In this document: in pieces, positions 1-64,000 of the stretch
How the letters are laid out: every line of letters begins with the position of its first letter
Numbering within the stretch: position 1 is the stretch's first letter
DNA from: Blastocatellia bacterium
Lineage (GTDB): Bacteria > Acidobacteriota > Blastocatellia > RBC074
Reading direction: 5' to 3'
Assembly (NCBI GenBank): GCA_035714085.1
Contig: DASTMP010000173.1
Span: forward strand, 6,170-70,169
Length of the DNA stretch: 64,000 nucleotides
Program-made: the position numbers and the translations under genes
The notes under the pieces: model-generated
Seen by the model: the letters and a program-made list of their open reading frames with translations, nothing else
Databases searched by the model: none
What the model was told of the DNA's origin: nothing

Positions 1-1078
1 AGAAGCTCTCGGCGAAGCTGTAAGAGATCGAGCGCCCCGCCGGCGAGGGCGAGATGATCCAGTTGGCCCAGATACTTTGGGTGGGCGCTCCGATCTCGGC
101 GCCTATCGGCTGTCCCCAGAAAACTCTCTTGCCGCCGCTCTCAGCTCCGCGGTAAATGACGTTGAGCGTACGAATCTGCGCCGCGGTGAAGCAGTCTTTT
201 CCGTCAACGTCATTGGCGCAAACCGGCGACTCTTTGGCCGGATCGAAATCGCATCGTCGGGGATCGTCAATCAATCCGTCAACCAGGCCGTCGGCGCCGT
301 CGCATTTCGCATAGACGCGCTCGGCGATGAGCTTCAACTTCTCTAGCGGAACCGGTGCGGCTTCGAGCGCGCGAATCGACGGAACGTAATTGGTCATCGT
401 GCCCGTTAAATCGAGCACCGGCGCGCCGACGACTATGCCGTCGAAATCGTCAGGGAAGCGCTGGGCCGAGATCAAACCCTGCCTGCCTCCGGTGGAACAC
501 CCGTCGAAATAAGACCGCGCGGGGGCATTGCCGTAATACTCGCGGATGATCCGCTTCGAGGTATCGGCCGTGACGTGGACGGCTCGGAAGGCGTAATCGA
601 GCAGTTTCTGCCGATTGACGGCGAATGTCCCGAGCGGTTCGTTGAGGGCGTCATGGCCGGTGTTGGTCTGGGCGACGGCGAAGCGGGCCTTGAGCGCCGT
701 GTTTCGAGTATTGACGCGTTGCGGCGCTGTGAGCGTCTCGCCCGCATACCCGCCGTTCCCGAACATATAAAACCGGTTATTCCAGGACGATGGCAGACTC
801 AGCTCAAAGCGCACCTCCGGCAGAATCTGTCCCGTGACGTGGCAATATTCCGGCAGGTCGCCGGAAGCCGGAACCAGCGCCGCCGTCTCGATCGAGAACT
901 CATACCCGCTCAGGCTCACGAGCGCGCCGCATCCGACTTCGGCCCGTTTCGGTTTAACGACGGCTCCGTCATTGAGCGACGGCTTCCAATCTCTGAACTG
1001 AACGCCATTCTGCGCCAGCGCAGACGAGGTTGACGATAGAAGGAGCGAAACCAGGAGAATGATGGATCGTCTGTTCAT
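1..1078 (-). CDS. Tannase/feruloyl-esterase family alpha/beta hydrolase, secreted; N-terminal part only (3' end lies beyond the window start)
   Basis: It is absent from the ORF track because there is no stop in the window. My own minus-strand translation from ATG 1078-1076 gives [23 protein letters not shown] (signal peptide) ...[16 protein letters not shown]...[13 protein letters not shown].... GCSxGGRQ is the nucleophile motif I remember for Pfam PF07519. The frame was checked (1078-511 is divisible by 3). There is an ATGA start/stop overlap with the upstream cytochrome c gene. Confidence 0.7.
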
Positions 1079-1614
1079 TTTTCACTACTCGCTTTCGATG
1101 GCTTCGGTCCGATGCTGCGAATGTAGTTGACGACTTGCCAGATCTGCTTCTCTGTGAGCTTCTCTTTGTAAGCCAGCATGTCAGCCGACACGCCGTCGCG
1201 GATGACGACGAAGATTTCGCCATCGGTCGAGCCGTGGTCCCAGGCGTCGTCGGTCAGATCGGAGGGCTCGCCGCCTGAAAGCGCCATGCCGCCGTCGCCT
1301 TTGCCGTTCGGACCGTGGCACGCGGCGCAATGGCGTTGATAGAGTTTCTTCCCGGCTTCGACGGATTCGGCGTTCTGCGGCTCGGGATTCTTGAGTTTCT
1401 GCGCTTCGAGATTACGGCGTGGCTCCTGAGCCTGCGCGCCTGGGTTACGGTACGGGGAGCGTGAGCGACCTGAACCTCCCGAACCGCACTCCTTGCCGAG
1501 GCTCAGGTCGCTCACGCTCCCCGTACCGTACCAGGCCATCATGACTACCGCAAAAATGCATAAGACCCTCGCCGACAAACGGCGCGCGGCGCCTCTGCTA
1601 TTCCTGAGGGACAT
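1075..1614 (-). CDS. Secreted mono-haem class I c-type cytochrome
   Basis: It has one CxxCH motif ([13 protein letters not shown]) and a downstream Met ligand region ([10 protein letters not shown]). The N-terminal signal-like segment is [17 protein letters not shown]. The start is ATG at 1614-1612. Confidence 0.8.
1447..1529. repeat. REP-like palindromic element, family A (27-bp perfect arms, 29-nt loop), located inside the cytochrome c CDS
   Basis: Arm acggtacggggagcgtgagcgacctga at 1447-1473 is the exact reverse complement of 1503-1529. A near-identical element lies at 34566-34659. Confidence 0.85.
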
Positions 1615-2089
1615 CGAAATTCTCCATCAGATATTCGGGCCGCCGCTCGCGCAGGTGCAGAAACAGTTCGTGCGCCAGATTGATGATGCGGTTGACCCCG
1701 TAGGCGTATTGATTGTTTTTGACCTTGATGGATACGGAAACGAAGCCTCCACGGTTCGCGCAGGAAACCTCGGCCCGTTTGCGATCAATCCGCCGGTGCT
1801 CTGGCAATTCTCTGTCGTGCCGCCGCTCGATGAAGCTCTTCAATTCGGCGTAGAGCGCCGATTTCGCCGGAACGTTCGGCAGAAGCCGTTTGAATCGCAG
1901 CTCGTTTTTCGCCGCATCCACGCTCAGTTCCATCCGATGATTGATTACCCAAACGAACTGGAAGTGACCGTTCTTGATTTCGCTAAAGCCGCGAAAGACG
2001 CCGCGGTCGGCATACGTCTGCAGGCTCTCTCTGACAACATTCAAAGGCTTATTTATCTGTCTTTGGGCAATTGTCATCGCTGTCTTCAT
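1598..2089 (-). CDS. Hypothetical protein (family not recognised)
   Basis: The ORF-track ORF 1598-2128 starts at TTG. The first ATG (MKTAMTIAQ) is at 2089 and avoids overlap with the upstream gene. It has protein-like composition and overlaps the cytochrome c start by 17 nt, suggesting an operon. Confidence 0.4.
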
Positions 2090-2105
2090 TATGCCGAGTA
2101 GTTCA

Positions 2106-2834
2106 TCACTGGCGACTTTTGGAACCAACCTGATATGGCGGTTTTTGCAATTGAACCAATACGACGTCCGCTGGCTCTACGCCACGCTTGTCATGATCGC
2201 GGATAAACCGAAAGCGACAGGAGTCTCCGCCCGTCGAGATCGTTGATGGGCGCTCCGTGCGAATCGGACGAGGCGACCGGTCAATAACTTCCATCCAAAT
2301 GCGGTCGAACATGCACAAGACAGGCGTCAGAGTGGGTTCGCCGTGGTCCACAAAAAACTGATGGTAAGCGCAGCGGCGCACCACCAATACCACCGCGTCG
2401 TCCGTTTTCTCCTCGGCGAACTCCATGCCAGTTCCCTGGTTGCGCTGGAAAAACCGGGCCAGGGACCAGCGACTCAAAAACCCGACCGGATCATGCGCGA
2501 GCCAGAGCCAGAGCTTGATCAGCAAGCGCCAGGGACGTTCCAAAGTTTGTTGAAAGACCGTGCGCGCGAAGGCATACGCGCCGACGTCGTCGCCTGTCTC
2601 TGCGCGGAATTCCCGGAATGCGGCGAGCATTAGCGAACAATACGCATAAATCGCTCTGGCTTGCGAATCGGGGAGCGCCGCCACGCTCGCGTCAAAAACC
2701 TGCTGCGTATGATCTCGGATGCGCGCGACTAACAATTCGGCTTCGGGCGCCTTCCCCCGCAGTTCACGGCGACAATTACGCAGGAAGAAATAGCCCAATA
2801 TGTTAATGACCGGGTTTCCGAATCGGAGACGCAT
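2106..2834 (-). CDS. L-2-amino-thiazoline-4-carboxylic acid (ATC) hydrolase-like family protein
   Basis: The C-terminal pattern [12 protein letters not shown]....C.FD........[13 protein letters not shown] resembles my memory of PF14196. The assignment is by motif only. Confidence 0.5.
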
Positions 2835-2946
2835 CCTGATCAGTGATTATAGGACATTCGCCCAGGTTCGACCGGCATAGGCCTGCAAGTTCACTCTGAC
2901 CGCGCTCAGCGGCTTAACTGTCGTTTGTGTTTGTGAGATTGTCATC

Positions 2947-3528
2947 TCAAGATTCCCAGGCGCAACGGGGCCATTTCAATTTTAAGGGCGTCCATTTCCC
3001 GTCTTTCTTTTGGAGGACATGAAATCTACCTCCGCCGGAGAGACTCCAACTGTGACGCCCCATATAAACAACCGCCACCGTCTTGTCGGCGTTGAACCCG
3101 ATTGCCGACAGTTCGATCCAACCGCCTGAATTCGGATACTGTTTATAGAAATTCTCCCATCCCCCCTGTTTAAGCGCTGACCTCAATTCATCGTAGGGAA
3201 TAAGTTCATACGGCTTTTCGATGCTGAGCCGCCGTTGGAGCAGCCAGGCCATTTTGTTTAATTTGACATACTCGGAAATCGCCTGCCCGATTATTTTCTC
3301 TGATTCAGCCTCAGGTTGAAGGCACATTTTATAACCAATGGTTTCACTCCGAATGACCAAAGATTTTGCGTTCCCCAATAGCGACGGCCATACTGTTGGA
3401 AGGATGACGGAATATACCTCATAGGCCTCGGCGTCCTCGTACGAGTTTGGTTGGGCGTCCTTATTTGTCGCGCCATTTTGAAAGAGCGATAGAGACGAGA
3501 TCAGCAGCGATACAATTTGTAATAGCAT
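2947..3528 (-). CDS. Hypothetical secreted protein
   Basis: The ORF-track start 3585 is TTG. ATG 3528 (MLLQIVSLLISSLSLFQ, signal-like) is preceded by GGAGAG. Its GC content is lower than that of its neighbours. Confidence 0.45.
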   Translation of the reverse strand: MLLQIVSLLISSLSLFQNGATNKDAQPNSYEDAEAYEVYSVILPTVWPSLLGNAKSLVIRSETIGYKMCLQPEAESEKIIGQAISEYVKLNKMAWLLQRRLSIEKPYELIPYDELRSALKQGGWENFYKQYPNSGGWIELSAIGFNADKTVAVVYMGRHSWSLSGGGRFHVLQKKDGKWTPLKLKWPRCAWES

Positions 3529-3577
3529 TTGTCTCTCCACTATTGAGTCCGGTCTCGACCGTGCTGTGCGAAGCGAG

Positions 3578-4414
3578 TCATCCAATCACCTGAACATATC
3601 GGTCGAGAACAGGCAGGACTTTATCCCGCCCCGCAGGCGGCACATAGAAAATCGCCCGCTCCACGCCGGCGCGCTCCAGATCATCCAGCGCTTTGCGCTC
3701 CGCATTGGCCGCGAAAATAGTAATGGAGATGGAACTCGGGTCACGATCCGCTTCTTCGGCTCTCCTCCTTAACTCGGCGATCTTCTCTTCGGCGTTGACT
3801 AACCGGAGGCCGATGGGCATCCACCCGTCACAGAATTCTATGACGCGTTCGAATGTGGTCGGCCCATTTCCTCCCATCAGGATCGGAGGATGAGGCTTCT
3901 GCACGGGCTTGGGGAACGACCAGATCGGGTCGAAGTTGACGAACTCGCCATGAAATTCAGCTTCGTCCTTGGTCCAGATCTCTTTAATGGCGAGCGCTCT
4001 CTCCCTGAGCACGCGCCAACGCCGCTTGTAATCGGTTCCGTGATTCTCCATCTCTTCGGCGTTCCATCCGCCGCCGATGCCGAAGATGACTCTCCCGTTC
4101 GAAAGCTTGTCTAGAGTCGCAACCTCTTTGGCGGTGACGATCGGGTCACGCTCGATCACAAGGCAGATGCCCGTGCCCAGACGGAGTTGTGTTGTAGCCG
4201 ATGCGGCGGCAGTTAGAGCGATAAAAGGATCGTAAGTGTGCCAATACTCACGAGGCAGGTCCCCGCCGCCGGGCCACGGGGTTCTGCGGCTCGCGGGAAT
4301 GTGGGTGTGTTCCGGAAACCAGATTGACTCAAATCCACGTTGCTCGACCTCGCGCGCCAACTCATCCGGACTGATCGCGTATTCTGTCGGAAACATCGCT
4401 ATTCCGATATGCAT
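3578..4414 (-). CDS. LLM-class (luciferase-like) F420/flavin-dependent oxidoreductase
   Basis: The sequence MHIGIAMFPTEY...WFPEHTHIP...GIGGGWNAEEMENHG...PPILMGG is typical of luciferase-like monooxygenase family members. ATG 4414 has a GAGGGGGAG RBS, and the longer ORF-track start is unlikely. Confidence 0.75.
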   Translation of the reverse strand: MHIGIAMFPTEYAISPDELAREVEQRGFESIWFPEHTHIPASRRTPWPGGGDLPREYWHTYDPFIALTAAASATTQLRLGTGICLVIERDPIVTAKEVATLDKLSNGRVIFGIGGGWNAEEMENHGTDYKRRWRVLRERALAIKEIWTKDEAEFHGEFVNFDPIWSFPKPVQKPHPPILMGGNGPTTFERVIEFCDGWMPIGLRLVNAEEKIAELRRRAEEADRDPSSISITIFAANAERKALDDLERAGVERAIFYVPPAGRDKVLPVLDRYVQVIG

Positions 4415-4431
4415 AAGCTCCCCCTCGGAAA

Positions 4432-6381
4432 TCAGTGGTTGTAAGACATGCACCCGGGTTCGACAGTGCCGAGGAAGCCCGGCGGGAATTGCTGACTGGC
4501 CCAGAATTCCTTCTTCGCCTGGCAATTGATTAGTGAAGGCCGGCTCTCCTTGACGGCGATCTGGTAACAGCGTTCGAGCGCCGCGCGGAAGTCTCCCGGC
4601 TGGGTCACGTACTCGCCGTGCGCGCCGAGGCCTTCGGCGACCTTGTCATAACGCACATTCTCCTGAAACAGGTGGAGGCTCAACGTTACGGGGCTGCGGC
4701 TGTTGCCCGACCACGTGCCCCAGGCGTTGTTGTTGTATACGATCACGACTATAGGCATGCGGTATTTCGAAGCGGTCTCGAGCTCCATGATCGTGTAGCC
4801 GATGCCGGCGTCGCCCGTGACGCAGATCACCGGAGCGCCTTTGTACGCGGCCTGCACGCTGACGCCGTTCTGCACCGCAGCCGCGGCGCCGAACGCGTAA
4901 CCGACATCCGGCCCAATCGCTCCGTATTGATACGCCCCATTCAGAATCTGGCCCGGACGGTAACCGCGCAACCAGCGGCGCACATATCTCGCAATGCCGT
5001 ATCCGCCCGAGACGAATGTTGTCTGCTCTTTGGGCAGTTTGCCGCGATACATAAAATCGCTCAGTTCTTTGGCGATCACCGCCGGGTGGACGGCATCGGC
5101 GTAGCTCAAGCCTTTCGCGTAGTAAGCTTCGTTTTCGTCTTCGAATTTCTTCCGCGCCGCCGCGATCTCGGCCACCCACGCATCGTGTTTCATCGGGGGC
5201 AGGGCGTCGGCGAGGGCTTCGAGCGCCGCCTTTTCGCAACTGACCATGCCGACGTCTATTGGCACGTTGCGGCCTATGTCTTCGGGACACGGATCGATGC
5301 GAATGTATTTGGCGTCCGGCCCGAAGGCGAACTCGCCGACCTTCGGCATGCAATACTGGCCTGCCAGCACAACGACGTCGGCGCTGGCGAGCGCGTCCGG
5401 CGCGGCGTTGGCCGAAAGCGGGCTCGCGTCAGAGAACTGCCCCTTCACCGCGCCTGATTCGACGACCGGAATCTGCGCCTTCTCGGCCAGGCGCTTCAGC
5501 GCGTCCCAGGCGCGGCTGTAAAAGACCCCGTTGCTCGAGACGATGATCGGACGCTGAGCCTGTTTGAGCAGTTCGACCGCGGCCGCGACGTCCTTCGGCC
5601 CGGGGTGCGGCTTGGCGGTCGTGCGGTATTTGCCCTTGTCGTGGTAGTACTCCAGATCGCCCGGCTTCTCGAAGCGCGCGCGCGTGACTTCCGCCGGAAA
5701 ATCGAGATGCGCCGGACGCGGGACTCCCGAGCGCAGCTGCCGGAACGCATAAGCGCCATACTCATGAATGCGCTTCGGAGTGATCAACCGCTTGCCATAC
5801 TTCTTCAATCCTTCGGTGGTCGGCTGCTGATAGCCGAGTTGAATGCCATACTCCGTGTCTTCATTGGCGATCGTCATGTTGCTGGCGAGCACGAGCACCG
5901 GCGAGCGCGCCGCATTGGCCGCGGCGATGGCGTTGATCATGTCGGTGAAGCCCGGCCCTTCCGTCCCTGATGCGGCCGCGACCTCGCCCGTCACACGACA
6001 GAAGCCGTCGGCGGCATGGCACATCGCGCCTTCGTGGCGACCGGAGTAGGTCAGGATGCCTTCGAGCGCAATGGCGTTGACGACAGCGTAATTGCCGGGG
6101 CAGGAGAAGAGCGCGGCAAGCCCTTCTTCCTTGCAGAGTCGCGCGAAGACCTGCGCGCCGGTCATGGGAAAGCTGGCCGGAGACAGCGTGGCTTTGGCCG
6201 CCTGGGCGAATTCGTCAGGAATTTTGATCGTCCTGTTTTCAGGCGTGTCGGCGGCGTTCGCCTTGTTGTCCCCAAATGCGATAACCGTCCCCGCCCCGGC
6301 CATCGCTTTGGTTATGAACTTTCTTCTGGAGACGTCCGGCCCGTTTTTTTTGGCTCTGTTTTTGTTATCGGTGTTATCCAT
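4432..6381 (-). CDS. Thiamine-diphosphate-dependent enzyme (acetolactate synthase/benzoylformate decarboxylase superfamily) with a twin-arginine signal peptide
   Basis: The ThDP-binding motif is [33 protein letters not shown]. The N-terminus [22 protein letters not shown]...ANA matches the Tat consensus S/T-R-R-x-F-L-K followed by an h-region and AxA. The RBS is GGAGAGG. Confidence 0.8.
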
Positions 6382-6593
6382 GGCCTCTCCTGTTGTTGCC
6401 CGTCGTTTATGGACAGATGACTGGGTTTACACGCTGTCGTCGCGCAATACCGCCCCGCAACGGCGCTGGAATATAACGGTTTGAAGTCTTGAGCAAAACT
6501 GAAAATGATGATCGAAATGCTTGCCTACCGGTCGGTAAGTATAGTGAAATTGGCCGCGGCTGGCAATGTCACACCGAAAGCTGAGGCGAACAT

Positions 6594-7463
6594 ATGCGAC
6601 AACTTTTCCCGCTCTCCTTTTTGCTGCTGCTGATCCCACTGGTTCCGCAACCGGCCGGCGGATCGCCGCAGGAAACATCGAACGCCACAAGCTTCCATCA
6701 CGTCCACCTGAATTCGACCGACCCGGCGAAGGCGATTGATTTCTACACGCGAACCTTCGATGTGACGAAGAAGGCTGCGCTCGCCGGCTTTGACGGAGTT
6801 CAGAGCGAGAAGATGTATTTGCTCTTCAACAAAGTAAAATCTCCTCCGCCGGCCTCTCCGGACAGCGCCATCTGGCATTTCGGGTGGGGCAGCGCCTCAA
6901 TGGAGGCCGATTACCAGAAGCATCTTGCGAATGGCGTGACATTTCACACGCCGATGACCAGGCTGGGATCGGGGCTGTTGTTTGCTTATATGAAGGCGCC
7001 GGATGGCGCGTTGGTCGAGATCAACACGTCGAATACACGCGCCTTTATCCACGTCCATTTATACAGCGACGCGCCGCTCTGCGCCGCCGAGTGGTACGTC
7101 AAGCATCTGGGCGCGAGCAGCCGCTCGCAGCGCAGCGAACCCTGTGAAGTCCCATTCGCCGCGCCCAGCGAGCCGCTCGGCGTGATTCGTTCGCCGGCGG
7201 CGACAGTTAGGTTTGGCGAGGTCAGTTTGATAATCTACCCGCGCCAGCGCCCAGGTCCACTGGTCAGCCCGCGCGGCCATGCCGTCGATCACATCGCGCT
7301 CGGCGTACCTGATTTAGCGGGCGCGCTGGATCGATTGCGGAAATCCGGAGTTAAGGTGTTGGAGGAAGCGCGCCCGTTCGGCGACAGCAAAACGCGCGCG
7401 GCGATGATCGAGGGACCGGATTCGATTGCGATCGAGTTAATTGAGGCGGCGCCGCGACCGTGA
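6594..7463 (+). CDS. Secreted VOC (glyoxalase/bleomycin-resistance/dioxygenase) family protein, two-domain
   Basis: It has a signal peptide MRQLFPLSFLLLLIPLV. Motifs FHHVHLNSTDPAKAIDFY and VDHIALGVPDLAGALDRLRKSGVKV are typical VOC beta-alpha-beta-beta-beta starts. Confidence 0.65.
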   Translation: MRQLFPLSFLLLLIPLVPQPAGGSPQETSNATSFHHVHLNSTDPAKAIDFYTRTFDVTKKAALAGFDGVQSEKMYLLFNKVKSPPPASPDSAIWHFGWGSASMEADYQKHLANGVTFHTPMTRLGSGLLFAYMKAPDGALVEINTSNTRAFIHVHLYSDAPLCAAEWYVKHLGASSRSQRSEPCEVPFAAPSEPLGVIRSPAATVRFGEVSLIIYPRQRPGPLVSPRGHAVDHIALGVPDLAGALDRLRKSGVKVLEEARPFGDSKTRAAMIEGPDSIAIELIEAAPRP

Positions 7464-7540
7464 GTGAGCGGCAAGCCGCCGTGGCGACCGCTAGATTACG
7501 CGCGCGGCGCCGTATCTTTGCATGAGGAGACTTACTCAAT

Positions 7541-8866
7541 TTGAAAAAATCAGCATCCAGCGACGCGTCAATTCGCAAGGTGGCGATCGCCAGCTTCATC
7601 GGCACGACCATCGAGTGGTACGACTTTTTCCTCTACATCACGGCCAGCGCGCTGATCTTCGGAAGGCTTTTCTTCCCGAAATACGACGCGCTGACCGGCG
7701 CTTTGGCTTCGTACGGCACGTCCGCGGTCGGCTTCCTCGCGCGCCCCATCGGCGGCATCGTCTGTGGACATTTCGGCGACCGAATAGGGCGCAAGTCCAT
7801 GCTGATCTTCACGCTATCGTTGATGGGCGTGGCGACGGCGTTGATCGGGCTGCTTCCGACCTATAACCAGATCGGCATCTGGGCGCCGGCGCTGCTGATC
7901 ACGCTGCGGATCGCGCAAGGCTTTGCGGTCGGCGGTGAATGGGGCGGCGCCGTGCTGATGGCGGTCGAGCATTCGCCGAAAGGCAAGCGCGGCTTTTATG
8001 GAAGCTGGCCGCAGGTTGGAGTCCCCGTCGGTCTGCTGCTTTCGACCGGCGTCTTCGCGCTGATCTCGAAACTGCCCGAAGATATTCTCTTCTCGTGGGG
8101 ATGGCGCGTCGCGTTTCTATTTAGCGTTCTGCTTGTGGGCGTCGGCCTGTATGTCAGACTGGCGATGACCGAACCGCCGGCGTTCGCTGAGATAAAACGA
8201 ACCGGCTCTGAATCGAAGGCGCCGATCCTCGATACGTTGCGCCAGCATCCGAAAAATGTCGTCCTGGCAATGGGGGCCAGAGTAGCCGAGAATGGAGCGT
8301 TTTATCTCTACACGGGCTTTATCTTGACCTTTGCCACGCAACCGCAAATCGGGTTCTCCAGAGCGGCGGTCCTTTACGCCATCGCGCTGGCCGCCGCCGT
8401 CGAAATCATCGCCATCCCGACCTACGGCTGGCTGTCCGACAAATTGGGCCGCAGACCGGTTTATCTTTTCGGCGCCATCTTCACCGGGCTGTTCGCCTTT
8501 CCGTTCTTCTGGCTGGTCGAAACGTCGAAAGTGAGTTTGATGACGCTGGCCATATTGGTCGCGCTCGTAGCCGGGCACTCGGCGATGTACGGGCCGCAGG
8601 CGAGCTTCTTCTCCGAACTCTTCGGGACGCGGGTTCGCTACAGCGGCGCTTCGCTCGGTTACCAGCTCGCCTCAGCCGTCGCGGGGGGGCTTTCGCCTCT
8701 CATCGCGACCGCGCTGCTTCAGCGTATGGGCGTTTCCTGGCCCATCGCGCTGTTTGTCGTGGGGATGGCGGCTGTAACCACGGTTTCGGTTTTTCTTGCG
8801 ACTGAGACCGCTCACGTGGAGATCAACGCTGAATCGGATGTCGGTCAGGTCGCGGCAAAAGGGTAG
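7541..8866 (+). CDS. MFS transporter, metabolite:H+ symporter (MHS) family
   Basis: IGTTIEWYDFFLY and GHFGDRIGRK motifs are characteristic of MHS members (ProP/KgtP/ShiA-like), with about 12 hydrophobic segments. The start is TTG at 7541 and is uncertain. Confidence 0.8.
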   Translation: MKKSASSDASIRKVAIASFIGTTIEWYDFFLYITASALIFGRLFFPKYDALTGALASYGTSAVGFLARPIGGIVCGHFGDRIGRKSMLIFTLSLMGVATALIGLLPTYNQIGIWAPALLITLRIAQGFAVGGEWGGAVLMAVEHSPKGKRGFYGSWPQVGVPVGLLLSTGVFALISKLPEDILFSWGWRVAFLFSVLLVGVGLYVRLAMTEPPAFAEIKRTGSESKAPILDTLRQHPKNVVLAMGARVAENGAFYLYTGFILTFATQPQIGFSRAAVLYAIALAAAVEIIAIPTYGWLSDKLGRRPVYLFGAIFTGLFAFPFFWLVETSKVSLMTLAILVALVAGHSAMYGPQASFFSELFGTRVRYSGASLGYQLASAVAGGLSPLIATALLQRMGVSWPIALFVVGMAAVTTVSVFLATETAHVEINAESDVGQVAAKG

Positions 8867-8927
8867 GGCGTATAATCGAATGAGAGGCCAACGCCTTCGC
8901 CGAATAATGTAGAGGAAGCGGAACTTG

Positions 8928-9911
8928 TCACTGGATCACGATCTTGCCGCTTTCGGTGCGCGCCTCGATGCGATTGCCGCCGCCGTTCACCTTCTGATGA
9001 AGGTTACGAACACTCGCGTTCGGTCTCTCCATGTCATCGCGATTTATCAGGACTTCGCCGGAGTTGGTCGTGGCATCGACTTCAAACCTGGCCGCTTCCG
9101 GAAGTTCGACGCGAATGCATCCCGAGACGGAACTCAACCGCCAATTGTCGTGCGGGACCGCCTTTACGCGCAGGTCTCCCCCAGCGGTCGAACCTATAAA
9201 GTCGCCGCTTGCGCCACCCACCTCGATTCTACCAGTCCCCTTTTTCACGGTTGCCTTGGATGGCCCCACAACCATAAGAACGATGTCTCCGTCTCCCGTC
9301 TCGGCGTCGACCCCTTGAAGCGCGCGACTGCAGGATATGGCGCCGGCGCCGGTCCTGGCTTCGACATGGGCGCCGATGGCCTCAATATCGAGATTCCCTG
9401 AGCCGGCCTCGGCCAGCGCGCCCTTTGACACATAGGACACTTTGATATCGCCCTTCTTGGTCTGGGTTTTCACTGGACCCGTGATCCCGGTGACCAATTG
9501 TTTTCCATTGTCCACGGCGGAATGGACTTCGGTCCGAAACGGCACATCGATTCTGCAGTCGATTCTGATCTTTTCCGCGACGGATTCGCCGCCGGATAGA
9601 TTCCGTATCCGCACGTGATTTCCGTCCTGCTCGACTGATATCCGAGTCGCAAGGAAATCTTCACCCGCTTTCGTACCAGGGGGAACCCGTGCGATCGCCA
9701 CAATCGAGACCTGTTCATCGCGGCCATGAGCAATTAGCAGATCTCCTTCAGACAGATGAACATCGAGAGTCACAGGATCAGCGCTTGTGACTTGAAGCGT
9801 CCGGTGATATTCGCGGACGGACTGCGCGAAGCCAAGCTGAGCGCATGCCATCAGCGCAACGGCAAGCGCAAGCGCCTGCGCAGACTGTAATCGCAAGTAG
9901 TTTTCTTTCAT
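8928..9911 (-). CDS. Secreted DUF4097-like beta-strand repeat protein (putative adhesin fold)
   Basis: It has a signal peptide and repeated G(D/N)(I/L)xV/xxxSGxI strand motifs (GDIKVSYV, SGNLDIEA, GAGAISCS, GDGDIVLMV, GGDLRVKA, SGCIRVEL). Confidence 0.5.
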   Translation of the reverse strand: MKENYLRLQSAQALALAVALMACAQLGFAQSVREYHRTLQVTSADPVTLDVHLSEGDLLIAHGRDEQVSIVAIARVPPGTKAGEDFLATRISVEQDGNHVRIRNLSGGESVAEKIRIDCRIDVPFRTEVHSAVDNGKQLVTGITGPVKTQTKKGDIKVSYVSKGALAEAGSGNLDIEAIGAHVEARTGAGAISCSRALQGVDAETGDGDIVLMVVGPSKATVKKGTGRIEVGGASGDFIGSTAGGDLRVKAVPHDNWRLSSVSGCIRVELPEAARFEVDATTNSGEVLINRDDMERPNASVRNLHQKVNGGGNRIEARTESGKIVIQ

Positions 9912-9982
9912 GGCTACTCCTCCTACAAATCGGGCGGTCCCCCGGTCCGACGCCGAGGAACCGCCGTTCCAGATCTCTGCGG

Positions 9983-11590
9983 CTACAGAGAACGAAGAAA
10001 GTCCAGAATCGCCTGCTTATCGTGAACCGATAGTTCTTTGAACTCACGGATCACGCCGTTGGCCTCGGAAGCCGGGTATGCCGGCTCATGATGGCGTGGG
10101 TCCGGCGGCGATGGAGGGGAGAAATGGGCGAGGATGGCCTCAAGCAAATCCGACGTTCTTCCGTCGTGCAGAAAGAAGATACGCTGACCAACTCCCCAGA
10201 GAGGAGTAGTCCGGAACTCATCGGGACCAGCCTGGCCCTGAATGATGTTATCCGCGAGGTTCGCGCCCATGTGGTGCAGCATCAGGTCAGAAAACAATTT
10301 GACAGGCCGATCCTGCAGAACCGGACTGAGCATGACCGGCGCCGTCTGCATCTGTGGAGTATGGCACAAGGCGCATCCGATGCGCTCAAAGACAACTCGG
10401 CCTCTCTGGGCGCTCGCGCTCGGATTCGGGTCGGGCGCCGGCCCGTCAGTGAAGCGCATCAAGAGCTGGAACTGCATCCAATCGGGCAAGATGTGGAGCG
10501 GATTGTCAAACCCTTTGTTTTCGGAATCATCTTCATCCGTGCGGATGGCGTCATTCGGTTCCGGCTTCTGCGGGCCCTGGCAGCCGGGATCCTCTTCCGT
10601 GGCGGTTGGAAAAGCTTCGTTGGTAATCCCCATCTCCACGTTGTAAGCCTCACCCGCAAAAATGGTGATCGATTTGTTCTGGGCCTTCCACCCGAAGCGT
10701 GTGATGGTGCCGTCGTTGCCGCTGCGATTGGGATGGCCCTCGATGCCAAGCTCGGCGCGCGCCTCGGCGGTGGCTTCATGTCGCGCCAGAATTTCGCGGT
10801 CCTGAATAGACTCGATCAGCCCCAGCCCCAGCATCTGCAGCGGAATGCGGAAAGCCAGGTTGCCCGCTTTGAACTGCGCGTCGAAATCAGGTTGGGTAAG
10901 AGCGCAGTCGGGAATCGTTGGATCGTTCCTACTCCCGCGCACCATCCAGAGTTGATGCACACCGCCGTCTCGCGTGCCGTCGGGGTGGAACTTGAAACGC
11001 ACTTCCCGGATGGGGCCGAACTGTTCCTCGAAGGCGGGGACTACGTTCCGCCTTCCGAAGCGATGAGGAACCAGTCGGAATTGAGGATTCTCAGCCGGCT
11101 GAGGAACAGGCTCGCCCGGATTTGGAACGATGAACCCACCCGATCCACCCAGGACGGGGTGAGCATGACAGATGAAGCACTGATCAGCGTTATGCCGCGC
11201 GCCCAGTCCGTTGGAATTGGTGCGAGTTTGGGGAAACACCGGATCCAGCTCGCCGGGAACCGGAGAACCATCCGGTATGTCGGCGCATTCGTCGCAAGTG
11301 GATTCCAGCTGGCCGGCGCGCAGAATCCCTTCTTCGAAAGATGCGCTCTCGTTGTCGCTAACCCGAGCGCCCGTCTTCGGGTTCGGGCTGATCAGCGGCG
11401 GATGTGGAATTGGAATTCCTCGCTGTTGAAGTCCACCTCCCGTGTTAGCGAGCCCACCTCGCACCCCCGGGTCTCTTGGGGCGAAGGATTGAGTGGATGG
11501 GGTTAAGGATTGAGTGAACGCCCAACTGGACGAGACAAGTAGAAAACAGCCTGCGACTGTTTTTGAAATAAATCTTCGTTTCATTTTCAT
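9983..11590 (-). CDS. Di-haem oxidoreductase/putative peroxidase (DUF1111, CCP superfamily)
   Basis: It has two CxxCH motifs (CFICHAHP, CALCHTP), an RFGWKAQ motif, a C-terminal ...ILDFLRSL, a signal peptide and a GGAGG RBS. Confidence 0.7.
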   Translation of the reverse strand: MKMKRRFISKTVAGCFLLVSSSWAFTQSLTPSTQSFAPRDPGVRGGLANTGGGLQQRGIPIPHPPLISPNPKTGARVSDNESASFEEGILRAGQLESTCDECADIPDGSPVPGELDPVFPQTRTNSNGLGARHNADQCFICHAHPVLGGSGGFIVPNPGEPVPQPAENPQFRLVPHRFGRRNVVPAFEEQFGPIREVRFKFHPDGTRDGGVHQLWMVRGSRNDPTIPDCALTQPDFDAQFKAGNLAFRIPLQMLGLGLIESIQDREILARHEATAEARAELGIEGHPNRSGNDGTITRFGWKAQNKSITIFAGEAYNVEMGITNEAFPTATEEDPGCQGPQKPEPNDAIRTDEDDSENKGFDNPLHILPDWMQFQLLMRFTDGPAPDPNPSASAQRGRVVFERIGCALCHTPQMQTAPVMLSPVLQDRPVKLFSDLMLHHMGANLADNIIQGQAGPDEFRTTPLWGVGQRIFFLHDGRTSDLLEAILAHFSPPSPPDPRHHEPAYPASEANGVIREFKELSVHDKQAILDFLRSL

Positions 11591-11683
11591 AGGACCTCCA
11601 TATGAGGGAAATTCATTAGCGCCAAACCTGGAATTTGCTGGCGCCTGGCTTAGAGGAAAAATCTGCCTTCATTCATCAAGCTA

Positions 11684-12112
11684 TCAAGGAAGAAACCAGA
11701 TATTTGTTGGATGAACTTCGAGAAATGACGCGTCGTGATCAAGTAGCACGGGGCCTTCGAAAGCGATTTTCTGCCCCTTCTTGACGCCGTTGTGGCTTTC
11801 ACATATGGCATGCGCATGACGGCCAGGTCGAATCTCAAGCCGAATAAATAGGCCGGGCCCATGGCGGACCAGCTTCAGAATGCGAAAGAAGATGATCTCG
11901 ACATCGGCAGTCCAGAAGCCGTCCGTTGAGTGTTGCGCATCACGCACAAGGATACCCCTTCCGTCGGCGGCATAACCGGTCTCATCCCAGCCTTCGATGC
12001 CGAAGAACTCCTTGAAGACAGGGGTTGCAAACCACGCCACAGCTTCATCGAAGCCGCTAAGCGGCGGTTGAGGCTTTGTATCGAGATGGTCCAAAATCCA
12101 AAAAGCATCCAT
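11684..12112 (-). CDS. Hypothetical protein
   Basis: It has an ATG start and protein-like composition and lies in a lower-GC stretch. No family was recognised. Confidence 0.35.
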   Translation of the reverse strand: MDAFWILDHLDTKPQPPLSGFDEAVAWFATPVFKEFFGIEGWDETGYAADGRGILVRDAQHSTDGFWTADVEIIFFRILKLVRHGPGLFIRLEIRPGRHAHAICESHNGVKKGQKIAFEGPVLLDHDASFLEVHPTNIWFLP

Positions 12113-12196
12113 AAGTTCTGCCCCTTCGCTCGATCAACTCGGCGCTCTTCAGCTGGCAGGCGCAAGCGGAAGAATTGGTCGTGATGTCCGTTGCCT

Positions 12197-12658
12197 CTAC
12201 GCAGCTCTGGGCCGGTGAAAGTAGTACATGCTTAGGGGTTGATATGGCGCATACAAATTGGCGTTGCCCCAACAGAATTTGAAGTCATCCATCCCGTCGG
12301 ACAGACCCTGCATGTCCCAGGCAATCATCCCGGGACTAAACGAGCTCGCAGGAATTTTGCCGAATTTGTGGGCGAGTTCGATACTTGAATATTTCTCAAT
12401 GAGCTTCAATATTCCATCGTATGCGAGCACAAGGTTGGCGTCGATCTCCCATCCGAGGATGTAATACATGCTGGTTATATATCTGCAGTGCAGATAATGG
12501 CTTGCCACTGCTAGGGCGGTGTCACTGTTACCGTCGTCACGCAGACGATATAGGTAAACCACGGCGTTTGAAATGACATCGCTTGCCGAGTAGCCGCCGT
12601 TGTATTTGTCCAACGCCTTTTGGGCCCAGTCATGGACATCGATATGTTTGAATGACAT
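12197..12658 (-). CDS. Hypothetical protein
   Basis: The ORF-track start 12727 is GTG. ATG 12658 (MSFKHIDVHDW) has an AGGAAAGG RBS. It lies in a lower-GC stretch and no family was recognised. Confidence 0.4.
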   Translation of the reverse strand: MSFKHIDVHDWAQKALDKYNGGYSASDVISNAVVYLYRLRDDGNSDTALAVASHYLHCRYITSMYYILGWEIDANLVLAYDGILKLIEKYSSIELAHKFGKIPASSFSPGMIAWDMQGLSDGMDDFKFCWGNANLYAPYQPLSMYYFHRPRAA

Positions 12659-12779
12659 GATCTTACCTTTCCTGCGGTGAATTGCCGCATTTGCGTTACT
12701 AAACTCGCAGTTAATCCGAATCGACACGTAATGGCGCCGTAAATATTCTCAGTAATCGGAGACTGCGTCTCTGATACAG

Positions 12780-14372
12780 TTACAACGTCCGCAGGAATGC
12801 GATTAACTCGGCGCGCTCCTCGGCTAATAGACGCAAACCGAATTCGTGCCCCTTGATGGCGCGGGTCTCCGCGTCAGGCGGGCTCCATCCTCCGGGTTTG
12901 TGAGTTTCTTTGAGGCGTTCAGGGTCGAACATTTCTTCCAAACTCGCCGCTGACCCGTCGTGCAGGTAATGCCCACGATACCAAACCCCTTTCAGCGAGG
13001 GGACTTTGTAATAACCTGTTCCCTTACGCGTCTTCAGCGCCAATCCGGGATCGGCGCCGACGGACATCAGCACAATGTCCAGCGTCGTCGGCGCGTCCTT
13101 CGGCGGAGTGAAACCTTCGGCGAGCGTGAGTTTGTTGTTGGTATACAAGGGCGGCGTGTGGCACATCGCGCAACCTTCGCGCGCGAAGATTTTCTCTCCC
13201 GCTTTCGCTTTCTCATCGAAAGGGTTCGGATTGGGAGGCGGCTTGAGCGAGTATATGTACAACGCGAGCGCGTAGAGCGCTTCATCCGGCAGTCTCGCCT
13301 GAACCCTCTTCGTATCGGCGTAGAGCATATGATAAGGGCCGAAATCGGTCATCTCGGCGAAACTCACCTGGGCCGCGTAGCGCATCAGATCGCCGACGCC
13401 GCGGTGGAGATGCGTCCCTGTATGGTCGAGGTACTTCCGGTCCTTGATTCCGATCAGGTCGGGGATTTTAGCCGGGTAGAGCAGGCTGCCGTTCCAGCGT
13501 GTAATCGCCCCGGCGCGCCGCTGAGCGAGAACGAACTCTTCGTAATCGGCGTCGGTGAAGTCCTTCAGCCGCTGATTGGGGTCGTCCTTCAACCAAGGGA
13601 CGCCGTATGCCTGATATAACCACATGCCGCGGGCGCCGCCCATGAAAAACGGCGGCGCTCCCGTCAGCACGCGATTGGGGGATTCGAGATAGCTCGCCAG
13701 CACGCTGCGGAATTTATACGAGCGCGTTCGGGATACCTCGGCGAGCCTGGGAGCGCCGGGGACGCGCGCGCCATCCGACCGGTTCAAAACGTGGCATGCG
13801 CCGCAAGACAAGATCGTGAGGGCCACTCCTTGCTTTGTAGGGGCCCATCGCAGCGCGTCCAGCGTGCCGTTGGGAAAAGGTGTGGCGCCTTGTTGTTCCA
13901 TAAACTCGCGACTCCGGGCCTGCGCAATCAGTTTCGGATCAAGGGTGTACAACTGGGGAGTCGCCGCTTCCTCGAAGACTCTGCGCCCCGCATCGATCCA
14001 GTCCGCCTCGGTTTTCAGTTTTTCAGGCTCAATTAGTGGCTGCGGCCCTACGCGCTGCAACATATCCCAATAGCCTTCCGGCTCGCGGCCCGGAAAGTAG
14101 ACGGGATAAGTCCGCAGGTTCTCCACTGGCATGGCGTAATATTCTTTGGCGGAAATATGTGTCGGTCGCACGTTGAGCCCAGCGACCGGCGTTACCCAAT
14201 CGCCAAGCGCGGCTTCGTCCCAGGTTTTCGGGATTGCAGGCGTAAAGCTACTTTCAGTTCGCTGCGCCTGGCTATCGAAACAAACAATGAGACCAAATTG
14301 GATAAAGACAGCCATAATGGAGAAGCGAATAATTTTTGCCCTCATAAACACCTTCTGAAATCTGTATCGCAT
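12780..14372 (-). CDS. Secreted di-haem cytochrome c (CCP/MauG-superfamily-like)
   Basis: It has two CxxCH motifs (CGACHVL, CAMCHTP), a C-terminal ...LIAFLRTL as in the CCP-like proteins, and a signal peptide. Confidence 0.65.
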   Translation of the reverse strand: MRYRFQKVFMRAKIIRFSIMAVFIQFGLIVCFDSQAQRTESSFTPAIPKTWDEAALGDWVTPVAGLNVRPTHISAKEYYAMPVENLRTYPVYFPGREPEGYWDMLQRVGPQPLIEPEKLKTEADWIDAGRRVFEEAATPQLYTLDPKLIAQARSREFMEQQGATPFPNGTLDALRWAPTKQGVALTILSCGACHVLNRSDGARVPGAPRLAEVSRTRSYKFRSVLASYLESPNRVLTGAPPFFMGGARGMWLYQAYGVPWLKDDPNQRLKDFTDADYEEFVLAQRRAGAITRWNGSLLYPAKIPDLIGIKDRKYLDHTGTHLHRGVGDLMRYAAQVSFAEMTDFGPYHMLYADTKRVQARLPDEALYALALYIYSLKPPPNPNPFDEKAKAGEKIFAREGCAMCHTPPLYTNNKLTLAEGFTPPKDAPTTLDIVLMSVGADPGLALKTRKGTGYYKVPSLKGVWYRGHYLHDGSAASLEEMFDPERLKETHKPGGWSPPDAETRAIKGHEFGLRLLAEERAELIAFLRTL

Positions 14373-14392
14373 TCAATTTCGGGCGCCGGCGT

Positions 14393-15319
14393 TTATTCGA
14401 ACCCGCTTCCCCTGCTTGCCCCACTTATTGGAGGCCCACTCACACGACGCGCCGGCGGCCGAGAAGCCCGCCGTCGCATGTGTTTGTCCAAGAAGGCGAA
14501 AACATCGGGTTCCCACGTGGACACGCGACGATAGAGGAAGGCGTGCCCGTCTTCCGCGCTTTGACCGACTGGCGGGTAGATTTTCAGGCTGTGCGACTTT
14601 CGGAGGCGACTCAGTTCGGCGTCCAGCGCCTTACCCGGCCCGAGTGAATAGTCGTTTGCGGCGTGGATGAAGAAGATCGGCGGCGCCACGCGGTCAACGG
14701 CGGCGAGGAGCCGCGCGCGCAATTGTGGCGACTTGTCCCAACTGTAGCCAGCGCACGAGAAAATGACCGCCGCCCGGATAGCGGAATCCCGCTCGGCCTC
14801 GAGCACAGTGAGCGACCCGCCGAAGGATTCCCCTACGGCTGCTATACGTCGAGCGTCGACTTCAGGCAGAGCGCGCAGAAAGGCGAGGCCGGCGAGAGAG
14901 TCGTTGATCTCCCTGTTTTCCAGCAACTGCAATTGGATTGCGTTGCGCGCATCTTGCCCATGAGCGGTAAATTCGGCGTTCATGAGGTCGACGCTATTCG
15001 CGCCCTGGTCGGCGGAGAGCCCGACGCCGCGCCGGAATAGATACAGAAAGGCGTAACCATGCCGCGCGAAGACAGGCCCGAGTGTTTCGGCCCTCCGCTC
15101 GTATGGGCCGAGCCGTTCAAGTTCCTCTCGCGTGCGGCCACTCCCGTGATTGAACAGGATTGCTGGGAATGGCCCGCGTCCGCGGGGCAGCCAGAACAGA
15201 CCGCGCAATTGAGCCGTACCGCTCTGTATCACGACGGCGCGTGGCCCGGCCACGCCATTGCTTTCAGCTTGAATGGCGACGGTTTGAATCAGAACCGCAA
15301 GAAGAAGTAGGTATTTCAT
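14393..15319 (-). CDS. Secreted alpha/beta hydrolase (dienelactone hydrolase/prolyl-oligopeptidase-like)
   Basis: It has a GESFGGS nucleophile elbow, a later HAANDY segment and a signal peptide. It ends 20 nt upstream of the cytochrome gene, suggesting an operon. Confidence 0.7.
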   Translation of the reverse strand: MKYLLLLAVLIQTVAIQAESNGVAGPRAVVIQSGTAQLRGLFWLPRGRGPFPAILFNHGSGRTREELERLGPYERRAETLGPVFARHGYAFLYLFRRGVGLSADQGANSVDLMNAEFTAHGQDARNAIQLQLLENREINDSLAGLAFLRALPEVDARRIAAVGESFGGSLTVLEAERDSAIRAAVIFSCAGYSWDKSPQLRARLLAAVDRVAPPIFFIHAANDYSLGPGKALDAELSRLRKSHSLKIYPPVGQSAEDGHAFLYRRVSTWEPDVFAFLDKHMRRRASRPPARRVSGPPISGASRGSGFE

Positions 15320-15455
15320 TGATCGTTACCATGTCGGTATGCCGCCGAGGCGCTGGTTTTCCCCTAAGTTCTCACGGGCGGATATTGAATCCGATTTGAC
15401 ACAATGTCACCGTGAATTCACTCAGTGATTTTGACGACGGATGAAACGGGGTTGG

Positions 15456-16136
15456 CTACACCAGGCGGTTGCGCAGGGCTTTGGCGACCGCTTCGCTCTT
15501 GGAATGAACTTGCAGCTTCTCGTAGATCTTCTGGAGGTGAAAGTTGATCGTGCTCGGCGTGACTTTCAATTCGGCGGCGGCGGTTTTGTAGCTATGGCCT
15601 TCGACCAGCAGTTTCAAAATGCGGATCTCGTGCGGCGTCAGGTCGTAGTCGGCGCGTTCGGGCGGCCGAATCTCTCGAAAGAGTCGAATTACCCGGCAAG
15701 CCACTTCGGGGGACATCGGCGCGCCGCCGGATACGGCTTCTCTCAGTCCTTCGAGCAAACGCGCGGGTTGCGTCTTCTTTAAGAGATATCCCGACGCTCC
15801 CGCGCATAGGGCTTCAAATATACGCTCGTCGTCGTCATAGACCGTTTGCATCAGTATCACAAGCTGCGGATATCTCTCTTTCAACAGCCGCGCGCCATCG
15901 ACACCGCTCATACCGGGCAGACCGATGTCTACCAGCGCCACATCCGGCAGATCGGCCCCGATCTTATCGAGCGCGTCTTCCATCGATCGAAAACTACCGG
16001 CGCAACGGAACCCTTCCGCTCCGCCGATCAGCGCGACCAGATAATCGCGGAACTCGCGGTGGTCTTCGATGATCGCCACCTTCAGCGTCGAACCGGGCGA
16101 CGTGGAAGTCCTGCCGATTTCAGTGTCGCAAGCCAT
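15456..16136 (-). CDS. NarL/LuxR-family response regulator
   Basis: The receiver domain shows VAIIEDH...PDVALVDIGLPGMSG. The C-terminal LuxR HTH is LTPHEIRILKLLVEGHSYKTAAAELKVTPSTINFHLQKIYEKLQV. ATG 16136 was chosen because the longer ORF-track N-terminus is encoded by a palindromic repeat. Confidence 0.85.
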   Translation of the reverse strand: MACDTEIGRTSTSPGSTLKVAIIEDHREFRDYLVALIGGAEGFRCAGSFRSMEDALDKIGADLPDVALVDIGLPGMSGVDGARLLKERYPQLVILMQTVYDDDERIFEALCAGASGYLLKKTQPARLLEGLREAVSGGAPMSPEVACRVIRLFREIRPPERADYDLTPHEIRILKLLVEGHSYKTAAAELKVTPSTINFHLQKIYEKLQVHSKSEAVAKALRNRLV

Positions 16137-16218
16137 AGTCGTTTCTGGATCGAGTGTGAGCGCCCCTTTGAGCGCAGGCAAGAATGCCTCCGCTCCCAGG
16201 GATTTTCTGAGGAGGAAG

Positions 16219-16262
16219 AAAAAAGGCAAAAATGGTAAAAAGGACGGCCTTTTGCCTTTTTT
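16219..16262. repeat. A/T-run palindrome (13-bp perfect arms aaaaaaggcaaaa / ttttgcctttttt) between the kinase and regulator genes
   Basis: 16219-16231 pairs with 16250-16262. It is flanked by imperfect GA-rich and CT-rich extensions (about 16209-16278). Confidence 0.7.
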
Positions 16263-16387
16263 GCCCTTCCTGCTTCCTCGTTGCAATCCTTTGCAATGAA
16301 ACTAGCCTTATAAATAGTGTGTCACGAAATTAGGTCCACGATATATTGGAACGCGGGACAGGTCACTATGAATATTCACAGCCCTGT

Positions 16388-19300
16388 TCATTTCAATGGC
16401 GCTTTTACGATCAGGGTCGCGCCCTGTCCGGGGCTGGAAATCAAGTTTAGCTCGGCGCCGACCTTCTCTGCGCGCTTGCGCATGCTGTAAAGACCCTGCC
16501 CCCAATCCGCGTTTGGCGTCTCAAACCCAACGCCGTTGTCGCTCATCTTCAACAAGACCATGCCGCCCTCGGTTTCAATCGTAATATCCGCTGACGCGCA
16601 GTGTGAGTGGCGAGCGATGTTGTTCACCCCTTCCTTGAAAATCAAGAAGACCTCGCGGCGCACGTCGGCGCTGACTTTTGCGCTGTGATCGAGTCCCGGC
16701 GAGTCGAATCGAAATTCTATGCCACGCGAACCCAAGGTCTCCATCGCGAAGCGTCTCATCCGTTGCGTCAGGTCGCCAAGATGATCTCTGTTAGGGTTGA
16801 TCGCCCAGACGATGTCGCTCATCGCGTCAACTGAGCGCCTCGACACGGAGGCGATCAGCGATAGCCGCTCGCTGACCTGTGGATCACTTGATGGCGTTTG
16901 CTGTCGTAACACGTCGCTGAGGCCGGCGATCAACGAAAGGTTCGCGCCGATGTCGTCGTGAAGGTCCGATGCGATGCGCGTGCGAACTCGCTCAAGCTCC
17001 ATTAAGCGCGCGACTCGATAACGGTAGAGTCTATAAAGGGTCAATGTGAGCCCGATCGCAGACAGGGCGAGAAACCACCAGCGCTCCCACAAGGGAGGAA
17101 GAATTCTGAATGTGACGTTGGCGGGATTGGAACTGACTGCGCCGTCCGAGTTGACGGCGCGCACTAAAAACCTGTAACGACCCGGGGCAAGACTGTAGTT
17201 TACGCTGCGCTGTTCGGTAGGCGGGCTCCAATCCTCGCTGGCGCCTTCGACTTTGTATTGGTAGCGAAGCAGCTCTCCCGGCGCGAAGCTCAAGCCGGTG
17301 AAATCAATTTGCAGTTGGTTCTGATCTACGGCTAGATCTGGCAGAAGGATTTCGGTTTCATCGAGCGCCGAAATAAACTGGCGTGAGCCGGCGACGCGCA
17401 GGCCGCTGATCAGAATGGATGGCGGGGCCTCGGCGGATTTGTCGGGAGCAGGCGCGAAGCGCGACAAGCCTCCGGTCGTACCAAACCAGAACACGCCGTA
17501 GGGATCGCGGAAGCAGGCTCTGAACGAACCAGGCGCCAAACCATCGGCGGTAGTGAAATGTTTGAAGTGGCCAGTCGCCGGGTCGAGCCGGTCGAGTCCG
17601 CGTCCAGTGCCTATGTATATGCGCCCTTGCAAGTCTTCGACGATGAGCCGCTCAGAGACCTCTGTGCTGTTGCTCGAAAGACCCTGCGCGGTTGTATAGC
17701 TAACGAAGTTCGGCCGCCGTTCCCCCGGATCATCAACGCGAATCAGGCCGCTTCGCGCAGAAGCGAGCCACAGTCTGCCGGCGGAGTCTACATAGATGCT
17801 CGTGATCGCGCCCGGCGGCAGGCCATCGCTCGCGGTGAACAGAGTGAAAACGCCGTCGCGGTAGCGCGCAATCTGCCCATTGAATCCAATCCAAACATTA
17901 CCAGCGTGGTCTTCACCGAACGACCGCGGCAGGCCGTCCTCAGACGGGAGGCCCGGCGTCTTCGACATGTCGCGAAGAGCCTTGCTGTCGCGCTCCCACA
18001 GCAAGAGATGTTGAGGAAAGGCGGAGGCCCAAACATTACCGTGCGAATCCCCGAACAGTCGGAAGGGATAGCCTGCGCCCAGCCCATCCTTGCCCGTGTA
18101 GACGGCAAGTGGTCGCGCTCTTTTGATTTGACCGAAATTATCCACGGCCGGAAAACGATAGAGACCGTGGGCGCCGCCTATCCACCACTCGCCGTTGGGA
18201 GTTTGCAATGTGACCCCCTCCCCAACCCAGCCTAAGTCGCTGATCGCATGAGGGGTGAACCAGGTAAAAGTCCGCCCGTCAAATCGCCCCAGACGCGTGT
18301 GGTGATAATCAGGTGTGCGTCCCAGCGGGTCCAATCGCGCGCCTTCGAAAACGCTGCTGCGCTTGTCCCCGATGACGCTGCCTCTAAAACATAGGCCTCC
18401 CGCTCGATCCCCAAAGATCGAAGTGATCGAATAGAGGCCGTCCCGTTGGCCGTAAGTAATAAATCCGCTGCGTTCGAGCTTCATCGCCCCGGCGGTATTC
18501 GTACCCAACCAGAGGTTGCCGCCAAGATCTTCGTCGAGCGCGGTGATGTTACAAAAACTCAGGCCGTTTCGTTCACCGTATGAATGAAACCATTGCCCCT
18601 GTTCGTCACGGTTCAGGAAGAACTGAAGCAAGCCTTGCGCGGTCGCAACCCAGAATTTGTAATCCGAAGTTTCAAAGAGCTGGAACACCCAGGGGGTCGG
18701 CATTCCCTCCCGAGTCGAAAAGGCCTGGACGACAATAGGAGGCCGGCGCGTGTCATCGGCGGCGAATTGGAAGAACCCACCGTACCGCGTGCCCGCCCAG
18801 AGCCGGCCATCATGGTCTTCGAACAGGTCGTGGAGGTATTCGTCCGGCAGACCGTCGCGCTTCGTGTAGCGCGCCGAGTTACCGTCGGGCCAGCGGCGAT
18901 ACAAACCGCCTGGCGCAGCAACCCATAACGAGCCGCGCTTGTCCTCTAATAAGTCATCAATGATTTGCCCCTCATCCCAATCTTGCGGGATTCCGATGTC
19001 GATCGGGCGCAACGCGAGGCGCCCTTGCGCCCGATCGAGCCGGTAAAGACCTCTGTTAGAACCGCACCAGATAGCGCCGCTGTGATCTTCAAACAGTACG
19101 GTAATTGCCCTGGCGTAACGGTCTTCAACGTCAGGCGTGATGACTGTAAACATTGGCCCGGCGCCCAAGTCATGCCCGTTTGCATAGACAACGCGGGGTT
19201 CCGGCGGCGCCTTCGGATTGAAGCGGACGAGGCCGGCGTAAGTAGCCACCCAGTATTCGCCACCGCGTGTTTCCAGAAAATCCGTCACCTCACGGTGTGG

Positions 19301-19570
19301 CAGCCCCTGATCCGTGCCGTAGTTCGTGAATGTATAACCGTCAAACCGCGACAGTCCGTCACCCGTGCAAAACCAGAGGAACCCGCGAGAGTCACGGACA
19401 ATCTTGTTGACATTATTGTGCGCCAGCCCGTCGACAGTGGTGTAGGTCTTGATGGGCAATCGCTCGGCCCGCGCCAAGCTCGACATCGTCAGCAGAGCCA
19501 GCGCCAAACAGGCTGTGCGAAATTTGGCTGCGGCTGTTTTTCGGCTTATGACATTCATATTACTCGCCAT
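16388..19570 (-). CDS. Hybrid-architecture sensor histidine kinase: two-component-regulator propeller repeats + Y_Y_Y + TM + HisKA_3 + HATPase_c
   Basis: The periplasmic region is long, with many GLxxNxV/LWxGTxxGL propeller repeats. It also has one TM (WWFLALSAIGLTLTLY), IASDLHDDIGANLS (HisKA_3 H-box) and DNGVGF/GQGL ATPase motifs. Confidence 0.85.
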   Translation of the reverse strand: MASNMNVISRKTAAAKFRTACLALALLTMSSLARAERLPIKTYTTVDGLAHNNVNKIVRDSRGFLWFCTGDGLSRFDGYTFTNYGTDQGLPHREVTDFLETRGGEYWVATYAGLVRFNPKAPPEPRVVYANGHDLGAGPMFTVITPDVEDRYARAITVLFEDHSGAIWCGSNRGLYRLDRAQGRLALRPIDIGIPQDWDEGQIIDDLLEDKRGSLWVAAPGGLYRRWPDGNSARYTKRDGLPDEYLHDLFEDHDGRLWAGTRYGGFFQFAADDTRRPPIVVQAFSTREGMPTPWVFQLFETSDYKFWVATAQGLLQFFLNRDEQGQWFHSYGERNGLSFCNITALDEDLGGNLWLGTNTAGAMKLERSGFITYGQRDGLYSITSIFGDRAGGLCFRGSVIGDKRSSVFEGARLDPLGRTPDYHHTRLGRFDGRTFTWFTPHAISDLGWVGEGVTLQTPNGEWWIGGAHGLYRFPAVDNFGQIKRARPLAVYTGKDGLGAGYPFRLFGDSHGNVWASAFPQHLLLWERDSKALRDMSKTPGLPSEDGLPRSFGEDHAGNVWIGFNGQIARYRDGVFTLFTASDGLPPGAITSIYVDSAGRLWLASARSGLIRVDDPGERRPNFVSYTTAQGLSSNSTEVSERLIVEDLQGRIYIGTGRGLDRLDPATGHFKHFTTADGLAPGSFRACFRDPYGVFWFGTTGGLSRFAPAPDKSAEAPPSILISGLRVAGSRQFISALDETEILLPDLAVDQNQLQIDFTGLSFAPGELLRYQYKVEGASEDWSPPTEQRSVNYSLAPGRYRFLVRAVNSDGAVSSNPANVTFRILPPLWERWWFLALSAIGLTLTLYRLYRYRVARLMELERVRTRIASDLHDDIGANLSLIAGLSDVLRQQTPSSDPQVSERLSLIASVSRRSVDAMSDIVWAINPNRDHLGDLTQRMRRFAMETLGSRGIEFRFDSPGLDHSAKVSADVRREVFLIFKEGVNNIARHSHCASADITIETEGGMVLLKMSDNGVGFETPNADWGQGLYSMRKRAEKVGAELNLISSPGQGATLIVKAPLK

Positions 19571-19662
19571 CCTAGTTCCGCGTGATGGTCGGCTGGGCTG
19601 TATTCGATGGCTTTTCTATGATCTCGAAATATTGGCTGACATTGCGCATCTATTGCTGATTG

Positions 19663-19947
19663 TCAGGCGGTTTCGTCCCACAAGTTGAAAGACTGATCGA
19701 TCAGATAGCGACAGTCGTCGAAAGCTCCGATCCGTTTCAGGAAATCGCGGCTGTCGCCCACCAAGCCGGCTTTGAACCTGGCGAAGAACTCAATCGTCTT
19801 CAAGCCATAATGTTGCTCAAAAGCGTTGAGTTCGGCAATAACCGCATTGAGGCTCTCCTGCATATCCAGCGGCTTGCTCATCGCGTCTCGTAGTGCGGGA
19901 AGGTGTGACGGACCGCCTTTTTTATAACTGATTTTGATTTTCGCCAT
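19663..19947 (-). CDS. Hypothetical small protein (possible toxin-antitoxin-associated helical protein)
   Basis: It starts at ATG 19947 (MAKIKISYKKGG). The segment FEQHYGLKTIEFFARFKAGLVGDSRDF resembles small proteins I recall from TA-type loci. The opposite-strand ORF 19660-19893 starts at TTG and is considered the shadow. Confidence 0.35.
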   Translation of the reverse strand: MAKIKISYKKGGPSHLPALRDAMSKPLDMQESLNAVIAELNAFEQHYGLKTIEFFARFKAGLVGDSRDFLKRIGAFDDCRYLIDQSFNLWDETA

Positions 19948-20038
19948 ACTTGCTATTTCACCGCACATGCCAGCATACCGCTTGCCAACGCTCGCGGCAA
20001 CGGAAATGGTGAGTGTGGAATCCTACGTAACGCGACTT

Positions 20039-20182
20039 TCAATCGTAGACTTGGGCTAAACGGATTAACACTTCCACGGTTGCGAGCGGAATTCCATATC
20101 CATTCGCTATTTCTTCAGGGCCGTCCCCTCGCTGCAACCATCCGAGAATCGCGTCACCAGTAATCCGAGTGTTCTTTATCAT
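20039..20182 (-). CDS. DUF433-like small protein (47 aa; antitoxin-like)
   Basis: It is below the ORF-track size cut-off. My translation is MIKNTRITGDAILGWLQRGDGPEEIANGYGIPLATVEVLIRLAQVYD. The pattern I..W...G...EEI...Y.L....V..AL.Y is typical of DUF433. Confidence 0.5.
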   Translation of the reverse strand: MIKNTRITGDAILGWLQRGDGPEEIANGYGIPLATVEVLIRLAQVYD

Positions 20183-20274
20183 CGGCAATCCTATCTGCTC
20201 ACCCGTCTGTATACTGAAACCCGTGAGCAGTCACGAGAAAAGCCCAATGCAGGGTGCCGGCAGCTTATTTTTTG

Positions 20275-20302
20275 TTGACTTCCCCTTAAACTTTTGTAAA
20301 AT
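20275..20302 (+). promoter_or_regulatory. Sigma-70-like promoter candidate for the NTPase gene (TTGACT-16 nt-TAAAAT)
   Basis: The -35 TTGACT is at 20275-20280 and the -10 TAAAAT at 20297-20302, with a T-rich tract upstream. It lies about 110 nt before ATG 20414. Confidence 0.45.
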
Positions 20303-20413
20303 CTGTAGCTGGTGAAAGTCGTTTGGGTGCCTCCCAAATCCCATTAGCCATCAATGCGTTCTACCACACAAGTGCCTTAAAGTCTTTAATGCCATAAACT
20401 CTATGGAGTTCTG

Positions 20414-22074
20414 ATGATAATCCCAAATGATAGAGTGAAGATTAACAATAAAAATAAAGCGGCAGACGACAAGTTCACGTTCCGTAGACATGATACTGTT
20501 GGCGCAGAAGCCGCCGAAGAGGACAGCCTATTTTTAGAGGCCTGCTTTACTGATATTGGTGACCTCAGCGCTCTTATTGATTGCGAAAGCCCAAAGAGAA
20601 TAATTCTTGGGAGGACTGGTGTAGGGAAGACTGCTCTTATTGACCAACTTGCTAAGGAGAGAGAGGTAATCAGGATTAGTCCTGAGAGTCTTTCATTCAA
20701 CTATCTTACTAATTCATCAACTCTACAGTTTTTTCTGGAGGCAGGAGTAAAACTCGATTTGTTTTTTAAGCTGTTATGGCGACATGTTTTACCGTCGAAT
20801 TGATAAAACGTAAGTACAAAATCAATGATGAGGTTGCAAAGAGATCTTTCCTCTCAAAGATCGAAGACATAATCACAAGAGATAAGAAAAAAGAACGGGC
20901 AGTAAATTACCTTAGGCAGTGGGGTGATAAGTTCTGGGAGCCAACAGAATACAGAATCAAGGAAATAACGAATAAAATAGAAACAGAACTTAAAGGCAGT
21001 GTACAAGCAAAGCTCGCTCCAGTCGAACTCGGTAGTTCCGGTGTTGCCAGGTTAAGCGAAGAGATAAAGAAAGACGTTGTTCAGCGAGGTCAGGCTGTTA
21101 TTAACGAGATTCAAATGAGAGAACTGACCGATGTCCTTGAATTTCTCAATGAAGATATATTCCATGACAGCAAGCAGCGTTTTTATATATGTATTGATAA
21201 ATTGGACGAAAATTGGATCGACGACAAATTCAGATACCTTCTAATCAGAAGCTTAATAGAAACAATCCGCGACTTTTTAAAAGTAAGGAATATCAAAATT
21301 ATAGCTGTGCTACGAACAGACTTAATTGAGCGGGTAATTCGTTATACACGCGACAGCGGTTTTCAAGAAGAAAAATATCGGTCTTTACAGCTTATATTGA
21401 AGTGGAGTCGGAACCAACTTAAAGAATTGCTGGATGCACGAGTTAACTATTTAGTTAAACAAAGGTATACCAACAAGCCAGTTGGGCTTAGTGATGTCCT
21501 CCCACGTAGCATTGATGGAGTTGAGGCAATACAGTATATGGTTGACAGGACTCTGATGAGGCCACGTGAACTGATAGAGTTCTTCAACGAGTGTATTGAG
21601 CACGCTGAGGGTTCGGCAGTGATCACAAAACAAGCGCTCCTTGATGCTGAGGAGCAATATTCAAAAAAGCGCCTTCGCAGTTTACAGGACGAGTGGGTTT
21701 CTGATTATCCATCATTGATCGACCTTGCCTTCATATTACGAAAGCAGCCAAAACAATTTAAGATAGGGGATCTCAAGATCGAGGAAATGGAAAATTTCTT
21801 GCTCAATTATGCCATAGATTATAGTGATAGATCTGATGCCCTTTCTCAACAGGCTAAAAATGTAGCGGAGGGAATTACATCTATAAAACACTTTCTGCCC
21901 ACGCTATTTCACATATTTTATAAGACTGGCCTTGTAGGATTAAAAACGGAATCTTATGAATCCATGCAATGGTCTTATAATGGACCTGAGGTGATAGTTA
22001 ACAACAGTATAAATGACGATACTAGCGTAAAAATACATCCTACCTTTTACAGAGTCCTAGGCATCAGACCATAA
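20414..22074 (+). pseudogene. P-loop NTPase (about 560 aa if repaired), disrupted by a 1-nt frameshift in a T4 run at 20787-20790
   Basis: ORF 20414-20803 carries the Walker A motif (GRTGVGKTAL). ORF 20776-22074, in the -1 frame, carries the Walker B-like motif (FYICIDKLDENW). The frames overlap only at 20770-20803. Adding one T restores ...LWRHVFTVELIK.... The region is strongly AT-rich relative to its flanks. Confidence 0.6.
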
Positions 22075-22114
22075 CAGTCAGGACCATAAAAAAGCAGTTC
22101 TTTGGGAATTGCCA

Positions 22115-22447
22115 TTACGCCATCCGCCGATTTTCAATCGCATATTCCACAACAATCGGATAGAAGCGCGACGCCTGCAATTTGTGTTGCGCCAGCATGC
22201 GCGGTACTTCTTCGCTCAGGATGAAGCCGGAAGTCAACGAATTGTGCGAGACGAGCACCACAGCGACGCTGCCGCGTTCGATGGCGTTGATGATTTCGGC
22301 GAACCAGTCATCGCCCCCAATAAGTTTGCGATCATTCCAGGTCTGCAGCAGCCCTTGCTTTTCTGCGATGCCGAGATGCTTGACCAACCGATCCTTCCAC
22401 GGTTCGTCAAGGTGGCTATAGCTGATGAAAACTGTCGGTACGCTCAT
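22115..22447 (-). CDS. TIR-domain protein, short (110 aa, probably C-terminally truncated)
   Basis: VFISYSHLDEPWKDRLVKHL...WNDRKLIGGDDWFAEIINAIERGSVAVVLVSHNSLTSGFILSEEV matches the TIR_2 (PF13676) pattern as I remember it, including the conserved Glu region. The ORF ends where full domains continue. Confidence 0.7.
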   Translation of the reverse strand: MSVPTVFISYSHLDEPWKDRLVKHLGIAEKQGLLQTWNDRKLIGGDDWFAEIINAIERGSVAVVLVSHNSLTSGFILSEEVPRMLAQHKLQASRFYPIVVEYAIENRRMA

Positions 22448-22516
22448 TGCTCATTCCTGAACTGGCTTGATTGCTGATCGGATCAGGGAATGACGGATGC
22501 CGCCAACCGGCCTGGC

Positions 22517-22939
22517 TTATTGTGAATCAAGGGATACGACCTCGAAGGAATCCTTCCCATTAATTTTGTAGACGTAGAAATCAGAGTCAAGTGTGAAGAT
22601 CCTCTTCAACCCAGTCACTTCGGCGAGAACTACAAGGGAAGCGTCGGCCAAATCCATTGGGGTATCCTGATACTGCTCCATCAATTCACGGACACGTCTC
22701 CACTCATCTTCTTCATGGGAGTGAAGAACTAATGCGCCTTTTTCCAGATACCGCCATAGGGCTAGCTGTCCCTTCCATCCGCGAAGTTCGCCGAGTAAGT
22801 ACATCGCCTCGGTAAAGCATGCCCATGAGGTGAGCATTGGGCCGCTAAGAAAATAGGTAGCGGAATGACATTTTCTGTGAGTTTCTTTGTCGGTCTTGTC
22901 AATGAGGGCGACAAGCGGGCCGGTGTCAACAAGTGTCAT
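22517..22939 (-). CDS. PIN-domain ribonuclease toxin (VapC-like)
   Basis: The protein starts MTLVDTGPLVALID. Acidic PIN residues are at D5, FTEAMY, DLADAS and LDSDF. ATG 22939 lies 7 nt after the upstream antitoxin stop. Confidence 0.75.
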   Translation of the reverse strand: MTLVDTGPLVALIDKTDKETHRKCHSATYFLSGPMLTSWACFTEAMYLLGELRGWKGQLALWRYLEKGALVLHSHEEDEWRRVRELMEQYQDTPMDLADASLVVLAEVTGLKRIFTLDSDFYVYKINGKDSFEVVSLDSQ

Positions 22940-22946
22940 GGGAGTA

Positions 22947-23246
22947 TCACGGGAGTTTAAGCCCCTGCTTTCTGAATTTCTCAATCAGCAACTGCCCAAA
23001 TAGCGTATGGCGGGGCTGAGCGGACGGATCAGGGTCAGGCGCGCTGCTGTCAATGACTCCTACAAGACCTTCTAAAAGCTCTGCGAGTGGACGTTCCTCT
23101 TGCGCTTTCCACTCTCCGTTTAATGGATGAAGCGGAACGAGCGCGGCGATTCTGGCAAGGTAATCGTCAATTGAGAGGTGCAACGCGTCAGCGATAGCCT
23201 GCAGCCTCATCGCCGTTTCCTCTCTGACTTCAATCTGTACTGTCAT
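22947..23246 (-). CDS. Putative antitoxin partner of the PIN toxin
   Basis: It is a small acidic protein (MTVQIEVREETAMRLQAIADALHLSIDDYLARI...) immediately upstream of the PIN gene. ATG 23246 has a GAGGGGG RBS. Confidence 0.5.
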   Translation of the reverse strand: MTVQIEVREETAMRLQAIADALHLSIDDYLARIAALVPLHPLNGEWKAQEERPLAELLEGLVGVIDSSAPDPDPSAQPRHTLFGQLLIEKFRKQGLKLP

Positions 23247-23369
23247 AAAATCCCCCTCTTTTAATTTAATAAGGATACCTCTCCGCATGTACATTCGGCA
23301 ACGCCAGGCGCTGGGGCGGACGGCAAACTTTGACTTCGTGTTTCGGGAGATGACGAGAAAGCGGCCAAC

Positions 23370-25007
23370 TCATCTGCGGTACTGAAACTTGTCGATGCCC
23401 AGGTTCTTGATTCGGAGGTCGAGCGTCGAAGGCGCAAGCCCCAGGGCGCGCGCCGCGCCGTTCGGGCCGGAGACTCGTCCGCGCGAGGCGCGCAGGGCGT
23501 ACTCAATCGCTTCGCGCTCCTGCGCCTGGAGTCTTTCATCCATATTTCCTATCAGATTGGCTTGCGGCAGCGTGTCGCGTTCGATGCGGAGGACGCCGCC
23601 GCGGGAGAGGATGGTCGCCCGCTCGATGACGTTTTCGAGTTCGCGCACATTGCCGGGCCAGTGGTGCGATTCGAGCAGCTTCATCGAGCGCCGGTCAATC
23701 CGGTCGATGGAGCGGCCGAAGCGGGCGCCGTGCTTGGCGGCGAAATGCGCAGCCAGCAGCGGAATGTCTTCGGGACGCTCACGCAACGGCGGCAGTCGCA
23801 GCGGGAAGACGTTCAACCGGTAATAGAGATCGCTTCGGAACCTCCCGGCGCGCACGTCTTCCATCAGGTCGCGATTGGTGGCGGCGACGATCCGGACGTC
23901 GACGTGAATGGGATCGCTCCCGCCGAGTCGCTCGAATTCGCGCTCCTGCAAGACGCGCAGTAACATCACCTGCAACTCCTGAGGCAACTCTCCGATCTCG
24001 TCCAGAAAAAGCGTGCCGCCATGCGCCTGTTCGAATCGCCCTTTGCGCCGTTCGATTGCGCCGGTGAACGCGCCGCGCTCGTGGCCGAAGAGTTCCGAAG
24101 CCAGCAGCGTTTCGGGGATGGAAGCGCAGTTGAACTTGACGAGGGGCCCCTTGGCGCGACGAGAACGCTGATGAATCGCCCGCGCGACCAACTCCTTGCC
24201 CGTGCCGGTTTCGCCGGCGATCAACACCGTCGCGTCGGTCGCGGCCACCTGCTCGACCGCTTCCAGCGCGCGTCGGAGCGACGGCGAATCCCCGACCATC
24301 TCCTCGAACTTCGTGATCCGGCTAAGCTGATCGCGCAGCGCGACGTTTTCAGCTTCCAGTTGATCTCGCAATCGGGCGATCTCTTCGTTGGCCAGAGCGT
24401 TGGCGACGGCCACGGCGATCGCGCGCGAAACGTCAATCAGAATCGCCATCTGCTCGGGCCTGAACGGGTCCGGCTTGATGCGTGAAAAAACCAGGACGCC
24501 GATTCCCTTCCCGCGCGCCTGCATTGGGATCGAGGTGTAGGCGCGAATCCCGACGGCGCCCAGCTTGAACTCGTGTGGAAACCACGCGTCTTTTTTCAGC
24601 AGATCATCGCAGATGTAGGGCTGAGCGGCTTTTTTGACTGCCTCTAGTTCGGAGCTTCCATATGGCATAAGCTTTTTTTCTGGAGTCGGGACGATGGGAG
24701 GAAGTGTTCCCCTCAGCCGCTGATGAACCTTATCCACGCCTTCATCTCCGCCACCAGGCATGTCCAAGATATGTAACGCCCAGGGCGCTCCTTGCCTGGC
24801 CTCAGGCGCAATGATGGCGACGGCGAAAAACGGCACTACGGGAACAAGCACCTTCGCCACCGCCGCAAGCACTCCTTCGAGCTCCCGCTCCGAATTGATC
24901 GCCTCCCAGGCCTGCAATACGAGCGAGGCGTCTTCGCTACGCTCGCCGGCCGGTTCGGCTCTCTCTGATCTTTCAACGAGCATCTTTGCGGAGTTCTTTA
25001 TCGCCAT
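23370..25007 (-). CDS. Sigma-54-dependent transcriptional activator (GAF sensor + AAA+ + Fis-type HTH)
   Basis: Motifs are [15 protein letters not shown] (Walker A), [13 protein letters not shown] (GAFTGA), FLDEIGEL (Walker B) and the C-terminal [24 protein letters not shown]. The N-terminal region of about 200 aa is GAF-like. Confidence 0.9.
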
Positions 25008-25037
25008 GGTCGTCAGTATACGTAACCACGTCTTGAA

Positions 25038-25049
25038 TGTGAATTCACA
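25038..25049. promoter_or_regulatory. Perfect 12-bp palindrome TGTGAATTCACA (candidate enhancer/UAS for the adjacent sigma-54 activator), with a half-site TGTGAATA at 25056-25063
   Basis: This was read directly from the sequence. It lies about 90 bp upstream of the -24/-12 candidate, in the divergent intergenic region. Confidence 0.4.
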
Positions 25050-25135
25050 GAATCCTGTGAATATCGAGCCTCGTCAGATTTCCCATCACAACTTGAAACT
25101 CTTTGTTTACAATAGACGTAAGGTGAATGCGACAC

Positions 25136-25151
25136 TGGCGCCCATCTTGCC
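25136..25151 (+). promoter_or_regulatory. Sigma-54 (-24/-12) promoter candidate TGGCGC-N5-TTGC
   Basis: The sequence is ctGGcgcccatcttGCcg. GG at 25137-38 and GC at 25149-50 are separated by exactly 10 nt as in the consensus TGGCAC-N5-TTGC. It lies about 40 nt upstream of ATG 25190. Confidence 0.45.
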
Positions 25152-25189
25152 GAGCATATGTCGTGCAAACAATAATCAGAGGAACTAGA

Positions 25190-25720
25190 ATGCCATCTTC
25201 CGCAACTGAACGGCCCACAATTCGCGCAGTCAGGGCCGGCGATGGGCCAATCGTCCGAGACGTATGCGTGCAAATGCTTCTTGACGCGCCGGAAGCTTTC
25301 GCGGCGACGCTTGCTGAGGTTGAAGGCCGCAGCCCCGCGGAATGGATTCTATTTGTCGAACGCTGCGCCAGGGGGACGGATATGTCGGCGTTTCTTGCCG
25401 AAGACAGCTCTGGCGTGTGCGGCTTCGTCCGCGCGGACCTCAAGGATCCTCGCATTCCGCCCGGCACTGTGTTGGTTAGCCAGTTGTGGGCGGCCCCGCG
25501 CCAGCGTGGAAGGGGCTTGGGGCGCGAACTGATGAATGCTGTGACCAGGTGGGCCGAGGAACGTCAGGCCGCCAGCATCTCATTGGGCGTGGTTGAATCG
25601 AACCTTGAAGTCCAAAAGTTCTATGAGCGACTCGGTTATGCGGACATTGGAATTCGGGTCGCCTTACGATCGAACCCCACGGAGCAGGTGGTCGTAATGG
25701 CGAGGCGACTCGAATCTTAA
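25190..25720 (+). CDS. GNAT-family N-acetyltransferase
   Basis: [21 protein letters not shown] matches the acetyl-CoA motif A (Q/R-x-x-G-x-G/A), and ...FYERLGY follows. ATG 25190 is preferred over the ORF-track start 25127. Confidence 0.75.
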
Positions 25721-25766
25721 TCTTATTAGGCGCGAGCGAAGAAATGGTAAGGAGGTCTGGTTAGTC

Positions 25767-26945
25767 ATGAAAGCAATTAATTACCTGCCGTTGATAACCA
25801 AAAACAGTTTCCGCAATCGCCGTCGCAGCCTGTTGACGATCGGCAGTCTGATGGTGTCTTTGTGCCTGCTCGTAATGTTGATGGCGATGTACAAAGTGTT
25901 GTTCTACGGCTCCGAACAGACTCCGGCGCAGGCCGTGCGTATTATGATGCGCCATAAGGTTTCGCTCGCGCAGGCGTTGCCGCTTTCCTATGAAGGGAAG
26001 ATTCGACAGGTTCCGGGCGTGAAAGCGGTCTCGGTACGGCAGTGGTTCGGCGGGACCTATCGCGACGCGCGCGAAATGCGGAATTTCTTCCCGCGGTTCG
26101 CCGTCAGGCCCGCGGATTTATTCGAAGCCTATCCGGAGTACGTGATTCCGGAGGAACAGAAGCAGGCGTTCGCGCGAGAGCGCACGGGCTGCGTGGCGTC
26201 CAAACACCTGGCCGAAAAATTCGGCTGGCAAGTGGGCGAGCGCATCACGCTGGTGGGCGACATCTTTCCGACCACGCTCGAACTCAATCTGGTCGGCCTC
26301 TATGATGAGCCAAACAAGTTCGATGTGCTCTTCTTCAACTGGGATTATCTGCGCGACAGCCTGAAAGCGGCCGGGACGCTGGATCTGGACTTTACCTCGC
26401 AGTATCTGGTGTTGGCTGATAGTCCTGACAACGTGCCTCGCGTCATCAAAGCCATTGACGACATGTTCGACAACTCGCCCTTTCCGACGAAGACCGAATC
26501 GGAACAGGCGTTCGCGCTCAGCTTCGTCGGGTTTCTCGGCAATCTGAAAATGTTTCTGCTGGCGATCGGCGGCGCCGTAACGTTCACGATCCTGCTGGTT
26601 TCGGCCAACACGCTCTCGATGAGCGTCCGCGAGCGCATACGCGAGGTCGGCGTCCTTAAAACGTTGGGCTTCACGCCGGGAACGATCTTCGGAATCCTGC
26701 TCGGAGAAGGAGCGATGATCGCGATCGTCGGCGGCGTTCTGGGCTGCGCGCTGGCGGAAGGATTTTGCGTGATGCTTCGCAGCGCGCCGATTCCGATCCA
26801 GCAAATCCGGGTCATGAACGTGACGCCGTTGATCTTCATGATCAGCCTCCTTATCTCGCTGTTGGTCGGATTGATCAGCGCGATGGTTCCGGCGGCCGGG
26901 GCGGCGCGGCGGCCGATTCTCGATTCTTTACGCCACACTGGATGA
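25767..26945 (+). CDS. ABC transporter permease, FtsX/MacB-type
   Basis: It has an N-terminal TM, a large periplasmic domain and a C-terminal FtsX 3-TM bundle ([26 protein letters not shown]). The RBS is AAGGAGG. Confidence 0.8.
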
Positions 26946-26949
26946 TTTT

Positions 26950-28116
26950 ATGGCGATACCAATTGCTTACAACCTGCGCAACCTCGTCGTGCGCAAAACT
27001 ACAACTGTCATGACCGCCGTCGGCATCGGGCTGACCGTCGCCGTGCTGGTCGCCGATATGGCGCTGGTCGAAGGACTGCGGACGGCATTCAAGGCGACGG
27101 GAAATCCGCTGCAACTCGTGGTCATGAGAAAAGGATCGAACGCCGAGCTGAACAGCACGGTGACGCGCGAAGCTTTTCAGATAATGAAGGTGGAACCTCG
27201 TATCGCCGTAAACGACGCGCGCGAACCGATGGCCTCGCCGGAAATACTGACTGTCGTCAACCTGCCTAACGTCGACAGCCCGACCGGCATGAATCTCACG
27301 GTGCGCGCGCTATCGCAGGTCGGCGTCGAGATGCGCGGCGCGAAGATTCAGCCCGGCGGGCGATGGTTCCAATCCGGGCAGCGCGAAATCGTCGTCGGCA
27401 AATCTGTGGCCAAGCGTTATCCGAACGCGCAGCCCGGCAAGCGAGTGCGCTTCGGGCGCGGCGAGTGGGAAGTCGTCGGCGTCTTTGACGCAGGAGATTC
27501 GGCCTTCAACAGCGAAATCTGGGGCGAGTTGAATCAGATCGGCCCCGATTTCAACCGGCAGGACACGGTCAACTCGGTCCTGGTTCGCGCCACCGACTCG
27601 GCGTCGCTTCAGGCGCTGAAAAATTCGCTCAACGACGACCGGCGCCTCGGCGTCGACGCCATGGCGGAGCGCGAGTATTACGATCAGCAGACGTCGTCGG
27701 GCGCGCCGCTTCAAATCTTCGGACTTCTGGTGGCGGTGATCATGGCCGTCGGCAGCAGTTTCGCCGCGATGAACACGATGTACGCCGCCGTCGCCCGCCG
27801 GGCGAAAGAAATCGGCACGCTGCGCGTGCTCGGCTTTTCGCGCGGCAGCATTATGCTCAGCTTCCTGATCGAATCGCTGCTGCTCGCGTTAATCGGCGGC
27901 GTCCTCGGATGCCTCTTGGCGTTGCCGATCAACGGCGTGACGACGGGCGTCGGCAGCTTCGCCACTTTCAGTGAAATCGCCTTCGACTTTCGCGTCAGCC
28001 CGGGCGGCATGCTCGCCGGGATTATTTTCGCGCTCGTCGTGGGCGCCATCGGCGGGCTCTTTCCTGCAGGCAGCGCGGCTCGCAAGGAGATTCTGACCGC
28101 GCTGCGAGAGATTTAA
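26950..28116 (+). CDS. ABC transporter permease, FtsX/MacB-type (second copy)
   Basis: The architecture is the same as the first copy ([27 protein letters not shown]). It starts 4 nt after the previous stop. Confidence 0.8.
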
Positions 28117-28122
28117 CGAGAT

Positions 28123-29505
28123 ATGCCAATCAGCAATCAACAAGACGCAATGGACGCGGAGATCAAAAACCTGCGCATTGATCGTTCCGCGAAACAGAAA
28201 AACGGATCCGGCCGCGGTCTCCTGCGCTGGATCCTGGTCAGTTTCGGCCTGTCGGTTTTGCTTGGAGTCGCTTTTGTCATTTACGGCAGGCTCAATGCGG
28301 CGGTCGAAGTCGATACCGTCCGCGTGCGAACCGCTTCGACTTCGTCTCCGGGCGCTCCGGCCGGCGCGACGATCCTGAACGCCACCGGCTACATCGTTAC
28401 AGCGCACAAGATCGAACTGGCTTCCAAGGTCTCAGGCCGCGTCGCATGGATCGGCGTCGAGAAGGGCGACAAGGTGAAAAAGGGACAGGTGCTGGTCAGG
28501 TTGGAGGATGAAGAGTTTCGCGCGCGGGTGACCGAGGCCCAGGGCCAATTGAATTCGCTCAAGGCGCGGCTGGCCGCGCTCGAAAACGGCTCGCGCCCCG
28601 AAGAAACCGCTCGCAGCCAGGCAGATCTGGAACAGGTGCGCGCCGATCTGGAGAACGCCCGCGTGACGCTCAACCGCACGCGATCGCTGGTCGAGCATGG
28701 CGTGATGTCGAGGCAGACGCTCGACGACGCGCAGGCGCGTTACGACGCGCAGGTCGCCAAATACGCGTCGTATGAAAAGACCAATGCGCTGGTCCGCATC
28801 GGCCCTCGCCGAGAAGACATTGACGCTGCGAACGCGCAGGTCAAACAGGCCGAAGGCACGCTCGCCTTCGCGCAATCGCAACTTGACAACACCGTAATCA
28901 CCGCGCCGATCTCAGGCGCCATACTGGAGCGCAACGTCGAACGCGCCGAATTCGTCACGACGGGTTTTGTCAGCGACCGGGGCGCGAAAGGTTACGTTGT
29001 CTCGATGGCCGATCTCAACGACCTTCAGGTGGAGTTGGATATCAATCAGAACGATTTCGCCAAACTTGGGCCGCGCCAACCGGCCATCATCACGACCGAC
29101 GCCTATCCGGATCGCAAATACCAGGGCGAGATCATCGAAATTTCTCCCGAAGCGAACCGGCAAAAAGCGACCGTCCAGGTAAAGGTGAAAGTTCTCAAGC
29201 CCGACGAATATCTGCGCCCGGAGATGAACGCCAGCGTCGCTTTTTATACGCCGGAAAAACCCGGCGAAAAGGGGGCGAATCAAGCTTCGGCGGCGAAACC
29301 GCTGATCACGATTCCCTCCTCCGCCGTGCGCGACGGCGCGGTCTTCATGGTCGTTGACGGAAGAGCCGTCCGCCGCCAGGTACAGGTATCAGGAACATCG
29401 CAACAGGGCGCGACGATTTCAAACGGACTGATCGGCGGCGAGGATTTGATCGTCAATCCCCCCGCCGATTTGAAAGACGGGCAGAAAGTGCGCCCGAAGT
29501 CATAG
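28123..29505 (+). CDS. Periplasmic adaptor (HlyD/MFP family) of the efflux system
   Basis: It has an N-terminal TM, a lipoyl-like segment ([14 protein letters not shown]), a long coiled coil and a beta-barrel C-terminus ([14 protein letters not shown]). Confidence 0.8.
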
Positions 29506-29606
29506 CTTCAGAGACACAGATAAGGTAGGGGTAAAAGAGCATCTTTATTGTTTTCCCTCCGTGGCTCTGTGGCTGGTTCAGTTTTCTTGAAGGAAGAGCA
29601 AAAGTC

Positions 29607-30323
29607 ATGGCCGAAACAGTTATCGAAACCCAACAGCTTTCCAAGGAATTCGTCCGCGATGACTTTCACGTCGTCGCGCTGAAAAACGTGGACCTTGCCA
29701 TTCATCGCGGCGAGTTCGTCGCGCTGATGGGCCCGTCCGGTTCAGGTAAATCCACGCTGCTGCACTTGATCGCCGCGATGGATCGTCCGACCGACGGCAA
29801 GATTTTCGTGCTCGGGGAAGACCTGCGCAGCTTGAGCGACAGCGAGATGGCGCATTGGAGAAATCAGCACATCGGATTCATCTTTCAATCCTTCAACCTG
29901 ATCCCGGTGATGACCGCGCTGGAGAACGTCGAACTGCCGTTGAAGCTGACCAATTTAAAGAAGCGCGAGCGCGTGGAGCACGCGACGACGGCGTTGAACC
30001 TGGTCGGGCTGGGTGATCGATTGAACCATCTGCCGCGCCAACTCTCCGGCGGGCAGGAGCAGCGGGTCGCAATCGCCCGCGCCATCGTCACCGATCCCGA
30101 TCTGATCCTGGCCGATGAGCCGACCGGCAACCTCGACGCGGCTTCGGCGCAGGAAGCGTTGACGCTGCTCGAAAAACTCAACCGCGATTACAACAAGACC
30201 ATCATCATGGTCACACACGATCCGAACGCGGCGAGTTACGCGACCATAGTACGGCAACTCGATAAAGGGACTTTGCTGACTGACGGGCGAGAGTCCTTCC
30301 AGACTTCGGTGAAACGTGGCTGA
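29607..30323 (+). CDS. ABC transporter ATP-binding protein (MacB/LolD-like)
   Basis: Motifs are [11 protein letters not shown] (Walker A), [14 protein letters not shown] (signature) and [11 protein letters not shown] (Walker B). Confidence 0.9.
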
Positions 30324-30337
30324 GAAAGAGAATTAGC

Positions 30338-30889
30338 ATGAGAAAAGTAGTCGTTACGATGTTCTTGACATTGGATGGCGTCATGGAAGATCCGCAGAAT
30401 TGGTCTTTCCCATACTGGAATGACGAAATTGCGAAGTTTAAAAAGGACGAGCTGTTCGCTACTGACGCGCACCTGCTGGGACGAGTGACCTATGAAGTTT
30501 TTGCAGCCGCCTGGCCATCCAGGGCAGATGAAGCGGGGTTTGCCGACAGAATGAACGGCCTTCCAAAGTACGTTGTGTCAACGACCCTGGAAAAGGCTGA
30601 GTGGAACAACTCAACGATCATCAAAGAGAATATTGCGGAAGAAGTCTCGAAGCTGAAACAACAGCCCGGCCAGGACATTTTGGTCGCCGGCAGCGCCACC
30701 CTTGCGCAAACACTGATGCGACATGACCTTACTGATGAATATCGGCTCTTAGTCTACCCCATTGTTCTGGGAAGTGGAAAGCGCCTCTTTAAAGGCGGGA
30801 GCAAAGCTGGCTTGAAACTTGTAGAAACTAAGGCATTCAGTTCAGGGGTCGTATTGCTTCGCTACCGGCCCGACGGAAAAGAACCGTAA
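30338..30889 (+). CDS. Dihydrofolate reductase-family protein (RibD C-terminal domain type)
   Basis: MRKVVVTMFLTLDGVMEDP...GRVTYEVF...ILVAGSATLAQTLMRHDLTDEYRLLVYPIVLGSGKRLF is typical of this family. Confidence 0.7.
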   Translation: MRKVVVTMFLTLDGVMEDPQNWSFPYWNDEIAKFKKDELFATDAHLLGRVTYEVFAAAWPSRADEAGFADRMNGLPKYVVSTTLEKAEWNNSTIIKENIAEEVSKLKQQPGQDILVAGSATLAQTLMRHDLTDEYRLLVYPIVLGSGKRLFKGGSKAGLKLVETKAFSSGVVLLRYRPDGKEP

Positions 30890-30893
30890 ATCC

Positions 30894-31121
30894 TCAGCGC
30901 GGGTTTTTGATCCTCTTTCCAGTCAGGCGCAGGCGCTTCTTTTGAAGACTTTGGGCGGTGAGAATGAGGCCGGCGCGGTCAATCCTTTCGAGGGCTTCGA
31001 TCTCCCGCTCGCCAAGCCCGGCCTTTGCGGCTTCGCCGCGCGGATCGGCCAGGAACCGCTCGCGCAAGTTTTCGTCAACATAGATCTTGGCGAGGAACGC
31101 TTCCAAACGCGCGGCGCTCAT
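30894..31121 (-). CDS. 75-aa Cys-free helical protein translationally coupled to the MNIO gene (Nif11-/LigA-like helical pattern; role unknown)
   Basis: ATG 31121-31119 overlaps the MNIO stop TGA 31120-31118 (ATGA). The protein is MSAARLEAFLAKIYVDENLRERFLADPRGEAAKAGLGEREIEALERIDRAGLILTAQSLQKKRLRLTGKRIKNPR. The longer ORF-track start is unlikely. Confidence 0.5.
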   Translation of the reverse strand: MSAARLEAFLAKIYVDENLRERFLADPRGEAAKAGLGEREIEALERIDRAGLILTAQSLQKKRLRLTGKRIKNPR

Positions 31122-32008
31122 GCGGCCTCCTTTTCCATTCGCTCGAATTGGCGCGACCTTCCCTCGGCCAGGGCTTCGCGGGCGCAATCCAATTGCCGAA
31201 GCAGAGTGTCAATCGGCGGATAAGCTCCATCGCGTTCCAGGATCACCGTCAACGGATTGGGAGCTAATGCGGCGAGTTCGGTCAGAAGCTGATATACCAC
31301 GTCGGGCACATCGTGCAGATGATCGTCCAGCAGGCGTCGCTTGCCGAGCGCTTCCACCCACTTTCCTCCGGCCAGATGCGCGGCGGCTATTCTCTCCGAG
31401 GGAAGCCGCTTTAAAAACTCCGCAGCGTCGTAACCGAAGTTCGTCGCGTTCGCGTGAAGGTTGTGCAGGTCGAGCAGCAGGTCGCCTGGCGATGAGTCAA
31501 TGATCCTGTTGATCCAGTCAATCTCGTCGTAATCGCTGCCAGGCGGATCAATCAGCGTGGCGATGTTTTCGACTAGAGGCGCCGCGCCTACCACCGCGCG
31601 CGCGCGTTCCAAGTTCGCCGCCGCGCCCTCGATCGTGGCGTCTGTTCGCGGAGGCGCGGCCAGATGACCTATCTCAACACCCCCGCCGCGCACAAAGGCC
31701 AGATGCTCCGACCAGTACTCAGGCTCTACCTCTTCACACAGCCTCGCTGTTTTTTCCAGGAGCTTCGCATCAACCGGGACTGATGAAGCCAGGCCCAGAC
31801 TGACGCCGTGCAATACTACCGTTGTTTGAGCCGCCAACGTGCGCAGCGCGCGCCGTTCGTCTCGCGGCGCGTCGAATAGATCGTCGGCAATCACCTCCAC
31901 AACATCAATTCGATCAAGATTCGAGAGGATGCCCACGGCCAATTCGCCGCGCCAGCCCAAGCCGACACGGTCCCGAATCGTTTTTTTCCCGGCGCTCTTA
32001 AATTTCAT
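31118..32008 (-). CDS. DUF692 / MNIO (multinuclear non-haem iron oxidase; MbnB/TglH/BufB-like) family enzyme
   Basis: The conserved blocks I remember for DUF692 are all present: VGLGWR, VLHGVSLGL, WSEHLAF, LVENIA, LLLDLHNLHANATNFGYD, AAHLAGG, LLDDHLHDVPD and ILERDG. ATG 32008-32006 overlaps the upstream stop (ATGA). Confidence 0.8.
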   Translation of the reverse strand: MKFKSAGKKTIRDRVGLGWRGELAVGILSNLDRIDVVEVIADDLFDAPRDERRALRTLAAQTTVVLHGVSLGLASSVPVDAKLLEKTARLCEEVEPEYWSEHLAFVRGGGVEIGHLAAPPRTDATIEGAAANLERARAVVGAAPLVENIATLIDPPGSDYDEIDWINRIIDSSPGDLLLDLHNLHANATNFGYDAAEFLKRLPSERIAAAHLAGGKWVEALGKRRLLDDHLHDVPDVVYQLLTELAALAPNPLTVILERDGAYPPIDTLLRQLDCAREALAEGRSRQFERMEKEAA

Positions 32009-32922
32009 GATGATCCGCAGCCCCCACAGCCCCCGCCGCCACAACCGCTTCCCCCATCCGAAGAACCGCCACAGCTACTCCCTCCGTCCGAAGAGCTGCA
32101 AGATGAAGATGAATCGGACGAACCGCATGACGATCCGCAAGAAGAACTACTTGTCGCTTGAGGGAAGAGAGTTCGCGCATATCCGAATGGAGTCGTCGCA
32201 AGAGCCGTGACTCCGAAGACCGCGGCGAACATCGCCAATTCCGCGGATGCGCTGCCCGGACTGAATGAATTGACTTGTGTTCTCAACCCTGAGTAGAGAT
32301 TCGCGATGTCCGCCAACGTCGCCTTGCCGCGAGCGGTCAGACGCGGGAAAGAGGAGAAGGCGGCGATGGCCATTGCGGCGATCATCATCACAACGAGGAA
32401 GCCCACAGGTCTCTCTCTCGAAAGGCCAATCACGATTTTGATCACGCCGACAACCCCCAAAGCCATCAATGCCAGCAGCAACCGCATCAGCCGGTCGCGA
32501 CGGACGGCGGCGTCGGGCATCAGCCCCGCGCGTTCCAATTTGTCGCGGTAAGGTCGGAGCAGCGACTTCAAGTTGTCATCTTTGAAGATGGATGGCGCCT
32601 CGCCCGGATCGCCGAACTTTTTCAACACCTCATACTCAATCGGGTGTTTAACCATATCGTTGGTCACGTGATCGGCGCGGCGGATGATCTGGTCATCCAT
32701 GGCCAACAGCCCACGGTCAACAAGCGAGATCACCGCCACACGCAAAGCTTCGTCCTCGCCGCCGCGCAAATAGGCGACCAGATATGGATCACCCAGGTCT
32801 ATCTTTGGCGCAGGGCCGGATTCCGCGCGGCGTCGCAGAATGGCGATCGCTAAGAAGACGACCAGGCTGAAGCAGAAATATAAGAGGAGAAATTCAGGGC
32901 CGCCTAGATCGAAAGGATTCAT
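32005..32922 (-). CDS. TIGR04222-type membrane protein with a C-terminal Cys/Ser/Gly-rich tail
   Basis: The N-terminus NPFDLGGPEFLLLYFCFSLVVFLAIAILRRR plus DPYLVAYLRGGEDEALRVAVISLVDRGLL is the TIGR04222 signature as I remember it. There are 3-4 hydrophobic segments. The last 49 aa are TSSSSCGSSCGSSDSSSSCSSSDGGSSCGGSSDGGSGCGGGGCGGCGSS. ATG 32922 has a GGAGGTG RBS. Confidence 0.7.
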   Translation of the reverse strand: MNPFDLGGPEFLLLYFCFSLVVFLAIAILRRRAESGPAPKIDLGDPYLVAYLRGGEDEALRVAVISLVDRGLLAMDDQIIRRADHVTNDMVKHPIEYEVLKKFGDPGEAPSIFKDDNLKSLLRPYRDKLERAGLMPDAAVRRDRLMRLLLALMALGVVGVIKIVIGLSRERPVGFLVVMMIAAMAIAAFSSFPRLTARGKATLADIANLYSGLRTQVNSFSPGSASAELAMFAAVFGVTALATTPFGYARTLFPQATSSSSCGSSCGSSDSSSSCSSSDGGSSCGGSSDGGSGCGGGGCGGCGSS

Positions 32923-33236
32923 GGACACCTCCTGTTTAGCATTCTACGTTCGCGCAATTCCCGGCGTACGTTAAATCCAGGTTAGGTGTTCAAGTATGGA
33001 CCAATCATGCTTCAACGAGAAAGCGTTTCACATTATTCCGAGCTCGGCTTTGATAAATTCCTTTCAGCGGGATTGTGCGGCTCGGCTTCATGCAATTGGA
33101 GAAAGCGCCCCAACCCATGGCTATTTGATAGCCTTTGATTGCCAGGGATGAGCGTTCTCGGTTACATTCGCCCTGCTTCAAATCGCAACATTCCAGAACT
33201 ATTGTCATCGGCAGATTGGAATAAAAGGACGGTGTG

Positions 33237-34565
33237 ATGATGCGTCTCAAAGCCTTATTGATCAGCTTTTGTTTGTTCCTTGCCTGTGTCGGCTTCGCAG
33301 CCTTCGGAATTGACGAACCTTCGGCGGGTCAAGCCTCGACTTCCGCCGGAGTGAAGGCGTTTGTCGGCGCGCGCCTCATTGACGGCGCCGGTAGGCCCGC
33401 CGTCGAAAACGCGGCGCTGATAGTGCGCGATGGCAGAGTGGAAGCGGTCGGACCGGCCTCAGAAGTAAAGCCTCCCGCCGGCGCCCAAACGATCAACCTG
33501 ACAGGCAAATTCATCATTCCCGGCCTGATCTCGACGCACGTCCACATCTCCGACGTTCAGGGCTTGCGGCCTCCCGCTTACACTGACGAAAACACAATGC
33601 GCCAGCTCGGCGTCTTCGCGCGTTATGGCGTCACGACTGTCCAGAGCCTGGGCGGAGAGAAGGAACCGGCCTTCAAGGCGCGCGAGGCGCAGAACACGCC
33701 ACAGCTTGATCGGGCGCGAATTTACCTGGCGGGAGACGTCATCACCGGCAAGGAGCCGCAGGAAGCCCGGCAAATGGCGGCCCGTGTCGCCGCCGCGAAA
33801 CCCGACATCATCAAGATTCGCGTCGACGACAACCTCGGCGCGACGGCCAAGATGCCGCCCGAAGTCTATCGCGCGATCATCGATGAAGCTCATCAACGGG
33901 GGTTTCGCGTCGCGGCCCACATTTTCTATCTCGAAGACGCAAAAGACCTGCTGCGCGCCGGCGCCGACTTCATCGCCCACAGCGTGCGCGACAAGGAGAT
34001 TGACGATGAGTTCATCTCGTTGATGAAAAAGCGCGACATTCCATACTGTCCCACGCTGACGCGCGAACTCTCGGCCTTCGTCTATGAATCTACGCCCTCG
34101 TTCTTCTCCGATCCTCTCTTCCTGCGCGAAGCCGACCGCGAAGTGGTGGCCCAGTTGCAGGAGCCGCAGCGCCAGGAGGCGATGCGAAAATCGGCGACCG
34201 CTCAGCGCTATAAGGCGGCGCTCACTGTCGCCCTGCGAAATCTCAAGAAAGCGGTCGACTCCGGACTTATGGTAGTGATGGGCACTGACGCCGGCGCTTT
34301 CGCCAACCGCTTCCAGGGCTATTTCGAGCATCTCGAAATGGAGATGATGGCCGAAGCCGGACTCACGCCCACGCAAATTCTGCGTTCCGCCACCGGCGCC
34401 GCCGCCCGCGCGATGCGGGTTGAGGGGATCGGCGCGATAACGAAAGGCGCGTGGGCCGATTTCGTAGTGCTGGAGCGAGACCCTTTGAAAGATATCCGCA
34501 ACACCCGCGGCATCGCTTCAGTCTGGATCGCAGGAAACCAGGTCAGGGGAATCGAGCCACGGTGA
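33237..34565 (+). CDS. Secreted amidohydrolase-family metallohydrolase
   Basis: It has a signal peptide, the metal motif PGLISTHVHI (HxH), a later HS.. His and a GTDAG Asp region. The ORF-track start 33234 is GTG and ATG follows at 33237. Confidence 0.75.
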   Translation: MMRLKALLISFCLFLACVGFAAFGIDEPSAGQASTSAGVKAFVGARLIDGAGRPAVENAALIVRDGRVEAVGPASEVKPPAGAQTINLTGKFIIPGLISTHVHISDVQGLRPPAYTDENTMRQLGVFARYGVTTVQSLGGEKEPAFKAREAQNTPQLDRARIYLAGDVITGKEPQEARQMAARVAAAKPDIIKIRVDDNLGATAKMPPEVYRAIIDEAHQRGFRVAAHIFYLEDAKDLLRAGADFIAHSVRDKEIDDEFISLMKKRDIPYCPTLTRELSAFVYESTPSFFSDPLFLREADREVVAQLQEPQRQEAMRKSATAQRYKAALTVALRNLKKAVDSGLMVVMGTDAGAFANRFQGYFEHLEMEMMAEAGLTPTQILRSATGAAARAMRVEGIGAITKGAWADFVVLERDPLKDIRNTRGIASVWIAGNQVRGIEPR

Positions 34566-34659
34566 GTTGTACGGTACGGGGAGCGTTAGCGACTTGAGCA
34601 TCGATCATGACACCTCTTGATCAAAGCCCAGGTCGCTAACGCTCCCCGCACCGTACAAC
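34566..34659. repeat. REP-like palindromic element, family A (28-bp arms, 1 mismatch), immediately after the amidohydrolase stop
   Basis: Arm gttgtacggtacggggagcgttagcgac at 34566-34593 pairs with 34632-34659. The core acggtacggggagcgt[g/t]agcgac is shared with 1447-1529. Confidence 0.85.
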
Positions 34660-34723
34660 CTGCCTTCTGTCAATTATTCTCAAAAGATTTCTGCAGTTGC
34701 GCGCTTAATAATTGCAATCAGTC

Positions 34724-36142
34724 ATGAAAACGTTCCTACTCACATCAACATTCTTGCTGATCTCTGTTCCGGTCGCTTTAGCGACAAGAGTCTCTCCGCC
34801 TTCGCCCGTGGCGCCGACGCCAACGCGGGCGCAACTGGCCTGGCAGCAGTTGGAATATTACGCCTTCATCCATTTTGGCATGAACACCTTTACCGATCAC
34901 GAATGGGGCGAAGGGCGCGCAAGCGCCGACAATTTCAATCCTACGGCGCTCGATTGCAGACAATGGGCGCGCGTCGTGAAGGCCGCCGGGATGAAGGGAA
35001 TCATCATCACGGCGAAGCATCATGACGGCTTCTGCTTGTGGCCGTCGAGCACGACCGAGTATTCGGTCAAAAATTCGAAATGGCGCGACGGGCGCGGGGA
35101 CGTGTTGAAGGAGTTGTCGGAGGCTTGCAAAGAATTCGGATTGAAGTTCGGCGTCTACATCTCGCCGTGGGATCGCAATCATCCGCTATACGGCGCGCCG
35201 AAATACAACCGCGTCTTCAAGGATCAATGGCGCGAGATCGGCTCCCGATACGGCGAGGTCTTCGAATCGTGGCTCGACGGCGCGAACGACGGCAAGAAGC
35301 GGATGGTTTACGACTTCCACGGCTTCTTCGAGACCATCAAAAGCATGCAACCCAACACCCTGATTTTCAGCGACGCAGGCCCCGACATCCGCTGGGTGGG
35401 CAACGAGCGGGGCTTAGCGGGCGAGACCAACTGGTCGCCGCGCGACAATGAAGGGACCTTCCCCGGTTTTGCCGACGAAAAGGCTTTGAACGTCGGCGAC
35501 GAAAACGGGACCGTCTGGCTCCCGGCCGAATGCGATGTTTCGATCCGACCGGGCTGGTTCTACCATGCCAACGAAGACGACAAACTGAAATCGGTCGGGC
35601 AGTTGATGAACATCTACTGCGGCTCAGTCGGACGCAACGCCAATCTGCTGCTCAACATCGGCGTCGATCGTCGAGGACTGGTCAACGAAAACGACGAGCG
35701 GCGGTTGATGGAATTCAAACGCGCTCGCGACGAGGCGTTTCGAAACAATCTGGCTAAAGGCAAAATCAACGCGACCAACTTTCGCGGAAATGACGCGCGC
35801 TTCAACGCCGAAAAGGCGATCGACGGGAATGCGGCCACCTACTGGGCGACCGATGACGGCGTGACCACGGCTTCGATCGAACTCGATTTCGGGCGCGAGG
35901 TCGAGTTCAACACTTTCCTGGCGCAAGAGAACATCGCGCTCGGTCAGCGAGTGAAGAAATTTTCGCTTGAGATCTGGAGCGGAGGAGGCTGGGAGACCGT
36001 CGCGCGGCAAACAACCATCGGCCACAAGCGCATCCTGCGCTTCCCCGCGGTCAAGACCGTCAAGCTGAAGCTCAACATCGAAGCGGCCAAGGCCTGCCCG
36101 ACCATCACGAACGTCGAAATTTACAACTCGCCGTCGCCATAA
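34724..36142 (+). CDS. Alpha-L-fucosidase (GH29) with C-terminal F5/8 type C (discoidin) domain
   Basis: Motifs are YAFIHFGMNTFTDHEWGEG, ITAKHHDGFCLWPS and WLDGAN. The C-terminal AIDGNAATYWATDD is discoidin-like. ATG 34724 (MKTFLLTS, signal) is preferred over TTG 34712. Confidence 0.85.
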   Translation: MKTFLLTSTFLLISVPVALATRVSPPSPVAPTPTRAQLAWQQLEYYAFIHFGMNTFTDHEWGEGRASADNFNPTALDCRQWARVVKAAGMKGIIITAKHHDGFCLWPSSTTEYSVKNSKWRDGRGDVLKELSEACKEFGLKFGVYISPWDRNHPLYGAPKYNRVFKDQWREIGSRYGEVFESWLDGANDGKKRMVYDFHGFFETIKSMQPNTLIFSDAGPDIRWVGNERGLAGETNWSPRDNEGTFPGFADEKALNVGDENGTVWLPAECDVSIRPGWFYHANEDDKLKSVGQLMNIYCGSVGRNANLLLNIGVDRRGLVNENDERRLMEFKRARDEAFRNNLAKGKINATNFRGNDARFNAEKAIDGNAATYWATDDGVTTASIELDFGREVEFNTFLAQENIALGQRVKKFSLEIWSGGGWETVARQTTIGHKRILRFPAVKTVKLKLNIEAAKACPTITNVEIYNSPSP

Positions 36143-36155
36143 CGTTCACTCTTAT

Positions 36156-36243
36156 CCGAAAATCAACCACGAAGAAACGAAGAGCGCGAAGGTTTTCCTA
36201 CGTTCTTTCTTCGTTTCTTCGTTTTTTCGTGGTTGATTTTCGG
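36156..36243. repeat. Imperfect long palindrome (18-bp perfect outer arms ccgaaaatcaaccacgaa / ttcgtggttgattttcgg) between convergent genes; probable bidirectional terminator/REP
   Basis: 36156-36173 is the reverse complement of 36226-36243. The inner GAAACGAAG/CTTCGTTTC units are partly duplicated. Confidence 0.75.
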
Positions 36244-36282
36244 TATTCTGGGTATCGCTCACTACGGCATGAACGACTTCCT

Positions 36283-37164
36283 TCAATCCTTTGGCGCTTG
36301 GTGTTGAATGGCGCTCCCATGTCTGCAGTCGAACACTCCTTCGCCGGGCGGCGCAGTCTGCTGTTCGTAGTCGCTCTGAACCATAAAGAATAGGTATTGG
36401 GTTCGCGCACGCGCGGAGCCGGCGGGGACTCGAGCTTTATCGCTGCGGAAGCGCAACCGCACGGAGACTAAGTGTCGCGCCATTCGCAGTTCGTCGCCGA
36501 AATACTGATCGCGCAGCGGCAGCCCCAATTCCGCCCGCGCCCGGTTGAGCGTCTCCTCGCACTCGCCCAGCTCGTCAAAGCTCGCCGCGTCCTTGTAGCC
36601 CAGCCCATGCAACAACTCATGCAGCGTCGTGAAGCCGATATCGAAAGAGTCCCGCACCTCGCGCGGCGCCTGCATCTGGCGGAAATCGTCGAAGTCAAGC
36701 CGCAAGCGCCAGACCACCAGGCGCAAGCCCGTTACGGCGTCTTCGTAGCGCAACCCTTCATTCAATTGACCGAAATTCACCGAAGGCGAACCGGAGTGGT
36801 CCTCGATGATGAATACGAACCCCGAGCCTAGCGAACGGGAGAGCATCCGCCTGGCGGCCGCCGATCCTCCGGATTGGGCGGATTGGGCGGATTGGGCGGA
36901 TTGGGCGGATTGCGCGGCGCCAGGCGCCAGCGAGCCGTCTTTCGCAAAATGGAGTTCGCTGAATCCGGTGATGCGGCGCAGGCTTCGCGTCAATTCCTCG
37001 ACGTGGGCGTCGGAAGGTTTGTACCCTGCGCCGCTCAACCAGACGCCGGGCATCTTTGGAAACGCCGACTGCGCGAATGCGATTCCGGTCAATAAAAACA
37101 ATACGGCCATCGCGCCGGCTGCAATATACACACTCCGGCGCGTCATCATTTTAAACGTTTTCAT
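36283..37164 (-). CDS. Secreted hypothetical protein with HExxH motif and (AQS)n repeat
   Basis: It has a signal peptide (VYIAAGAMAVLFLLTGIAFA), TTLHELLHGLGY (HExxH) and the repeat SAQSAQSAQSAQSAQS encoded by a 9-bp tandem repeat. Confidence 0.5.
   Translation of the reverse strand: MKTFKMMTRRSVYIAAGAMAVLFLLTGIAFAQSAFPKMPGVWLSGAGYKPSDAHVEELTRSLRRITGFSELHFAKDGSLAPGAAQSAQSAQSAQSAQSGGSAAARRMLSRSLGSGFVFIIEDHSGSPSVNFGQLNEGLRYEDAVTGLRLVVWRLRLDFDDFRQMQAPREVRDSFDIGFTTLHELLHGLGYKDAASFDELGECEETLNRARAELGLPLRDQYFGDELRMARHLVSVRLRFRSDKARVPAGSARARTQYLFFMVQSDYEQQTAPPGEGVFDCRHGSAIQHQAPKD
36871..36915. repeat. 9-bp tandem repeat, 5 units (4x ggattgggc + 1x ggattgcgc), in frame within the CDS
   Basis: This was read directly from the sequence. 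It encodes (AQS)5 on the minus strand. Confidence 0.9.
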
Positions 37165-37322
37165 CCCTCACTTCTCCTGCTTGATGTTATTTACCGTCGA
37201 TCATTGATTGCCTGGCGCTAGTTGCGGCTCTATGGCGATCCGCCCAGGTTTTGCAGCGTAGGGCCTGGCCTTTAGCTTCGCTTAAAGCGTGTTTCAAATC
37301 ACGCTCAACTTTTCGGCGCCGC

Positions 37323-37382
37323 TACCGCGCGCGCCAGCAAGCGGTTGCTCGTAGAAGCGCCCGCTTGCTGACGCGCGCGGTA
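37323..37382. repeat. REP-like palindromic element, family B (22-bp arms, 1 mismatch, 16-nt loop)
   Basis: Arm taccgcgcgcgccagcaagcgg at 37323-37344 pairs with ccgcttgctgacgcgcgcggta at 37361-37382. It lies in an about 400-bp intergenic region. Confidence 0.8.
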
Positions 37383-37571
37383 CGGTGCAAGACCGCAAGC
37401 TTTATGCCGGGAGATCAGCGACGTGGCCGATTCGATGTAAGTTTCATTGATTCAGCGCGCTAGCGCTGGATGAGTAGGCTGAAGACGTTTGGCGCGGTCG
37501 AACAATGTTGTATTTCAGGGCGACAAAACCGTTGCATGTGACCCCGAATCCGACAAGTTCGGCGCCGGTCT

Positions 37572-38213
37572 TCACATGACGAATCGCAGTTTCACGAACG
37601 CTTCGGCGACATGAAAATTGGGTTTTTCAGCAAAGGTAGGAGAGAGCGCGAGGTATTGCCGTTCGCCGCCCGACCGGCCGACGCGGAAAAGATTCGCATG
37701 CCATAGATCGTTCGCTCTAGGCTCGCAGCCGAACGCGTCAAATGGAACGGCCATCGCCGCGCGCCAGATTTTTTCCGGCCCGATGATCTCGCTCGCGGTT
37801 CGCATCCCGCTGCGCCACCGCCAGTCGGCCAGCATCCGTGAACGATCGACGATCAGATCGCACCACTGCCCCGTCGGCGCGACTTCAAATTCGCGGTAAT
37901 GTTTTTCGTGCGGCTCAACCGGCGAGCGGACGAAAGCTTCGCACACGTCCCGATCCCACAACGCGTATCGCTCCTCATGCGCGTCGAACTCTTCGTCAAC
38001 GTCCAGTTCGGCGTATCCGCACTCGAAGCCGAATAATATCTCCCGCTCGCTCCATAAGACCATCGCGGTCGTTTTCAATTCGACCGGCGCCTCTTCTCCG
38101 CGCCAATTGCGGTCAATGGCCATGCGATGCGCGCCGCGCCAGCATTCGTCATGAAAATCCACGGTGAGTTGTGGCGAAGGGCAAAAGACGGCGATGATCT
38201 CATCAACTTTCAT
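37572..38213 (-). CDS. Carbohydrate-binding family 9-like (CBM9_2/DOMON-like) protein
   Basis: The pattern W......I......G.......T.....W....L...F.C.......RD..LW..D..E.F..P......Y.EFEV.P.G...D...........W.N.FR... matches my memory of PF16011. There is no signal peptide. Confidence 0.5.
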   Translation of the reverse strand: MKVDEIIAVFCPSPQLTVDFHDECWRGAHRMAIDRNWRGEEAPVELKTTAMVLWSEREILFGFECGYAELDVDEEFDAHEERYALWDRDVCEAFVRSPVEPHEKHYREFEVAPTGQWCDLIVDRSRMLADWRWRSGMRTASEIIGPEKIWRAAMAVPFDAFGCEPRANDLWHANLFRVGRSGGERQYLALSPTFAEKPNFHVAEAFVKLRFVM

Positions 38214-38316
38214 AGGCGCTGACGCTTTCTAAGCTCGCCGGGGGGAGGGTCGTTTACCGGCGTCGAACACAATCACAAAAATTTCGGTCATGTCAACACT
38301 AAATCGAACAAAATTA

Positions 38317-38345
38317 TTGACAGCGCCGTGTCTCTGGGCTATATG
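38317..38345 (+). promoter_or_regulatory. Sigma-70-like promoter candidate (TTGACA-17 nt-TATATG)
   Basis: The -35 TTGACA is at 38317-38322 and the -10 at 38340-38345. If it is used for the 38675 gene, it implies an about 320-nt leader. Confidence 0.3.
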
Positions 38346-38674
38346 TCCCCATGCCCTGAAGGTAAAGATTGCGGTTATGTCTTTACTAGCTGCCGCGACG
38401 TGGTTGTGGCCGTACTCCTCTATCAAAGCAAGTCATTGCATTGGCGGCTGCGGGCCTCACTGGTCTTCAATGAGCTGGCAGGCTGAAGACAGGTTCAAGC
38501 AATACTTACTCGAATCCTGTTTTTGCCCGGATGTTTCTGCCTAACTGATGTGAAGTTTGCATGGGAGTTTGAAAGCCGGCGAACGCGCCACATCCAGAAG
38601 CGGTTATAGAGTCATCCCAGCAAAATTCATCCAGTTGCTTTTTCTCCGACAGACACTGTTCATGGAGGTGACCC

Positions 38675-39358
38675 ATGTGGGCCCCAGTAAATTATCCAAA
38701 TCAGATTCGCCCTCTGCCATTATCAGCGCCCGGCGTCCCGCGATATGACAATCGCGACGTTCTCTGCGGCGTGCCGTCCTGCGCCCCGCTCGTGCAGCAT
38801 GAATTATTGAAGGCCGTGCGCGAGCAAATGCCATCGGTCTATAACCATGCCGCCCGTGAGATCGGGTTGACCGTCTCGCGCACGCAGGAGATGATCGAGC
38901 GCAAGGTCGAGATCATCAGTTCCGCGCGGGCCATCCGCCTGGCGCGGCTGATCGCTCTGGAGCCAAATTCCCATGCCGTCTTCGGCGAGGCGGGGTATAA
39001 CCTTTTTGGCGAGATGCGCCGCAATTTTCCGCGTCTCGTCAAAGTCACGATCCACACGCTGCCCGCGCCGCTGCGTATCCGGATGGCCATGGCCTGGACG
39101 CGCAGCATCGCTCACGGCTTCGCCGGAAGCCTCAACCGGATTCTGACCGACCACGACCGCCATAAGGTAGAGTTGTCGCTCCGCAACGGGGTCTTCGCGG
39201 ACAGGCTTGATACGCTGGGAGGCGCGCATGAATATTATCGCAACGTCTTCAAGGTCATGCTAAACGAGCTGGCGCGCGTGGATTGCGAGATCAAAGAGGT
39301 TCGCCGCCCCTCCGTCTATCTCAACCAGTGCAATTTCGAAATCAAGTGGCAAGCCTGA
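38675..39358 (+). CDS. Hypothetical protein (possibly DUF2378/V4R-like ligand-binding fold)
   Basis: The RBS GGAGGTGA lies 5 nt before ATG 38675 and the composition is protein-like. Family assignment is weak. Confidence 0.45.
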   Translation: MWAPVNYPNQIRPLPLSAPGVPRYDNRDVLCGVPSCAPLVQHELLKAVREQMPSVYNHAAREIGLTVSRTQEMIERKVEIISSARAIRLARLIALEPNSHAVFGEAGYNLFGEMRRNFPRLVKVTIHTLPAPLRIRMAMAWTRSIAHGFAGSLNRILTDHDRHKVELSLRNGVFADRLDTLGGAHEYYRNVFKVMLNELARVDCEIKEVRRPSVYLNQCNFEIKWQA

Positions 39359-39603
39359 TTATGCCACAAAGACACAGGGATAAAGCTGCCTTGATATAAT
39401 GAGATACGGACACTTTATACCTCTCCGTCCCGCCGTCTCTATCTCTGCGGTCTCTCCATCTCTGCTGCCCCTCCGTCCCTCCAACTATCTAACTCTGTGA
39501 CTCATGCGTTTTTGTAAATCTCCAAATTGGTTTTCCGAGGAAAAATTTTGGGGATGAGCTAAAGGTCAGCCCATCCCCATAGCGCGCTTTCATTACCATG
39601 AGG

Positions 39604-42600
39604 TTAGAAAGTCAAACGCAGAGCGAGTTGAATGTTGCGTCGCTCTTTGCCACCGCCGGGCAGGAGTCCCTTGTTGGCGGTGACGAGCGTATTGTTACCA
39701 TTGAACTGGTTCGTGCCCGGATTGACGAACACGTTGGAGTGGTTGAAGAAGTTGAAGAACTCGGAGCGGAACTGCAGATTCGTGCCCTCTCGCGGGAGCT
39801 TGATGCTCTTCTGCAGTCCGAAGTCGACGGTATAGTACCCCGGCGTGCGGAAGAGGTTGCGCGGCGAGAGAATCTCCGGTTGCAGGTTAGCCACGCGCGA
39901 CGTGCAAGACGCATCGCCACCACAGAAGTTATTCAGAGTGGTGAACGTATTCTGCAGCCCGGTGTAGAGGTTAAATGTGTTCGGAAGTCCAGAGTCTGAT
40001 GCTGACACCATACGATCCGGGACCGCGCCGATGATCACCGGGTAGCAGAAGTTCCCCTGGCTGTCGGTGCAACTGGAGATGCTGTTGTCATAAACGGTGA
40101 ACGCGCCGCCAGTCTGCGCCTGAAGGATGCCAGTCATGCTCCAGCCCTGGAGCGCTTGCCCCTTGACCCCATTGACGCCCTTGCCATAAGGAAGCTCCCA
40201 GACGCCGGAGAGCGTGACGCGATTCCTGATGTCGTTGGTCGAGTTTGCCCGATCCAAGGCCGGATTGTAAGGATCGCGGAAGCCGAAGAAGCCTAAGGAG
40301 CCTTCGAGCGGCGAATCGGCAAAGAAAGAGCTTGAGTTGTCAATCGAGTGCGACCAGGTGTATGCGCCACTGAACGACAAGCCCGTCACGCCCAACCGTC
40401 CCGCGCGAATCTCGGCGGTCATGCCGTGATAGCGCGAGAGACCCTCGTTGCCACGCCGGTTTATGTTGGTCAGGCCGGTCTGGTTCAATCGACTGGTACC
40501 GTCCCCGGCGCCCGGAGAGCATGGGAAGGTGGGGTCAATCCGCTGCAGCAACAAGCAACTTCCTATTTGATTGAGATTGTTCAGCGAATAGAGCTTGATA
40601 CCATTCGCGCCCAGGTAGGAAATCGAACCTGTGACGCCCTTGCCGAGGTCGCGCTCCAGCGAGGCGTTAAACTGCGCGCTGTAGGCGGTCCGCAGGTTGT
40701 TGTCCAGCATGCGGGCCGACCCAGAGAGCGTCAATGACTGGCCGGCGGCGCCGAGCGTGTTGAATTGGTTCGGCATGATCGGGAGGGACGGCGGGGACTG
40801 GAGTTGAAGTACGATGTAGTTCGGCGGGTTCTGAAACACATTGAAGACCGCGTTGCCGAAATTGCGATCGTAGAACAGTCCGTAACCGCCGCGGAAGATC
40901 GTCCGCCCGTTGCCGAAGATGTCATAGGCGAAGCCGATGCGCGGAGCGAAATTTCTGTAATCCGGCCGGTAGAATCGATCGGTCTGCTGGAAGGTCGCCA
41001 GGCTTACCTGATCGAAAACGGTCAGACCCGGAAGGTCGGCTAGAAAAAGGTTGGAGTCCAGGAAGCGCTCGCTCTCCGGGCTGTGCGGCACGCCGAAATA
41101 TTCCCAACGCACCCCGGCAGTGAGCGTAAGGCGAGGCCTGATCTTGAATGTGTCTTCGCCATAGAAGGCAAGCTCATTTTGCCTGAAGTGGCGAGTGAAG
41201 CTGGGAGAGCGGAACGGGCCGTCAGCAGTCGTATCGTAGATGTTGCCCGGAACCTTGTTGTTTGGATCGATTGCCACGGAGATATTATCCACAGTGCCGT
41301 TGAGTATTCCCTGCATCGTTGACGTTTGGAAGAAAGCGCTCTGATTGGCGCCGAATGTGCGGTTGTCACGCAGGTGCAGATACTGGCCGCCCGCTTTGAT
41401 CGTGTGCCTCCCCCACGACAGCGTCACGCCCTCGTAAACCTGGTAGACGTTTTGCGGCCCGCCAAGCGGAAGAGCCGAGGAGCCGCAGGCGTCCGGCGCA
41501 TAGCCTGGAAAGACGATAGCGCCGGTCGGTACCGCGTTGAAGAACTGATATTGCAGGCACGGTGTGGTCGCAGGCTGAGCGCCGAGCGGTTGCAAACTGA
41601 AGAATCTATTGTAGGCGACGCGCGACTCGCTGAAGATTCGCGGCGAGAACGCGTGCGTGAGCGTCAAATTGACGCTCTGGTTGCGGTTCTTCTGCCCGGT
41701 ATTGAAACCCTGATAGGGGCTTAAACTGACAGTGCCGGCGAATTGATTGCTGTCCTGGAAGGAGTAGCGGCCCTGCAAGCTGGTGCTCTCGCTGAAGCGA
41801 TGATCTACCCGGCCTGTGAAAAGCCCGGCGTTTTGCGGATTACCAGCGCCGGCGTCAATCGAGGCGCGGAGGTTGGCGCGCTGGAACAACCTGGCGCCCG
41901 CAGGGATGGGAGCGCCAGTAACGGCGTTGATCAGCGGTCTGGCGGCGTATGAGCCGGGGCCGCCGCCCTCTATGACTTCCACGATCTGTTGCGCGGTTAT
42001 GAAGGAATTGGGATCATTGGCCTGGGGTAGACCGCCAAAGGCATTGATGAAGTTATTGGTGTTGACAGAAGCGGTGTTCAGGAAGTCCTGTGTGGGGACG
42101 AAGAACGACCTTGTGCTGGAGCTGCGGATTCGCAACCCTTCGAAAGAACTGAAAAAGAAGGTCTTGTCCTTTATGATCGGCCCGCCCACAGAGCCGCCGA
42201 ACTGGTTGCGCACGAAATTGCTCTTCAGCAACCCGTTGGCGTTATCGTCGTATGGCGTCGCGGCGAGCGTCGCGCCGCGATAGAACTCGTAGGCGCTGCC
42301 ATGGAAATCGCTGGTTCCCGATTTGGTGATGACGTTGACGCCGATGGCGCTTCGGCCGAACTCCGCCGTCGCGTTGTTATTCTGCACGCGGAACTCCTGC
42401 ACCGCGTCGAGCGGCATCGTCTGGCCGACGCCGGCCGCGAAGTTGTCGTTGTTTTCAGCGCCATCGAGCATGAAGTTGATTGACGAGGTGCGCTGCCCGG
42501 CGACGGCCAGCCCCAACCCGCGAGTATCGCCTGTCACCACAGCGGTGTTGCTCGCGCCTGGCGTGAGACCGACCAGGTCATACGGATTGCGCGTGAGCAG

Positions 42601-43032
42601 CGGCAACTGGATGATCTCCCTCTCGGTGACGTTGCGCGAGACGGCGCCGGTGGACGTATTGAGCGGCGCGCTCTCTTCAGAGAGCGTCACCACATCCTGA
42701 ACGGCCCCGACCTGCATCAAGAAGTCCAGGTTGAGGCGTTGTGACACTTCAACTTTGATCTTCTGAACGGTTTTGCGGAAGCCTTGATTCTCGATCGCGA
42801 TCTCATAATTGCCGGCGCCGACGTTGGCGAAAATGAATAATCCCTCCGGATTGGTCTTCGTCTCCTGCTGAGTGTTGGTCGCTGTGTTGGTCAGTGTGAC
42901 TTTAGCCTGTGAAATCAGGGCGCCGGTGGTGTCCCCCACGCGGCCAGTGATGACCCCGAATTGCGATTGAGCCGCGGCGCTGATCCCAAGGCATAAACAG
43001 AGCAAAGCTGCTATATGAGACAGTTTTCTCAT
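39604..43032 (-). CDS. TonB-dependent receptor-like outer-membrane protein with N-terminal carboxypeptidase-regulatory-like domain
   Basis: It has a signal peptide, GVITGRVGDTTGALISQAKVTLTN (CarboxypepD_reg), the plug-like SINFMLDGAENND, a long beta-rich body and a C-terminal ...LALRLTF. ATG 43032 has a GGAGGT RBS. Confidence 0.8.
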   Translation of the reverse strand: MRKLSHIAALLCLCLGISAAAQSQFGVITGRVGDTTGALISQAKVTLTNTATNTQQETKTNPEGLFIFANVGAGNYEIAIENQGFRKTVQKIKVEVSQRLNLDFLMQVGAVQDVVTLSEESAPLNTSTGAVSRNVTEREIIQLPLLTRNPYDLVGLTPGASNTAVVTGDTRGLGLAVAGQRTSSINFMLDGAENNDNFAAGVGQTMPLDAVQEFRVQNNNATAEFGRSAIGVNVITKSGTSDFHGSAYEFYRGATLAATPYDDNANGLLKSNFVRNQFGGSVGGPIIKDKTFFFSSFEGLRIRSSSTRSFFVPTQDFLNTASVNTNNFINAFGGLPQANDPNSFITAQQIVEVIEGGGPGSYAARPLINAVTGAPIPAGARLFQRANLRASIDAGAGNPQNAGLFTGRVDHRFSESTSLQGRYSFQDSNQFAGTVSLSPYQGFNTGQKNRNQSVNLTLTHAFSPRIFSESRVAYNRFFSLQPLGAQPATTPCLQYQFFNAVPTGAIVFPGYAPDACGSSALPLGGPQNVYQVYEGVTLSWGRHTIKAGGQYLHLRDNRTFGANQSAFFQTSTMQGILNGTVDNISVAIDPNNKVPGNIYDTTADGPFRSPSFTRHFRQNELAFYGEDTFKIRPRLTLTAGVRWEYFGVPHSPESERFLDSNLFLADLPGLTVFDQVSLATFQQTDRFYRPDYRNFAPRIGFAYDIFGNGRTIFRGGYGLFYDRNFGNAVFNVFQNPPNYIVLQLQSPPSLPIMPNQFNTLGAAGQSLTLSGSARMLDNNLRTAYSAQFNASLERDLGKGVTGSISYLGANGIKLYSLNNLNQIGSCLLLQRIDPTFPCSPGAGDGTSRLNQTGLTNINRRGNEGLSRYHGMTAEIRAGRLGVTGLSFSGAYTWSHSIDNSSSFFADSPLEGSLGFFGFRDPYNPALDRANSTNDIRNRVTLSGVWELPYGKGVNGVKGQALQGWSMTGILQAQTGGAFTVYDNSISSCTDSQGNFCYPVIIGAVPDRMVSASDSGLPNTFNLYTGLQNTFTTLNNFCGGDASCTSRVANLQPEILSPRNLFRTPGYYTVDFGLQKSIKLPREGTNLQFRSEFFNFFNHSNVFVNPGTNQFNGNNTLVTANKGLLPGGGKERRNIQLALRLTF

Positions 43033-43374
43033 TGATACCTCCATAATGGTTGATTCTCAAGGGGCTAAGTAAGGCGGGGGATGTGGAGCGATCGAAATGT
43101 AAAATGCGGCTTTGTTATTCGAAGCAATCTTTATTCCGCCTCGCGTTATAAGATTGAGTTTGCTTAAAGTCAAGCATATCAATTGGAATGTTCCGGCCGC
43201 TGATAGAGAAAGAGGAATTGATGTCCAAAAATTCCAATGCCGTTTAGATTTCTGGATTCCGCCGATGGAGAGAAATCGTGGTTGCTGGACTGTCTGGCTG
43301 TCTGGTCTTATGAAAGATGGCAGGCGCGACGCTCAGTTTGGATGTGGTCTCGGCGCCAGTTCTTTCGCGGCGCC

Positions 43375-44382
43375 TTACTGCTTTTTCTCCGCCATAGCCT
43401 TCCGGATCTTCTCGACCATCTCGCGAGTCTGCGCCACGTATTGTCCTTTCGGCTCCAGGCGCAAATACTCCTCGAACATCTGAAGCGCGTTGGCGGCGTT
43501 CCTCGTTTTCAGAAAGAGGTTGCCGGCCAGCAGATAGGCTTCGGCGTAATCCGGTTTCAACCGCAGCGCCTGCCCGACTTCCGGACCTGCCTTGGCGACG
43601 TCGCCTTTCGCAAAATAGACCTGCCCGAGCGTGAAATGGCCCTGATGCGATTTCGGTTCGAGCTTCAATCCGTCCTGTAAAACTTTTTCGGCCTCGGCGT
43701 ATTTTTCCTGCCGCCGAAAGACATCACCTAAACCAAAACATGCCGCCGCCGACTTCGGATTTATCTCCAGAACGCGGCGCATTTCGCGCTCCGCCCTGTC
43801 ATATTGCTTGCTATCCATATAAGCGGTTCCAAGCAGTAAGCGGGCCTCCTGGTATTGGGGGGCTAGGTTCACAGCCTTTTCCAGTGAAGCGATCCCGACC
43901 TGAAGATTCTTCTCTTCGATCAGAGCCTTGTAGCCTTTCTCATACTCCTCTTGCGCCTCGGAGCTGACGTTTGCGTTGACGGTCTTCTTGGGTAGAGGGA
44001 TAGTGTCCGAATCTTCGGCTACGAGTTGAATCTGCAAGTAATCGGTGGACTGAGTATTCAGATCAACGAAGCGTTGAACCTCTTTGTATCCGGGATGGTG
44101 GATGACAATACGGAATTGATCCTGGCCCACATTGGTGAAACGAAATTTGCCAGACCGGTCGGTTCTTACTTGCGCGATTATCCCGCCGATGTTCGACTCA
44201 AGGGTGACAACGACTTCCTCAGCAGGCTGCCCTCCGATCTGAAAACGCACTACGCCGGAGATTGAAGTGCCTCCAGTTCTGGGCGCTCCGGAAGAAAGCC
44301 GCCCCTGACCGAAAATGGGCGCGTGACCGAGAATGAACAGCAGCGCGATGATGACGAGCAGTGAGGGTTTTGAGTGAATCAT
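43375..44382 (-). CDS. Secreted CarboxypepD_reg-like domain + TPR repeat protein
   Basis: The N-terminus is ISGVVRFQIGGQPAEEVVVTLES...SGKFRF, followed by 5-6 TPR-like helices (A..Y..G......Y..A...). ATG 44382 has a GGAGGGAG RBS. Confidence 0.7.
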   Translation of the reverse strand: MIHSKPSLLVIIALLFILGHAPIFGQGRLSSGAPRTGGTSISGVVRFQIGGQPAEEVVVTLESNIGGIIAQVRTDRSGKFRFTNVGQDQFRIVIHHPGYKEVQRFVDLNTQSTDYLQIQLVAEDSDTIPLPKKTVNANVSSEAQEEYEKGYKALIEEKNLQVGIASLEKAVNLAPQYQEARLLLGTAYMDSKQYDRAEREMRRVLEINPKSAAACFGLGDVFRRQEKYAEAEKVLQDGLKLEPKSHQGHFTLGQVYFAKGDVAKAGPEVGQALRLKPDYAEAYLLAGNLFLKTRNAANALQMFEEYLRLEPKGQYVAQTREMVEKIRKAMAEKKQ

Positions 44383-44460
44383 CCTGGCTCCCTCCATTAT
44401 GGAAAAACACGAGGGAGGGGAGAAATCCCCTCCCTTGATCGGTATTGTAATGGAACCGGC

Positions 44461-47400
44461 CTAGAAATCTAGCTTCAATCCCAACGTCGTGCTGAACGGA
44501 TTGCGGTAGGAAGCGGGATTCGTGAAGTCCGGATTCAACTGCCCAGCCGTGCTCTCGCGGAACTGGGTAATCGCTCGAATCTTTTGACTGTTGGTTACGT
44601 TGAAGAAATTAGCAATGAAGGTCATTCTCGCTCGCTCGCTGATCTTCCACGGATAGTCGAGGTGGAGATCAAGCTGGGCGAAGAGGGGGGTGCGGCCTAA
44701 CTTGCCGCGACCGCCAACCGGGATCTCACCGGCGTTCAGATAAACCGGATGCGCCAGGAATTCGCTCACCGGAACACCGGTCTCCATGTGTATCCCAAAA
44801 CCGGTGTTGAGCCCACTGAGGCGCTTGAGGTATAGGTTGTTGGCGCCGCCGAGTAGGTAGTTGGCGTAGAGGTTTACGATGTGATGCCGATCAGTGTTGA
44901 GCGGCCCGACTGCGAACTGATCGCCGAGCAGATTGAAATCGCCCTGTGTGAAGTCGAAGAGCGAGCTGATGCCCGGATCGGTCTGCCCATTGTCATTGCG
45001 GAAGTGGCCTTCATAGTTACCCTTGAGCGACGCGATTCGCCAGTTGGAGAGCAATTGCCAGCCATTAGAGAACCGCTTGTTGAGTTCGATCTCCACCGCC
45101 TTATAGAGGCGAACGGGGTTGGGGAAGCCGTCGGGTACCCCATCAGCGCCGGGACCGCCTGCGGGCTTTCCATTTTTACCCAACGGTTGGTAGCAGATAC
45201 CAAGATCGCTGTTGACAAAATCGCCGCTTGTCGGATCGGCCGCGTCTGACCGGCACGGAACCGGCACATTGTTTACGTGCCTGTCCACCCCTACCCCTTC
45301 AAAGGTGGGAGTGAATTTGACTCCAACCGGGTTGACCGCCGCGTCGACCTTCGAATTGATATTTCCGATAAAGTAGGTCTGACCGAAGAACGCTGCCGCT
45401 TCAGGCGCCACTACAGCGGCGTCTTCAATGATCCGCCCGATGCGGCGATCAATGTAGCGCACCGAGAGGACAAAGTTGTGAGGCAACTGCTGCTCGAAAC
45501 CAATGAGGTGTTCATTGGTATAGCCCAGCTTCGTGCCAGGGAGGATCGGGTTGGATGGATCCTGCGCTGAAACAGTCACCGACGAGTCGATTCCACCGGC
45601 GGCTCCGCTTAGTAAGTGCAGCGCATCAACGACAGGATTCACAGCGCCGAAACTGTTGACCACAGCGCGTCGAACGCCGTTTACAACCGTAAAGTCGGGC
45701 GCAAAAGCCCCGCCGGTGAAGTCCTTTTCGGCGGAGAGTGAACGCTCGGCCGCATCGAGCGGCAGATATTCGTGGAAGCGGCCAAAGTTATAATAGATTT
45801 TGGTCTTGCCTTTGCCGAACGGATCGAATGTCACGCCGAAGCGCGGCGACCATTGGCCGGTGAAGCTGTAAGCTTGTCGCGTCCCGTCCGGGCCGGCGGA
45901 GCCAATGACTCGCTCCTGCTCCCAGCGATAGCCGAGCAGCGCCGTGATATGGCGATTGATTCTCCACGTGTCCTGCACATAGGCCGAGTGATAATTCGAT
46001 TGAGTGTCGAAGACAGGGTTGCCGAACTCGCCGCGATCTTGTCGGAGAAAAACAGGGCGATCGCCCACCCCCGGAATGTTTAAGATCGGGCAAAGTGTAC
46101 AAGGCGGGCTATCTGGATCATCGCTTCCAAAGTTTGGGTCTACACGCAACGACCAGGCTGCGTTCAACTTTTGTCCCGCGGCGATGGACGCAATCTTCAA
46201 TGACCCGTCAGCGTTCGCGGCCGGAACCGTGTAATGCGGTCCGCTGCGGTCGCGCGTTCCGGAATAGAAAGCGCGCTGATACTGGTAGCCAATGGCAAAT
46301 GTATGGCTCCCCCAAAGGTTCTTTTGCTTTTGTGTGTCAATGTTGCCGCGATAGGTCAGGCCGTTGGTCGGCTCGAAAAAGCCCCGCCCAATTGCGGTAA
46401 AGTTGCCGCGCGCCGGCTGTGTGCGATTTACGATCTGATTGAAATTGTCGAAACCAAACTCATTGAAATGGTTCGCGCCCTGGCTGAACGAAGCGCTCAC
46501 CGTCCAGGTCGAGCTGAGCGAACCATTGTAACGGACGGCGAGGTTGCGCGTGCCGAAATCGAGCGCGCTGTTGGCGGTCGTGTTGTCGATGTTAAGCGTT
46601 GAAAACGGCGCCACATTGGTCGCGCTCGGATCGCCGAAGATGGAGAAGTTGAGCTGGTGTTTGTCGCTCAAATTGTAATCCACTTTGGCGGCGTAGTTCT
46701 TTGTAAAGGTGCGCTCCTGGGTTTCCCTTCCGAGGGTTTTCTGCAGGCCGGAGCCATCCGCGCCACGCACGATATTTCGCACGATCGATGGGTTGAACGA
46801 GCCGAAGAAGAGCAGTTTATCCTTCAACTTCGGTACCGGGCCGCTCACGTCGAAGCCCGTATCATAGTTCTCCGGGTGGAGAAGCTTGCCGAACTTGTTG
46901 ACGTTTCTATCATCGGCTTGTAGACGCTCCGCCTCGAACGACTGAGGTTGGAAGTAACCGAAGACAGAGGCATGGTAAGCGTTGGTGCCCGACTTGGTGA
47001 TGATATTAACGATGCCGCCTTGCGATTGGCCATATTGCGGCTCGAAGCCGCCGGTCTTCACCTGCACCTCCTGGACATATTGCGTGTTGATGCCCACGCC
47101 GAGCGAGCCATAGGACCGCGTGAAGATGCCGAGACCGCCGAAAGCCGAATCGGTGATGTTCACGCCGTCGGCGATGTAGAGGTTGTCCAGGCCTGAAGCG
47201 CCGGAGATCGACGGGTTGGCTCTTCCCGTCATACCCGAGACGCTGTCCGTTACGCCGGGGGCGAGATAGAACAGGCTCTGGACGCTACGTTGCAATGGAA
47301 TGTTTTGATAGAGCTGGTTGCTCAGGTTCGATCCGATGGCAGTGCTGGTTGTATCCACGGCTGCCGCGCCAGCAGTCACCTCGACTACCTCGGAGATGTT

Positions 47401-47757
47401 TCCGGGTTCGAGCGTCAGTTTCAGCGCGGAGATTTTGCCAACGAAGACTTCGACGCCGGGCACATTGACGGTCTTGAAGCCGGTCTGCTCCACTTTCACC
47501 TTGTAGGCGCCGGGGATCAAGTTCTGCATCTCGAACTCGCCATCGGCGTTTGCGGTAACCATGCGATCGCCAGCCTGCCCCGTGATGGTGATTTTGGCGT
47601 TCGCAATGGCGGCGCCGGCGCTGTCTGTTACGCGACCGCTGATTCCGCCTTTGGTCAAGGTGTCCTGCGCGAGGCCAAGCCCTGAGAAGCAAAGAAGGAT
47701 GGCTGCAGATGCGAGCAGAGATATCGCGCTGGCCCTGAATGGACTTACTCGTTTCAT
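44461..47757 (-). CDS. TonB-dependent receptor-like outer-membrane protein with N-terminal carboxypeptidase-regulatory-like domain
   Basis: Motifs are GGISGRVTDSAGAAIANAKITI, LDNLYIADGVNITD and the C-terminal ...LGLKLDF. The RBS is GGAGGG. Confidence 0.8.
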   Translation of the reverse strand: MKRVSPFRASAISLLASAAILLCFSGLGLAQDTLTKGGISGRVTDSAGAAIANAKITITGQAGDRMVTANADGEFEMQNLIPGAYKVKVEQTGFKTVNVPGVEVFVGKISALKLTLEPGNISEVVEVTAGAAAVDTTSTAIGSNLSNQLYQNIPLQRSVQSLFYLAPGVTDSVSGMTGRANPSISGASGLDNLYIADGVNITDSAFGGLGIFTRSYGSLGVGINTQYVQEVQVKTGGFEPQYGQSQGGIVNIITKSGTNAYHASVFGYFQPQSFEAERLQADDRNVNKFGKLLHPENYDTGFDVSGPVPKLKDKLLFFGSFNPSIVRNIVRGADGSGLQKTLGRETQERTFTKNYAAKVDYNLSDKHQLNFSIFGDPSATNVAPFSTLNIDNTTANSALDFGTRNLAVRYNGSLSSTWTVSASFSQGANHFNEFGFDNFNQIVNRTQPARGNFTAIGRGFFEPTNGLTYRGNIDTQKQKNLWGSHTFAIGYQYQRAFYSGTRDRSGPHYTVPAANADGSLKIASIAAGQKLNAAWSLRVDPNFGSDDPDSPPCTLCPILNIPGVGDRPVFLRQDRGEFGNPVFDTQSNYHSAYVQDTWRINRHITALLGYRWEQERVIGSAGPDGTRQAYSFTGQWSPRFGVTFDPFGKGKTKIYYNFGRFHEYLPLDAAERSLSAEKDFTGGAFAPDFTVVNGVRRAVVNSFGAVNPVVDALHLLSGAAGGIDSSVTVSAQDPSNPILPGTKLGYTNEHLIGFEQQLPHNFVLSVRYIDRRIGRIIEDAAVVAPEAAAFFGQTYFIGNINSKVDAAVNPVGVKFTPTFEGVGVDRHVNNVPVPCRSDAADPTSGDFVNSDLGICYQPLGKNGKPAGGPGADGVPDGFPNPVRLYKAVEIELNKRFSNGWQLLSNWRIASLKGNYEGHFRNDNGQTDPGISSLFDFTQGDFNLLGDQFAVGPLNTDRHHIVNLYANYLLGGANNLYLKRLSGLNTGFGIHMETGVPVSEFLAHPVYLNAGEIPVGGRGKLGRTPLFAQLDLHLDYPWKISERARMTFIANFFNVTNSQKIRAITQFRESTAGQLNPDFTNPASYRNPFSTTLGLKLDF

Positions 47758-48780
47758 GATTAACCCTCCAGAGATTGAAGAGTCACTCAGTGTTAGCCGA
47801 GCGGCTCAGGTGTGTTTACTTCTTGAGTCGCCGCGTCAGGCGCCTCGTTTTTTGAATAGATTTGTCATTGAGAGCAGAAAAAAACGAGAGCCGAAAAAAT
47901 GCATTCCTACGAAAAAGGGGAGCTGGAAAACTTAAATCAATACGAATCAAATTATGTTGATTTTACAATCTACCTGGACCCTTTTCCACTATTTCAGCAA
48001 CGGAGCAAATATTATTCCACCTCGATTGATATAGCCCCCACACCGACCAATTGGAACAATCAGCCCATTTAATTCAATACGGTTATCGTTGATTCAGAGC
48101 TCGAGCATTCAAAATCCCACAAATAGAATTCAGATCGCTGTAGACGCGAACTCGCCGATGAAGTTTTGCGAAAAGGTCGAGCTCAGGGGCGCCGCATAGT
48201 TGTAACCGCCGGTCCCAATCCTGCCTGTTTTTGGCTGTTAACATCCTAGATTTTGAAAGAGAAGGGCTTCTAAATACGAGAATCTAAATAATCATCCATA
48301 ATTTCGTATGCTGAGCCGGGTATCCCACACAACCATTTAAGGAAAACCAAGCCTAAATCGTTGATACTAATGACTATCTCTTAAGTGTGAAAGGAATCCA
48401 GGCTACTGGAATAATGATTGCAGGATAAAGACGCTGGGCGATTGTCAGATCATCGCCCAACATTCACGGCACCCAGGTGAAGGCCATATGCTGTGACAAG
48501 ACTCACCAGGCGAATGTCAAGACCACAAAAACGAGAGTAGGGTCAGTGAATGAGCGCTGACCGGTAATTTTAAACCTCAAAGATAAATCTGAATTTTCAC
48601 TGCTATCAGTATGGCTGTTAATCCGGCCGATCAACATTCGCAAGTTCAAGTGAGGTCAGTTTTCAAAATGTTGCCGGCGAAGCTGTATCCCCAACTTTGA
48701 ACGCGGTCGGCAAAAGTAACCGAGTCTGACGGCTCCGGAAACCACCAGGAGCCATTAACCCCAAAAACAGGAGTAAAGTT

Positions 48781-51700
48781 ATGAAAAACATTCTTTCCCA
48801 GCGATGCTTTGCTAGGCTCATGCTCAGCGCGCTTCTGGGCGCCGTGCTCGCTGTCGTAGCGGCGTTTGGTCAGGAGAACACGGGCGCTATACGTGGGACG
48901 ATCAAGGACGCAACTGGCGCCGCAATCCCAGGCGCGAAAGTCACAGCCTCGAGCGCGTCTCTGGTGCGCTCTATTGACACAACGAGCGACAAAGAAGGCG
49001 CCTATCGCTTTCCTAAATTGCCGGTTGGCGCCTACACCATTACTGTGACTCAGACAGGCTTTAAGACCACCAAGAATGAAGACATCAATCTGGTGCTTGG
49101 CAGTGAGTTGACGTTGGACATCACACTCGCCACCGGCGCTGTTGCCGAATCGGTCACTGTCAGCGCCACGTCAGAGGCGATTGACGTCACCTCCAGCAAG
49201 AGCGCTACTAACATCACTGAAAAATTCATTGAGGAAGTGCCTAAAGGACGCTCATTCAATTCACTGCTTCAGGTCGCTCCCGGCGTGGTGTTTGATATGA
49301 GGGCAGGCAGCATTGGTGGCGGCGCGACCGGCACCTCTGGCAACAATCCGCCCGGCGGCGTCGGCGGATATTCAGTCAGCGGGTCGAGCGGTTCGGAGAA
49401 CGCCTTCATCATTGATGGCGTCGAAGTCTCGAACGTGCGTAACGCCGCGCTCGGTCGTGAAAGCGCGATCCCCTTCGAGTTCGTCCGCGAAGTGCAGGTC
49501 AAGAGCGGCGGCTTTGAGGCCGAATACGGCGGCGCCACGGGCGGAGTGATCAACGTCGTCACTAAGAGCGGAGCCAATCAATTCCACGGCGAAGGCGCTT
49601 TGCTCTTTACCGGCGCCGGCCTGAACTCGAGTCCGCGCGGCGCATGGCAGCGCGATCCTGACGTGGCCTCGCGTCCGGAATTCTTCCGCCAGAAAGAGGA
49701 CGAATACCGTACCTTATATCCTAGTTTCCAGCTCAGCGGCCCGATCCTTCCGGATCGCCTGCATTTCTATACAAGCTACGCCCCCGAGATTACTCGTACT
49801 GAGAGGTCGGTCAATTTCCGCCCCTCACCCGCTTTCCCGAGCGGTATACAGAAGACGAGCACAAACCGCCTACTCCGTCACTACGGCATTGCGCGACTAG
49901 ATTACGCGCCGTCGCAGAAGATTCAGGTCAATACCTCGTTCTTGTGGACGCCGATTCGCAATACCGGCCTGCTCACCGGCGTTGACGGTCGTACGCCGCC
50001 TCCCACCAACGACCTCTCTATCGGTGGCGGCTATACGCCGGCGAAGGCTTATACGTCATCGTTCACCTACACCCCGACCTCGAATTTGATTTTGAGCGCC
50101 CGCTACGGGTACAAGTATCTCAACGATAAGGGGAATACTTACGGCCTGCCGAGCGGAACCCTCTTGCTTTATCAACGGGCGACATCCGGGGCGGCCTACT
50201 CAGGACCGCCAGTTCCGGACCAGTTCGCGGGAAATGCTGGATTCCAGAACATCAGCAATCCCTTCCAGGTCATCAGGGATACGACGACGCGTCATAACGT
50301 CTACCTGGACGGCTCTTACATCACGCGGCTCTTCGGTCAACAGCACACATTCAAGGGCGGCTATGCGTTGAACCGCATCGCCAACGAAGTGGTTGACGAC
50401 TACCCCAATGGCAGGTTTGACATCTACTGGGGTGAGGGCTTCACGCGTGGCTCGTTTGTCGGCGCGCGTGGCACGTATGGCTATTACATTTGGGAAGATG
50501 GAATTCGCCACAACAACGGCGCCAACAGCCGTAACCAGGGCTTCTACTTCCAGGATCAGTGGCAACCTCATCCGCACGTGACCATCAACGCCGGACTCCG
50601 CATCGAAAACGAGTTCCTGCCGCCGTTCACCAAGACGGCTGCAAACGGCGCGAAGATTCCGAACCCTATCCGCTTCGGCTGGGGTGATAAACTCGCTCCC
50701 CGCTTCGGCGGCGCCTGGGACGTCCTCGGCACCGGCAAGTGGAAAGTCAGCGCCAGCTACGGGGTGTTCTTCGACACTTTGAAGTACGAATTGGCGCGTA
50801 GTTCGTTCGGCGGCGATTACTGGCACGAGCGCGTCTATAAGTTGGACACCCTCAACCTCAGCGGATTGTCGAAAACGACGCCGGACGCCGGTGGCGCGCT
50901 TCTTATTGACATCGACAATCGCGTGCAGGCGGTCAATGCCCAGGGCGAACTCGAGGGCATCGACCCTGGCATCAAGGCGACGCGCTCTCGCGAATTCACC
51001 ATTGCGACAGAGCATCAGCTCGGCTCGCACTTTGTGGCTTCGGCGCGCTACACGCGCAAGCGCCTCAAATATCCGATCGAAGACGTCGGCATCCTGAATG
51101 AAGAGGAGAGCGAGGTCTACATCATCAGCAATCCTGGGTACGGACTTCGGAATACGGACATCACGGAGTTGAATGGCCAGACCATCAATCTGAAACCCGG
51201 GCAATCGCTGTTCCCCAAGGCCCTGCGCAACTATGACGGCATCGAGTTCCGCATCGAGCAACGATTCTCGTCCGGCCCGCTGCGCAATCTCACCTACAAT
51301 GCGTCGTATATTTATAGCCGTCTCTACGGCAACTACGCAGGTCTTGCCAACTCCGATGAAGCCGGCCGCTCGCAGCCGAACGTCAGCCGGGCATTCGACC
51401 AACCGTACGGCAATTTCGATCAGAATGGGATGAACGTCTACGGATTGTTGGCCACCGATCGCCCGCACGTGTTCAAACTCTATGGCAACTATGATTACAC
51501 TTGGAAGCCGGGGACGACCAGTTTCGGCCTCCAACAGTTCATCTTCAGCGGAACGCCGCTTAGTTCCGAAGTACTCGCCTTCGTGCCGGTTTTCTTCAAC
51601 GGTCGCGGTGATCTGGGCCGGACGCCGACCTTTACCCAATCCGACGTCCGGGTCGCGCACACCGTCAAGTTGTCAGAAAGGGTCCAGGCGATAGTTGATG

Positions 51701-51942
51701 CGAACATCATCAATCTCTTTAACCAGGGAATCGTGGCTACCGTTACTACGCGCATAAATCGCAACGGCGCGATCCCCGCGGGTACTGCCGCTACCGACCC
51801 ACTGTTCTTCGGCGGATTTAACACATTGTCGCTCATCAATTCGCCGACCGGCGCCGCGCCGGCCTTGAACCCGATTTACAACTTGCCGAGCGGATATCAG
51901 GGACTGCGTGAGATCCGCCTGGGCTTCCACCTCAGATTCTAA
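48781..51942 (+). CDS. TonB-dependent receptor-like outer-membrane protein with N-terminal carboxypeptidase-regulatory-like domain
   Basis: Motifs are GAIRGTIKDATGAAIPGAKVTA, ENAFIIDGVEVSN and the C-terminal ...RLGFHLRF. Confidence 0.8.
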   Translation: MKNILSQRCFARLMLSALLGAVLAVVAAFGQENTGAIRGTIKDATGAAIPGAKVTASSASLVRSIDTTSDKEGAYRFPKLPVGAYTITVTQTGFKTTKNEDINLVLGSELTLDITLATGAVAESVTVSATSEAIDVTSSKSATNITEKFIEEVPKGRSFNSLLQVAPGVVFDMRAGSIGGGATGTSGNNPPGGVGGYSVSGSSGSENAFIIDGVEVSNVRNAALGRESAIPFEFVREVQVKSGGFEAEYGGATGGVINVVTKSGANQFHGEGALLFTGAGLNSSPRGAWQRDPDVASRPEFFRQKEDEYRTLYPSFQLSGPILPDRLHFYTSYAPEITRTERSVNFRPSPAFPSGIQKTSTNRLLRHYGIARLDYAPSQKIQVNTSFLWTPIRNTGLLTGVDGRTPPPTNDLSIGGGYTPAKAYTSSFTYTPTSNLILSARYGYKYLNDKGNTYGLPSGTLLLYQRATSGAAYSGPPVPDQFAGNAGFQNISNPFQVIRDTTTRHNVYLDGSYITRLFGQQHTFKGGYALNRIANEVVDDYPNGRFDIYWGEGFTRGSFVGARGTYGYYIWEDGIRHNNGANSRNQGFYFQDQWQPHPHVTINAGLRIENEFLPPFTKTAANGAKIPNPIRFGWGDKLAPRFGGAWDVLGTGKWKVSASYGVFFDTLKYELARSSFGGDYWHERVYKLDTLNLSGLSKTTPDAGGALLIDIDNRVQAVNAQGELEGIDPGIKATRSREFTIATEHQLGSHFVASARYTRKRLKYPIEDVGILNEEESEVYIISNPGYGLRNTDITELNGQTINLKPGQSLFPKALRNYDGIEFRIEQRFSSGPLRNLTYNASYIYSRLYGNYAGLANSDEAGRSQPNVSRAFDQPYGNFDQNGMNVYGLLATDRPHVFKLYGNYDYTWKPGTTSFGLQQFIFSGTPLSSEVLAFVPVFFNGRGDLGRTPTFTQSDVRVAHTVKLSERVQAIVDANIINLFNQGIVATVTTRINRNGAIPAGTAATDPLFFGGFNTLSLINSPTGAAPALNPIYNLPSGYQGLREIRLGFHLRF

Positions 51943-51983
51943 GCTTTGTCCCGAAAGGCATCGAGCTTAGCAATATGATAATG

Positions 51984-52024
51984 AAATGGGCGGTCCATTC
52001 GTGTGAATGGGCCGCCCATTTTTA
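51984..52024 (+). terminator. Rho-independent terminator between convergent genes
   Basis: Stem aaatgggcgg(tccattc) at 51984-52000 pairs with (gaatgg)gccgcccattt at 52005-52021, with one mismatch, and runs into a T tract (catttttat). Confidence 0.7.
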
Positions 52025-52054
52025 TGCCGCTCGAACGCCGGTTCGGGCCGGCAA

Positions 52055-53029
52055 TCAACGCTTGGCTTTGTCTTTCGCCTTCAACTTCTCGATCAGGCTT
52101 TTGACCTGCTCACGATCCTTGATGTCCGTCGCCTCTTTTAAATAAAGTTCAAGTTCGCGCCACGCCTCCTGATACCTTTCCTGTTTGTTGAAAATCCCGG
52201 CAAGGTAGAAATGGGCTTCAGCCACGCTGGCGCCGCCCAACTGCAACGCCTTTTTAAATGCGGCTTCGGCCCGATCCAGCGCGCGATTATTTCCGTTAGC
52301 CAGGCCAAGCATCATATGGACGTTGGCGTTATTCCCATCCTCCTCGGCCGCTTTCTCCAACAATTCGACGGATTCGGCAAAACGGTTCAGTTTTAAATAC
52401 GCGACTCCCAAAGCGTAAAGACTCTTAGGGGCGCGATGATTCACTTCCATAGCGTGGGTTAAGACCGGCAAGGCCAACTCAAATTCTCCGCGCTTGACGT
52501 GTTCGGCGCCGAGCAATTCCAAGGCGTCGTAGTAATCGGGGAATATTTCGATCGCTTTCTTGAGCGCCGTGATGCCAGGTTCCGGCTTATTACTTTTCAG
52601 GCTACTCAAGCCGCGTTCGTACTCGGCGCGCGCCGCTTCCGGCACACGCTGCGCGAAAACCGTGTCGGATTTGGCCGGAACTTCCTTCCCCTTCTTGAGT
52701 TTGAGGATGAATTCAATCGGGTAGGGCTCCGAACCTGTTCCCCGAACGCGAACCGCTTGCAAGTCATGCGTCTGAATTTGCTCCTCGTATGGCGTTCCGG
52801 TCGTCTCGACATGGAACTGGTATCTACCCGAGCGTAGACCTGAGAGCTGAAAGCGCCCTGAATTGTCGACGAAGAGCGTGCGAATTTGCTGGAAGTTCTC
52901 GTCGGAAACCGTCACCCGCACGCCTGTTACAAACTGGCCTGCCTGATCCCGCACATTGCCTATAATCGTGAAAGTTTGAGGCGCGGAAAAATAGAGGGCA
53001 AGGCTAATTAAGAAAATCGGCAAGGTCAT
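52055..53029 (-). CDS. Secreted CarboxypepD_reg-like domain + TPR repeat protein (paralogue of 43375-44382)
   Basis: The architecture matches the paralogue (IIGNVRDQAGQFVTGVRVTV...SGRFQL followed by TPRs). ATG 53029 lies 7 nt after GGAGG, and the ORF-track start 53035 is TTG. Confidence 0.7.
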   Translation of the reverse strand: MTLPIFLISLALYFSAPQTFTIIGNVRDQAGQFVTGVRVTVSDENFQQIRTLFVDNSGRFQLSGLRSGRYQFHVETTGTPYEEQIQTHDLQAVRVRGTGSEPYPIEFILKLKKGKEVPAKSDTVFAQRVPEAARAEYERGLSSLKSNKPEPGITALKKAIEIFPDYYDALELLGAEHVKRGEFELALPVLTHAMEVNHRAPKSLYALGVAYLKLNRFAESVELLEKAAEEDGNNANVHMMLGLANGNNRALDRAEAAFKKALQLGGASVAEAHFYLAGIFNKQERYQEAWRELELYLKEATDIKDREQVKSLIEKLKAKDKAKR

Positions 53030-53382
53030 AAGCAAACCTCCATAAGATTGATTCCATAAGTATTATGCGCCAGAGTGTTTGGAAAGTTTTTTTCGAATAG
53101 CCGCATTTTAGTATTATGCTTTTGACAGCAGGTTAACGAAATCAACCTGTTCCGATGAGGCCACTCCGTGTCGCAGGACGGCCAAGACTTTTGCCACATC
53201 ATTCTTCTGCGGCGCCTCACCATCGAGCCAGATGGGGAACCGTTTTTCTGAAAATTTCTCTCGGCTTAGATTTACCCGGAAGTATACACTTTGGCTCTCA
53301 TTTATCGTAGACTTAGCGGTCGCGATTCACGGTTTCGCGGCGCGGAAGTCGCGGGAGGGCAGGACCGACGAATCTCCCCATT

Positions 53383-53410
53383 TTGACCCATTCCCGATTT
53401 CATGCATAAT
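53383..53410 (+). promoter_or_regulatory. Sigma-70-like promoter candidate (TTGACC-16 nt-CATAAT) for the SPOR gene
   Basis: The -35 is at 53383-53388 and the -10 at 53405-53410, about 45 nt before ATG 53456. Confidence 0.45.
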
Positions 53411-53455
53411 ATTCCGACTCCATAAGCTTGAAGCGTCCCTCTCTCAATCCCAATA

Positions 53456-54622
53456 ATGAGGTTTTACGCAATGATGAGATTCCTACAGAGATCATTCTTT
53501 TCGCTGGCGATTGTAATTATATTGTTCCAGCTGGCGGGCGCGCAGGACGCGACTTATACAGTGCAATTCAAAGCCTCGCCCACCAGAGAGGAGGCCGATG
53601 AGGAAGTCAGACAACTCAAGGCCAAGAACATTTCGGCATATATAGTCAAGAGCGTCGTCCAAGGCAAAGGCGTATTTTATCGCGTCCGGGCGGGGGTCTT
53701 CTCGAGCCCAGGTGACGCGAAGAAATTCGGCGCCAACCTGCAACAGCGCGGCGTGATCTCGGAATTTATCGTCATGGCTTACGAAAAGCCGATTGATGAC
53801 GCCGCGGCCCGCACCACACCGGCAAGCCCTCCTCAGCCGAAGGCGACAGCGAAGGCCACCCAACCTCCTCCCAACAATGCTTCCATCGACGCGCGGCCTG
53901 CCAAACGGACCGAGATTGCGCCTCGCAACAGCGCTCCCAGTGACGCTACAGGCCCGGCTACAGCCGCCGTGAATAAACCCATACCGGAGGCGCGAGTCAA
54001 TCCTCCGGCCAATACCGCGACGCCCCCTGCGGCGAATTCGCCAACCAGGTCGACGCCCACTACGGCGAATAATCCCGAGTTGAGGGCTTCCGTTGGAGAG
54101 GCTCCGGCCGCTACCCCGCCGAGCGGCTTCGCGCGGTTTAGGGATCCGAAAATCGGCTACTCTTTCGATTATCCGGATTACTGGATCGGTCAGCCGCTGA
54201 GCGACAAGGAGGCCAATGAACAGCGCATGAACGCGGGAGCGATGTTCTCATCCCAGAAAGATTCCGCATTCCTCAGCGCCATCTGGAATGAACTCGACAA
54301 GGCCAACAACCTGTCGAACGAAAACGATCTGATTGTCGACGTGATTTTGAGGAGCATGTCGGCGAGCGATGGCATCTCCAAATTGGAAGAGACTGCGCGC
54401 AAGGTAGAGAATCGCGATGGATTGATCAAGACCTATCTGGAGTTGAAGGCTGTTTTTCAAACTCAGGAACAGAGCGCCCCGCTCGATTTTCTGGGTAAGG
54501 CCGTGATCGTCCGCGCCAGCCGTGGCATCCTGCTCGTCGCCACCTTCTACGCGAAAGACGCGGCGCCCGACGTCACCTCCGCCATCGATAAGATCATCGC
54601 CAGCGCCCGCCCGCCGGAATAA
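53456..54622 (+). CDS. SPOR-domain protein with Pro/Ala-rich linker and C-terminal globular domain
   Basis: It has a signal/anchor segment. YTVQFKASPTREEADEEVRQLKAKNISAYIVKSV..GKGVFYRVRAGVFSSPGDAKKFGANL is a typical SPOR fold sequence, followed by a low-complexity P/A/T linker. Confidence 0.7.
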   Translation: MRFYAMMRFLQRSFFSLAIVIILFQLAGAQDATYTVQFKASPTREEADEEVRQLKAKNISAYIVKSVVQGKGVFYRVRAGVFSSPGDAKKFGANLQQRGVISEFIVMAYEKPIDDAAARTTPASPPQPKATAKATQPPPNNASIDARPAKRTEIAPRNSAPSDATGPATAAVNKPIPEARVNPPANTATPPAANSPTRSTPTTANNPELRASVGEAPAATPPSGFARFRDPKIGYSFDYPDYWIGQPLSDKEANEQRMNAGAMFSSQKDSAFLSAIWNELDKANNLSNENDLIVDVILRSMSASDGISKLEETARKVENRDGLIKTYLELKAVFQTQEQSAPLDFLGKAVIVRASRGILLVATFYAKDAAPDVTSAIDKIIASARPPE

Positions 54623-54664
54623 ATAACGCAAGGAGAATGGGAGACAAAGAGGTTGGGATAAGAA

Positions 54665-54702
54665 GGATGGACAGCGGCAGAGGCGACTGCCGCTGTCCAT
54701 CC
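54665..54702. terminator. Perfect 16-bp stem / 6-nt loop hairpin between the SPOR gene and tRNA-Arg
   Basis: The hairpin is ggatggacagcggcag-aggcga-ctgccgctgtccatcc. There is no clear U tract on either side. Confidence 0.4.
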
Positions 54703-54713
54703 CTAATGAATGA

Positions 54714-54787
<74 letters not shown>

Positions 54788-54936
54788 ATATTTTCAATTC
54801 CAGATTGCTGACCTCGGGGAGTTTTTATCACAGCCCTTAATAAAACGGCAACAGGGCATCGGTAGCGGACAATCTATTTTTCGATTCTAGATCCTCAATT
54901 TTCAATCTTCGATCCTCAATACTCAATTCTCAACGA

Positions 54937-55803
54937 TCATTCACTGAGCATCGTCAACCGTCGCCTGTCATATTCCGACTCGCGCGAAAATATGCGTTTG
55001 AACAATCCCTGCCTGCGCGGCTCCATCGACTGTTTGATTTTGTCGATCACCCGGCGCACGGCCTCTTCGCCGGCGGCGATCATTTCAGCGGCTTTCGTCA
55101 GATCTTCGGGGCGGACTTGATCGATCTGCGGGCGGATGACGATGTCGGCGTCGGCGTAAAGGTATTGAACCGCAGTGCGCCCCATCACCGAGAGGGCTTG
55201 CGACATGACGGTGAAGAGGTGAGTGGGCGGCGGGATCGGCAGGTGCTGTGAATTGACATCGACCGCGATCACGAGGTCCGCGCCCATCAACCGCGCTACC
55301 GATGCCGGGATGTGACCTACAAGGCCGCCGTCGACCATCATCCTCCCGTTGACCGTCACCGGCGTGTAAAAGATCGGCATAGCGCAACTGGCCCGAATCG
55401 CCAGCGGCAGGCTCCCCTCCGTGAAGATCACCATCTTGCCGGTTTGAATGTCGGTGGCGACCGCGCCGAACGGGACCCGGGTCTTCTCGAATTCGGTCAC
55501 GGGGAAATGTTTGCGGATGTAATCCTCCGTGCGCTCGCTGTTGTAAAAGCCCAGCTTCGAGATCGTCACGCGACCGAGGTCGTTCCAGCTTATCGTCAAC
55601 GCCATCTGCTCGATCTGGTCGGGTGAAAGCCCCGCGGCGTACGCGCCACCGATCAGCGAGCCGACGCTCGTGCCGGCGATCAGATCAATCGGGATGTCAC
55701 TCCTTTCCAATTCGCGCAAGACGCCGACGTGCGCGCATCCGCGAGCCATCCCGCCGCCGAGCGCGAGACCGACCAGAGGGCGTTTCTTATTGTTTTTCGC
55801 CAT
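54937..55803 (-). CDS. Patatin-like phospholipase
   Basis: Motifs are GLALGGGMARG (oxyanion hole GGxR), GTSVGS (GxSxG) and MVDGGL (catalytic Asp). Confidence 0.85.
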   Translation of the reverse strand: MAKNNKKRPLVGLALGGGMARGCAHVGVLRELERSDIPIDLIAGTSVGSLIGGAYAAGLSPDQIEQMALTISWNDLGRVTISKLGFYNSERTEDYIRKHFPVTEFEKTRVPFGAVATDIQTGKMVIFTEGSLPLAIRASCAMPIFYTPVTVNGRMMVDGGLVGHIPASVARLMGADLVIAVDVNSQHLPIPPPTHLFTVMSQALSVMGRTAVQYLYADADIVIRPQIDQVRPEDLTKAAEMIAAGEEAVRRVIDKIKQSMEPRRQGLFKRIFSRESEYDRRRLTMLSE

Positions 55804-55938
55804 AGACTTCCTTCGTCTTGAACTTTATCGTCAACGCCCTGTGGCGTCGTGGGGCGCATTTTATAGCATTTAAGAAAAAGAATCTCGGATACGAAGAGGA
55901 CAGAGAGACGGAGGGACAAGGAGACTGGGAGACGGGGC

Positions 55939-56031
55939 GACAATGCGACGGGGCGAATCGAAGAAAGGAGTCGCTACTTTCTGTCCCATTCTCCTATTCG
56001 CCCTGTCTCCCCGGCGCCCCGTCGCATTGTC
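55939..56031. repeat. Palindromic element with 17-bp perfect arms (gacaatgcgacggggcg) inside a GA-rich/CT-rich low-complexity block
   Basis: 55939-55955 is the reverse complement of 56015-56031. The flanks at about 55895-56045 are mirror GA-rich and CT-rich runs. Confidence 0.75.
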
Positions 56032-56129
56032 TCTGCTGTCTTGACCGTCCGCGATTCAGTAGGTAATACTGAAGCCCGTGTTTTTTACGTCGCTGCTAAT
56101 CCCCACTCGAATCGGACGACGCGTGGTAA

Positions 56130-56504
56130 ATGCGAAATTCTAAGGAGGCGGGCGTGCACAACATTCCTCGATATTGCTCACTGGACGGCTTCACGGAGTT
56201 GAGCCGCTCGATGGACGGCGTCGCGCTGCGAACGCTCGCTCCTTTCGACATGATCTGCGCCCGCACGCTCAATAACGAATATTTCATCTTCGTCATCGAA
56301 CCCGAAACCGGCAAGGCCCTGGTGCAAGGCGGACGCTATTTCTCCCAACCGATCGAAGCGACGGTCAGCGGCTCGACTTTCGGCGGTTGCATGCTAAAGA
56401 TAGGCTTTCTCGGCGTCGGATTGCGCATGGAAATCTGCGCGGGCGGACAGCGCATCGTCACCTCACCGGTCAAATCTCTCCGCATCGAACATTCCGAAAG
56501 CTAG
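56130..56504 (+). CDS. Hypothetical protein
   Basis: It has an ATG start and protein-like composition. No family was recognised. Confidence 0.35.
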   Translation: MRNSKEAGVHNIPRYCSLDGFTELSRSMDGVALRTLAPFDMICARTLNNEYFIFVIEPETGKALVQGGRYFSQPIEATVSGSTFGGCMLKIGFLGVGLRMEICAGGQRIVTSPVKSLRIEHSES

Positions 56505-56512
56505 AAAAGAAT

Positions 56513-56614
56513 TTAGCCACAGAGGCCACAGAGATCACAGAGGAGAAGCGATGAATGTTGCATGAAGTATTTCTCTCTATCTTCCTCTGTGCGCTCTGTA
56601 ATCTCTGTGGCTAA
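56513..56614. repeat. Palindromic element built from CACAGAG units, filling the convergent intergenic gap
   Basis: Left arm ttagccacagaggccacagagatcacagaggag pairs with right arm cctctgtgcgctctgtaatctctgtggctaa. The outer 12 bp are perfect and the inner units are imperfect. The right end overlaps the VanZ stop codon. Confidence 0.7.
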
Positions 56615-57090
56615 CGAACCTTACTTTTCCGTCGAAAGAACCAAAACAAAACCAGGGTCGTCACGGCGCCCGACGCGTCGATCAGGCTGTCGTAAAACGA
56701 ACCCGTGCGATGGAGTGTGAATGTCTGATGGTATTCATCGAGCAGCGCGTAGAGGAACGCGAGCAGCAATGAAAAGAGCGCCCACCTCCATCGCCAGCGA
56801 GCGCCGGCCCCCGATCGGAAGGCGCGGAATAGCAGAAGCGCAAGAATCGCGTACACTGTGAAATGCCCGGCCTTGCGGATGAAAAAATGTATCCAGTCGA
56901 AGGCTCCCTGCGTGACGTCGGGATAGATGAATCCGACGACATCCCTAAGTAGCGAGCCGGTGTTTTCTCCTGAAAATATGTCGGTCGAAAAAAAGAAGAT
57001 CGCCGACATCCAGATTATCGGCGGCGCCCAGTACTTCAAGGGGCCGCCCATTGCCGATTGCGGCGGCGCCCCTTCAACGTTTTCGATCAT
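56611..57090 (-). CDS. VanZ-family membrane protein
   Basis: It has four hydrophobic segments, and KAGHFTVYAILALLL ... DEYHQTF...R.GS..D...D..G is typical of VanZ-like proteins. Confidence 0.65.
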   Translation of the reverse strand: MIENVEGAPPQSAMGGPLKYWAPPIIWMSAIFFFSTDIFSGENTGSLLRDVVGFIYPDVTQGAFDWIHFFIRKAGHFTVYAILALLLFRAFRSGAGARWRWRWALFSLLLAFLYALLDEYHQTFTLHRTGSFYDSLIDASGAVTTLVLFWFFRRKSKVR

Positions 57091-57099
57091 TCCCTTTGC

Positions 57100-58074
57100 T
57101 CATAAAATCGTTTCCCTGGCCCACAACGCCGCGCCGATCAACCCGGCGTTGTTGCCCAACTGCGCCTGGACGACCTCCACCTTGAGCGAATCGACCAGAA
57201 AGACGCGGGCGCGCATCGAGCGGCGGATCGGATCGAGGATCAGTTCGCCGGCGGCGGCCACGCCGCCGCCGATGACTATCCGTCGCGGAGTCACGGCCGT
57301 AATCACATTGGCGATGCCAGCTCCGATGACCTTGCCGGCGAATTCGTAAATCTCGCGCGCGGCCTCGTCGCCGCGCCTGGCCGCCTCACATATTAATTCG
57401 GGCGTGATGCGGTTGAGGTCATTTTCGCACATTTCGGCGATGGTCGTATTGCGCCCCTGCACGACGGCTTTCATGCCCATCGCGGCGATCGCCGGGCCTG
57501 AGGCGTAAGCCTCGATACAGCCGTAACTGCCGCAACCGCATTTCGGCCCGTTCAGGTCGACGCTGACGTGACCCAATTCTCCCGCCGAGCCGTTGATTCC
57601 GAGGTGCAGTTTGCCGTTGATGACCAGCCCGCCGCCTATCCCCGTGCCCAGCGTGTAACAAGCGGTGTCGGCGCCGCGACCCGCGCCGAACTTCCATTCG
57701 CCGAGCGTCATCGAGCGCGCGTCGTTGAGTATCGCGACGGACAATTCGGTCAACCGCGTCAATTGATCGCGCACCGCAACGTTGCGCCAGTTACCCGGCA
57801 GGTTGGGCAGAAAAATTGTCATCCCCCGGTCGAGATCGAGCGCGCCTGGAATGCCGATGCCGACGCCGCCGACGTCTGACTTCGACAGTTTGTTGGCGAC
57901 GATGATCTCTTCGGCCAGCACGGCCATCTGCGCGATCACCGCGTCGTGCCCTTCGCGCGCGCGCGTGGGCGTCGAACGCGTCGCCGCGATCTCGCCCGTC
58001 TCGGTGTTCACCAGCGCGGCTTTGATATTCGTTCCGCCCAGATCGATTCCTATAAAGTGTGTTTTGTCAGGCAT
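57100..58074 (-). CDS. ROK-family glucokinase
   Basis: Motifs are [15 protein letters not shown] (ATP-binding), [25 protein letters not shown] (ROK zinc motif) and GGGV. Confidence 0.85.
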
Positions 58075-58258
58075 ATCTTAAGTGAATGCTTTAATATCTG
58101 ATGCAAGCGCAGCCTTGCTTTTTACCCAATCGGCGACAGGATAGCAAGATTTTTGAGCTTTGCGAGCTCGCTTAAATCGTGTGACCTGTGTAAAATCTTC
58201 GCCATCCTTTCAACCCGCAAGCAATGTTCATAATTTAATAGGCAAAGCGAGACACGAT

Positions 58259-59692
58259 ATGAATCTTACACTCCGCCTGCAACTCTCTGTAATGATGTTC
58301 ATCCAGTTCTTCGTCTGGGGCGCATGGTATGTGGCGGCGCCGAATTACCTGAAAGAAATCGGTTTCACCGGTGATGACATCAGTTGGGTCTACACTGTAA
58401 GCTACATCGCCGGAATCATATCACCCTTCTTTATCGGGATGATCGCGGATCGGTTCTTTGCGGCGCAGCGTGTGCTAGGTGTAATGCACTTGCTCGGCGC
58501 AGCGATTATGATTCTCGCGACAACACTGATGTCCCAATCGGCCCCGCCTGCGGCCATCATCATCACAATCTTCGGCTACCAACTTACCTACTTCCCGACG
58601 CTCGCGCTGACCAACACTCTTGCCATGCGAAACATCACCAACCCTGAAAAGGAGTTTCCGGGCTTACGCGTGCTGGGAACTATCGGATGGATCGTCGCCG
58701 GGTTGCTGCTCAGTTGGCTGGGATGGGGAACCAAAATCAATATGTTCTACTTGACGGCCGTGGCGGCAGTCGTCCTGGGTTTGTTCAGTTTCGCGTTGCC
58801 ACACACGCCGCCGACGCAAACCGGCCCGGTTTCAGCGCGGCAGGTCCTGGGACTCGACGCCCTGGTGCTCCTGAAAGATCGCAATTACCTGATCTTCATG
58901 GTCGCGTCATTTTTGATCTGCATTCCCCTCGCTTTTTACTATCAGATCACTAGTCGCGTGGTTGAGATGCTGCAGTTTCAAAATGTGTCCGGCCTTGGCG
59001 ATATCGCGACCACACTCGGATTCGGCGACGTCATAACCCTTGTAATGTCGTTTGGGCAGATGGCCGAAGTTTTCTTTATACTCGTGATGCCCCTCTTTTT
59101 CGCGCGACTCGGCGTGAAATGGATGCTGGCGGTGGGAATGCTGGCCTGGGTCGTTCGGTACGCCCTGTTTTCGCTTGGCGCGCCGGATGGGGTGAGATGG
59201 ATGATCATCGGTGGCATCCTGCTGCATGGCATCTGCTACGACTTCTTCTTCGTGACGGGTCAGATTTACACCGATCAGGTCGCGCCCAAACACATCCGCG
59301 CCCAGGCGCAAGGGCTTCTCGTGCTCTTCACGCTCGGCCTGGGTATGGCTATTGGAGCAAAAGTGGCCGGATTAATCGAAACACAGCATACGCCTGCCGC
59401 CGCCACCGCGTTCAATCAGCAGATGGTCGCCAAGAACGCCGAGATCGAGCAGTTGAAAAGCAGGTTGTCAACCGCAGGCGGAGCTGACCGCGCCGCGCTG
59501 GAAACGCAGATAAATCAGCTTGAAGTGGAGAAAACCGAACTTGGCCGCGCCGGACTGAAGGCCATCGAATGGAAGCCGCTATGGGCAAAGCCAGCAATTT
59601 TCGCGGCGGCGATCCTGGCCCTGTTCGTCCTGCTCTTCAAAAACAAAACAGCTGTAGCTTCAGACAAAAAGGCCGAGGCCTACGCCGACTGA
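58259..59692 (+). CDS. MFS nucleoside:H+ symporter family (NupG/XapB-like) permease with a hydrophilic coiled-coil insertion before the last TM
   Basis: [25 protein letters not shown] is the typical family N-terminus. ATG 58259 is preferred over the ORF-track start 58160. Confidence 0.7.
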
Positions 59693-59702
59693 AGGAAGAC
59701 AG

Positions 59703-59750
59703 AGAGAAAGAGGGATGGAGAGAAAAAGCGGCTTCTATCCCTCTTTCTCT
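59703..59750. repeat. Hairpin with 14-bp perfect arms (agagaaagagggat / atccctctttctct) between convergent genes; probable terminator/REP
   Basis: 59703-59716 pairs with 59737-59750. A CT-rich low-complexity tail follows. Confidence 0.75.
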
Positions 59751-59792
59751 CCGTCCCTCCATCTCTCTGTCGCGCTGTCCCTCCGCAATCCC

Positions 59793-60809
59793 TCAGGATA
59801 ATCCGCGGATCGAGACCAGCATATTCTTGAGGTTTCTAGTCGCGTCGATCACCGCCGTGGGTTCATAGCCGCAATGAACCATGCAATCGCGGCAGCGCGG
59901 GTTGCCGCTCTGGTGGCCGTATTTCTCCCATTCGGTTGTCTCGATCAATTCCTTGAACGATTTCGCGTAGCCGTCATTGAGCAGGTAGCAGGGCTTTTGC
60001 CAGCCGAAGACGTTGTAATTCGGGTTGCCCCAGGGCGTGCATTCATAATCTACCTCGCCCATCAGGAATTTCAGGAAGAAGACTGACTGGTTGAATTGCC
60101 ATCGCTTGCCGCGCGGCGTCCGCAGCGGGCCGAGGATTTCTCTGAATAGCTTTTTGGTCTGTTCGCGTTTGAGGAAGTGATCCTGATCGGGCGCCCAGGC
60201 GTAGCTGTAACCGGGCGAGATCGTCATCCCGTCCACGCCCAAATCCATTACCGCGTCGAACATCTCGTGAAACTCTTTCGGGTCTTCGCCGTCAAAGACC
60301 GTCGTGTTGGTGTTGACGCGGAAGCCTCGCGCCTTGGCCGCTTTGATCGCGTCGACCGCCTTGTCGAACGTGCCTTCGCGGTCGACGCATTTGTCGTGGG
60401 TTTCGCGCAGGCCGTCGAGGTGGACGTTGAACGTCAGGTAAGGCGACGGAGTGAACCTGTCGAGATTCTTTTCGAGCAGGATGGCGTTGGTGCAGAGATA
60501 GACGAACTTTTTGCGCTCGATCATCCCTTTCGCGATCACGTCAATTTCGGGGTGCATCAGCGGCTCACCGCCTGCGATCACGACCACTGGCGCCCCGCAT
60601 TCCTCCGCCGCGCGGAAGGCCTCTTCGGGCGGCATGTTCTTCTTCAGAATGTCGCCGGGGTATTGAATCTTGCCGCAGCCTACGCAGGCCAGGTTGCAGC
60701 GGAAGAGCGGCTCCAGCATCAAGACCAGAGGATAACGTTTATTGCCTTTCAGTTTCTGTTTGAAGATGTACGCGCCCACGGCCAGAGCCTGGCGCAAAGT
60801 GATAGCCAT
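59793..60809 (-). CDS. hpnH: Adenosyl-hopene transferase, radical SAM (hopanoid side-chain extension)
   Basis: [27 protein letters not shown] carries the CxxxCxxC radical SAM cluster, and the N-terminus is nearly identical in pattern to the HpnH sequences I remember. Length is 338 aa. Confidence 0.8.
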
Positions 60810-60994
60810 CGCTTCCCTTCTTCCTCTTATGCCATAGAGACACGGAGACAGAGAGAGAATAAAGGGAAATAAAGCGCTTCTCTTGACCTTTTTGGCCTTT
60901 TCTCTCTAGCTCTGCGCGCCTGTGGCAATTTATTTGAGCACATGTAATGTGGTTTGAATTAGCGCAAAAGCGGTTCGTCCGCCTAAAAACGGGG

Positions 60995-61037
60995 AACGGT
61001 GAAAGAGTGTAACGCATAGTCTCGCTCTTTCACCGTT
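60995..61037 (-). terminator. Hairpin (13-bp stem aacggtgaaagag / ctctttcaccgtt) downstream of the M28 peptidase gene
   Basis: On the minus strand the stem is followed by ccccgttttt. The T run is offset by 5 nt, so confidence is only moderate. Confidence 0.45.
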
Positions 61038-61074
61038 TCAGTTCAACCTTTTTCAGCTTGGGAACACCGCCGCT

Positions 61075-62856
61075 TTAATTTTGCTTCTTGGCTTTTTCCA
61101 CGGCTTTGGTCGCTTTTGCAGGCTTCGCGCCCGAAGGCTGTTTGCCGTCCGGCGTCGCGGATTGCGGGGCGGCGGCGACCGGTTCCGCGGGTTTAACCGC
61201 GCCCTCCGGCAGCGGTTTGCGCGGCAGTTTCTGGTCGCGCATCGCGGCGTTATAGACGAACGCGGCGATGATCACCGAAGCCTGCTTCATGTCGTCGGCC
61301 TGGATGCGGTCGTAGACATCCATGTTCGAGTGATGGGTGCGCGTGCCGTATTCGATCTCGTCCTGGATGAACTGGAAGCCGGGCAAGCCGACCGCGTCGA
61401 ACGAGAGGTGGTCGGTGCCGCCGGTGTTTCTACTGGTCAGCGTGGACGCTCCCAAATCGCGGAACGGCTCGAGCCAGGCGCGGAAAATCGGGCGCACGGC
61501 CTCGTTGCCCTGCAAATAAACGCCGCGAATCTTGCCCGTGCCGTTGTCCAGGTTGAAATAGGACGAGAACTTCTCGTGTTCCGGTTTGAGAGTGAGCGGC
61601 CCCTGTTGCCCTGCTGGCCCTGCGCCCGCGGAAGGCGCCGAAGCCTGGCGTGAGGCGAAATGTTGTTCGACGTAGGCGCGAGATCCGATCAGCCCTTCCT
61701 CTTCGCCGCCCCACAGCCCGATGCGGATCGTCCGGCGAGGCTTGACGTTGAGCGCTTGAAGGATTCGCACGACCTCCATCGCCACTGCCGACCCCGCGCC
61801 ATTGTCCGTGGCGCCGGTTCCCGAATGCCACGAATCGAAGTGGCCCCCGACCATCACGATCTCGTCCTTCAGATCCGAGCCGGGGATTTCGGCGGTCACG
61901 TTGTGCCCCATCAGGTCCTGATCCTGGAACTTCGCGCTGATCTGAACTTCGAGTTCGACCGGGACGCCCTTGGCCACCATTCGCACGATACGGTTGTAAT
62001 GCTCGGCGGCGAGCGACGCCTGCGGAATTATCTTTGCGTCGGGCGCCCACGGCCTGGGGCGGCGGTCGAAGGAGGCGTCGGCGGGCGCGGGCATCGTAAC
62101 CGATTGGACGAAGATCGTTCCACCGTCGCCGCGACCGATATCCAGCACGACTCCGGCGCCTTCGTCATAAACCATCTGCCACTTCTTGGCATTCAACTCC
62201 ATCGCGGCGCGCATGTCGGGGTTGCCGCCTGGGCCGCCGGGACCGCCACGGCGGAAGCCGCCATCGGGCGTGGGCGGCGCGGAGTTCGCCATCGCCAATA
62301 ATTCTTCGTCGGTCGCCCGCGTTCCTTCAGGCTTGAAGTGGGCCTGCAACTCGCGGGGCGGGGAGAGCAGGACGATCGCGCCTTTCAGTTTGCCTTTGTA
62401 TTTATCCAGATCGGCCGGCGTCTTGGCGTCGAGGTAGACGACCTGACCGCGCACGACGCCGTTGGTGCTCGGAGACCAGGCCTTGGGATAGGCGATGAGC
62501 GGGATGAAATCGGGTTTGACGATGTTGGCGCTGAAACCTTCGAGCGACCATCCGCGCCCGAACGGCCCCCAGGCTTCGAGGGTCGCTTTCTGCAAACCCC
62601 ACTCGGTCAGCTTGCCCTTAGCCCATTCGCATGCCCTGTTATATTGAGGCGAATTGGTCAGGCGAGGGCCATGTACGTCCGTCAGCCAGCTCAACGTCTC
62701 CATCACCTGCGAACGTTGCATGCCTTCTTCACGAATCTTCTTCATCATCTCCTGGTCTATTTTTTCGACCTGGGAGACTTGCGCGCTGACGGCCAGAGAT
62801 AAGATCAGGACCGCAGCGATCGGGGCCATAACCCACTTATATCTACGATGTGTCAT
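61075..62856 (-). CDS. Secreted M28-family aminopeptidase with PA domain
   Basis: Motifs are [26 protein letters not shown] and [12 protein letters not shown] (Zn ligands). It has a signal peptide. ATG 62856 has a GGAGGA RBS, and the ORF-track start 62901 is GTG. Confidence 0.8.
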
Positions 62857-63154
62857 TTTGTTTTCCTCCGAAGGATTACAAAAGCCCGCAAACGGACCCA
62901 CGACGGTCTTGCGGTTTCAAGCTCTTGTGTTTGAAATTTCGGTTCTGACGATTAATCACGATCAGGAGTGTTCAGCGCCGCATCTTTACGTCCCGCGGCC
63001 ACAGGCTCATACGCGGAAGCTGTCATCCTGGTTGCGCCTGCTTGCAGTGAGCGTGGCGCCAATGCTAAAAAAACGCCTCCCCTTCTAATTCCCGGTCCGG
63101 ATTAGCCAGTTAAAACCGAGCTCGATGGAATGAGCGGCGAGCGACTGGCTGAAA

Positions 63155-63706
63155 ATGCTTTGGAGGAGTCTTTTGAAACGCGTTTCGATTATTATCACAA
63201 TTGTCTTGATCGCGCTCGGCGGCGCGTCGCAAGCGCCTTCTTTCGCGCAGCAGAAGCAACGGCAGAAAAAGCCGACGCGGGGCGCGAAGCCCACGCCCAC
63301 GCCCACGCCCGACACGCGCGCGGAGGCGTCTAAGGTGGCCGCGCAGATCAAAAAAGTCTCGAATTTCATATACATCTACGGCAAGGTCGTCAACGGCCTC
63401 GAATTCGCGAATGAGCAGGCGAAGGACGATCCCGCATCGCCTAAAGCCCAGGCCCTTAACAAAGAGAACAAAGACAAGCTGATAGCCAGCATCGCCGGTT
63501 TGCGAGCCGAGGTAGAAGACCTGTCGAAAGGCTTTGAGGGCAATCCGCGCTTGCAGGTGCAGTATTTGAAGCTCTCTTACGCGACCGACGCCTCGCTCGA
63601 CGCAGAGCGGTTTGCGGCGGCGGGACGATATGATGAGGCGGGCAAATCGCTGGTCACGGTGGTCGAGAGATTGACGGACACCATCATTTCAATGCGGCTG
63701 CCGTAG
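63155..63706 (+). CDS. Hypothetical secreted helical protein
   Basis: It has a signal peptide [31 protein letters not shown] and a K/P/T-rich linker. No family was recognised. Confidence 0.45.
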
Positions 63707-64000
63707 GGTTTTTCCGCAGGTCATCATCAGCCCGATCTCTTCCTGATCGGCCCGCTGCGGATCGACCTCGCCGACGATCCTTCCCTGATACATCACTATC
63801 GCGCGGTCGGCGAGCGAGAGAACCTCTTCGAGTTCGGCTGAGACCAGCAACACGGCGGCGCCGGCGTCGCGCAATTCGATCAGTTTGCGGTGGATGAATT
63901 CGACGGCGCCGATGTCGACGCCGCGCGTCGGTTGCGCGACCAGCAGCAGTTTCGGCCTCAGATCGAATTCGCGGCCGACTATCAGCTTCTGCTGATTGCC
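63689..64000 (-). CDS. ABC transporter ATP-binding protein, C-terminal part (5' end beyond window)
   Basis: My translation of the minus strand beyond the ORF-track ORF gives [77 protein letters not shown]. This is the signature/Walker B/D-loop region of the second NBD of sugar/nucleoside-type ABC ATPases. Confidence 0.7.

Follow-up and report, generated by a model that had tools for sequence, protein, structure and literature searches.

Known MNIO systems and the TIGR04222 loci

To our knowledge, every MNIO characterized so far has a dedicated small precursor peptide or protein as its substrate, and with few exceptions a partner of the DUF2063/RRE type is needed. BufB and HvfB, the enzymes of the bufferin (BufA/BufB/BufC) and oxazolin (HvfA/HvfB/HvfC) systems, are thiooxazole-forming Cys oxidases; their substrates are small Sec-exported proteins with signal peptides, the partner is a DUF2063-RRE protein of roughly 250 aa, and the outcome is a Cu-binding 5-thiooxazole. 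The activity of HvfB requires partner proteins. The Cu-binding heterocycle plus thioamide of the methanobactin system arise when MbnB, with MbnC as its partner, oxidizes Cys preceding a small residue of MbnA; this short peptide, built from a leader and a core, is cleaved and secreted. TglH acts on TglA-Cys (3-thiaglutamate pathway), at the extreme C terminus of the carrier, where it excises the beta-carbon of a single appended Cys and needs TglI. There is also a precedent for an MNIO substrate domain joined to a polytopic membrane protein, the MerC-bufferin fusions (PMC12452194), although there it is a folded bufferin domain that is attached to MerC, with canonical BufB/BufC, and not a low-complexity tail as in the locus described here.

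The closest described systems are the TIGR04222-MNIO clusters reported by Antoine et al. 2025 (Microb Genom, PMC12452194), which make up about 11% of MNIO loci, so that a large uncharacterized group is at stake. As in our locus, the gene of a TIGR04222 membrane protein with a Ser/Gly/Cys tail and no signal peptide immediately precedes that of an MNIO close to those of bufferins and oxazolin, DUF2063 is missing, and the tail has been put forward as the substrate on the basis of genome surveys; we found no biochemical evidence in the literature for the modification of any TIGR04222 tail. The published examples differ in being mostly from Actinomycetota and in having PME-type 2 partners or none, whereas here the MNIO is followed by a 75-aa protein of the NHLP clan. 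The earlier note on this DNA thus overstated the novelty of the pairing and of the tail as substrate; since the idea was already in the literature, the locus is valuable as a clearly delimited test case and not as a discovery. What is added here is the NHLP-clan identity of the small protein, a second carrier (locus L049) with the same CGGCGS end, and a charge-based placement of the soluble domain of the membrane protein in the cytoplasm. In the reading that we consider probable, if only just, the MNIO and the 75-aa protein would oxidize Cys residues in the TIGR04222 tail, giving membrane-tethered soft-metal ligands.

A predicted translationally coupled three-gene operon

The window, i.e., the whole stretch of 64 kb that was analyzed, contains what would be an operon, self-contained and coupled in translation, from an acidobacterium of the Blastocatellia type, with the following features:

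32923-33131, minus strand: upstream non-coding region, including a Shine-Dalgarno sequence (AGGAGG at 32933-32928) before the ATG of the membrane protein
32005-32922, minus strand: TIGR04222-family membrane-protein gene, 305 aa, ATG at 32922
32008-32154, minus strand: 49-aa S/G/C/D tail (residues 257-305, 7 Cys), proposed MNIO substrate
32014-32043, minus strand: terminal motif C294-G-G-G-G-C299-G-G-C302-G303
32005-32008, minus strand: ATGA stop/start overlap of the membrane-protein and MNIO genes
31118-32008, minus strand: MNIO (DUF692, PF05114) enzyme gene, 296 aa
31118-31121, minus strand: ATGA stop/start overlap of the MNIO and small-protein genes, with AGGAGG at 31131-31126
30894-31121, minus strand: gene of the 75-aa protein, NHLP-clan (Os1348/LigA-like) by profile and model, with a basic C-terminal extension

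These coordinates were confirmed, and the three minus-strand genes (membrane protein, MNIO and 75-aa protein, in this order) are chained by ATGA overlaps at 32005-32008 and 31118-31121 just as the earlier note had described. It had also remarked on the lack of a full-size partner and of a separate Cys-containing precursor, and both remarks proved right: tblastn detected no DUF2063 in the 64-kb window or in 42 related loci, and the search for a conserved ORF coding for a separate Cys-containing precursor came up empty. An 81-aa ORF (33005-33250) was considered as such a precursor and rejected, since its conservation is confined to the stretch that runs antisense to the 5' part of the neighboring amidohydrolase gene. 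Promoter, terminator and Rfam scans of the region from 30 to 34 kb gave nothing relevant on the minus strand, including no sigma-70-like site.

The triad is kept in 42 species-representative genomes, mostly Blastocatellia and Pyrinomonadaceae, a recurrence that places the arrangement far beyond chance. The MNIO gene immediately precedes the small gene in 42/42 loci (41 intact and one, L039, interrupted), with a 4-nt overlap in 38/42, and the TIGR04222 gene lies directly upstream of the MNIO in 35/35 loci that have enough upstream sequence; two contigs that end early still show the end of a TIGR04222 tail at this position. Membrane-protein and MNIO genes overlap by 4 nt in 21/35 loci, with longer overlaps or different junctions in the others. 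The adjacency and the coupling noted in the single locus are kept in its relatives. Apart from an NTase-like gene, no neighbor family recurs with the triad across the 42 loci, and no conserved copper-related family was noticed beside it when the neighbor families were clustered (unannotated).

Apparent fusions of the MNIO with the small protein were rejected as Rosetta-stone evidence: those in L007 and L048 come from 1-nt frameshifts, probably assembly errors, P0266 sits in a decayed locus, and in P0356 the tail region is read out of frame. A MacB-type ABC exporter adjoins the triad in the window and in L001. A functional link to this transporter was also rejected, the synteny being found only in the close relatives examined (L001, L007, L008 and L010).

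The MNIO enzyme

The enzyme matched PF05114 (MbnB_TglH_ChrH) with 214 bits (cutoff 25, E 2.9e-63), with residues 15-279 covering profile positions 2-261 of 263, i.e., the whole TIM-barrel domain. All the blocks expected of the family (HGVSL, SEHL, VEN, DLHN, DDH and ERD) are present, and so are the nine iron-ligand positions H67, H102, E147, D180, N183, H211, D228, H230 and E258, which match, in the same order, the TglH ligands H71, H107, E151, D184, N187, H216, D229, H231 and E258. Seven of them were mapped through the TglH alignment; H67 and H102 fall outside it and were placed by alignment with 3BWW and motif conservation. The metal-ligand blocks that the earlier note had read as intact are so at all nine positions, aligned or placed by motif; the ligands align one to one with those of TglH, and the same set is found in the methanobactin enzyme. 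The protein is a putative catalyst of the iron-dependent oxidation of a peptide or protein.

The enzyme scored 173.1 bits against the BufB equivalog model (NF050167, cutoff 310), 150.3 against HvfB (NF003818, cutoff 360) and only 24 against the distant MbnB (TIGR04159, cutoff 325), while ApyH and ChrH gave 92 and 56 bits, all of them below the equivalog cutoffs. By these scores it belongs to a distinct subfamily nearest BufB and HvfB and, since it falls below every equivalog cutoff, its chemistry may differ from theirs.

The TIGR04222 membrane protein and its cysteine-rich tail

NCBIfam TIGR04222 matched the membrane protein with 118.3 bits (cutoff 43, E 3.8e-34) over residues 15-242 (profile positions 2-229 of 229), followed by the low-complexity C-terminal tail; with the PF05114 match, this bears out by profile search both family assignments made earlier from the letters alone. 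Many of the 422 homologues found were already named TIGR04222 by their sources. The body also has a weak match to DUF2207_C, a family that likewise has Gly-rich tails. A Foldseek search of the model against the PDB returned only noise (best E 3.5), and we could not assign the winged-helix-like element at residues 46-82 to an RRE or another known domain.

By the AlphaFold2 model and hydropathy, residues 9-32 form a transmembrane helix, a soluble domain spans about 35-135, and 138-168 and 174-191 make up a transmembrane hairpin. Residues 229-250 are a marginal fourth hydrophobic segment (maximum Kyte-Doolittle value 1.62), modeled as two short helices, and the tail is disordered in the model. 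The charge distribution predicts that the large soluble domain is cytoplasmic, and the tail would lie outside only if the marginal segment spans the membrane. By contrast, both the soluble domain and the tail of TIGR04222 proteins have been predicted to be periplasmic (PMC12452194), while the MNIO lacks an export signal.

The last 49 residues of the protein consist of 22 Ser, 16 Gly, 7 Cys, 3 Asp and 1 Thr, and the tails of the homologues are similar (35% Gly, 30% Ser, 12% Cys), with variable lengths and 1-10 Cys each. The DNA coding for the tail contains tandem repeats (30 nt x2 and 12 nt x2.6), and repeat expansion fits the variation in tail length and Cys number. The end of the tail is another matter: C294, G297, G298, C299, G300, G301, C302 and G303 are invariant among 21 aligned homologues, and all but three of the tails in the related loci finish in CGGCG[S/G]. 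Each tail Cys precedes Gly or Ser, as do the modified Cys of MbnA, and the repeated KCG motifs of HvfA similarly have Cys followed by Gly. [quoted passage not shown]

The tail could also be an MNIO substrate that does not stay where it is made, with the membrane protein acting as a giant leader or scaffold from which a modified Cys-rich peptide is cleaved off and set free, to become a diffusible RiPP metallophore similar to methanobactin. We consider this unlikely. The variable Ser/Gly/Asp spacer followed by a short conserved end does resemble a linker plus core peptide, the MacB-type exporter adjoins the triad (in the window and L001), and a part for the N-terminal moiety in biogenesis has been suggested (PMC12452194). 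However, no leader stands out, the alignment shows no conserved cleavage motif between body and tail, the synteny with the ABC transporter is confined, among the loci examined, to the close relatives listed above, and, since the NTase-like family is the only one that recurs with the triad, nothing suggests a conserved protease or exporter.

A small NHLP-clan protein as a proposed partner

The third gene had been described from the letters as coding for a helical protein of 75 aa. The helices are there (AlphaFold2 gives four, with a mean pLDDT of 75.7), and the description as generically helical fell short: on profile matches and the modeled fold the protein is a member of the NHLP clan (Os1348/LigA-like), with scores below the curated cutoffs. 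The Os1348 family model NF038399 gave 30.4 bits (curated cutoff 40, E 3e-7) and LigA (PF07746) 21 bits (cutoff 25.3, E 3.6e-4), and NF038399 was matched by 51/60 members of the small-protein family at E <= 1e-3 (best 2.4e-11), in a family whose search returned 812 clusters at E <= 1e-3. The top 32 Foldseek matches of the model were chains of Os1348 (PDB 6LK7) and of the SonA borosin precursor (probability up to 0.98, TM about 0.5-0.6, E of at least 0.09), with LigA/DesB and proteusin leaders as other top matches.

By similar searches the protein does not appear to be a DUF2063/PME partner. It has no DUF2063 Pfam match, hhalign against two DUF2063 proteins gave nothing, and the Foldseek search against the PDB found neither 3DEE nor 8HI7 nor MbnC. 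It may or may not be equivalent to the “adjamnio-V” small proteins (PMC12452194).

The conserved part of the protein is the helical domain (residues 1-63). Beyond K62-R63 there is an extension of 3-64 aa, arginine-rich and often amphipathic (R+K 30%, D+E 3%), with no conserved residue and with Cys in only 21/227 proteins; no recognizable core peptide or Gly-Gly cleavage motif is found in the 75-aa protein. We infer that it is a partner rather than a substrate, from the conserved helical domain, the variable R/K-rich extension and the kinship with LigA, a protein of this fold group that serves a non-heme iron dioxygenase (LigAB) as its small subunit.

In known RiPP systems, however, NHLP-clan domains are substrate leaders and not enzyme partners, so the 75-aa protein might itself be the true RiPP precursor, a leader-like domain plus variable core, leaving the TIGR04222 protein as an accessory for export, immunity or scaffolding. 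The family-wide match to the Os1348 model, the best fold matches, to precursor leader domains (Os1348, SonA and proteusins), and the conserved N-terminal part followed by a hypervariable C-terminal one, the classic precursor pattern, are what would be expected in that case. Besides, MNIOs can act on residues other than Cys (PMC12452194), and in Streptomyces an MNIO adjoins a TIGR04222 protein without a Cys tail. We nevertheless regard a precursor role as quite unlikely: the extension, as short as 3 aa and devoid of any conserved residue, looks rather like a membrane- or polyanion-binding segment, the small gene always comes after the enzyme gene and not before it, and neither a protease nor an exporter family was seen to be conserved. 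The conserved CGGCG end of the tail, and its recurrence on an unrelated carrier, would be left unexplained.

A model for tail modification

In the preferred reading, with the tail as the substrate, a cytoplasmic MNIO would be partnered, probably, by the 75-aa NHLP-clan protein, which would replace the usual DUF2063/RRE partner of roughly 250 aa and whose arginine-rich and often amphipathic extension may tether the enzyme to the cytoplasmic surface of the membrane. Together they would oxidize cysteines of the disordered C-terminal tail on the co-encoded TIGR04222 protein, the likeliest targets being at least the three conserved terminal Cys of C-G-G-G-G-C-G-G-C-G. The likeliest product would be a 5-thiooxazole-type heterocycle, as formed by BufB and HvfB, whose Cu-binding 5-thiooxazole would by analogy be expected here as well. 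The membrane would thereby carry a tethered chain of soft-metal ligands, copper being the likeliest metal.

We infer the tail as substrate and the small protein as partner from sequence comparison, and the tail chemistry and the metal, copper included, by analogy. Comparative evidence links the tail to the enzyme: the kept adjacency and coupling, the conserved tail end and the same CGGCGS end in L049. Both the copper role and the chemistry (thiooxazole or oxazolone-thioamide) put forward in the earlier note stand as analogies, with an enzyme that scores below the BufB and HvfB cutoffs and no copper family noticed nearby. The candidate system departs from bufferins and oxazolins in that the substrate would be the tail of a polytopic membrane protein, with no DUF2063 gene and an enzyme below both equivalog cutoffs. 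If the tail is modified, MNIO chemistry would extend to an ordinary polytopic membrane protein, and the three genes would offer a genetically compact system in which to study how an MNIO reaches its substrate with neither a leader nor an RRE partner. The CGGCG motif and the NHLP-clan small protein provide concrete minimal constructs for a first biochemical test.

A second candidate carrier and a tail-less relative

At L049, next after a distant MNIO-small pair comes an unrelated protein of 584 aa whose last residues are GGSCGGCGS. This carrier appears to be soluble, with no transmembrane segment or signal peptide seen in its sequence, and has no homologue in an index of 5.8 billion proteins; because it is an orphan, the evidence for a change of carrier is a single case. 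Its end, the same on a different carrier beside a distant MNIO-small pair, together with a tail end that is conserved in the alignment of 21 sequences and strictly coupled to the MNIO across 35 loci, speaks against a further reading, which we consider very unlikely: the Gly/Ser/Cys tail would be intrinsic to a TIGR04222/DUF2207-type protein and unmodified (its thiols binding Zn or an Fe-S cluster, for example, or serving as a redox sensor), and the MNIO-small pair would act either on a substrate encoded elsewhere or differently on the membrane protein. In favor of that reading, MNIO genes are missing from a third of the genomes that have TIGR04222 genes, a C-proximal Cys is missing from more than a quarter of TIGR04222 proteins (PMC12452194), and the body of our protein weakly resembles DUF2207_C.

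The modified-tail reading can be taken one step further, tentatively and with some doubt. An NHLP-type leader-like protein that stands alone may have been recruited as the dedicated partner of an MNIO, in place of DUF2063/RRE partners, and the pair may recognize a portable tag at the extreme C terminus, (C-Gn)n-C-G-G-C-G-S, on unrelated carriers, equipping full-length proteins with thiooxazole-type ligands on the cytoplasmic side of the membrane. If true, we would be dealing with genuine post-translational modification of proteins, serving a membrane-tethered metal or redox site, and not with a secreted RiPP.

The Streptomyces locus with the tail-less protein contains an MNIO, a PME2-like gene and the TIGR04222 gene. 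Its PME2-like protein had no other homologue in the plasmid collection, and by hhalign shared with the small protein only a 25-column motif, DRAxLxxxxxxLxxKR (E 0.032). A TIGR04222 protein that lacks the Cys tail in such a context indicates that the TIGR04222 body has some role besides carrying the substrate.

Gene organization and the MNIO enzyme

Inspection of the ORFs in this region found three overlapping genes, exactly as the earlier note had described them:

32005-32922, minus strand: gene 1, TIGR04222-family membrane protein (305 aa), with an ATG start preceded by AGGAGG
31118-32008, minus strand: gene 2, MNIO (PF05114; 296 aa), with its start ATG in an ATGA containing the gene 1 stop
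30894-31121, minus strand: gene 3, small protein (75 aa), starting within the gene 2 stop and preceded by AGGAGG

The gene 1 product begins with MNPFD, as do its homologues, and scores 118.3 bits against NCBIfam TIGR04222 (cutoff 43). The gene 2 product matches PF05114 (MbnB_TglH_ChrH) with an E value of 2.9e-63 and contains all the conserved blocks that the first reading had named. The published iron ligands of TglH (H71, H107, E151, D184, N187, H216, D229, H231 and E258; PMC10880893) correspond, by alignment with TglH and 3BWW, to H67, H102, E147, D180, N183, H211, D228, H230 and E258; H67 and H102 fall outside the TglH alignment and were placed through 3BWW and the conserved motifs. The nearest characterized relatives are BufB and HvfB, both of which make a thiooxazole-type ligand.

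The association of TIGR04222 with MNIOs has already been published (Antoine et al. 2025; PMC12452194). In that study, 11% of MNIO loci co-occur with TIGR04222, which accounts for 40% of all candidate precursors without a signal peptide, and the MNIOs of these loci group close to the bufferin and oxazolin enzymes. [quoted passage not shown] Full-text literature searches found no biochemical study of the pairing. The triad is a clean acidobacterial member of this class, with a putative substrate role for the tail; the earlier observation is confirmed and its interpretation is reasonable, but its novelty is lost to the published class.

Conservation of the triad

Scanning a single genome per species recovered 42 related loci, mostly from Blastocatellia or Pyrinomonadaceae, with a minority in bins labelled Terriglobia, Verrucomicrobiota or otherwise; gene order and junctions were scored by ORF and phmmer analysis. 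Of these, 41 have an MNIO gene immediately 5' of the small gene, and in 38 of all 42 the two genes overlap by 4 nt; wherever there was enough upstream sequence (35/35) a TIGR04222 gene is directly 5' of the MNIO gene, overlapping it by 4 nt in 21. Its tail end is still visible on two truncated contigs. Adjacency and ATGA coupling, on which the earlier note had staked its reading beforehand, are therefore kept in relatives. The small protein itself has 147 close homologues, from metagenomes and Blastocatellia MAGs, and searching 1.84 billion cluster representatives with a profile extended the family to 812 clusters (E <= 1e-3).

In the remaining locus (L039:120-5004, from a bin labelled as Acidimicrobiia), ca. 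4 kb bearing opposite-strand glycosyltransferase-like genes interrupts the MNIO gene, through an insertion or a chimeric assembly. The 3' end of the MNIO gene keeps its ATGA overlap with the small gene. Two loci with both genes in a single ORF turned out on inspection to be frameshifts. A decayed operon (L059:480-1404) has fragments of nucleotidyltransferase-like and TIGR04222 genes followed by the C-terminal half of the MNIO, joined in frame to the small-protein domain, which shows that some database “fusion” proteins of this family are gene-decay artefacts.

In 21 of the 35 related loci (L002:3483-4247, L004:129-872, L043:2022-2837 and 18 others), a gene for a ca. 250-aa Pol-beta-type nucleotidyltransferase-like protein, with an LYGSGAEG...SDLN motif and weak PF18765/PF01909 matches, is directly 5' of the TIGR04222 gene, so that most of the family has a four-gene operon. 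It is missing from the window and its closest relatives.

Small protein: partner or precursor

A less likely reading is that the small protein is itself the real precursor. Its profile matches (Os1348-family NHLP clan, E 3e-7; LigA, 3.6e-4; Frankia_peptide; Nif11) are all below curated cutoffs, yet mutually consistent, and within the family the Os1348 model is matched by 51 of 60 members and LigA by 26. The AlphaFold2 model has four helices (pLDDT 75.7), and its best Foldseek matches are Os1348 (6LK7), the SonA borosin precursor, DesB/LigA and proteusin leaders. Nevertheless, the extension after the conserved K62-R63 (3 to 64 residues, Arg/Lys-rich, almost no acidic residues) has no conserved position and is often amphipathic (e.g., RRWVFFARKWF or FRALFRALRI). 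Such an extension resembles an anchor to the membrane surface more than a core peptide, and a partner role is therefore preferred here to that of a substrate.

No similarity to DUF2063, TglI or MbnC was found by Pfam, Foldseek or hhalign against two DUF2063 proteins from plasmid bufferin operons, and neither the window nor the related loci contain a DUF2063 gene. A single Streptomyces PME2-like protein shares with the small protein a 25-column motif, DRAxLxxxxxxLxxKR (E 0.032), spanning the invariant D48 and K62, a lead rather than a result. Also mentioned in PMC12452194 are “adjamnio-V”, very small proteins without a structural homologue that are encoded after MNIOs.

The Cys-rich tail as putative substrate

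The last 49 residues of the gene 1 product consist of S22 G16 C7 D3 T1. Across homologue tails (n=96), 35% of residues are G, 30% are S and 12% are C, with 1 to 10 Cys per tail and lengths of 19 to >60 residues; this length variation fits expansion and contraction of repeats like those in the tail-coding DNA (window 32036-32147; 30-nt x2.0 and 12-nt x2.6). Each tail Cys precedes Gly or Ser, C294, G297, G298, C299, G300, G301, C302 and G303 are invariant (n=21), and all related loci except three end in CGGCG plus one or two Ser or Gly.

That the tail stays unmodified is a further alternative. MNIO genes are missing from one-third of genomes with TIGR04222 genes, and the C-proximal Cys from more than one-quarter of TIGR04222 proteins (PMC12452194). 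On Streptomyces sp. BHT-5-2 plasmid p1 (L056:3483-5745), the order is MNIO, a 155-aa PME2-like protein and a 268-aa TIGR04222-like protein which, unlike gene 1, lacks the Cys-rich tail, so a TIGR04222 body may occur with an MNIO even where it offers no obvious substrate. On the other side, a distant MNIO-small pair without an upstream TIGR04222 gene (L049) is directly followed by an unrelated 584-aa protein (L049:5361-7115) of Ala-rich helical repeats ending in GGDGGSCGGCGS, with no TM segment or signal peptide seen in its sequence. This best single piece of evidence suggests that the terminal motif, not the TIGR04222 body, travels with the MNIO; it is one case only, since the protein has no homologue in a 5.8-billion-protein index.

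Membrane topology and proposed mechanism

The N-terminus of the gene 1 product and its tail have no K/R (the tail has 3 D), and the soluble-domain-side flanks of TM1 (RRR), TM2 (four Arg) and TM3 (PRLTARGK) are strongly positive. Under the positive-inside rule this pattern would place the 114-aa soluble domain in the cytoplasm, whereas domains and tails are stated to be periplasmic in PMC12452194. An external tail would require the marginal fourth hydrophobic segment (229-250; maximum Kyte-Doolittle 1.62, modelled as two short helices) to cross the membrane. A cytoplasmic tail would be directly reachable by the signal-less MNIO, and a periplasmic one would need modification before late translocation; the apparently soluble L049 carrier fits cytoplasmic action.

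We lean slightly towards the joint assignment of the tail as substrate and the small protein as partner. The MNIO and the NHLP-clan protein, serving as its non-PME partner, would operate together at the inner face of the membrane and oxidize the tail Cys, at least the three that are conserved at the terminus, to a thiooxazole-type ligand by analogy with BufB and HvfB, giving a membrane-tethered soft-metal site. Confidence in the thiooxazole chemistry and a copper role is lower, since no metal-related gene was noticed as a conserved neighbour in related loci. A rival outcome would be a tail set free as a diffusible RiPP. To the published class the triad adds the putative NHLP-clan partner, the apparently portable CGGCG tag and the topology question, three details that recommend it as a good experimental entry point.

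Other features of the window

A low-GC stretch (20400-22500; GC 0.415 versus ca. 0.58 elsewhere) looks like an acquired defence island:

20414-20803 and 20776-22074: P-loop ATPase-like gene, split over two ORFs
22115-22447, minus strand: TIR-like ORF, adjoining the ATPase-like gene
22517-22984, minus strand: PIN-like toxin ORF, adjoining the ATPase-like gene

A RibD-C/DHFR-like gene (30338-30889) separates an ABC ATPase gene from the small gene. The relative L007, colinear in other respects, lacks it (gap of ca. 12 nt), which makes this a lineage-specific insertion or deletion. The non-coding stretch 33132-33233, upstream of an amidohydrolase gene, is 88 to 89% identical to L007 and to another related locus, L010; the triad coding sequence is only 78 to 83% identical to close relatives. 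The region's only sigma-70-like match (33139-33168, plus strand) lies inside this stretch.

Follow-up and report, generated by a model that had tools for sequence, protein, structure and literature searches.

A TIGR04222 membrane protein with a cysteine-rich tail, encoded with an MNIO and a 75-residue helical protein in an acidobacterial genome

MNIOs form a class of peptide-modifying oxidases that is large and growing fast, and to our knowledge all of their substrates characterised so far are small peptides or small secreted proteins. The locus discussed here raises the question of whether such an enzyme may also act on the tail of an integral membrane protein. It lies in a stretch of 64,000 nucleotides from a Blastocatellia bacterium (GCA_035714085.1, contig DASTMP010000173.1), which we refer to as the window, and consists of a gene for a membrane protein with a cysteine-studded C-terminus, an MNIO gene and a short third gene.

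Three coupled genes and a conserved cysteine tail

The features of the gene group are as follows.

32928 to 32933, minus strand: Shine-Dalgarno sequence AGGAGG of the TIGR04222 gene, read from the sequence, 5 nt 5' of the ATG
32005 to 32922, minus strand: TIGR04222 ("near_uncomplex") gene, 305 aa, from ATG at 32922 to TGA stop at 32007-32005; candidate substrate protein
32005 to 32008, minus strand: ATGA overlap, read from the sequence, in which the TIGR04222 stop and the MNIO start have 4 nt in common
31118 to 32008, minus strand: MNIO (DUF692) gene, 296 aa, ATG at 32008-32006; candidate tail-modifying oxidase
31131 to 31126, minus strand: AGGAGG of the 75-aa gene, read from the sequence
30894 to 31121, minus strand: 75-aa NHLP/LigA-clan-like gene, ATG at 31121-31119; candidate obligate MNIO partner

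As read from the sequence, these three genes are a translationally coupled operon (32933 to 30894, minus strand). The coupling is implied by the ATGA overlap between the first two: the TIGR04222 gene closes with TCATGA, its last Ser codon and TGA holding the ATG of the MNIO gene. A second ATGA links the end of the MNIO gene to the start of the 75-aa gene. Strong AGGAGG sites precede the first and third genes, and in most related loci the TIGR04222/MNIO junction likewise shows a -4 overlap or is only a few nt wide. The ATG at 32922, with AGGAGG upstream, is the start of the TIGR04222 gene, and the homologues likewise begin MNPF. A block of 140 nt upstream of it is kept in close relatives (L003, L004 and L050). 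An Rfam search of 30700-33400 found no RNA family, and scans for promoters and terminators gave nothing exceeding the shuffled expectation. A separate Cys-rich precursor was sought upstream, where an 81-aa ORF (33005-33250) was rejected: it overlaps the 5' region of a divergent amidohydrolase gene and is conserved in the closest relatives only, no better than the underlying DNA.

The tail itself comprises two features.

32008 to 32154, minus strand: Ser/Gly/Cys/Asp tail, 49 residues with 7 Cys; candidate core region
32014 to 32043, minus strand: terminal motif C-GGGG-C-GG-C-G, residues 294-303, invariant in alignment A1 and better conserved than any other part of the tail

Minus-strand translation of 32005-32928 ends in TSSSSCGSSCGSSDSSSSCSSSDGGSSCGGSSDGGSGCGGGGCGGCGSS followed by the stop. 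An earlier, sequence-only reading of this DNA had described a disordered tail of only Ser, Gly, Cys, Asp and Thr with seven Cys, their spacing tightening towards the C-terminus, in a gene ending over the start of the MNIO gene. The tail is exactly as it was quoted (S22 G16 C7 D3 T1, from 32154 to 32008), the gene does end in that way, and AlphaFold2 gives a pLDDT below 50 at residues 256-305. The tightening is true of the last three Cys and not of those before them, the gaps being 3, 8, 8, 9, 4 and 2. In residues 1-256 the five tail residues make up 22% of the sequence and Cys occurs once. F253 and P254, immediately ahead of the tail, are nearly invariant among homologues.

Homologues (421 of the TIGR04222 protein were retrieved) were searched for with the N-terminal domain alone, and their tails are independent observations for that reason. 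Two samples were studied, of 120 proteins (52-95% identity) and of 80 genomic loci from many phyla, and the tail statistics are based on 71 complete genomic copies with 35-78% identity, also from many phyla. The tails recur in these relatives with a median of seven Cys, and a Cys is directly followed by Gly in 436 of 465 cases (94%). The terminal motif, in the form C-Gn-C-GG-C-G, is present in 63 of the 71 proteins, and in 56 the last Cys is followed by exactly two residues. Even among proteins with 83-95% identity to the query in the N-terminal domain the tail ranges from 38 to 67 aa and from 6 to 9 Cys, repeat units accounting for the variation and the terminal motif staying constant, a pattern that suggests an additive capacity plus one constrained site. 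The comparison of tail lengths and Cys counts that had been proposed as a check thus gave S/G/C tails in nearly all homologues, with an almost invariant terminal motif, and the contrary case, of homologues that keep the MNIO and lack a Cys tail, was sought among them and not found. Two related loci (L042 and L079) have frameshifted tails.

The candidate modifying enzyme, its small companion and a radical SAM alternative

The MNIO belongs to PF05114 (MbnB_TglH_ChrH), scoring 214 bits against a gathering threshold of 25 (E 2.9e-63), and its N-terminus has no hydrophobic signal. Among solved structures 3BWW comes nearest (E 1.7e-23), and in the alignment of the two the putative metal-ligand motifs HG, EH, VEN, LD..N, HxAG, DxH and ERD are kept. 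The best NCBIfam matches are BufB (173 bits, cutoff 310) and HvfB (150 bits, cutoff 360), scores that make it a relative and not a member of either equivalog, and because they are far under the cutoffs its chemistry is extrapolated from these relatives. The MNIO is more conserved (52-89% identity) than the membrane domain (35-78%).

The neighbours could be counted in 72 informative loci. In 69 of them an MNIO gene is directly 3' of the TIGR04222 gene and in the other three an SbtM-family radical SAM gene adjoins it, giving a candidate Cys-modifying enzyme in 72 of 72. The only recurring genes of the cassette are those for a nucleotidyltransferase-like protein, the TIGR04222 protein, the enzyme and its partner.

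The three loci with the radical SAM gene in place of that for the MNIO (L052, L053 and L065) are related loci outside the window. The L052 and L065 proteins are members of TIGR04082 (SbtM), the cutoff of 350 bits being exceeded by both (538 and 511 bits), and the L053 protein is 88% identical to that of L052. There is a match to the SPASM domain, and CELHCAHC (CX3CX2C) can be read in the ORF translations; the matches cover positions 196-516 only of the SbtM model, the N-terminal 195 positions of which are lacking in these TIGR04222-linked proteins. In eight further metagenomic loci the radical SAM is paired with a TIGR04222 gene that can be recognised as such and has a Cys tail at its end; the nucleotidyltransferase-like gene is seen in six of these eight. 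At a ninth locus the contig edge cuts off all but a fragment with a Cys tail. The case for the swap is confined to about a dozen loci. According to secondary accounts that cite Lewis et al. (2021), SbtM is a characterised maturase: it turns Cys or Sec into thio(seleno)oxazole, 4 H being lost in the reaction. Its family's replacement of the MNIO is therefore an independent pointer to Cys heterocyclisation of the tail. The likeness to the SbtM/SbtMa system is that an SbtM-family enzyme sits beside TIGR04222 Cys-tail genes at just those loci that lack an MNIO; the differences are that it is absent from the window, belongs to another enzyme class and is O2-independent.

The 75-aa protein has four helices, no Cys and a basic C-terminus. 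It is found at each of 67 MNIO loci, in 11 of them fused in frame to the C-terminus of the MNIO, and at none of the radical SAM loci. P0352, which appeared to be a triple fusion of TIGR04222, MNIO and small protein, was set aside as an apparently frameshifted gene call. With regard to known MNIO partners, those of PME-type 1 have DUF2063 and an RRE in about 250-260 aa, whereas the protein here has 75 aa, and none of 43 family members matched DUF2063 at E up to 0.1. Of the PME-type 2 structures, neither 3dee (NGO1945) nor 8hi7 (TglI) was returned by the PDB profile search or by Foldseek, the sensitivity of both being limited by the small domain and by the pLDDT of 74 of the AlphaFold2 model (alignment A4); what these searches returned was SonA, LigA and nitrile hydratase. 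No similarity was found to known partners such as DUF2063, TglI and MbnC. The window's copy scores under the cutoffs of NF038399 (30.4 bits against 40, E 3e-7) and LigA (21 against 25.3). RiPP leader domains, which it resembles, are normally parts of substrates.

The membrane protein and the side on which the tail lies

The 305-aa protein is a member of TIGR04222, its score of 118.3 bits (cutoff 43, E 3.9e-34) extending over residues 17-244 (model positions 2-229 of 229), and has the arrangement expected of the family, the domain being followed by a low-complexity Gly/Ser/Cys-rich C-terminal region. TIGR04222 (NCBIfam) and DUF2207_C (Pfam) are its only matches, and it is polytopic and not a small secreted protein. 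It is thus outside the precursor families of the bufferins and oxazolins (DUF2282, Buf_6/12Cys and Buf_EGKCG), which have a Sec signal plus a signature. Foldseek found nothing meaningful in the PDB for its whole AlphaFold2 model (best E 2.2), and a profile of the soluble domain (residues 36-140) had no matches among PDB sequences and Pfam. The model of this domain is a helix-helix-hairpin, for which no assignment to winged-helix or RRE folds was obtained.

The hydrophobic segments are as follows.

32836 to 32892, minus strand: TM1, residues 11-29, Kyte-Doolittle 2.92, AlphaFold2 helix 9-34
32347 to 32481, minus strand: helical hairpin of TM2 (residues 148-166) and TM3 (174-192), Kyte-Doolittle 2.62 and 2.23, AlphaFold2 helices 138-168 and 174-191
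32182 to 32238, minus strand: fourth hydrophobic segment, residues 229-247, LAMFAAVFGVTALATTPFG, marginal, Kyte-Doolittle 1.62

TM1 has no K or R before it and four in the following 15 residues, and TM2 and TM3 are connected by a short loop, LSRERPV. The side of the membrane on which the tail lies is decided by whether the fourth segment spans it. The sequence-only reading had noted a weak fourth segment and left the topology ambiguous on that account, and both points are borne out: its Kyte-Doolittle value compares with 2.2-2.9 for TM1-3, and it is marginal throughout the family. The simple Hessa sum is +3.0, and AlphaFold2 has two short helices here (226-236 and 238-243). Across the 71 homologues the median Kyte-Doolittle value is 1.64, and the stretch free of D, E, K and R reaches 19 residues in only 33. 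From hydropathy, charge counts and AlphaFold2 secondary structure the predicted final location of the tail is thus either the cytoplasm or the periplasm. If the fourth segment were inserted co-translationally there would be little access to the tail for a cytoplasmic enzyme.

A probable protein-borne core peptide and its alternatives

The gene order, overlaps, family assignments, tail conservation, co-occurrence and enzyme swap described above are the basis from which we infer a substrate relationship, a chemistry, a role for the partner and metal binding. The probable reading, which we put at about 0.6, is that the tail is a protein-borne core peptide, the Cys-Gly units of which are oxidised to 5-thiooxazoles to give a membrane-tethered metal chelator. 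A core-peptide-like or metal-chelating tail serviced by the MNIO was what the sequence alone had called to mind, and the conserved tails, the MNIO next to most of them and the radical SAM next to the others support it.

The polytopic TIGR04222 protein would serve as substrate through its disordered tail of (S/G)-C-G units. The MNIO, of the branch nearest to BufB and HvfB, is predicted to be cytoplasmic and to use O2 and an iron cofactor in oxidising the tail Cys one by one; the likeliest product at each site would be a 5-thiooxazole, with the isomeric oxazolone-thioamide as the alternative. The 75-aa protein, with its putative NHLP/LigA fold, would be an obligate MNIO partner in place of the DUF2063/RRE partner of other MNIOs, and one may speculate that its basic tail keeps the MNIO at the inner face of the membrane. 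Modification would take place while the tail is still cytoplasmic, and afterwards the tail may stay there or flip out behind the weak fourth segment. The product would be a membrane-tethered chain of heterocycles binding soft metals, copper being the likeliest, with a capacity that scales with the number of Cys-Gly units. We found in the literature no biochemical evidence for any TIGR04222 protein.

A more far-reaching proposal, offered tentatively and with the odds against it, is that the cassette is RiPP logic turned inside out. Here the whole polytopic membrane protein would serve as substrate, and its Cys-Gly tail would become a membrane-tethered metallophore of many thiooxazoles. In place of an RRE partner, a leader of NHLP type that stands alone and has no core, supplied in trans or fused to the enzyme, would activate or target the MNIO. 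In other lineages an SbtM-type radical SAM, which does not need O2, could stand in for this module of enzyme and leader.

Of the alternatives the one that fares best, although we consider it unlikely, also has the tail modified by the MNIO, but with the TIGR04222 body as a giant membrane leader or export scaffold from which the tail is cut, near the conserved LFP(Q/R/K) junction, to yield a free, soluble metallophore peptide; the chemistry might also be other than thiooxazole formation, for instance oxazolone-thioamide formation or beta-carbon excision. Some MNIOs act at C-termini (TglH and ApyH), MNIO chemistry is varied, and both the near-invariant F-P pair ahead of the tail and the usual placing of the last Cys two residues from the end can be counted for it. 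A part for the N-terminal moiety in biogenesis has also been envisaged by the authors of a recent survey (PMC12452194). However, among the related loci there is no protease or exporter gene conserved with the cassette, the enzyme swap is to a radical SAM that forms thiooxazoles, and the ATGA overlap offers another explanation of the final S/G, since with it the last codon has to be NNA.

There is a low probability that the 75-aa protein is the real substrate of the MNIO, a RiPP precursor of leader and basic core, with the TIGR04222 protein serving in reception, immunity or transport. In favour of this, of 43 members of the small protein's family 42 match NF038399 and 40 match LigA (best E 2.3e-10), 28 match the Frankia_peptide model and 22 the NHLP-related RiPP model. 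The nearest structure is the leader domain of the SonA borosin precursor (profile E 0.004), with Foldseek probabilities of 0.89-0.95 and a TM-score of about 0.55 for the AlphaFold2 model, but E of about 0.4. Enzyme-precursor fusions occur in borosins. Non-Cys residues can also be modified by MNIOs (PMC12452194). Yet NHLP, LigA and SonA domains lead a precursor and are followed by its core, whereas the 75-aa protein has no recognisable core, Cys or GG cleavage motif. Cys is present in the tails of only 24 of 136 family members, and the region after the conserved S-[LF]-x-x-K-[KR] is hypervariable in sequence, 0-95 aa in length and without a conserved target residue. Unlike those leaders the protein tracks the enzyme, to which it is often fused, and does not track the Cys-rich sequence: its gene is 3' of that for the MNIO, the usual position for a partner and not for a precursor, and is lost when the radical SAM replaces the MNIO while the Cys tail is kept. 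The MNIO, moreover, is nearest to the Cys-modifying BufB/HvfB branch.

We give as little credence to a tail that acts unmodified, as a metallothionein-like thiol array or in redox or Fe-S binding, the MNIO acting elsewhere or having only a regulatory role. Cys-x2-4-Cys arrays bind soft metals by themselves. Many TIGR04222 proteins are without an MNIO; more than a quarter have no C-proximal Cys, and a third of the genomes bearing the family have no MNIO at all (PMC12452194), so that in other subfamilies the tail has some function free of the MNIO. In the present subfamily, by contrast, every informative locus has an adjacent candidate for Cys modification, the enzyme there comes from one or the other of two unrelated classes whose characterised chemistry is the same, the genes are translationally coupled, and the strict Cys-Gly context fits known target motifs of MNIOs. 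That the tail is an artefact of assembly, or a frame that happens to be open across a GC-rich repeat, to which the repetitive DNA (tandem repeats of 30 bp in 2 copies and 12 bp in 2.6) and the two frameshifted tails might point, is effectively refuted by conservation, the same protein-level tail preceding the MNIO start in about 190 independent sequences from many phyla, and by a chance of about 1e-32 for 49 consecutive S/G/C/D/T residues.

Returning to the thiooxazole core peptide, TIGR04222 tails have already been proposed as MNIO substrates in a bioinformatic survey (Microb Genom 2025, PMC12452194), in which these proteins are about 40% of the signal-less candidate substrates beside MNIO genes. 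The operon described here, judged by its sequence, adds to that pairing, which is itself not new. The clusters of the survey likewise have unstructured Ser/Gly-rich tails studded with Cys, a TIGR04222 gene preceding that for the MNIO, an MNIO close in sequence to those for bufferins and oxazolins, and no DUF2063 gene. Their members are mostly from Actinomycetota, whereas this one is acidobacterial (Blastocatellia-like); PME-type 2 partners were reported in at least 10% of clusters and many clusters were partnerless, whereas the 75-aa protein is constant in the MNIO loci here; and the survey predicts a periplasmic tail, whereas we keep both sides of the membrane, the fourth segment being marginal. 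Its account includes neither the alternative with a radical SAM of SbtM type nor the nucleotidyltransferase-like gene upstream.

The best biochemical parallel may be HvfA/HvfB/HvfC of Haemophilus influenzae, where HvfB converts six Cys in the AEGKCGEGKCG repeats of HvfA (3 copies) to copper-binding 5-thiooxazoles. It shares with the present system, as does Buf_EGKCG, repeated Cys-Gly units near the C-terminus, and HvfB is the second-best family for this MNIO. A partner is required there too, and an engineered HvfB-HvfC fusion, more active than the separate proteins, has the orientation of the natural fusions of MNIO and 75-aa protein. However, the units of HvfA belong to a small secreted peptide that has a Sec signal and not to the tail of a 305-aa polytopic membrane protein, and HvfC is a DUF2063-RRE partner in a system with a DoxX gene, whereas here there is an NHLP-like protein of 75 aa and no DoxX. 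The bufferins (Buf1/DUF2282 and Buf2, with BufB/BufC) are linked to our locus by BufB, the best-scoring family for the MNIO; in them Cys is converted to thiooxazole, and they are copper chelators that protect against copper stress (PMC12452194). Their precursors differ in being folded, Sec-exported and periplasmic, with DUF2282 or Buf_6/12Cys and a DUF2063 partner, signatures that are absent here.

The thiooxazole reading makes definite predictions: a loss of about 4 Da for each Cys-Gly unit, a chromophore at 302-305 nm, and dependence of the activity on the 75-aa partner. If true, it would mean that an integral membrane protein undergoes heterocyclisation after translation and that MNIOs have partners of a kind new to them, and it would give bacteria such as Acidobacteriota a membrane-anchored buffer for copper or soft metals. 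The alternation of MNIO and radical SAM would then represent natural aerobic and anaerobic routes to one modification.

The body of the protein also has a weak match to DUF2207_C (residues 48-216, E 2e-4, 21.5 bits against a cutoff of 33). DUF2207 proteins, like the TIGR04222 protein, combine transmembrane segments with a soluble domain and carry a low-complexity C-terminal tail; they differ in having the large N-terminal extracellular DUF2207 domain.

The cassette and its tail

The Ser/Gly/Cys tail forms the C-terminal end of a TIGR04222 ('near_uncomplex') membrane protein (118 bits; cutoff 43), whose gene is followed on the minus strand by genes for an MNIO (DUF692; Pfam E 2.9e-63) and a 75-aa protein.

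ATG at 32922, minus strand: start of the TIGR04222 gene, preceded by AGGAGG; product of 305 aa
32154..32008, minus strand: tail of the TIGR04222 gene, 49 residues (S22 G16 C7 D3 T1) in the translation of 32005-32928

The minus-strand translation of 32005-32928 ends in ...TLFPQATSSSSCGSSCGSSDSSSSCSSSDGGSSCGGSSDGGSGCGGGGCGGCGSS*, and confirms the sequence-only reading in both its tail of 49 residues limited to S, G, C, D and T with 7 Cys, and its placing of the end of the gene within the start context of the MNIO gene. The final Ser codon and stop codon read TCATGA, and the MNIO ATG (32008-32006) has a 4-nt overlap with the stop. The same five residues make up 22% of the rest of the protein, which has a single Cys, and from that composition the probability of 49 in succession is about 1e-32. 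At the next junction the MNIO stop and the start of the 75-aa ORF overlap as ATGA, and this ORF has its own AGGAGG. The gene upstream is divergent (amidohydrolase-like) and that downstream convergent, and the three genes are thus a unit (32933..30894), each being single-copy within the window.

Among NCBIfam families the MNIO scores highest with BufB (173 bits) and next with HvfB (150 bits), in each case far under the equivalog cutoff. The nearest solved structure is 3BWW, which has 72% identity to HvfB, and the conserved His, Asp and Glu motifs of the family align.

Two upstream intergenic blocks (window 32935-33075 and 33132-33233) have 75-89% identity in related loci L003, L004 and L050, with an insertion of about 1 kb between them in the last two; no Rfam match was found for either block. 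The proximal block ends with TAGAAT, about 15 nt and AGGAGG, and on that basis is probably promoter and 5' UTR.

Evidence for the tail as a probable enzyme substrate

We put the probability of tail modification by the adjacent MNIO at about 0.6-0.7. The sequence-only reading had the tail as a Cys array acted on by the MNIO, and the comparative evidence supports it. The pairing of TIGR04222 proteins with MNIOs, with Cys-rich tails as substrates, was proposed in 2025 from bioinformatics alone (PMC12452194), and our literature search found no experimental paper on it. New here are the strict Cys-Gly grammar and terminal motif of the tail, an SbtM-type radical SAM alternative to the MNIO, a universal NHLP-like probable partner with its MNIO fusions, and a nucleotidyltransferase-like gene that immediately precedes the TIGR04222 gene, in the same orientation, in 63 of the 80 relatives. 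The survey mentions neither the SbtM-type radical SAM nor the nucleotidyltransferase-like gene.

Homologues were sought with only the N-terminal 256 residues of the TIGR04222 protein, and as the query did not include the tail, the tails of the matches are independent evidence. The best 120 matches (52-95% identity) are mostly from Blastocatellia-type metagenomes, and nearly all have tails of S, G and C, some with D, of 21-67 aa with 4-10 Cys; the comparison of tail lengths and Cys counts proposed in the sequence-only reading thus came out in its favour. In species-representative genomes the scan found 80 loci (35-78% identity), from MAGs labelled Acidobacteriota, Verrucomicrobiota, Methylomirabilia, Nitrospirae, Binatia, Dormiibacterota and other groups. 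In the 71 complete copies among these the median is 7 Cys per tail (range 2-9), Gly directly follows Cys in 436 of 465 cases, the preceding residue is G or S, and consecutive Cys are most often separated by a gap of 3 residues. Of the 71 copies, 63 carry a terminal C-G(2-6)-C-GG-C-G motif and 56 have exactly 2 residues after the final Cys.

Among proteins 83-95% identical to the query in the N-terminal domain the tail is from 38 to 67 aa (6-9 Cys), with changes in length due to gain or loss of units such as SSDGGSSCGG, in agreement with a 30-bp tandem repeat in the DNA. Such variation by repeat units with retention of the terminal motif indicates freedom in how many Cys-Gly modules there are and constraint on the terminal triple-Cys motif. 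The tails of two loci (L042 and L079) are frameshifted, and these are probably assembly errors or pseudogenes. The 683-aa library sequence P0352 was considered as a true TIGR04222-MNIO-small-domain triple fusion and rejected, as its tail reads AVVAVAVVAAVAAVA, a frameshifted GC-rich Cys-Gly repeat; a gene call with a frameshift is the most likely explanation.

The MNIO gene is directly downstream of the TIGR04222 gene in 69 of 72 informative loci, the other 8 of the 80 ending before this region, and at 52-89% is better conserved than the membrane domain. In two Nitrospirae loci (L052, L053) and one from Omnitrophica (L065) the MNIO and small protein are absent, the tails have 7-8 Cys or more, and the adjoining gene encodes a radical SAM/SPASM protein that bears the motif CX3CX2C.

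L052:6874-7950, L053:6851-7990, L065:8636-9667 (minus strand): radical SAM genes adjoining TIGR04222 Cys-tail genes
L081-L084, L090, L093, L094, L096, L101: further loci with an SbtM-family radical SAM adjoining a TIGR04222 Cys-tail gene

The L052 and L065 proteins match TIGR04082 (SbtM, thio(seleno)oxazole modification radical SAM maturase) with 538 and 511 bits (cutoff 350), over model positions 196-516 only, and the L053 protein is 88% identical to that of L052. A metagenome scan with this radical SAM as query gave 21 loci, none with the MNIO or small protein; in 8 the radical SAM is paired with a TIGR04222 gene that is recognisable and ends in a Cys tail, 6 of these 8 also having the nucleotidyltransferase-like gene, and in a ninth a Cys-tail fragment lies at the edge of the contig.

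SbtM is reported to convert Cys or Sec of its substrate peptide to thio(seleno)oxazole, which removes 4 H (Lewis et al. 2021, as given by a citing source). HvfB converts six Cys in the AEGKCGEGKCG repeats of HvfA to copper-binding 5-thiooxazoles, and bufferins bear the same modification (PMC12452194). The MNIO families nearest to ours and SbtM thus make the same heterocycle. Two enzyme classes that are unrelated but share their characterised chemistry alternate beside a constant Cys-Gly tail, and this alternation is the strongest argument that the tail would be the substrate and thiooxazole the product. The SbtM-type radical SAM seems to be a substitute for the MNIO that does not need O2. A poly-thiooxazole as the product we hold tentatively, at a little short of even odds, and a function in copper buffering is less probable again.

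In L065:6001-8625, and on the metagenome contig that matches it (L081, minus strand, about 7667-5040), the Cys tail (...CGGCGGEP) lacks a stop codon and reads on in the same frame into a protein of about 600 aa with TrkA-like NAD-binding motifs and the potassium-channel signature TTTGYGD; this is either a real fusion or due to a lost stop codon.

The 75-aa protein

A profile search found the small protein in all 67 loci with sequence beyond the MNIO gene. It is a separate ORF with the ATGA overlap in 51, while in 11 an in-frame fusion joins it to the C-terminus of the MNIO, and pieces of such fusions are also among the library matches. Its occurrence follows the MNIO and not the tail. An engineered HvfB-HvfC fusion of the same orientation is more active than the separate proteins, and HvfC is required for the active mixed-valent iron state of HvfB. 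From the co-occurrence, the fusions and this precedent we read the 75-aa protein as a probable obligate partner of the MNIO.

The fold is unusual for a partner, as it is from a family that normally serves as RiPP leader. The window protein has weak matches to NHLP-clan, LigA and Frankia-peptide models, and of 43 family members 42 match NF038399, 40 LigA and none DUF2063. The best match of the family profile in PDB is the leader domain of the borosin precursor SonA (E 0.004), and SonA is also best in Foldseek (probability 0.89-0.95, TM about 0.55, E values weak) with the AlphaFold2 model, which has four helices (pLDDT 74). The known MNIO partners NGO1945, TglI and MbnC were absent from both searches. 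The leader-type fold keeps alive the alternative that the 75-aa protein is itself a precursor. However it has no Cys, its variable C-terminus has no conserved residue, and it is missing wherever the radical SAM takes over.

The family has 829 representatives at E <= 1e-3, and is hypervariable beyond a conserved S-[LF]-x-x-K-[KR]. The variable C-termini (library sequences P0241-P0389) are 21% R with Cys rare, and often have W, L and F spaced as in amphipathic helices, e.g. RRWFPRLLARWRRP, a pattern suggestive of binding to membranes or nucleic acids. The C-terminus in the window (30897-30938) is short and basic, LRLTGKRIKNPR. The survey names a family of very small proteins 'adjamnio-V' (PMC12452194). 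At L067:6905-9112 an MNIO-small-domain fusion extends in frame into a GNAT-like acetyltransferase region (735-aa ORF).

Topology and neighbouring genes

TM1-3 are clear (Kyte-Doolittle 2.2-2.9). K/R are lacking ahead of TM1 and number 4 in the 15 residues that follow it, 4 ahead of TM2, 2 between TM2 and TM3, and 4 in the loop that follows TM3; by these counts the N-terminus would be outside and the soluble domain (residues 30-147) cytoplasmic. The fourth hydrophobic segment is marginal, with a median over the 71 copies of 1.64 as against 2.3-2.55 for TM1-3, a charge-free run of median 16 residues (at least 19 in only 33), and a median of 2 K/R and 0 D/E in the 15 residues beyond; AlphaFold2 splits it into two short helices. 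The ambiguity seen in the sequence-only reading is thus a property of the family. If the segment spans the membrane the tail would be periplasmic, as the survey proposes (PMC12452194), and if not, cytoplasmic. Both candidate enzymes are without signal peptides, so modification would have to be in the cytoplasm in either case. Only about 58 residues lie beyond the fourth segment, from which we infer that any translocation of the tail would be largely post-translational, leaving a period for the enzyme to act.

The upstream nucleotidyltransferase-like protein (about 247 aa, Pol-beta-type) has weak ANT, MntA and Polbeta matches and the motif G-S-x10-S-D-V-N.

L008-L080, e.g. L009:2709-3452, L056:5248-5991: nucleotidyltransferase-like gene

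The radical SAM loci have it too. It is missing in the window and in those of the window's closest relatives that have sequence upstream (L001-L006); the window's lineage has lost it.

A MacB/FtsX-type permease pair, periplasmic adaptor and ABC ATPase form an operon (window 25767-30323, plus strand) converging on the cassette, with a RibD-C/DHFR-like gene (30338-30889) between. Comparable ABC genes are near the cassette in only about 7-8 of the 80 loci, so this is probably unrelated synteny. Elsewhere in the window (36283-37164, minus strand) a 293-aa ORF has a signal-like N-terminus, a (QSA)n repeat, AQSAQSAQSAQSAQS, and a HELLH zinc-protease-type motif.
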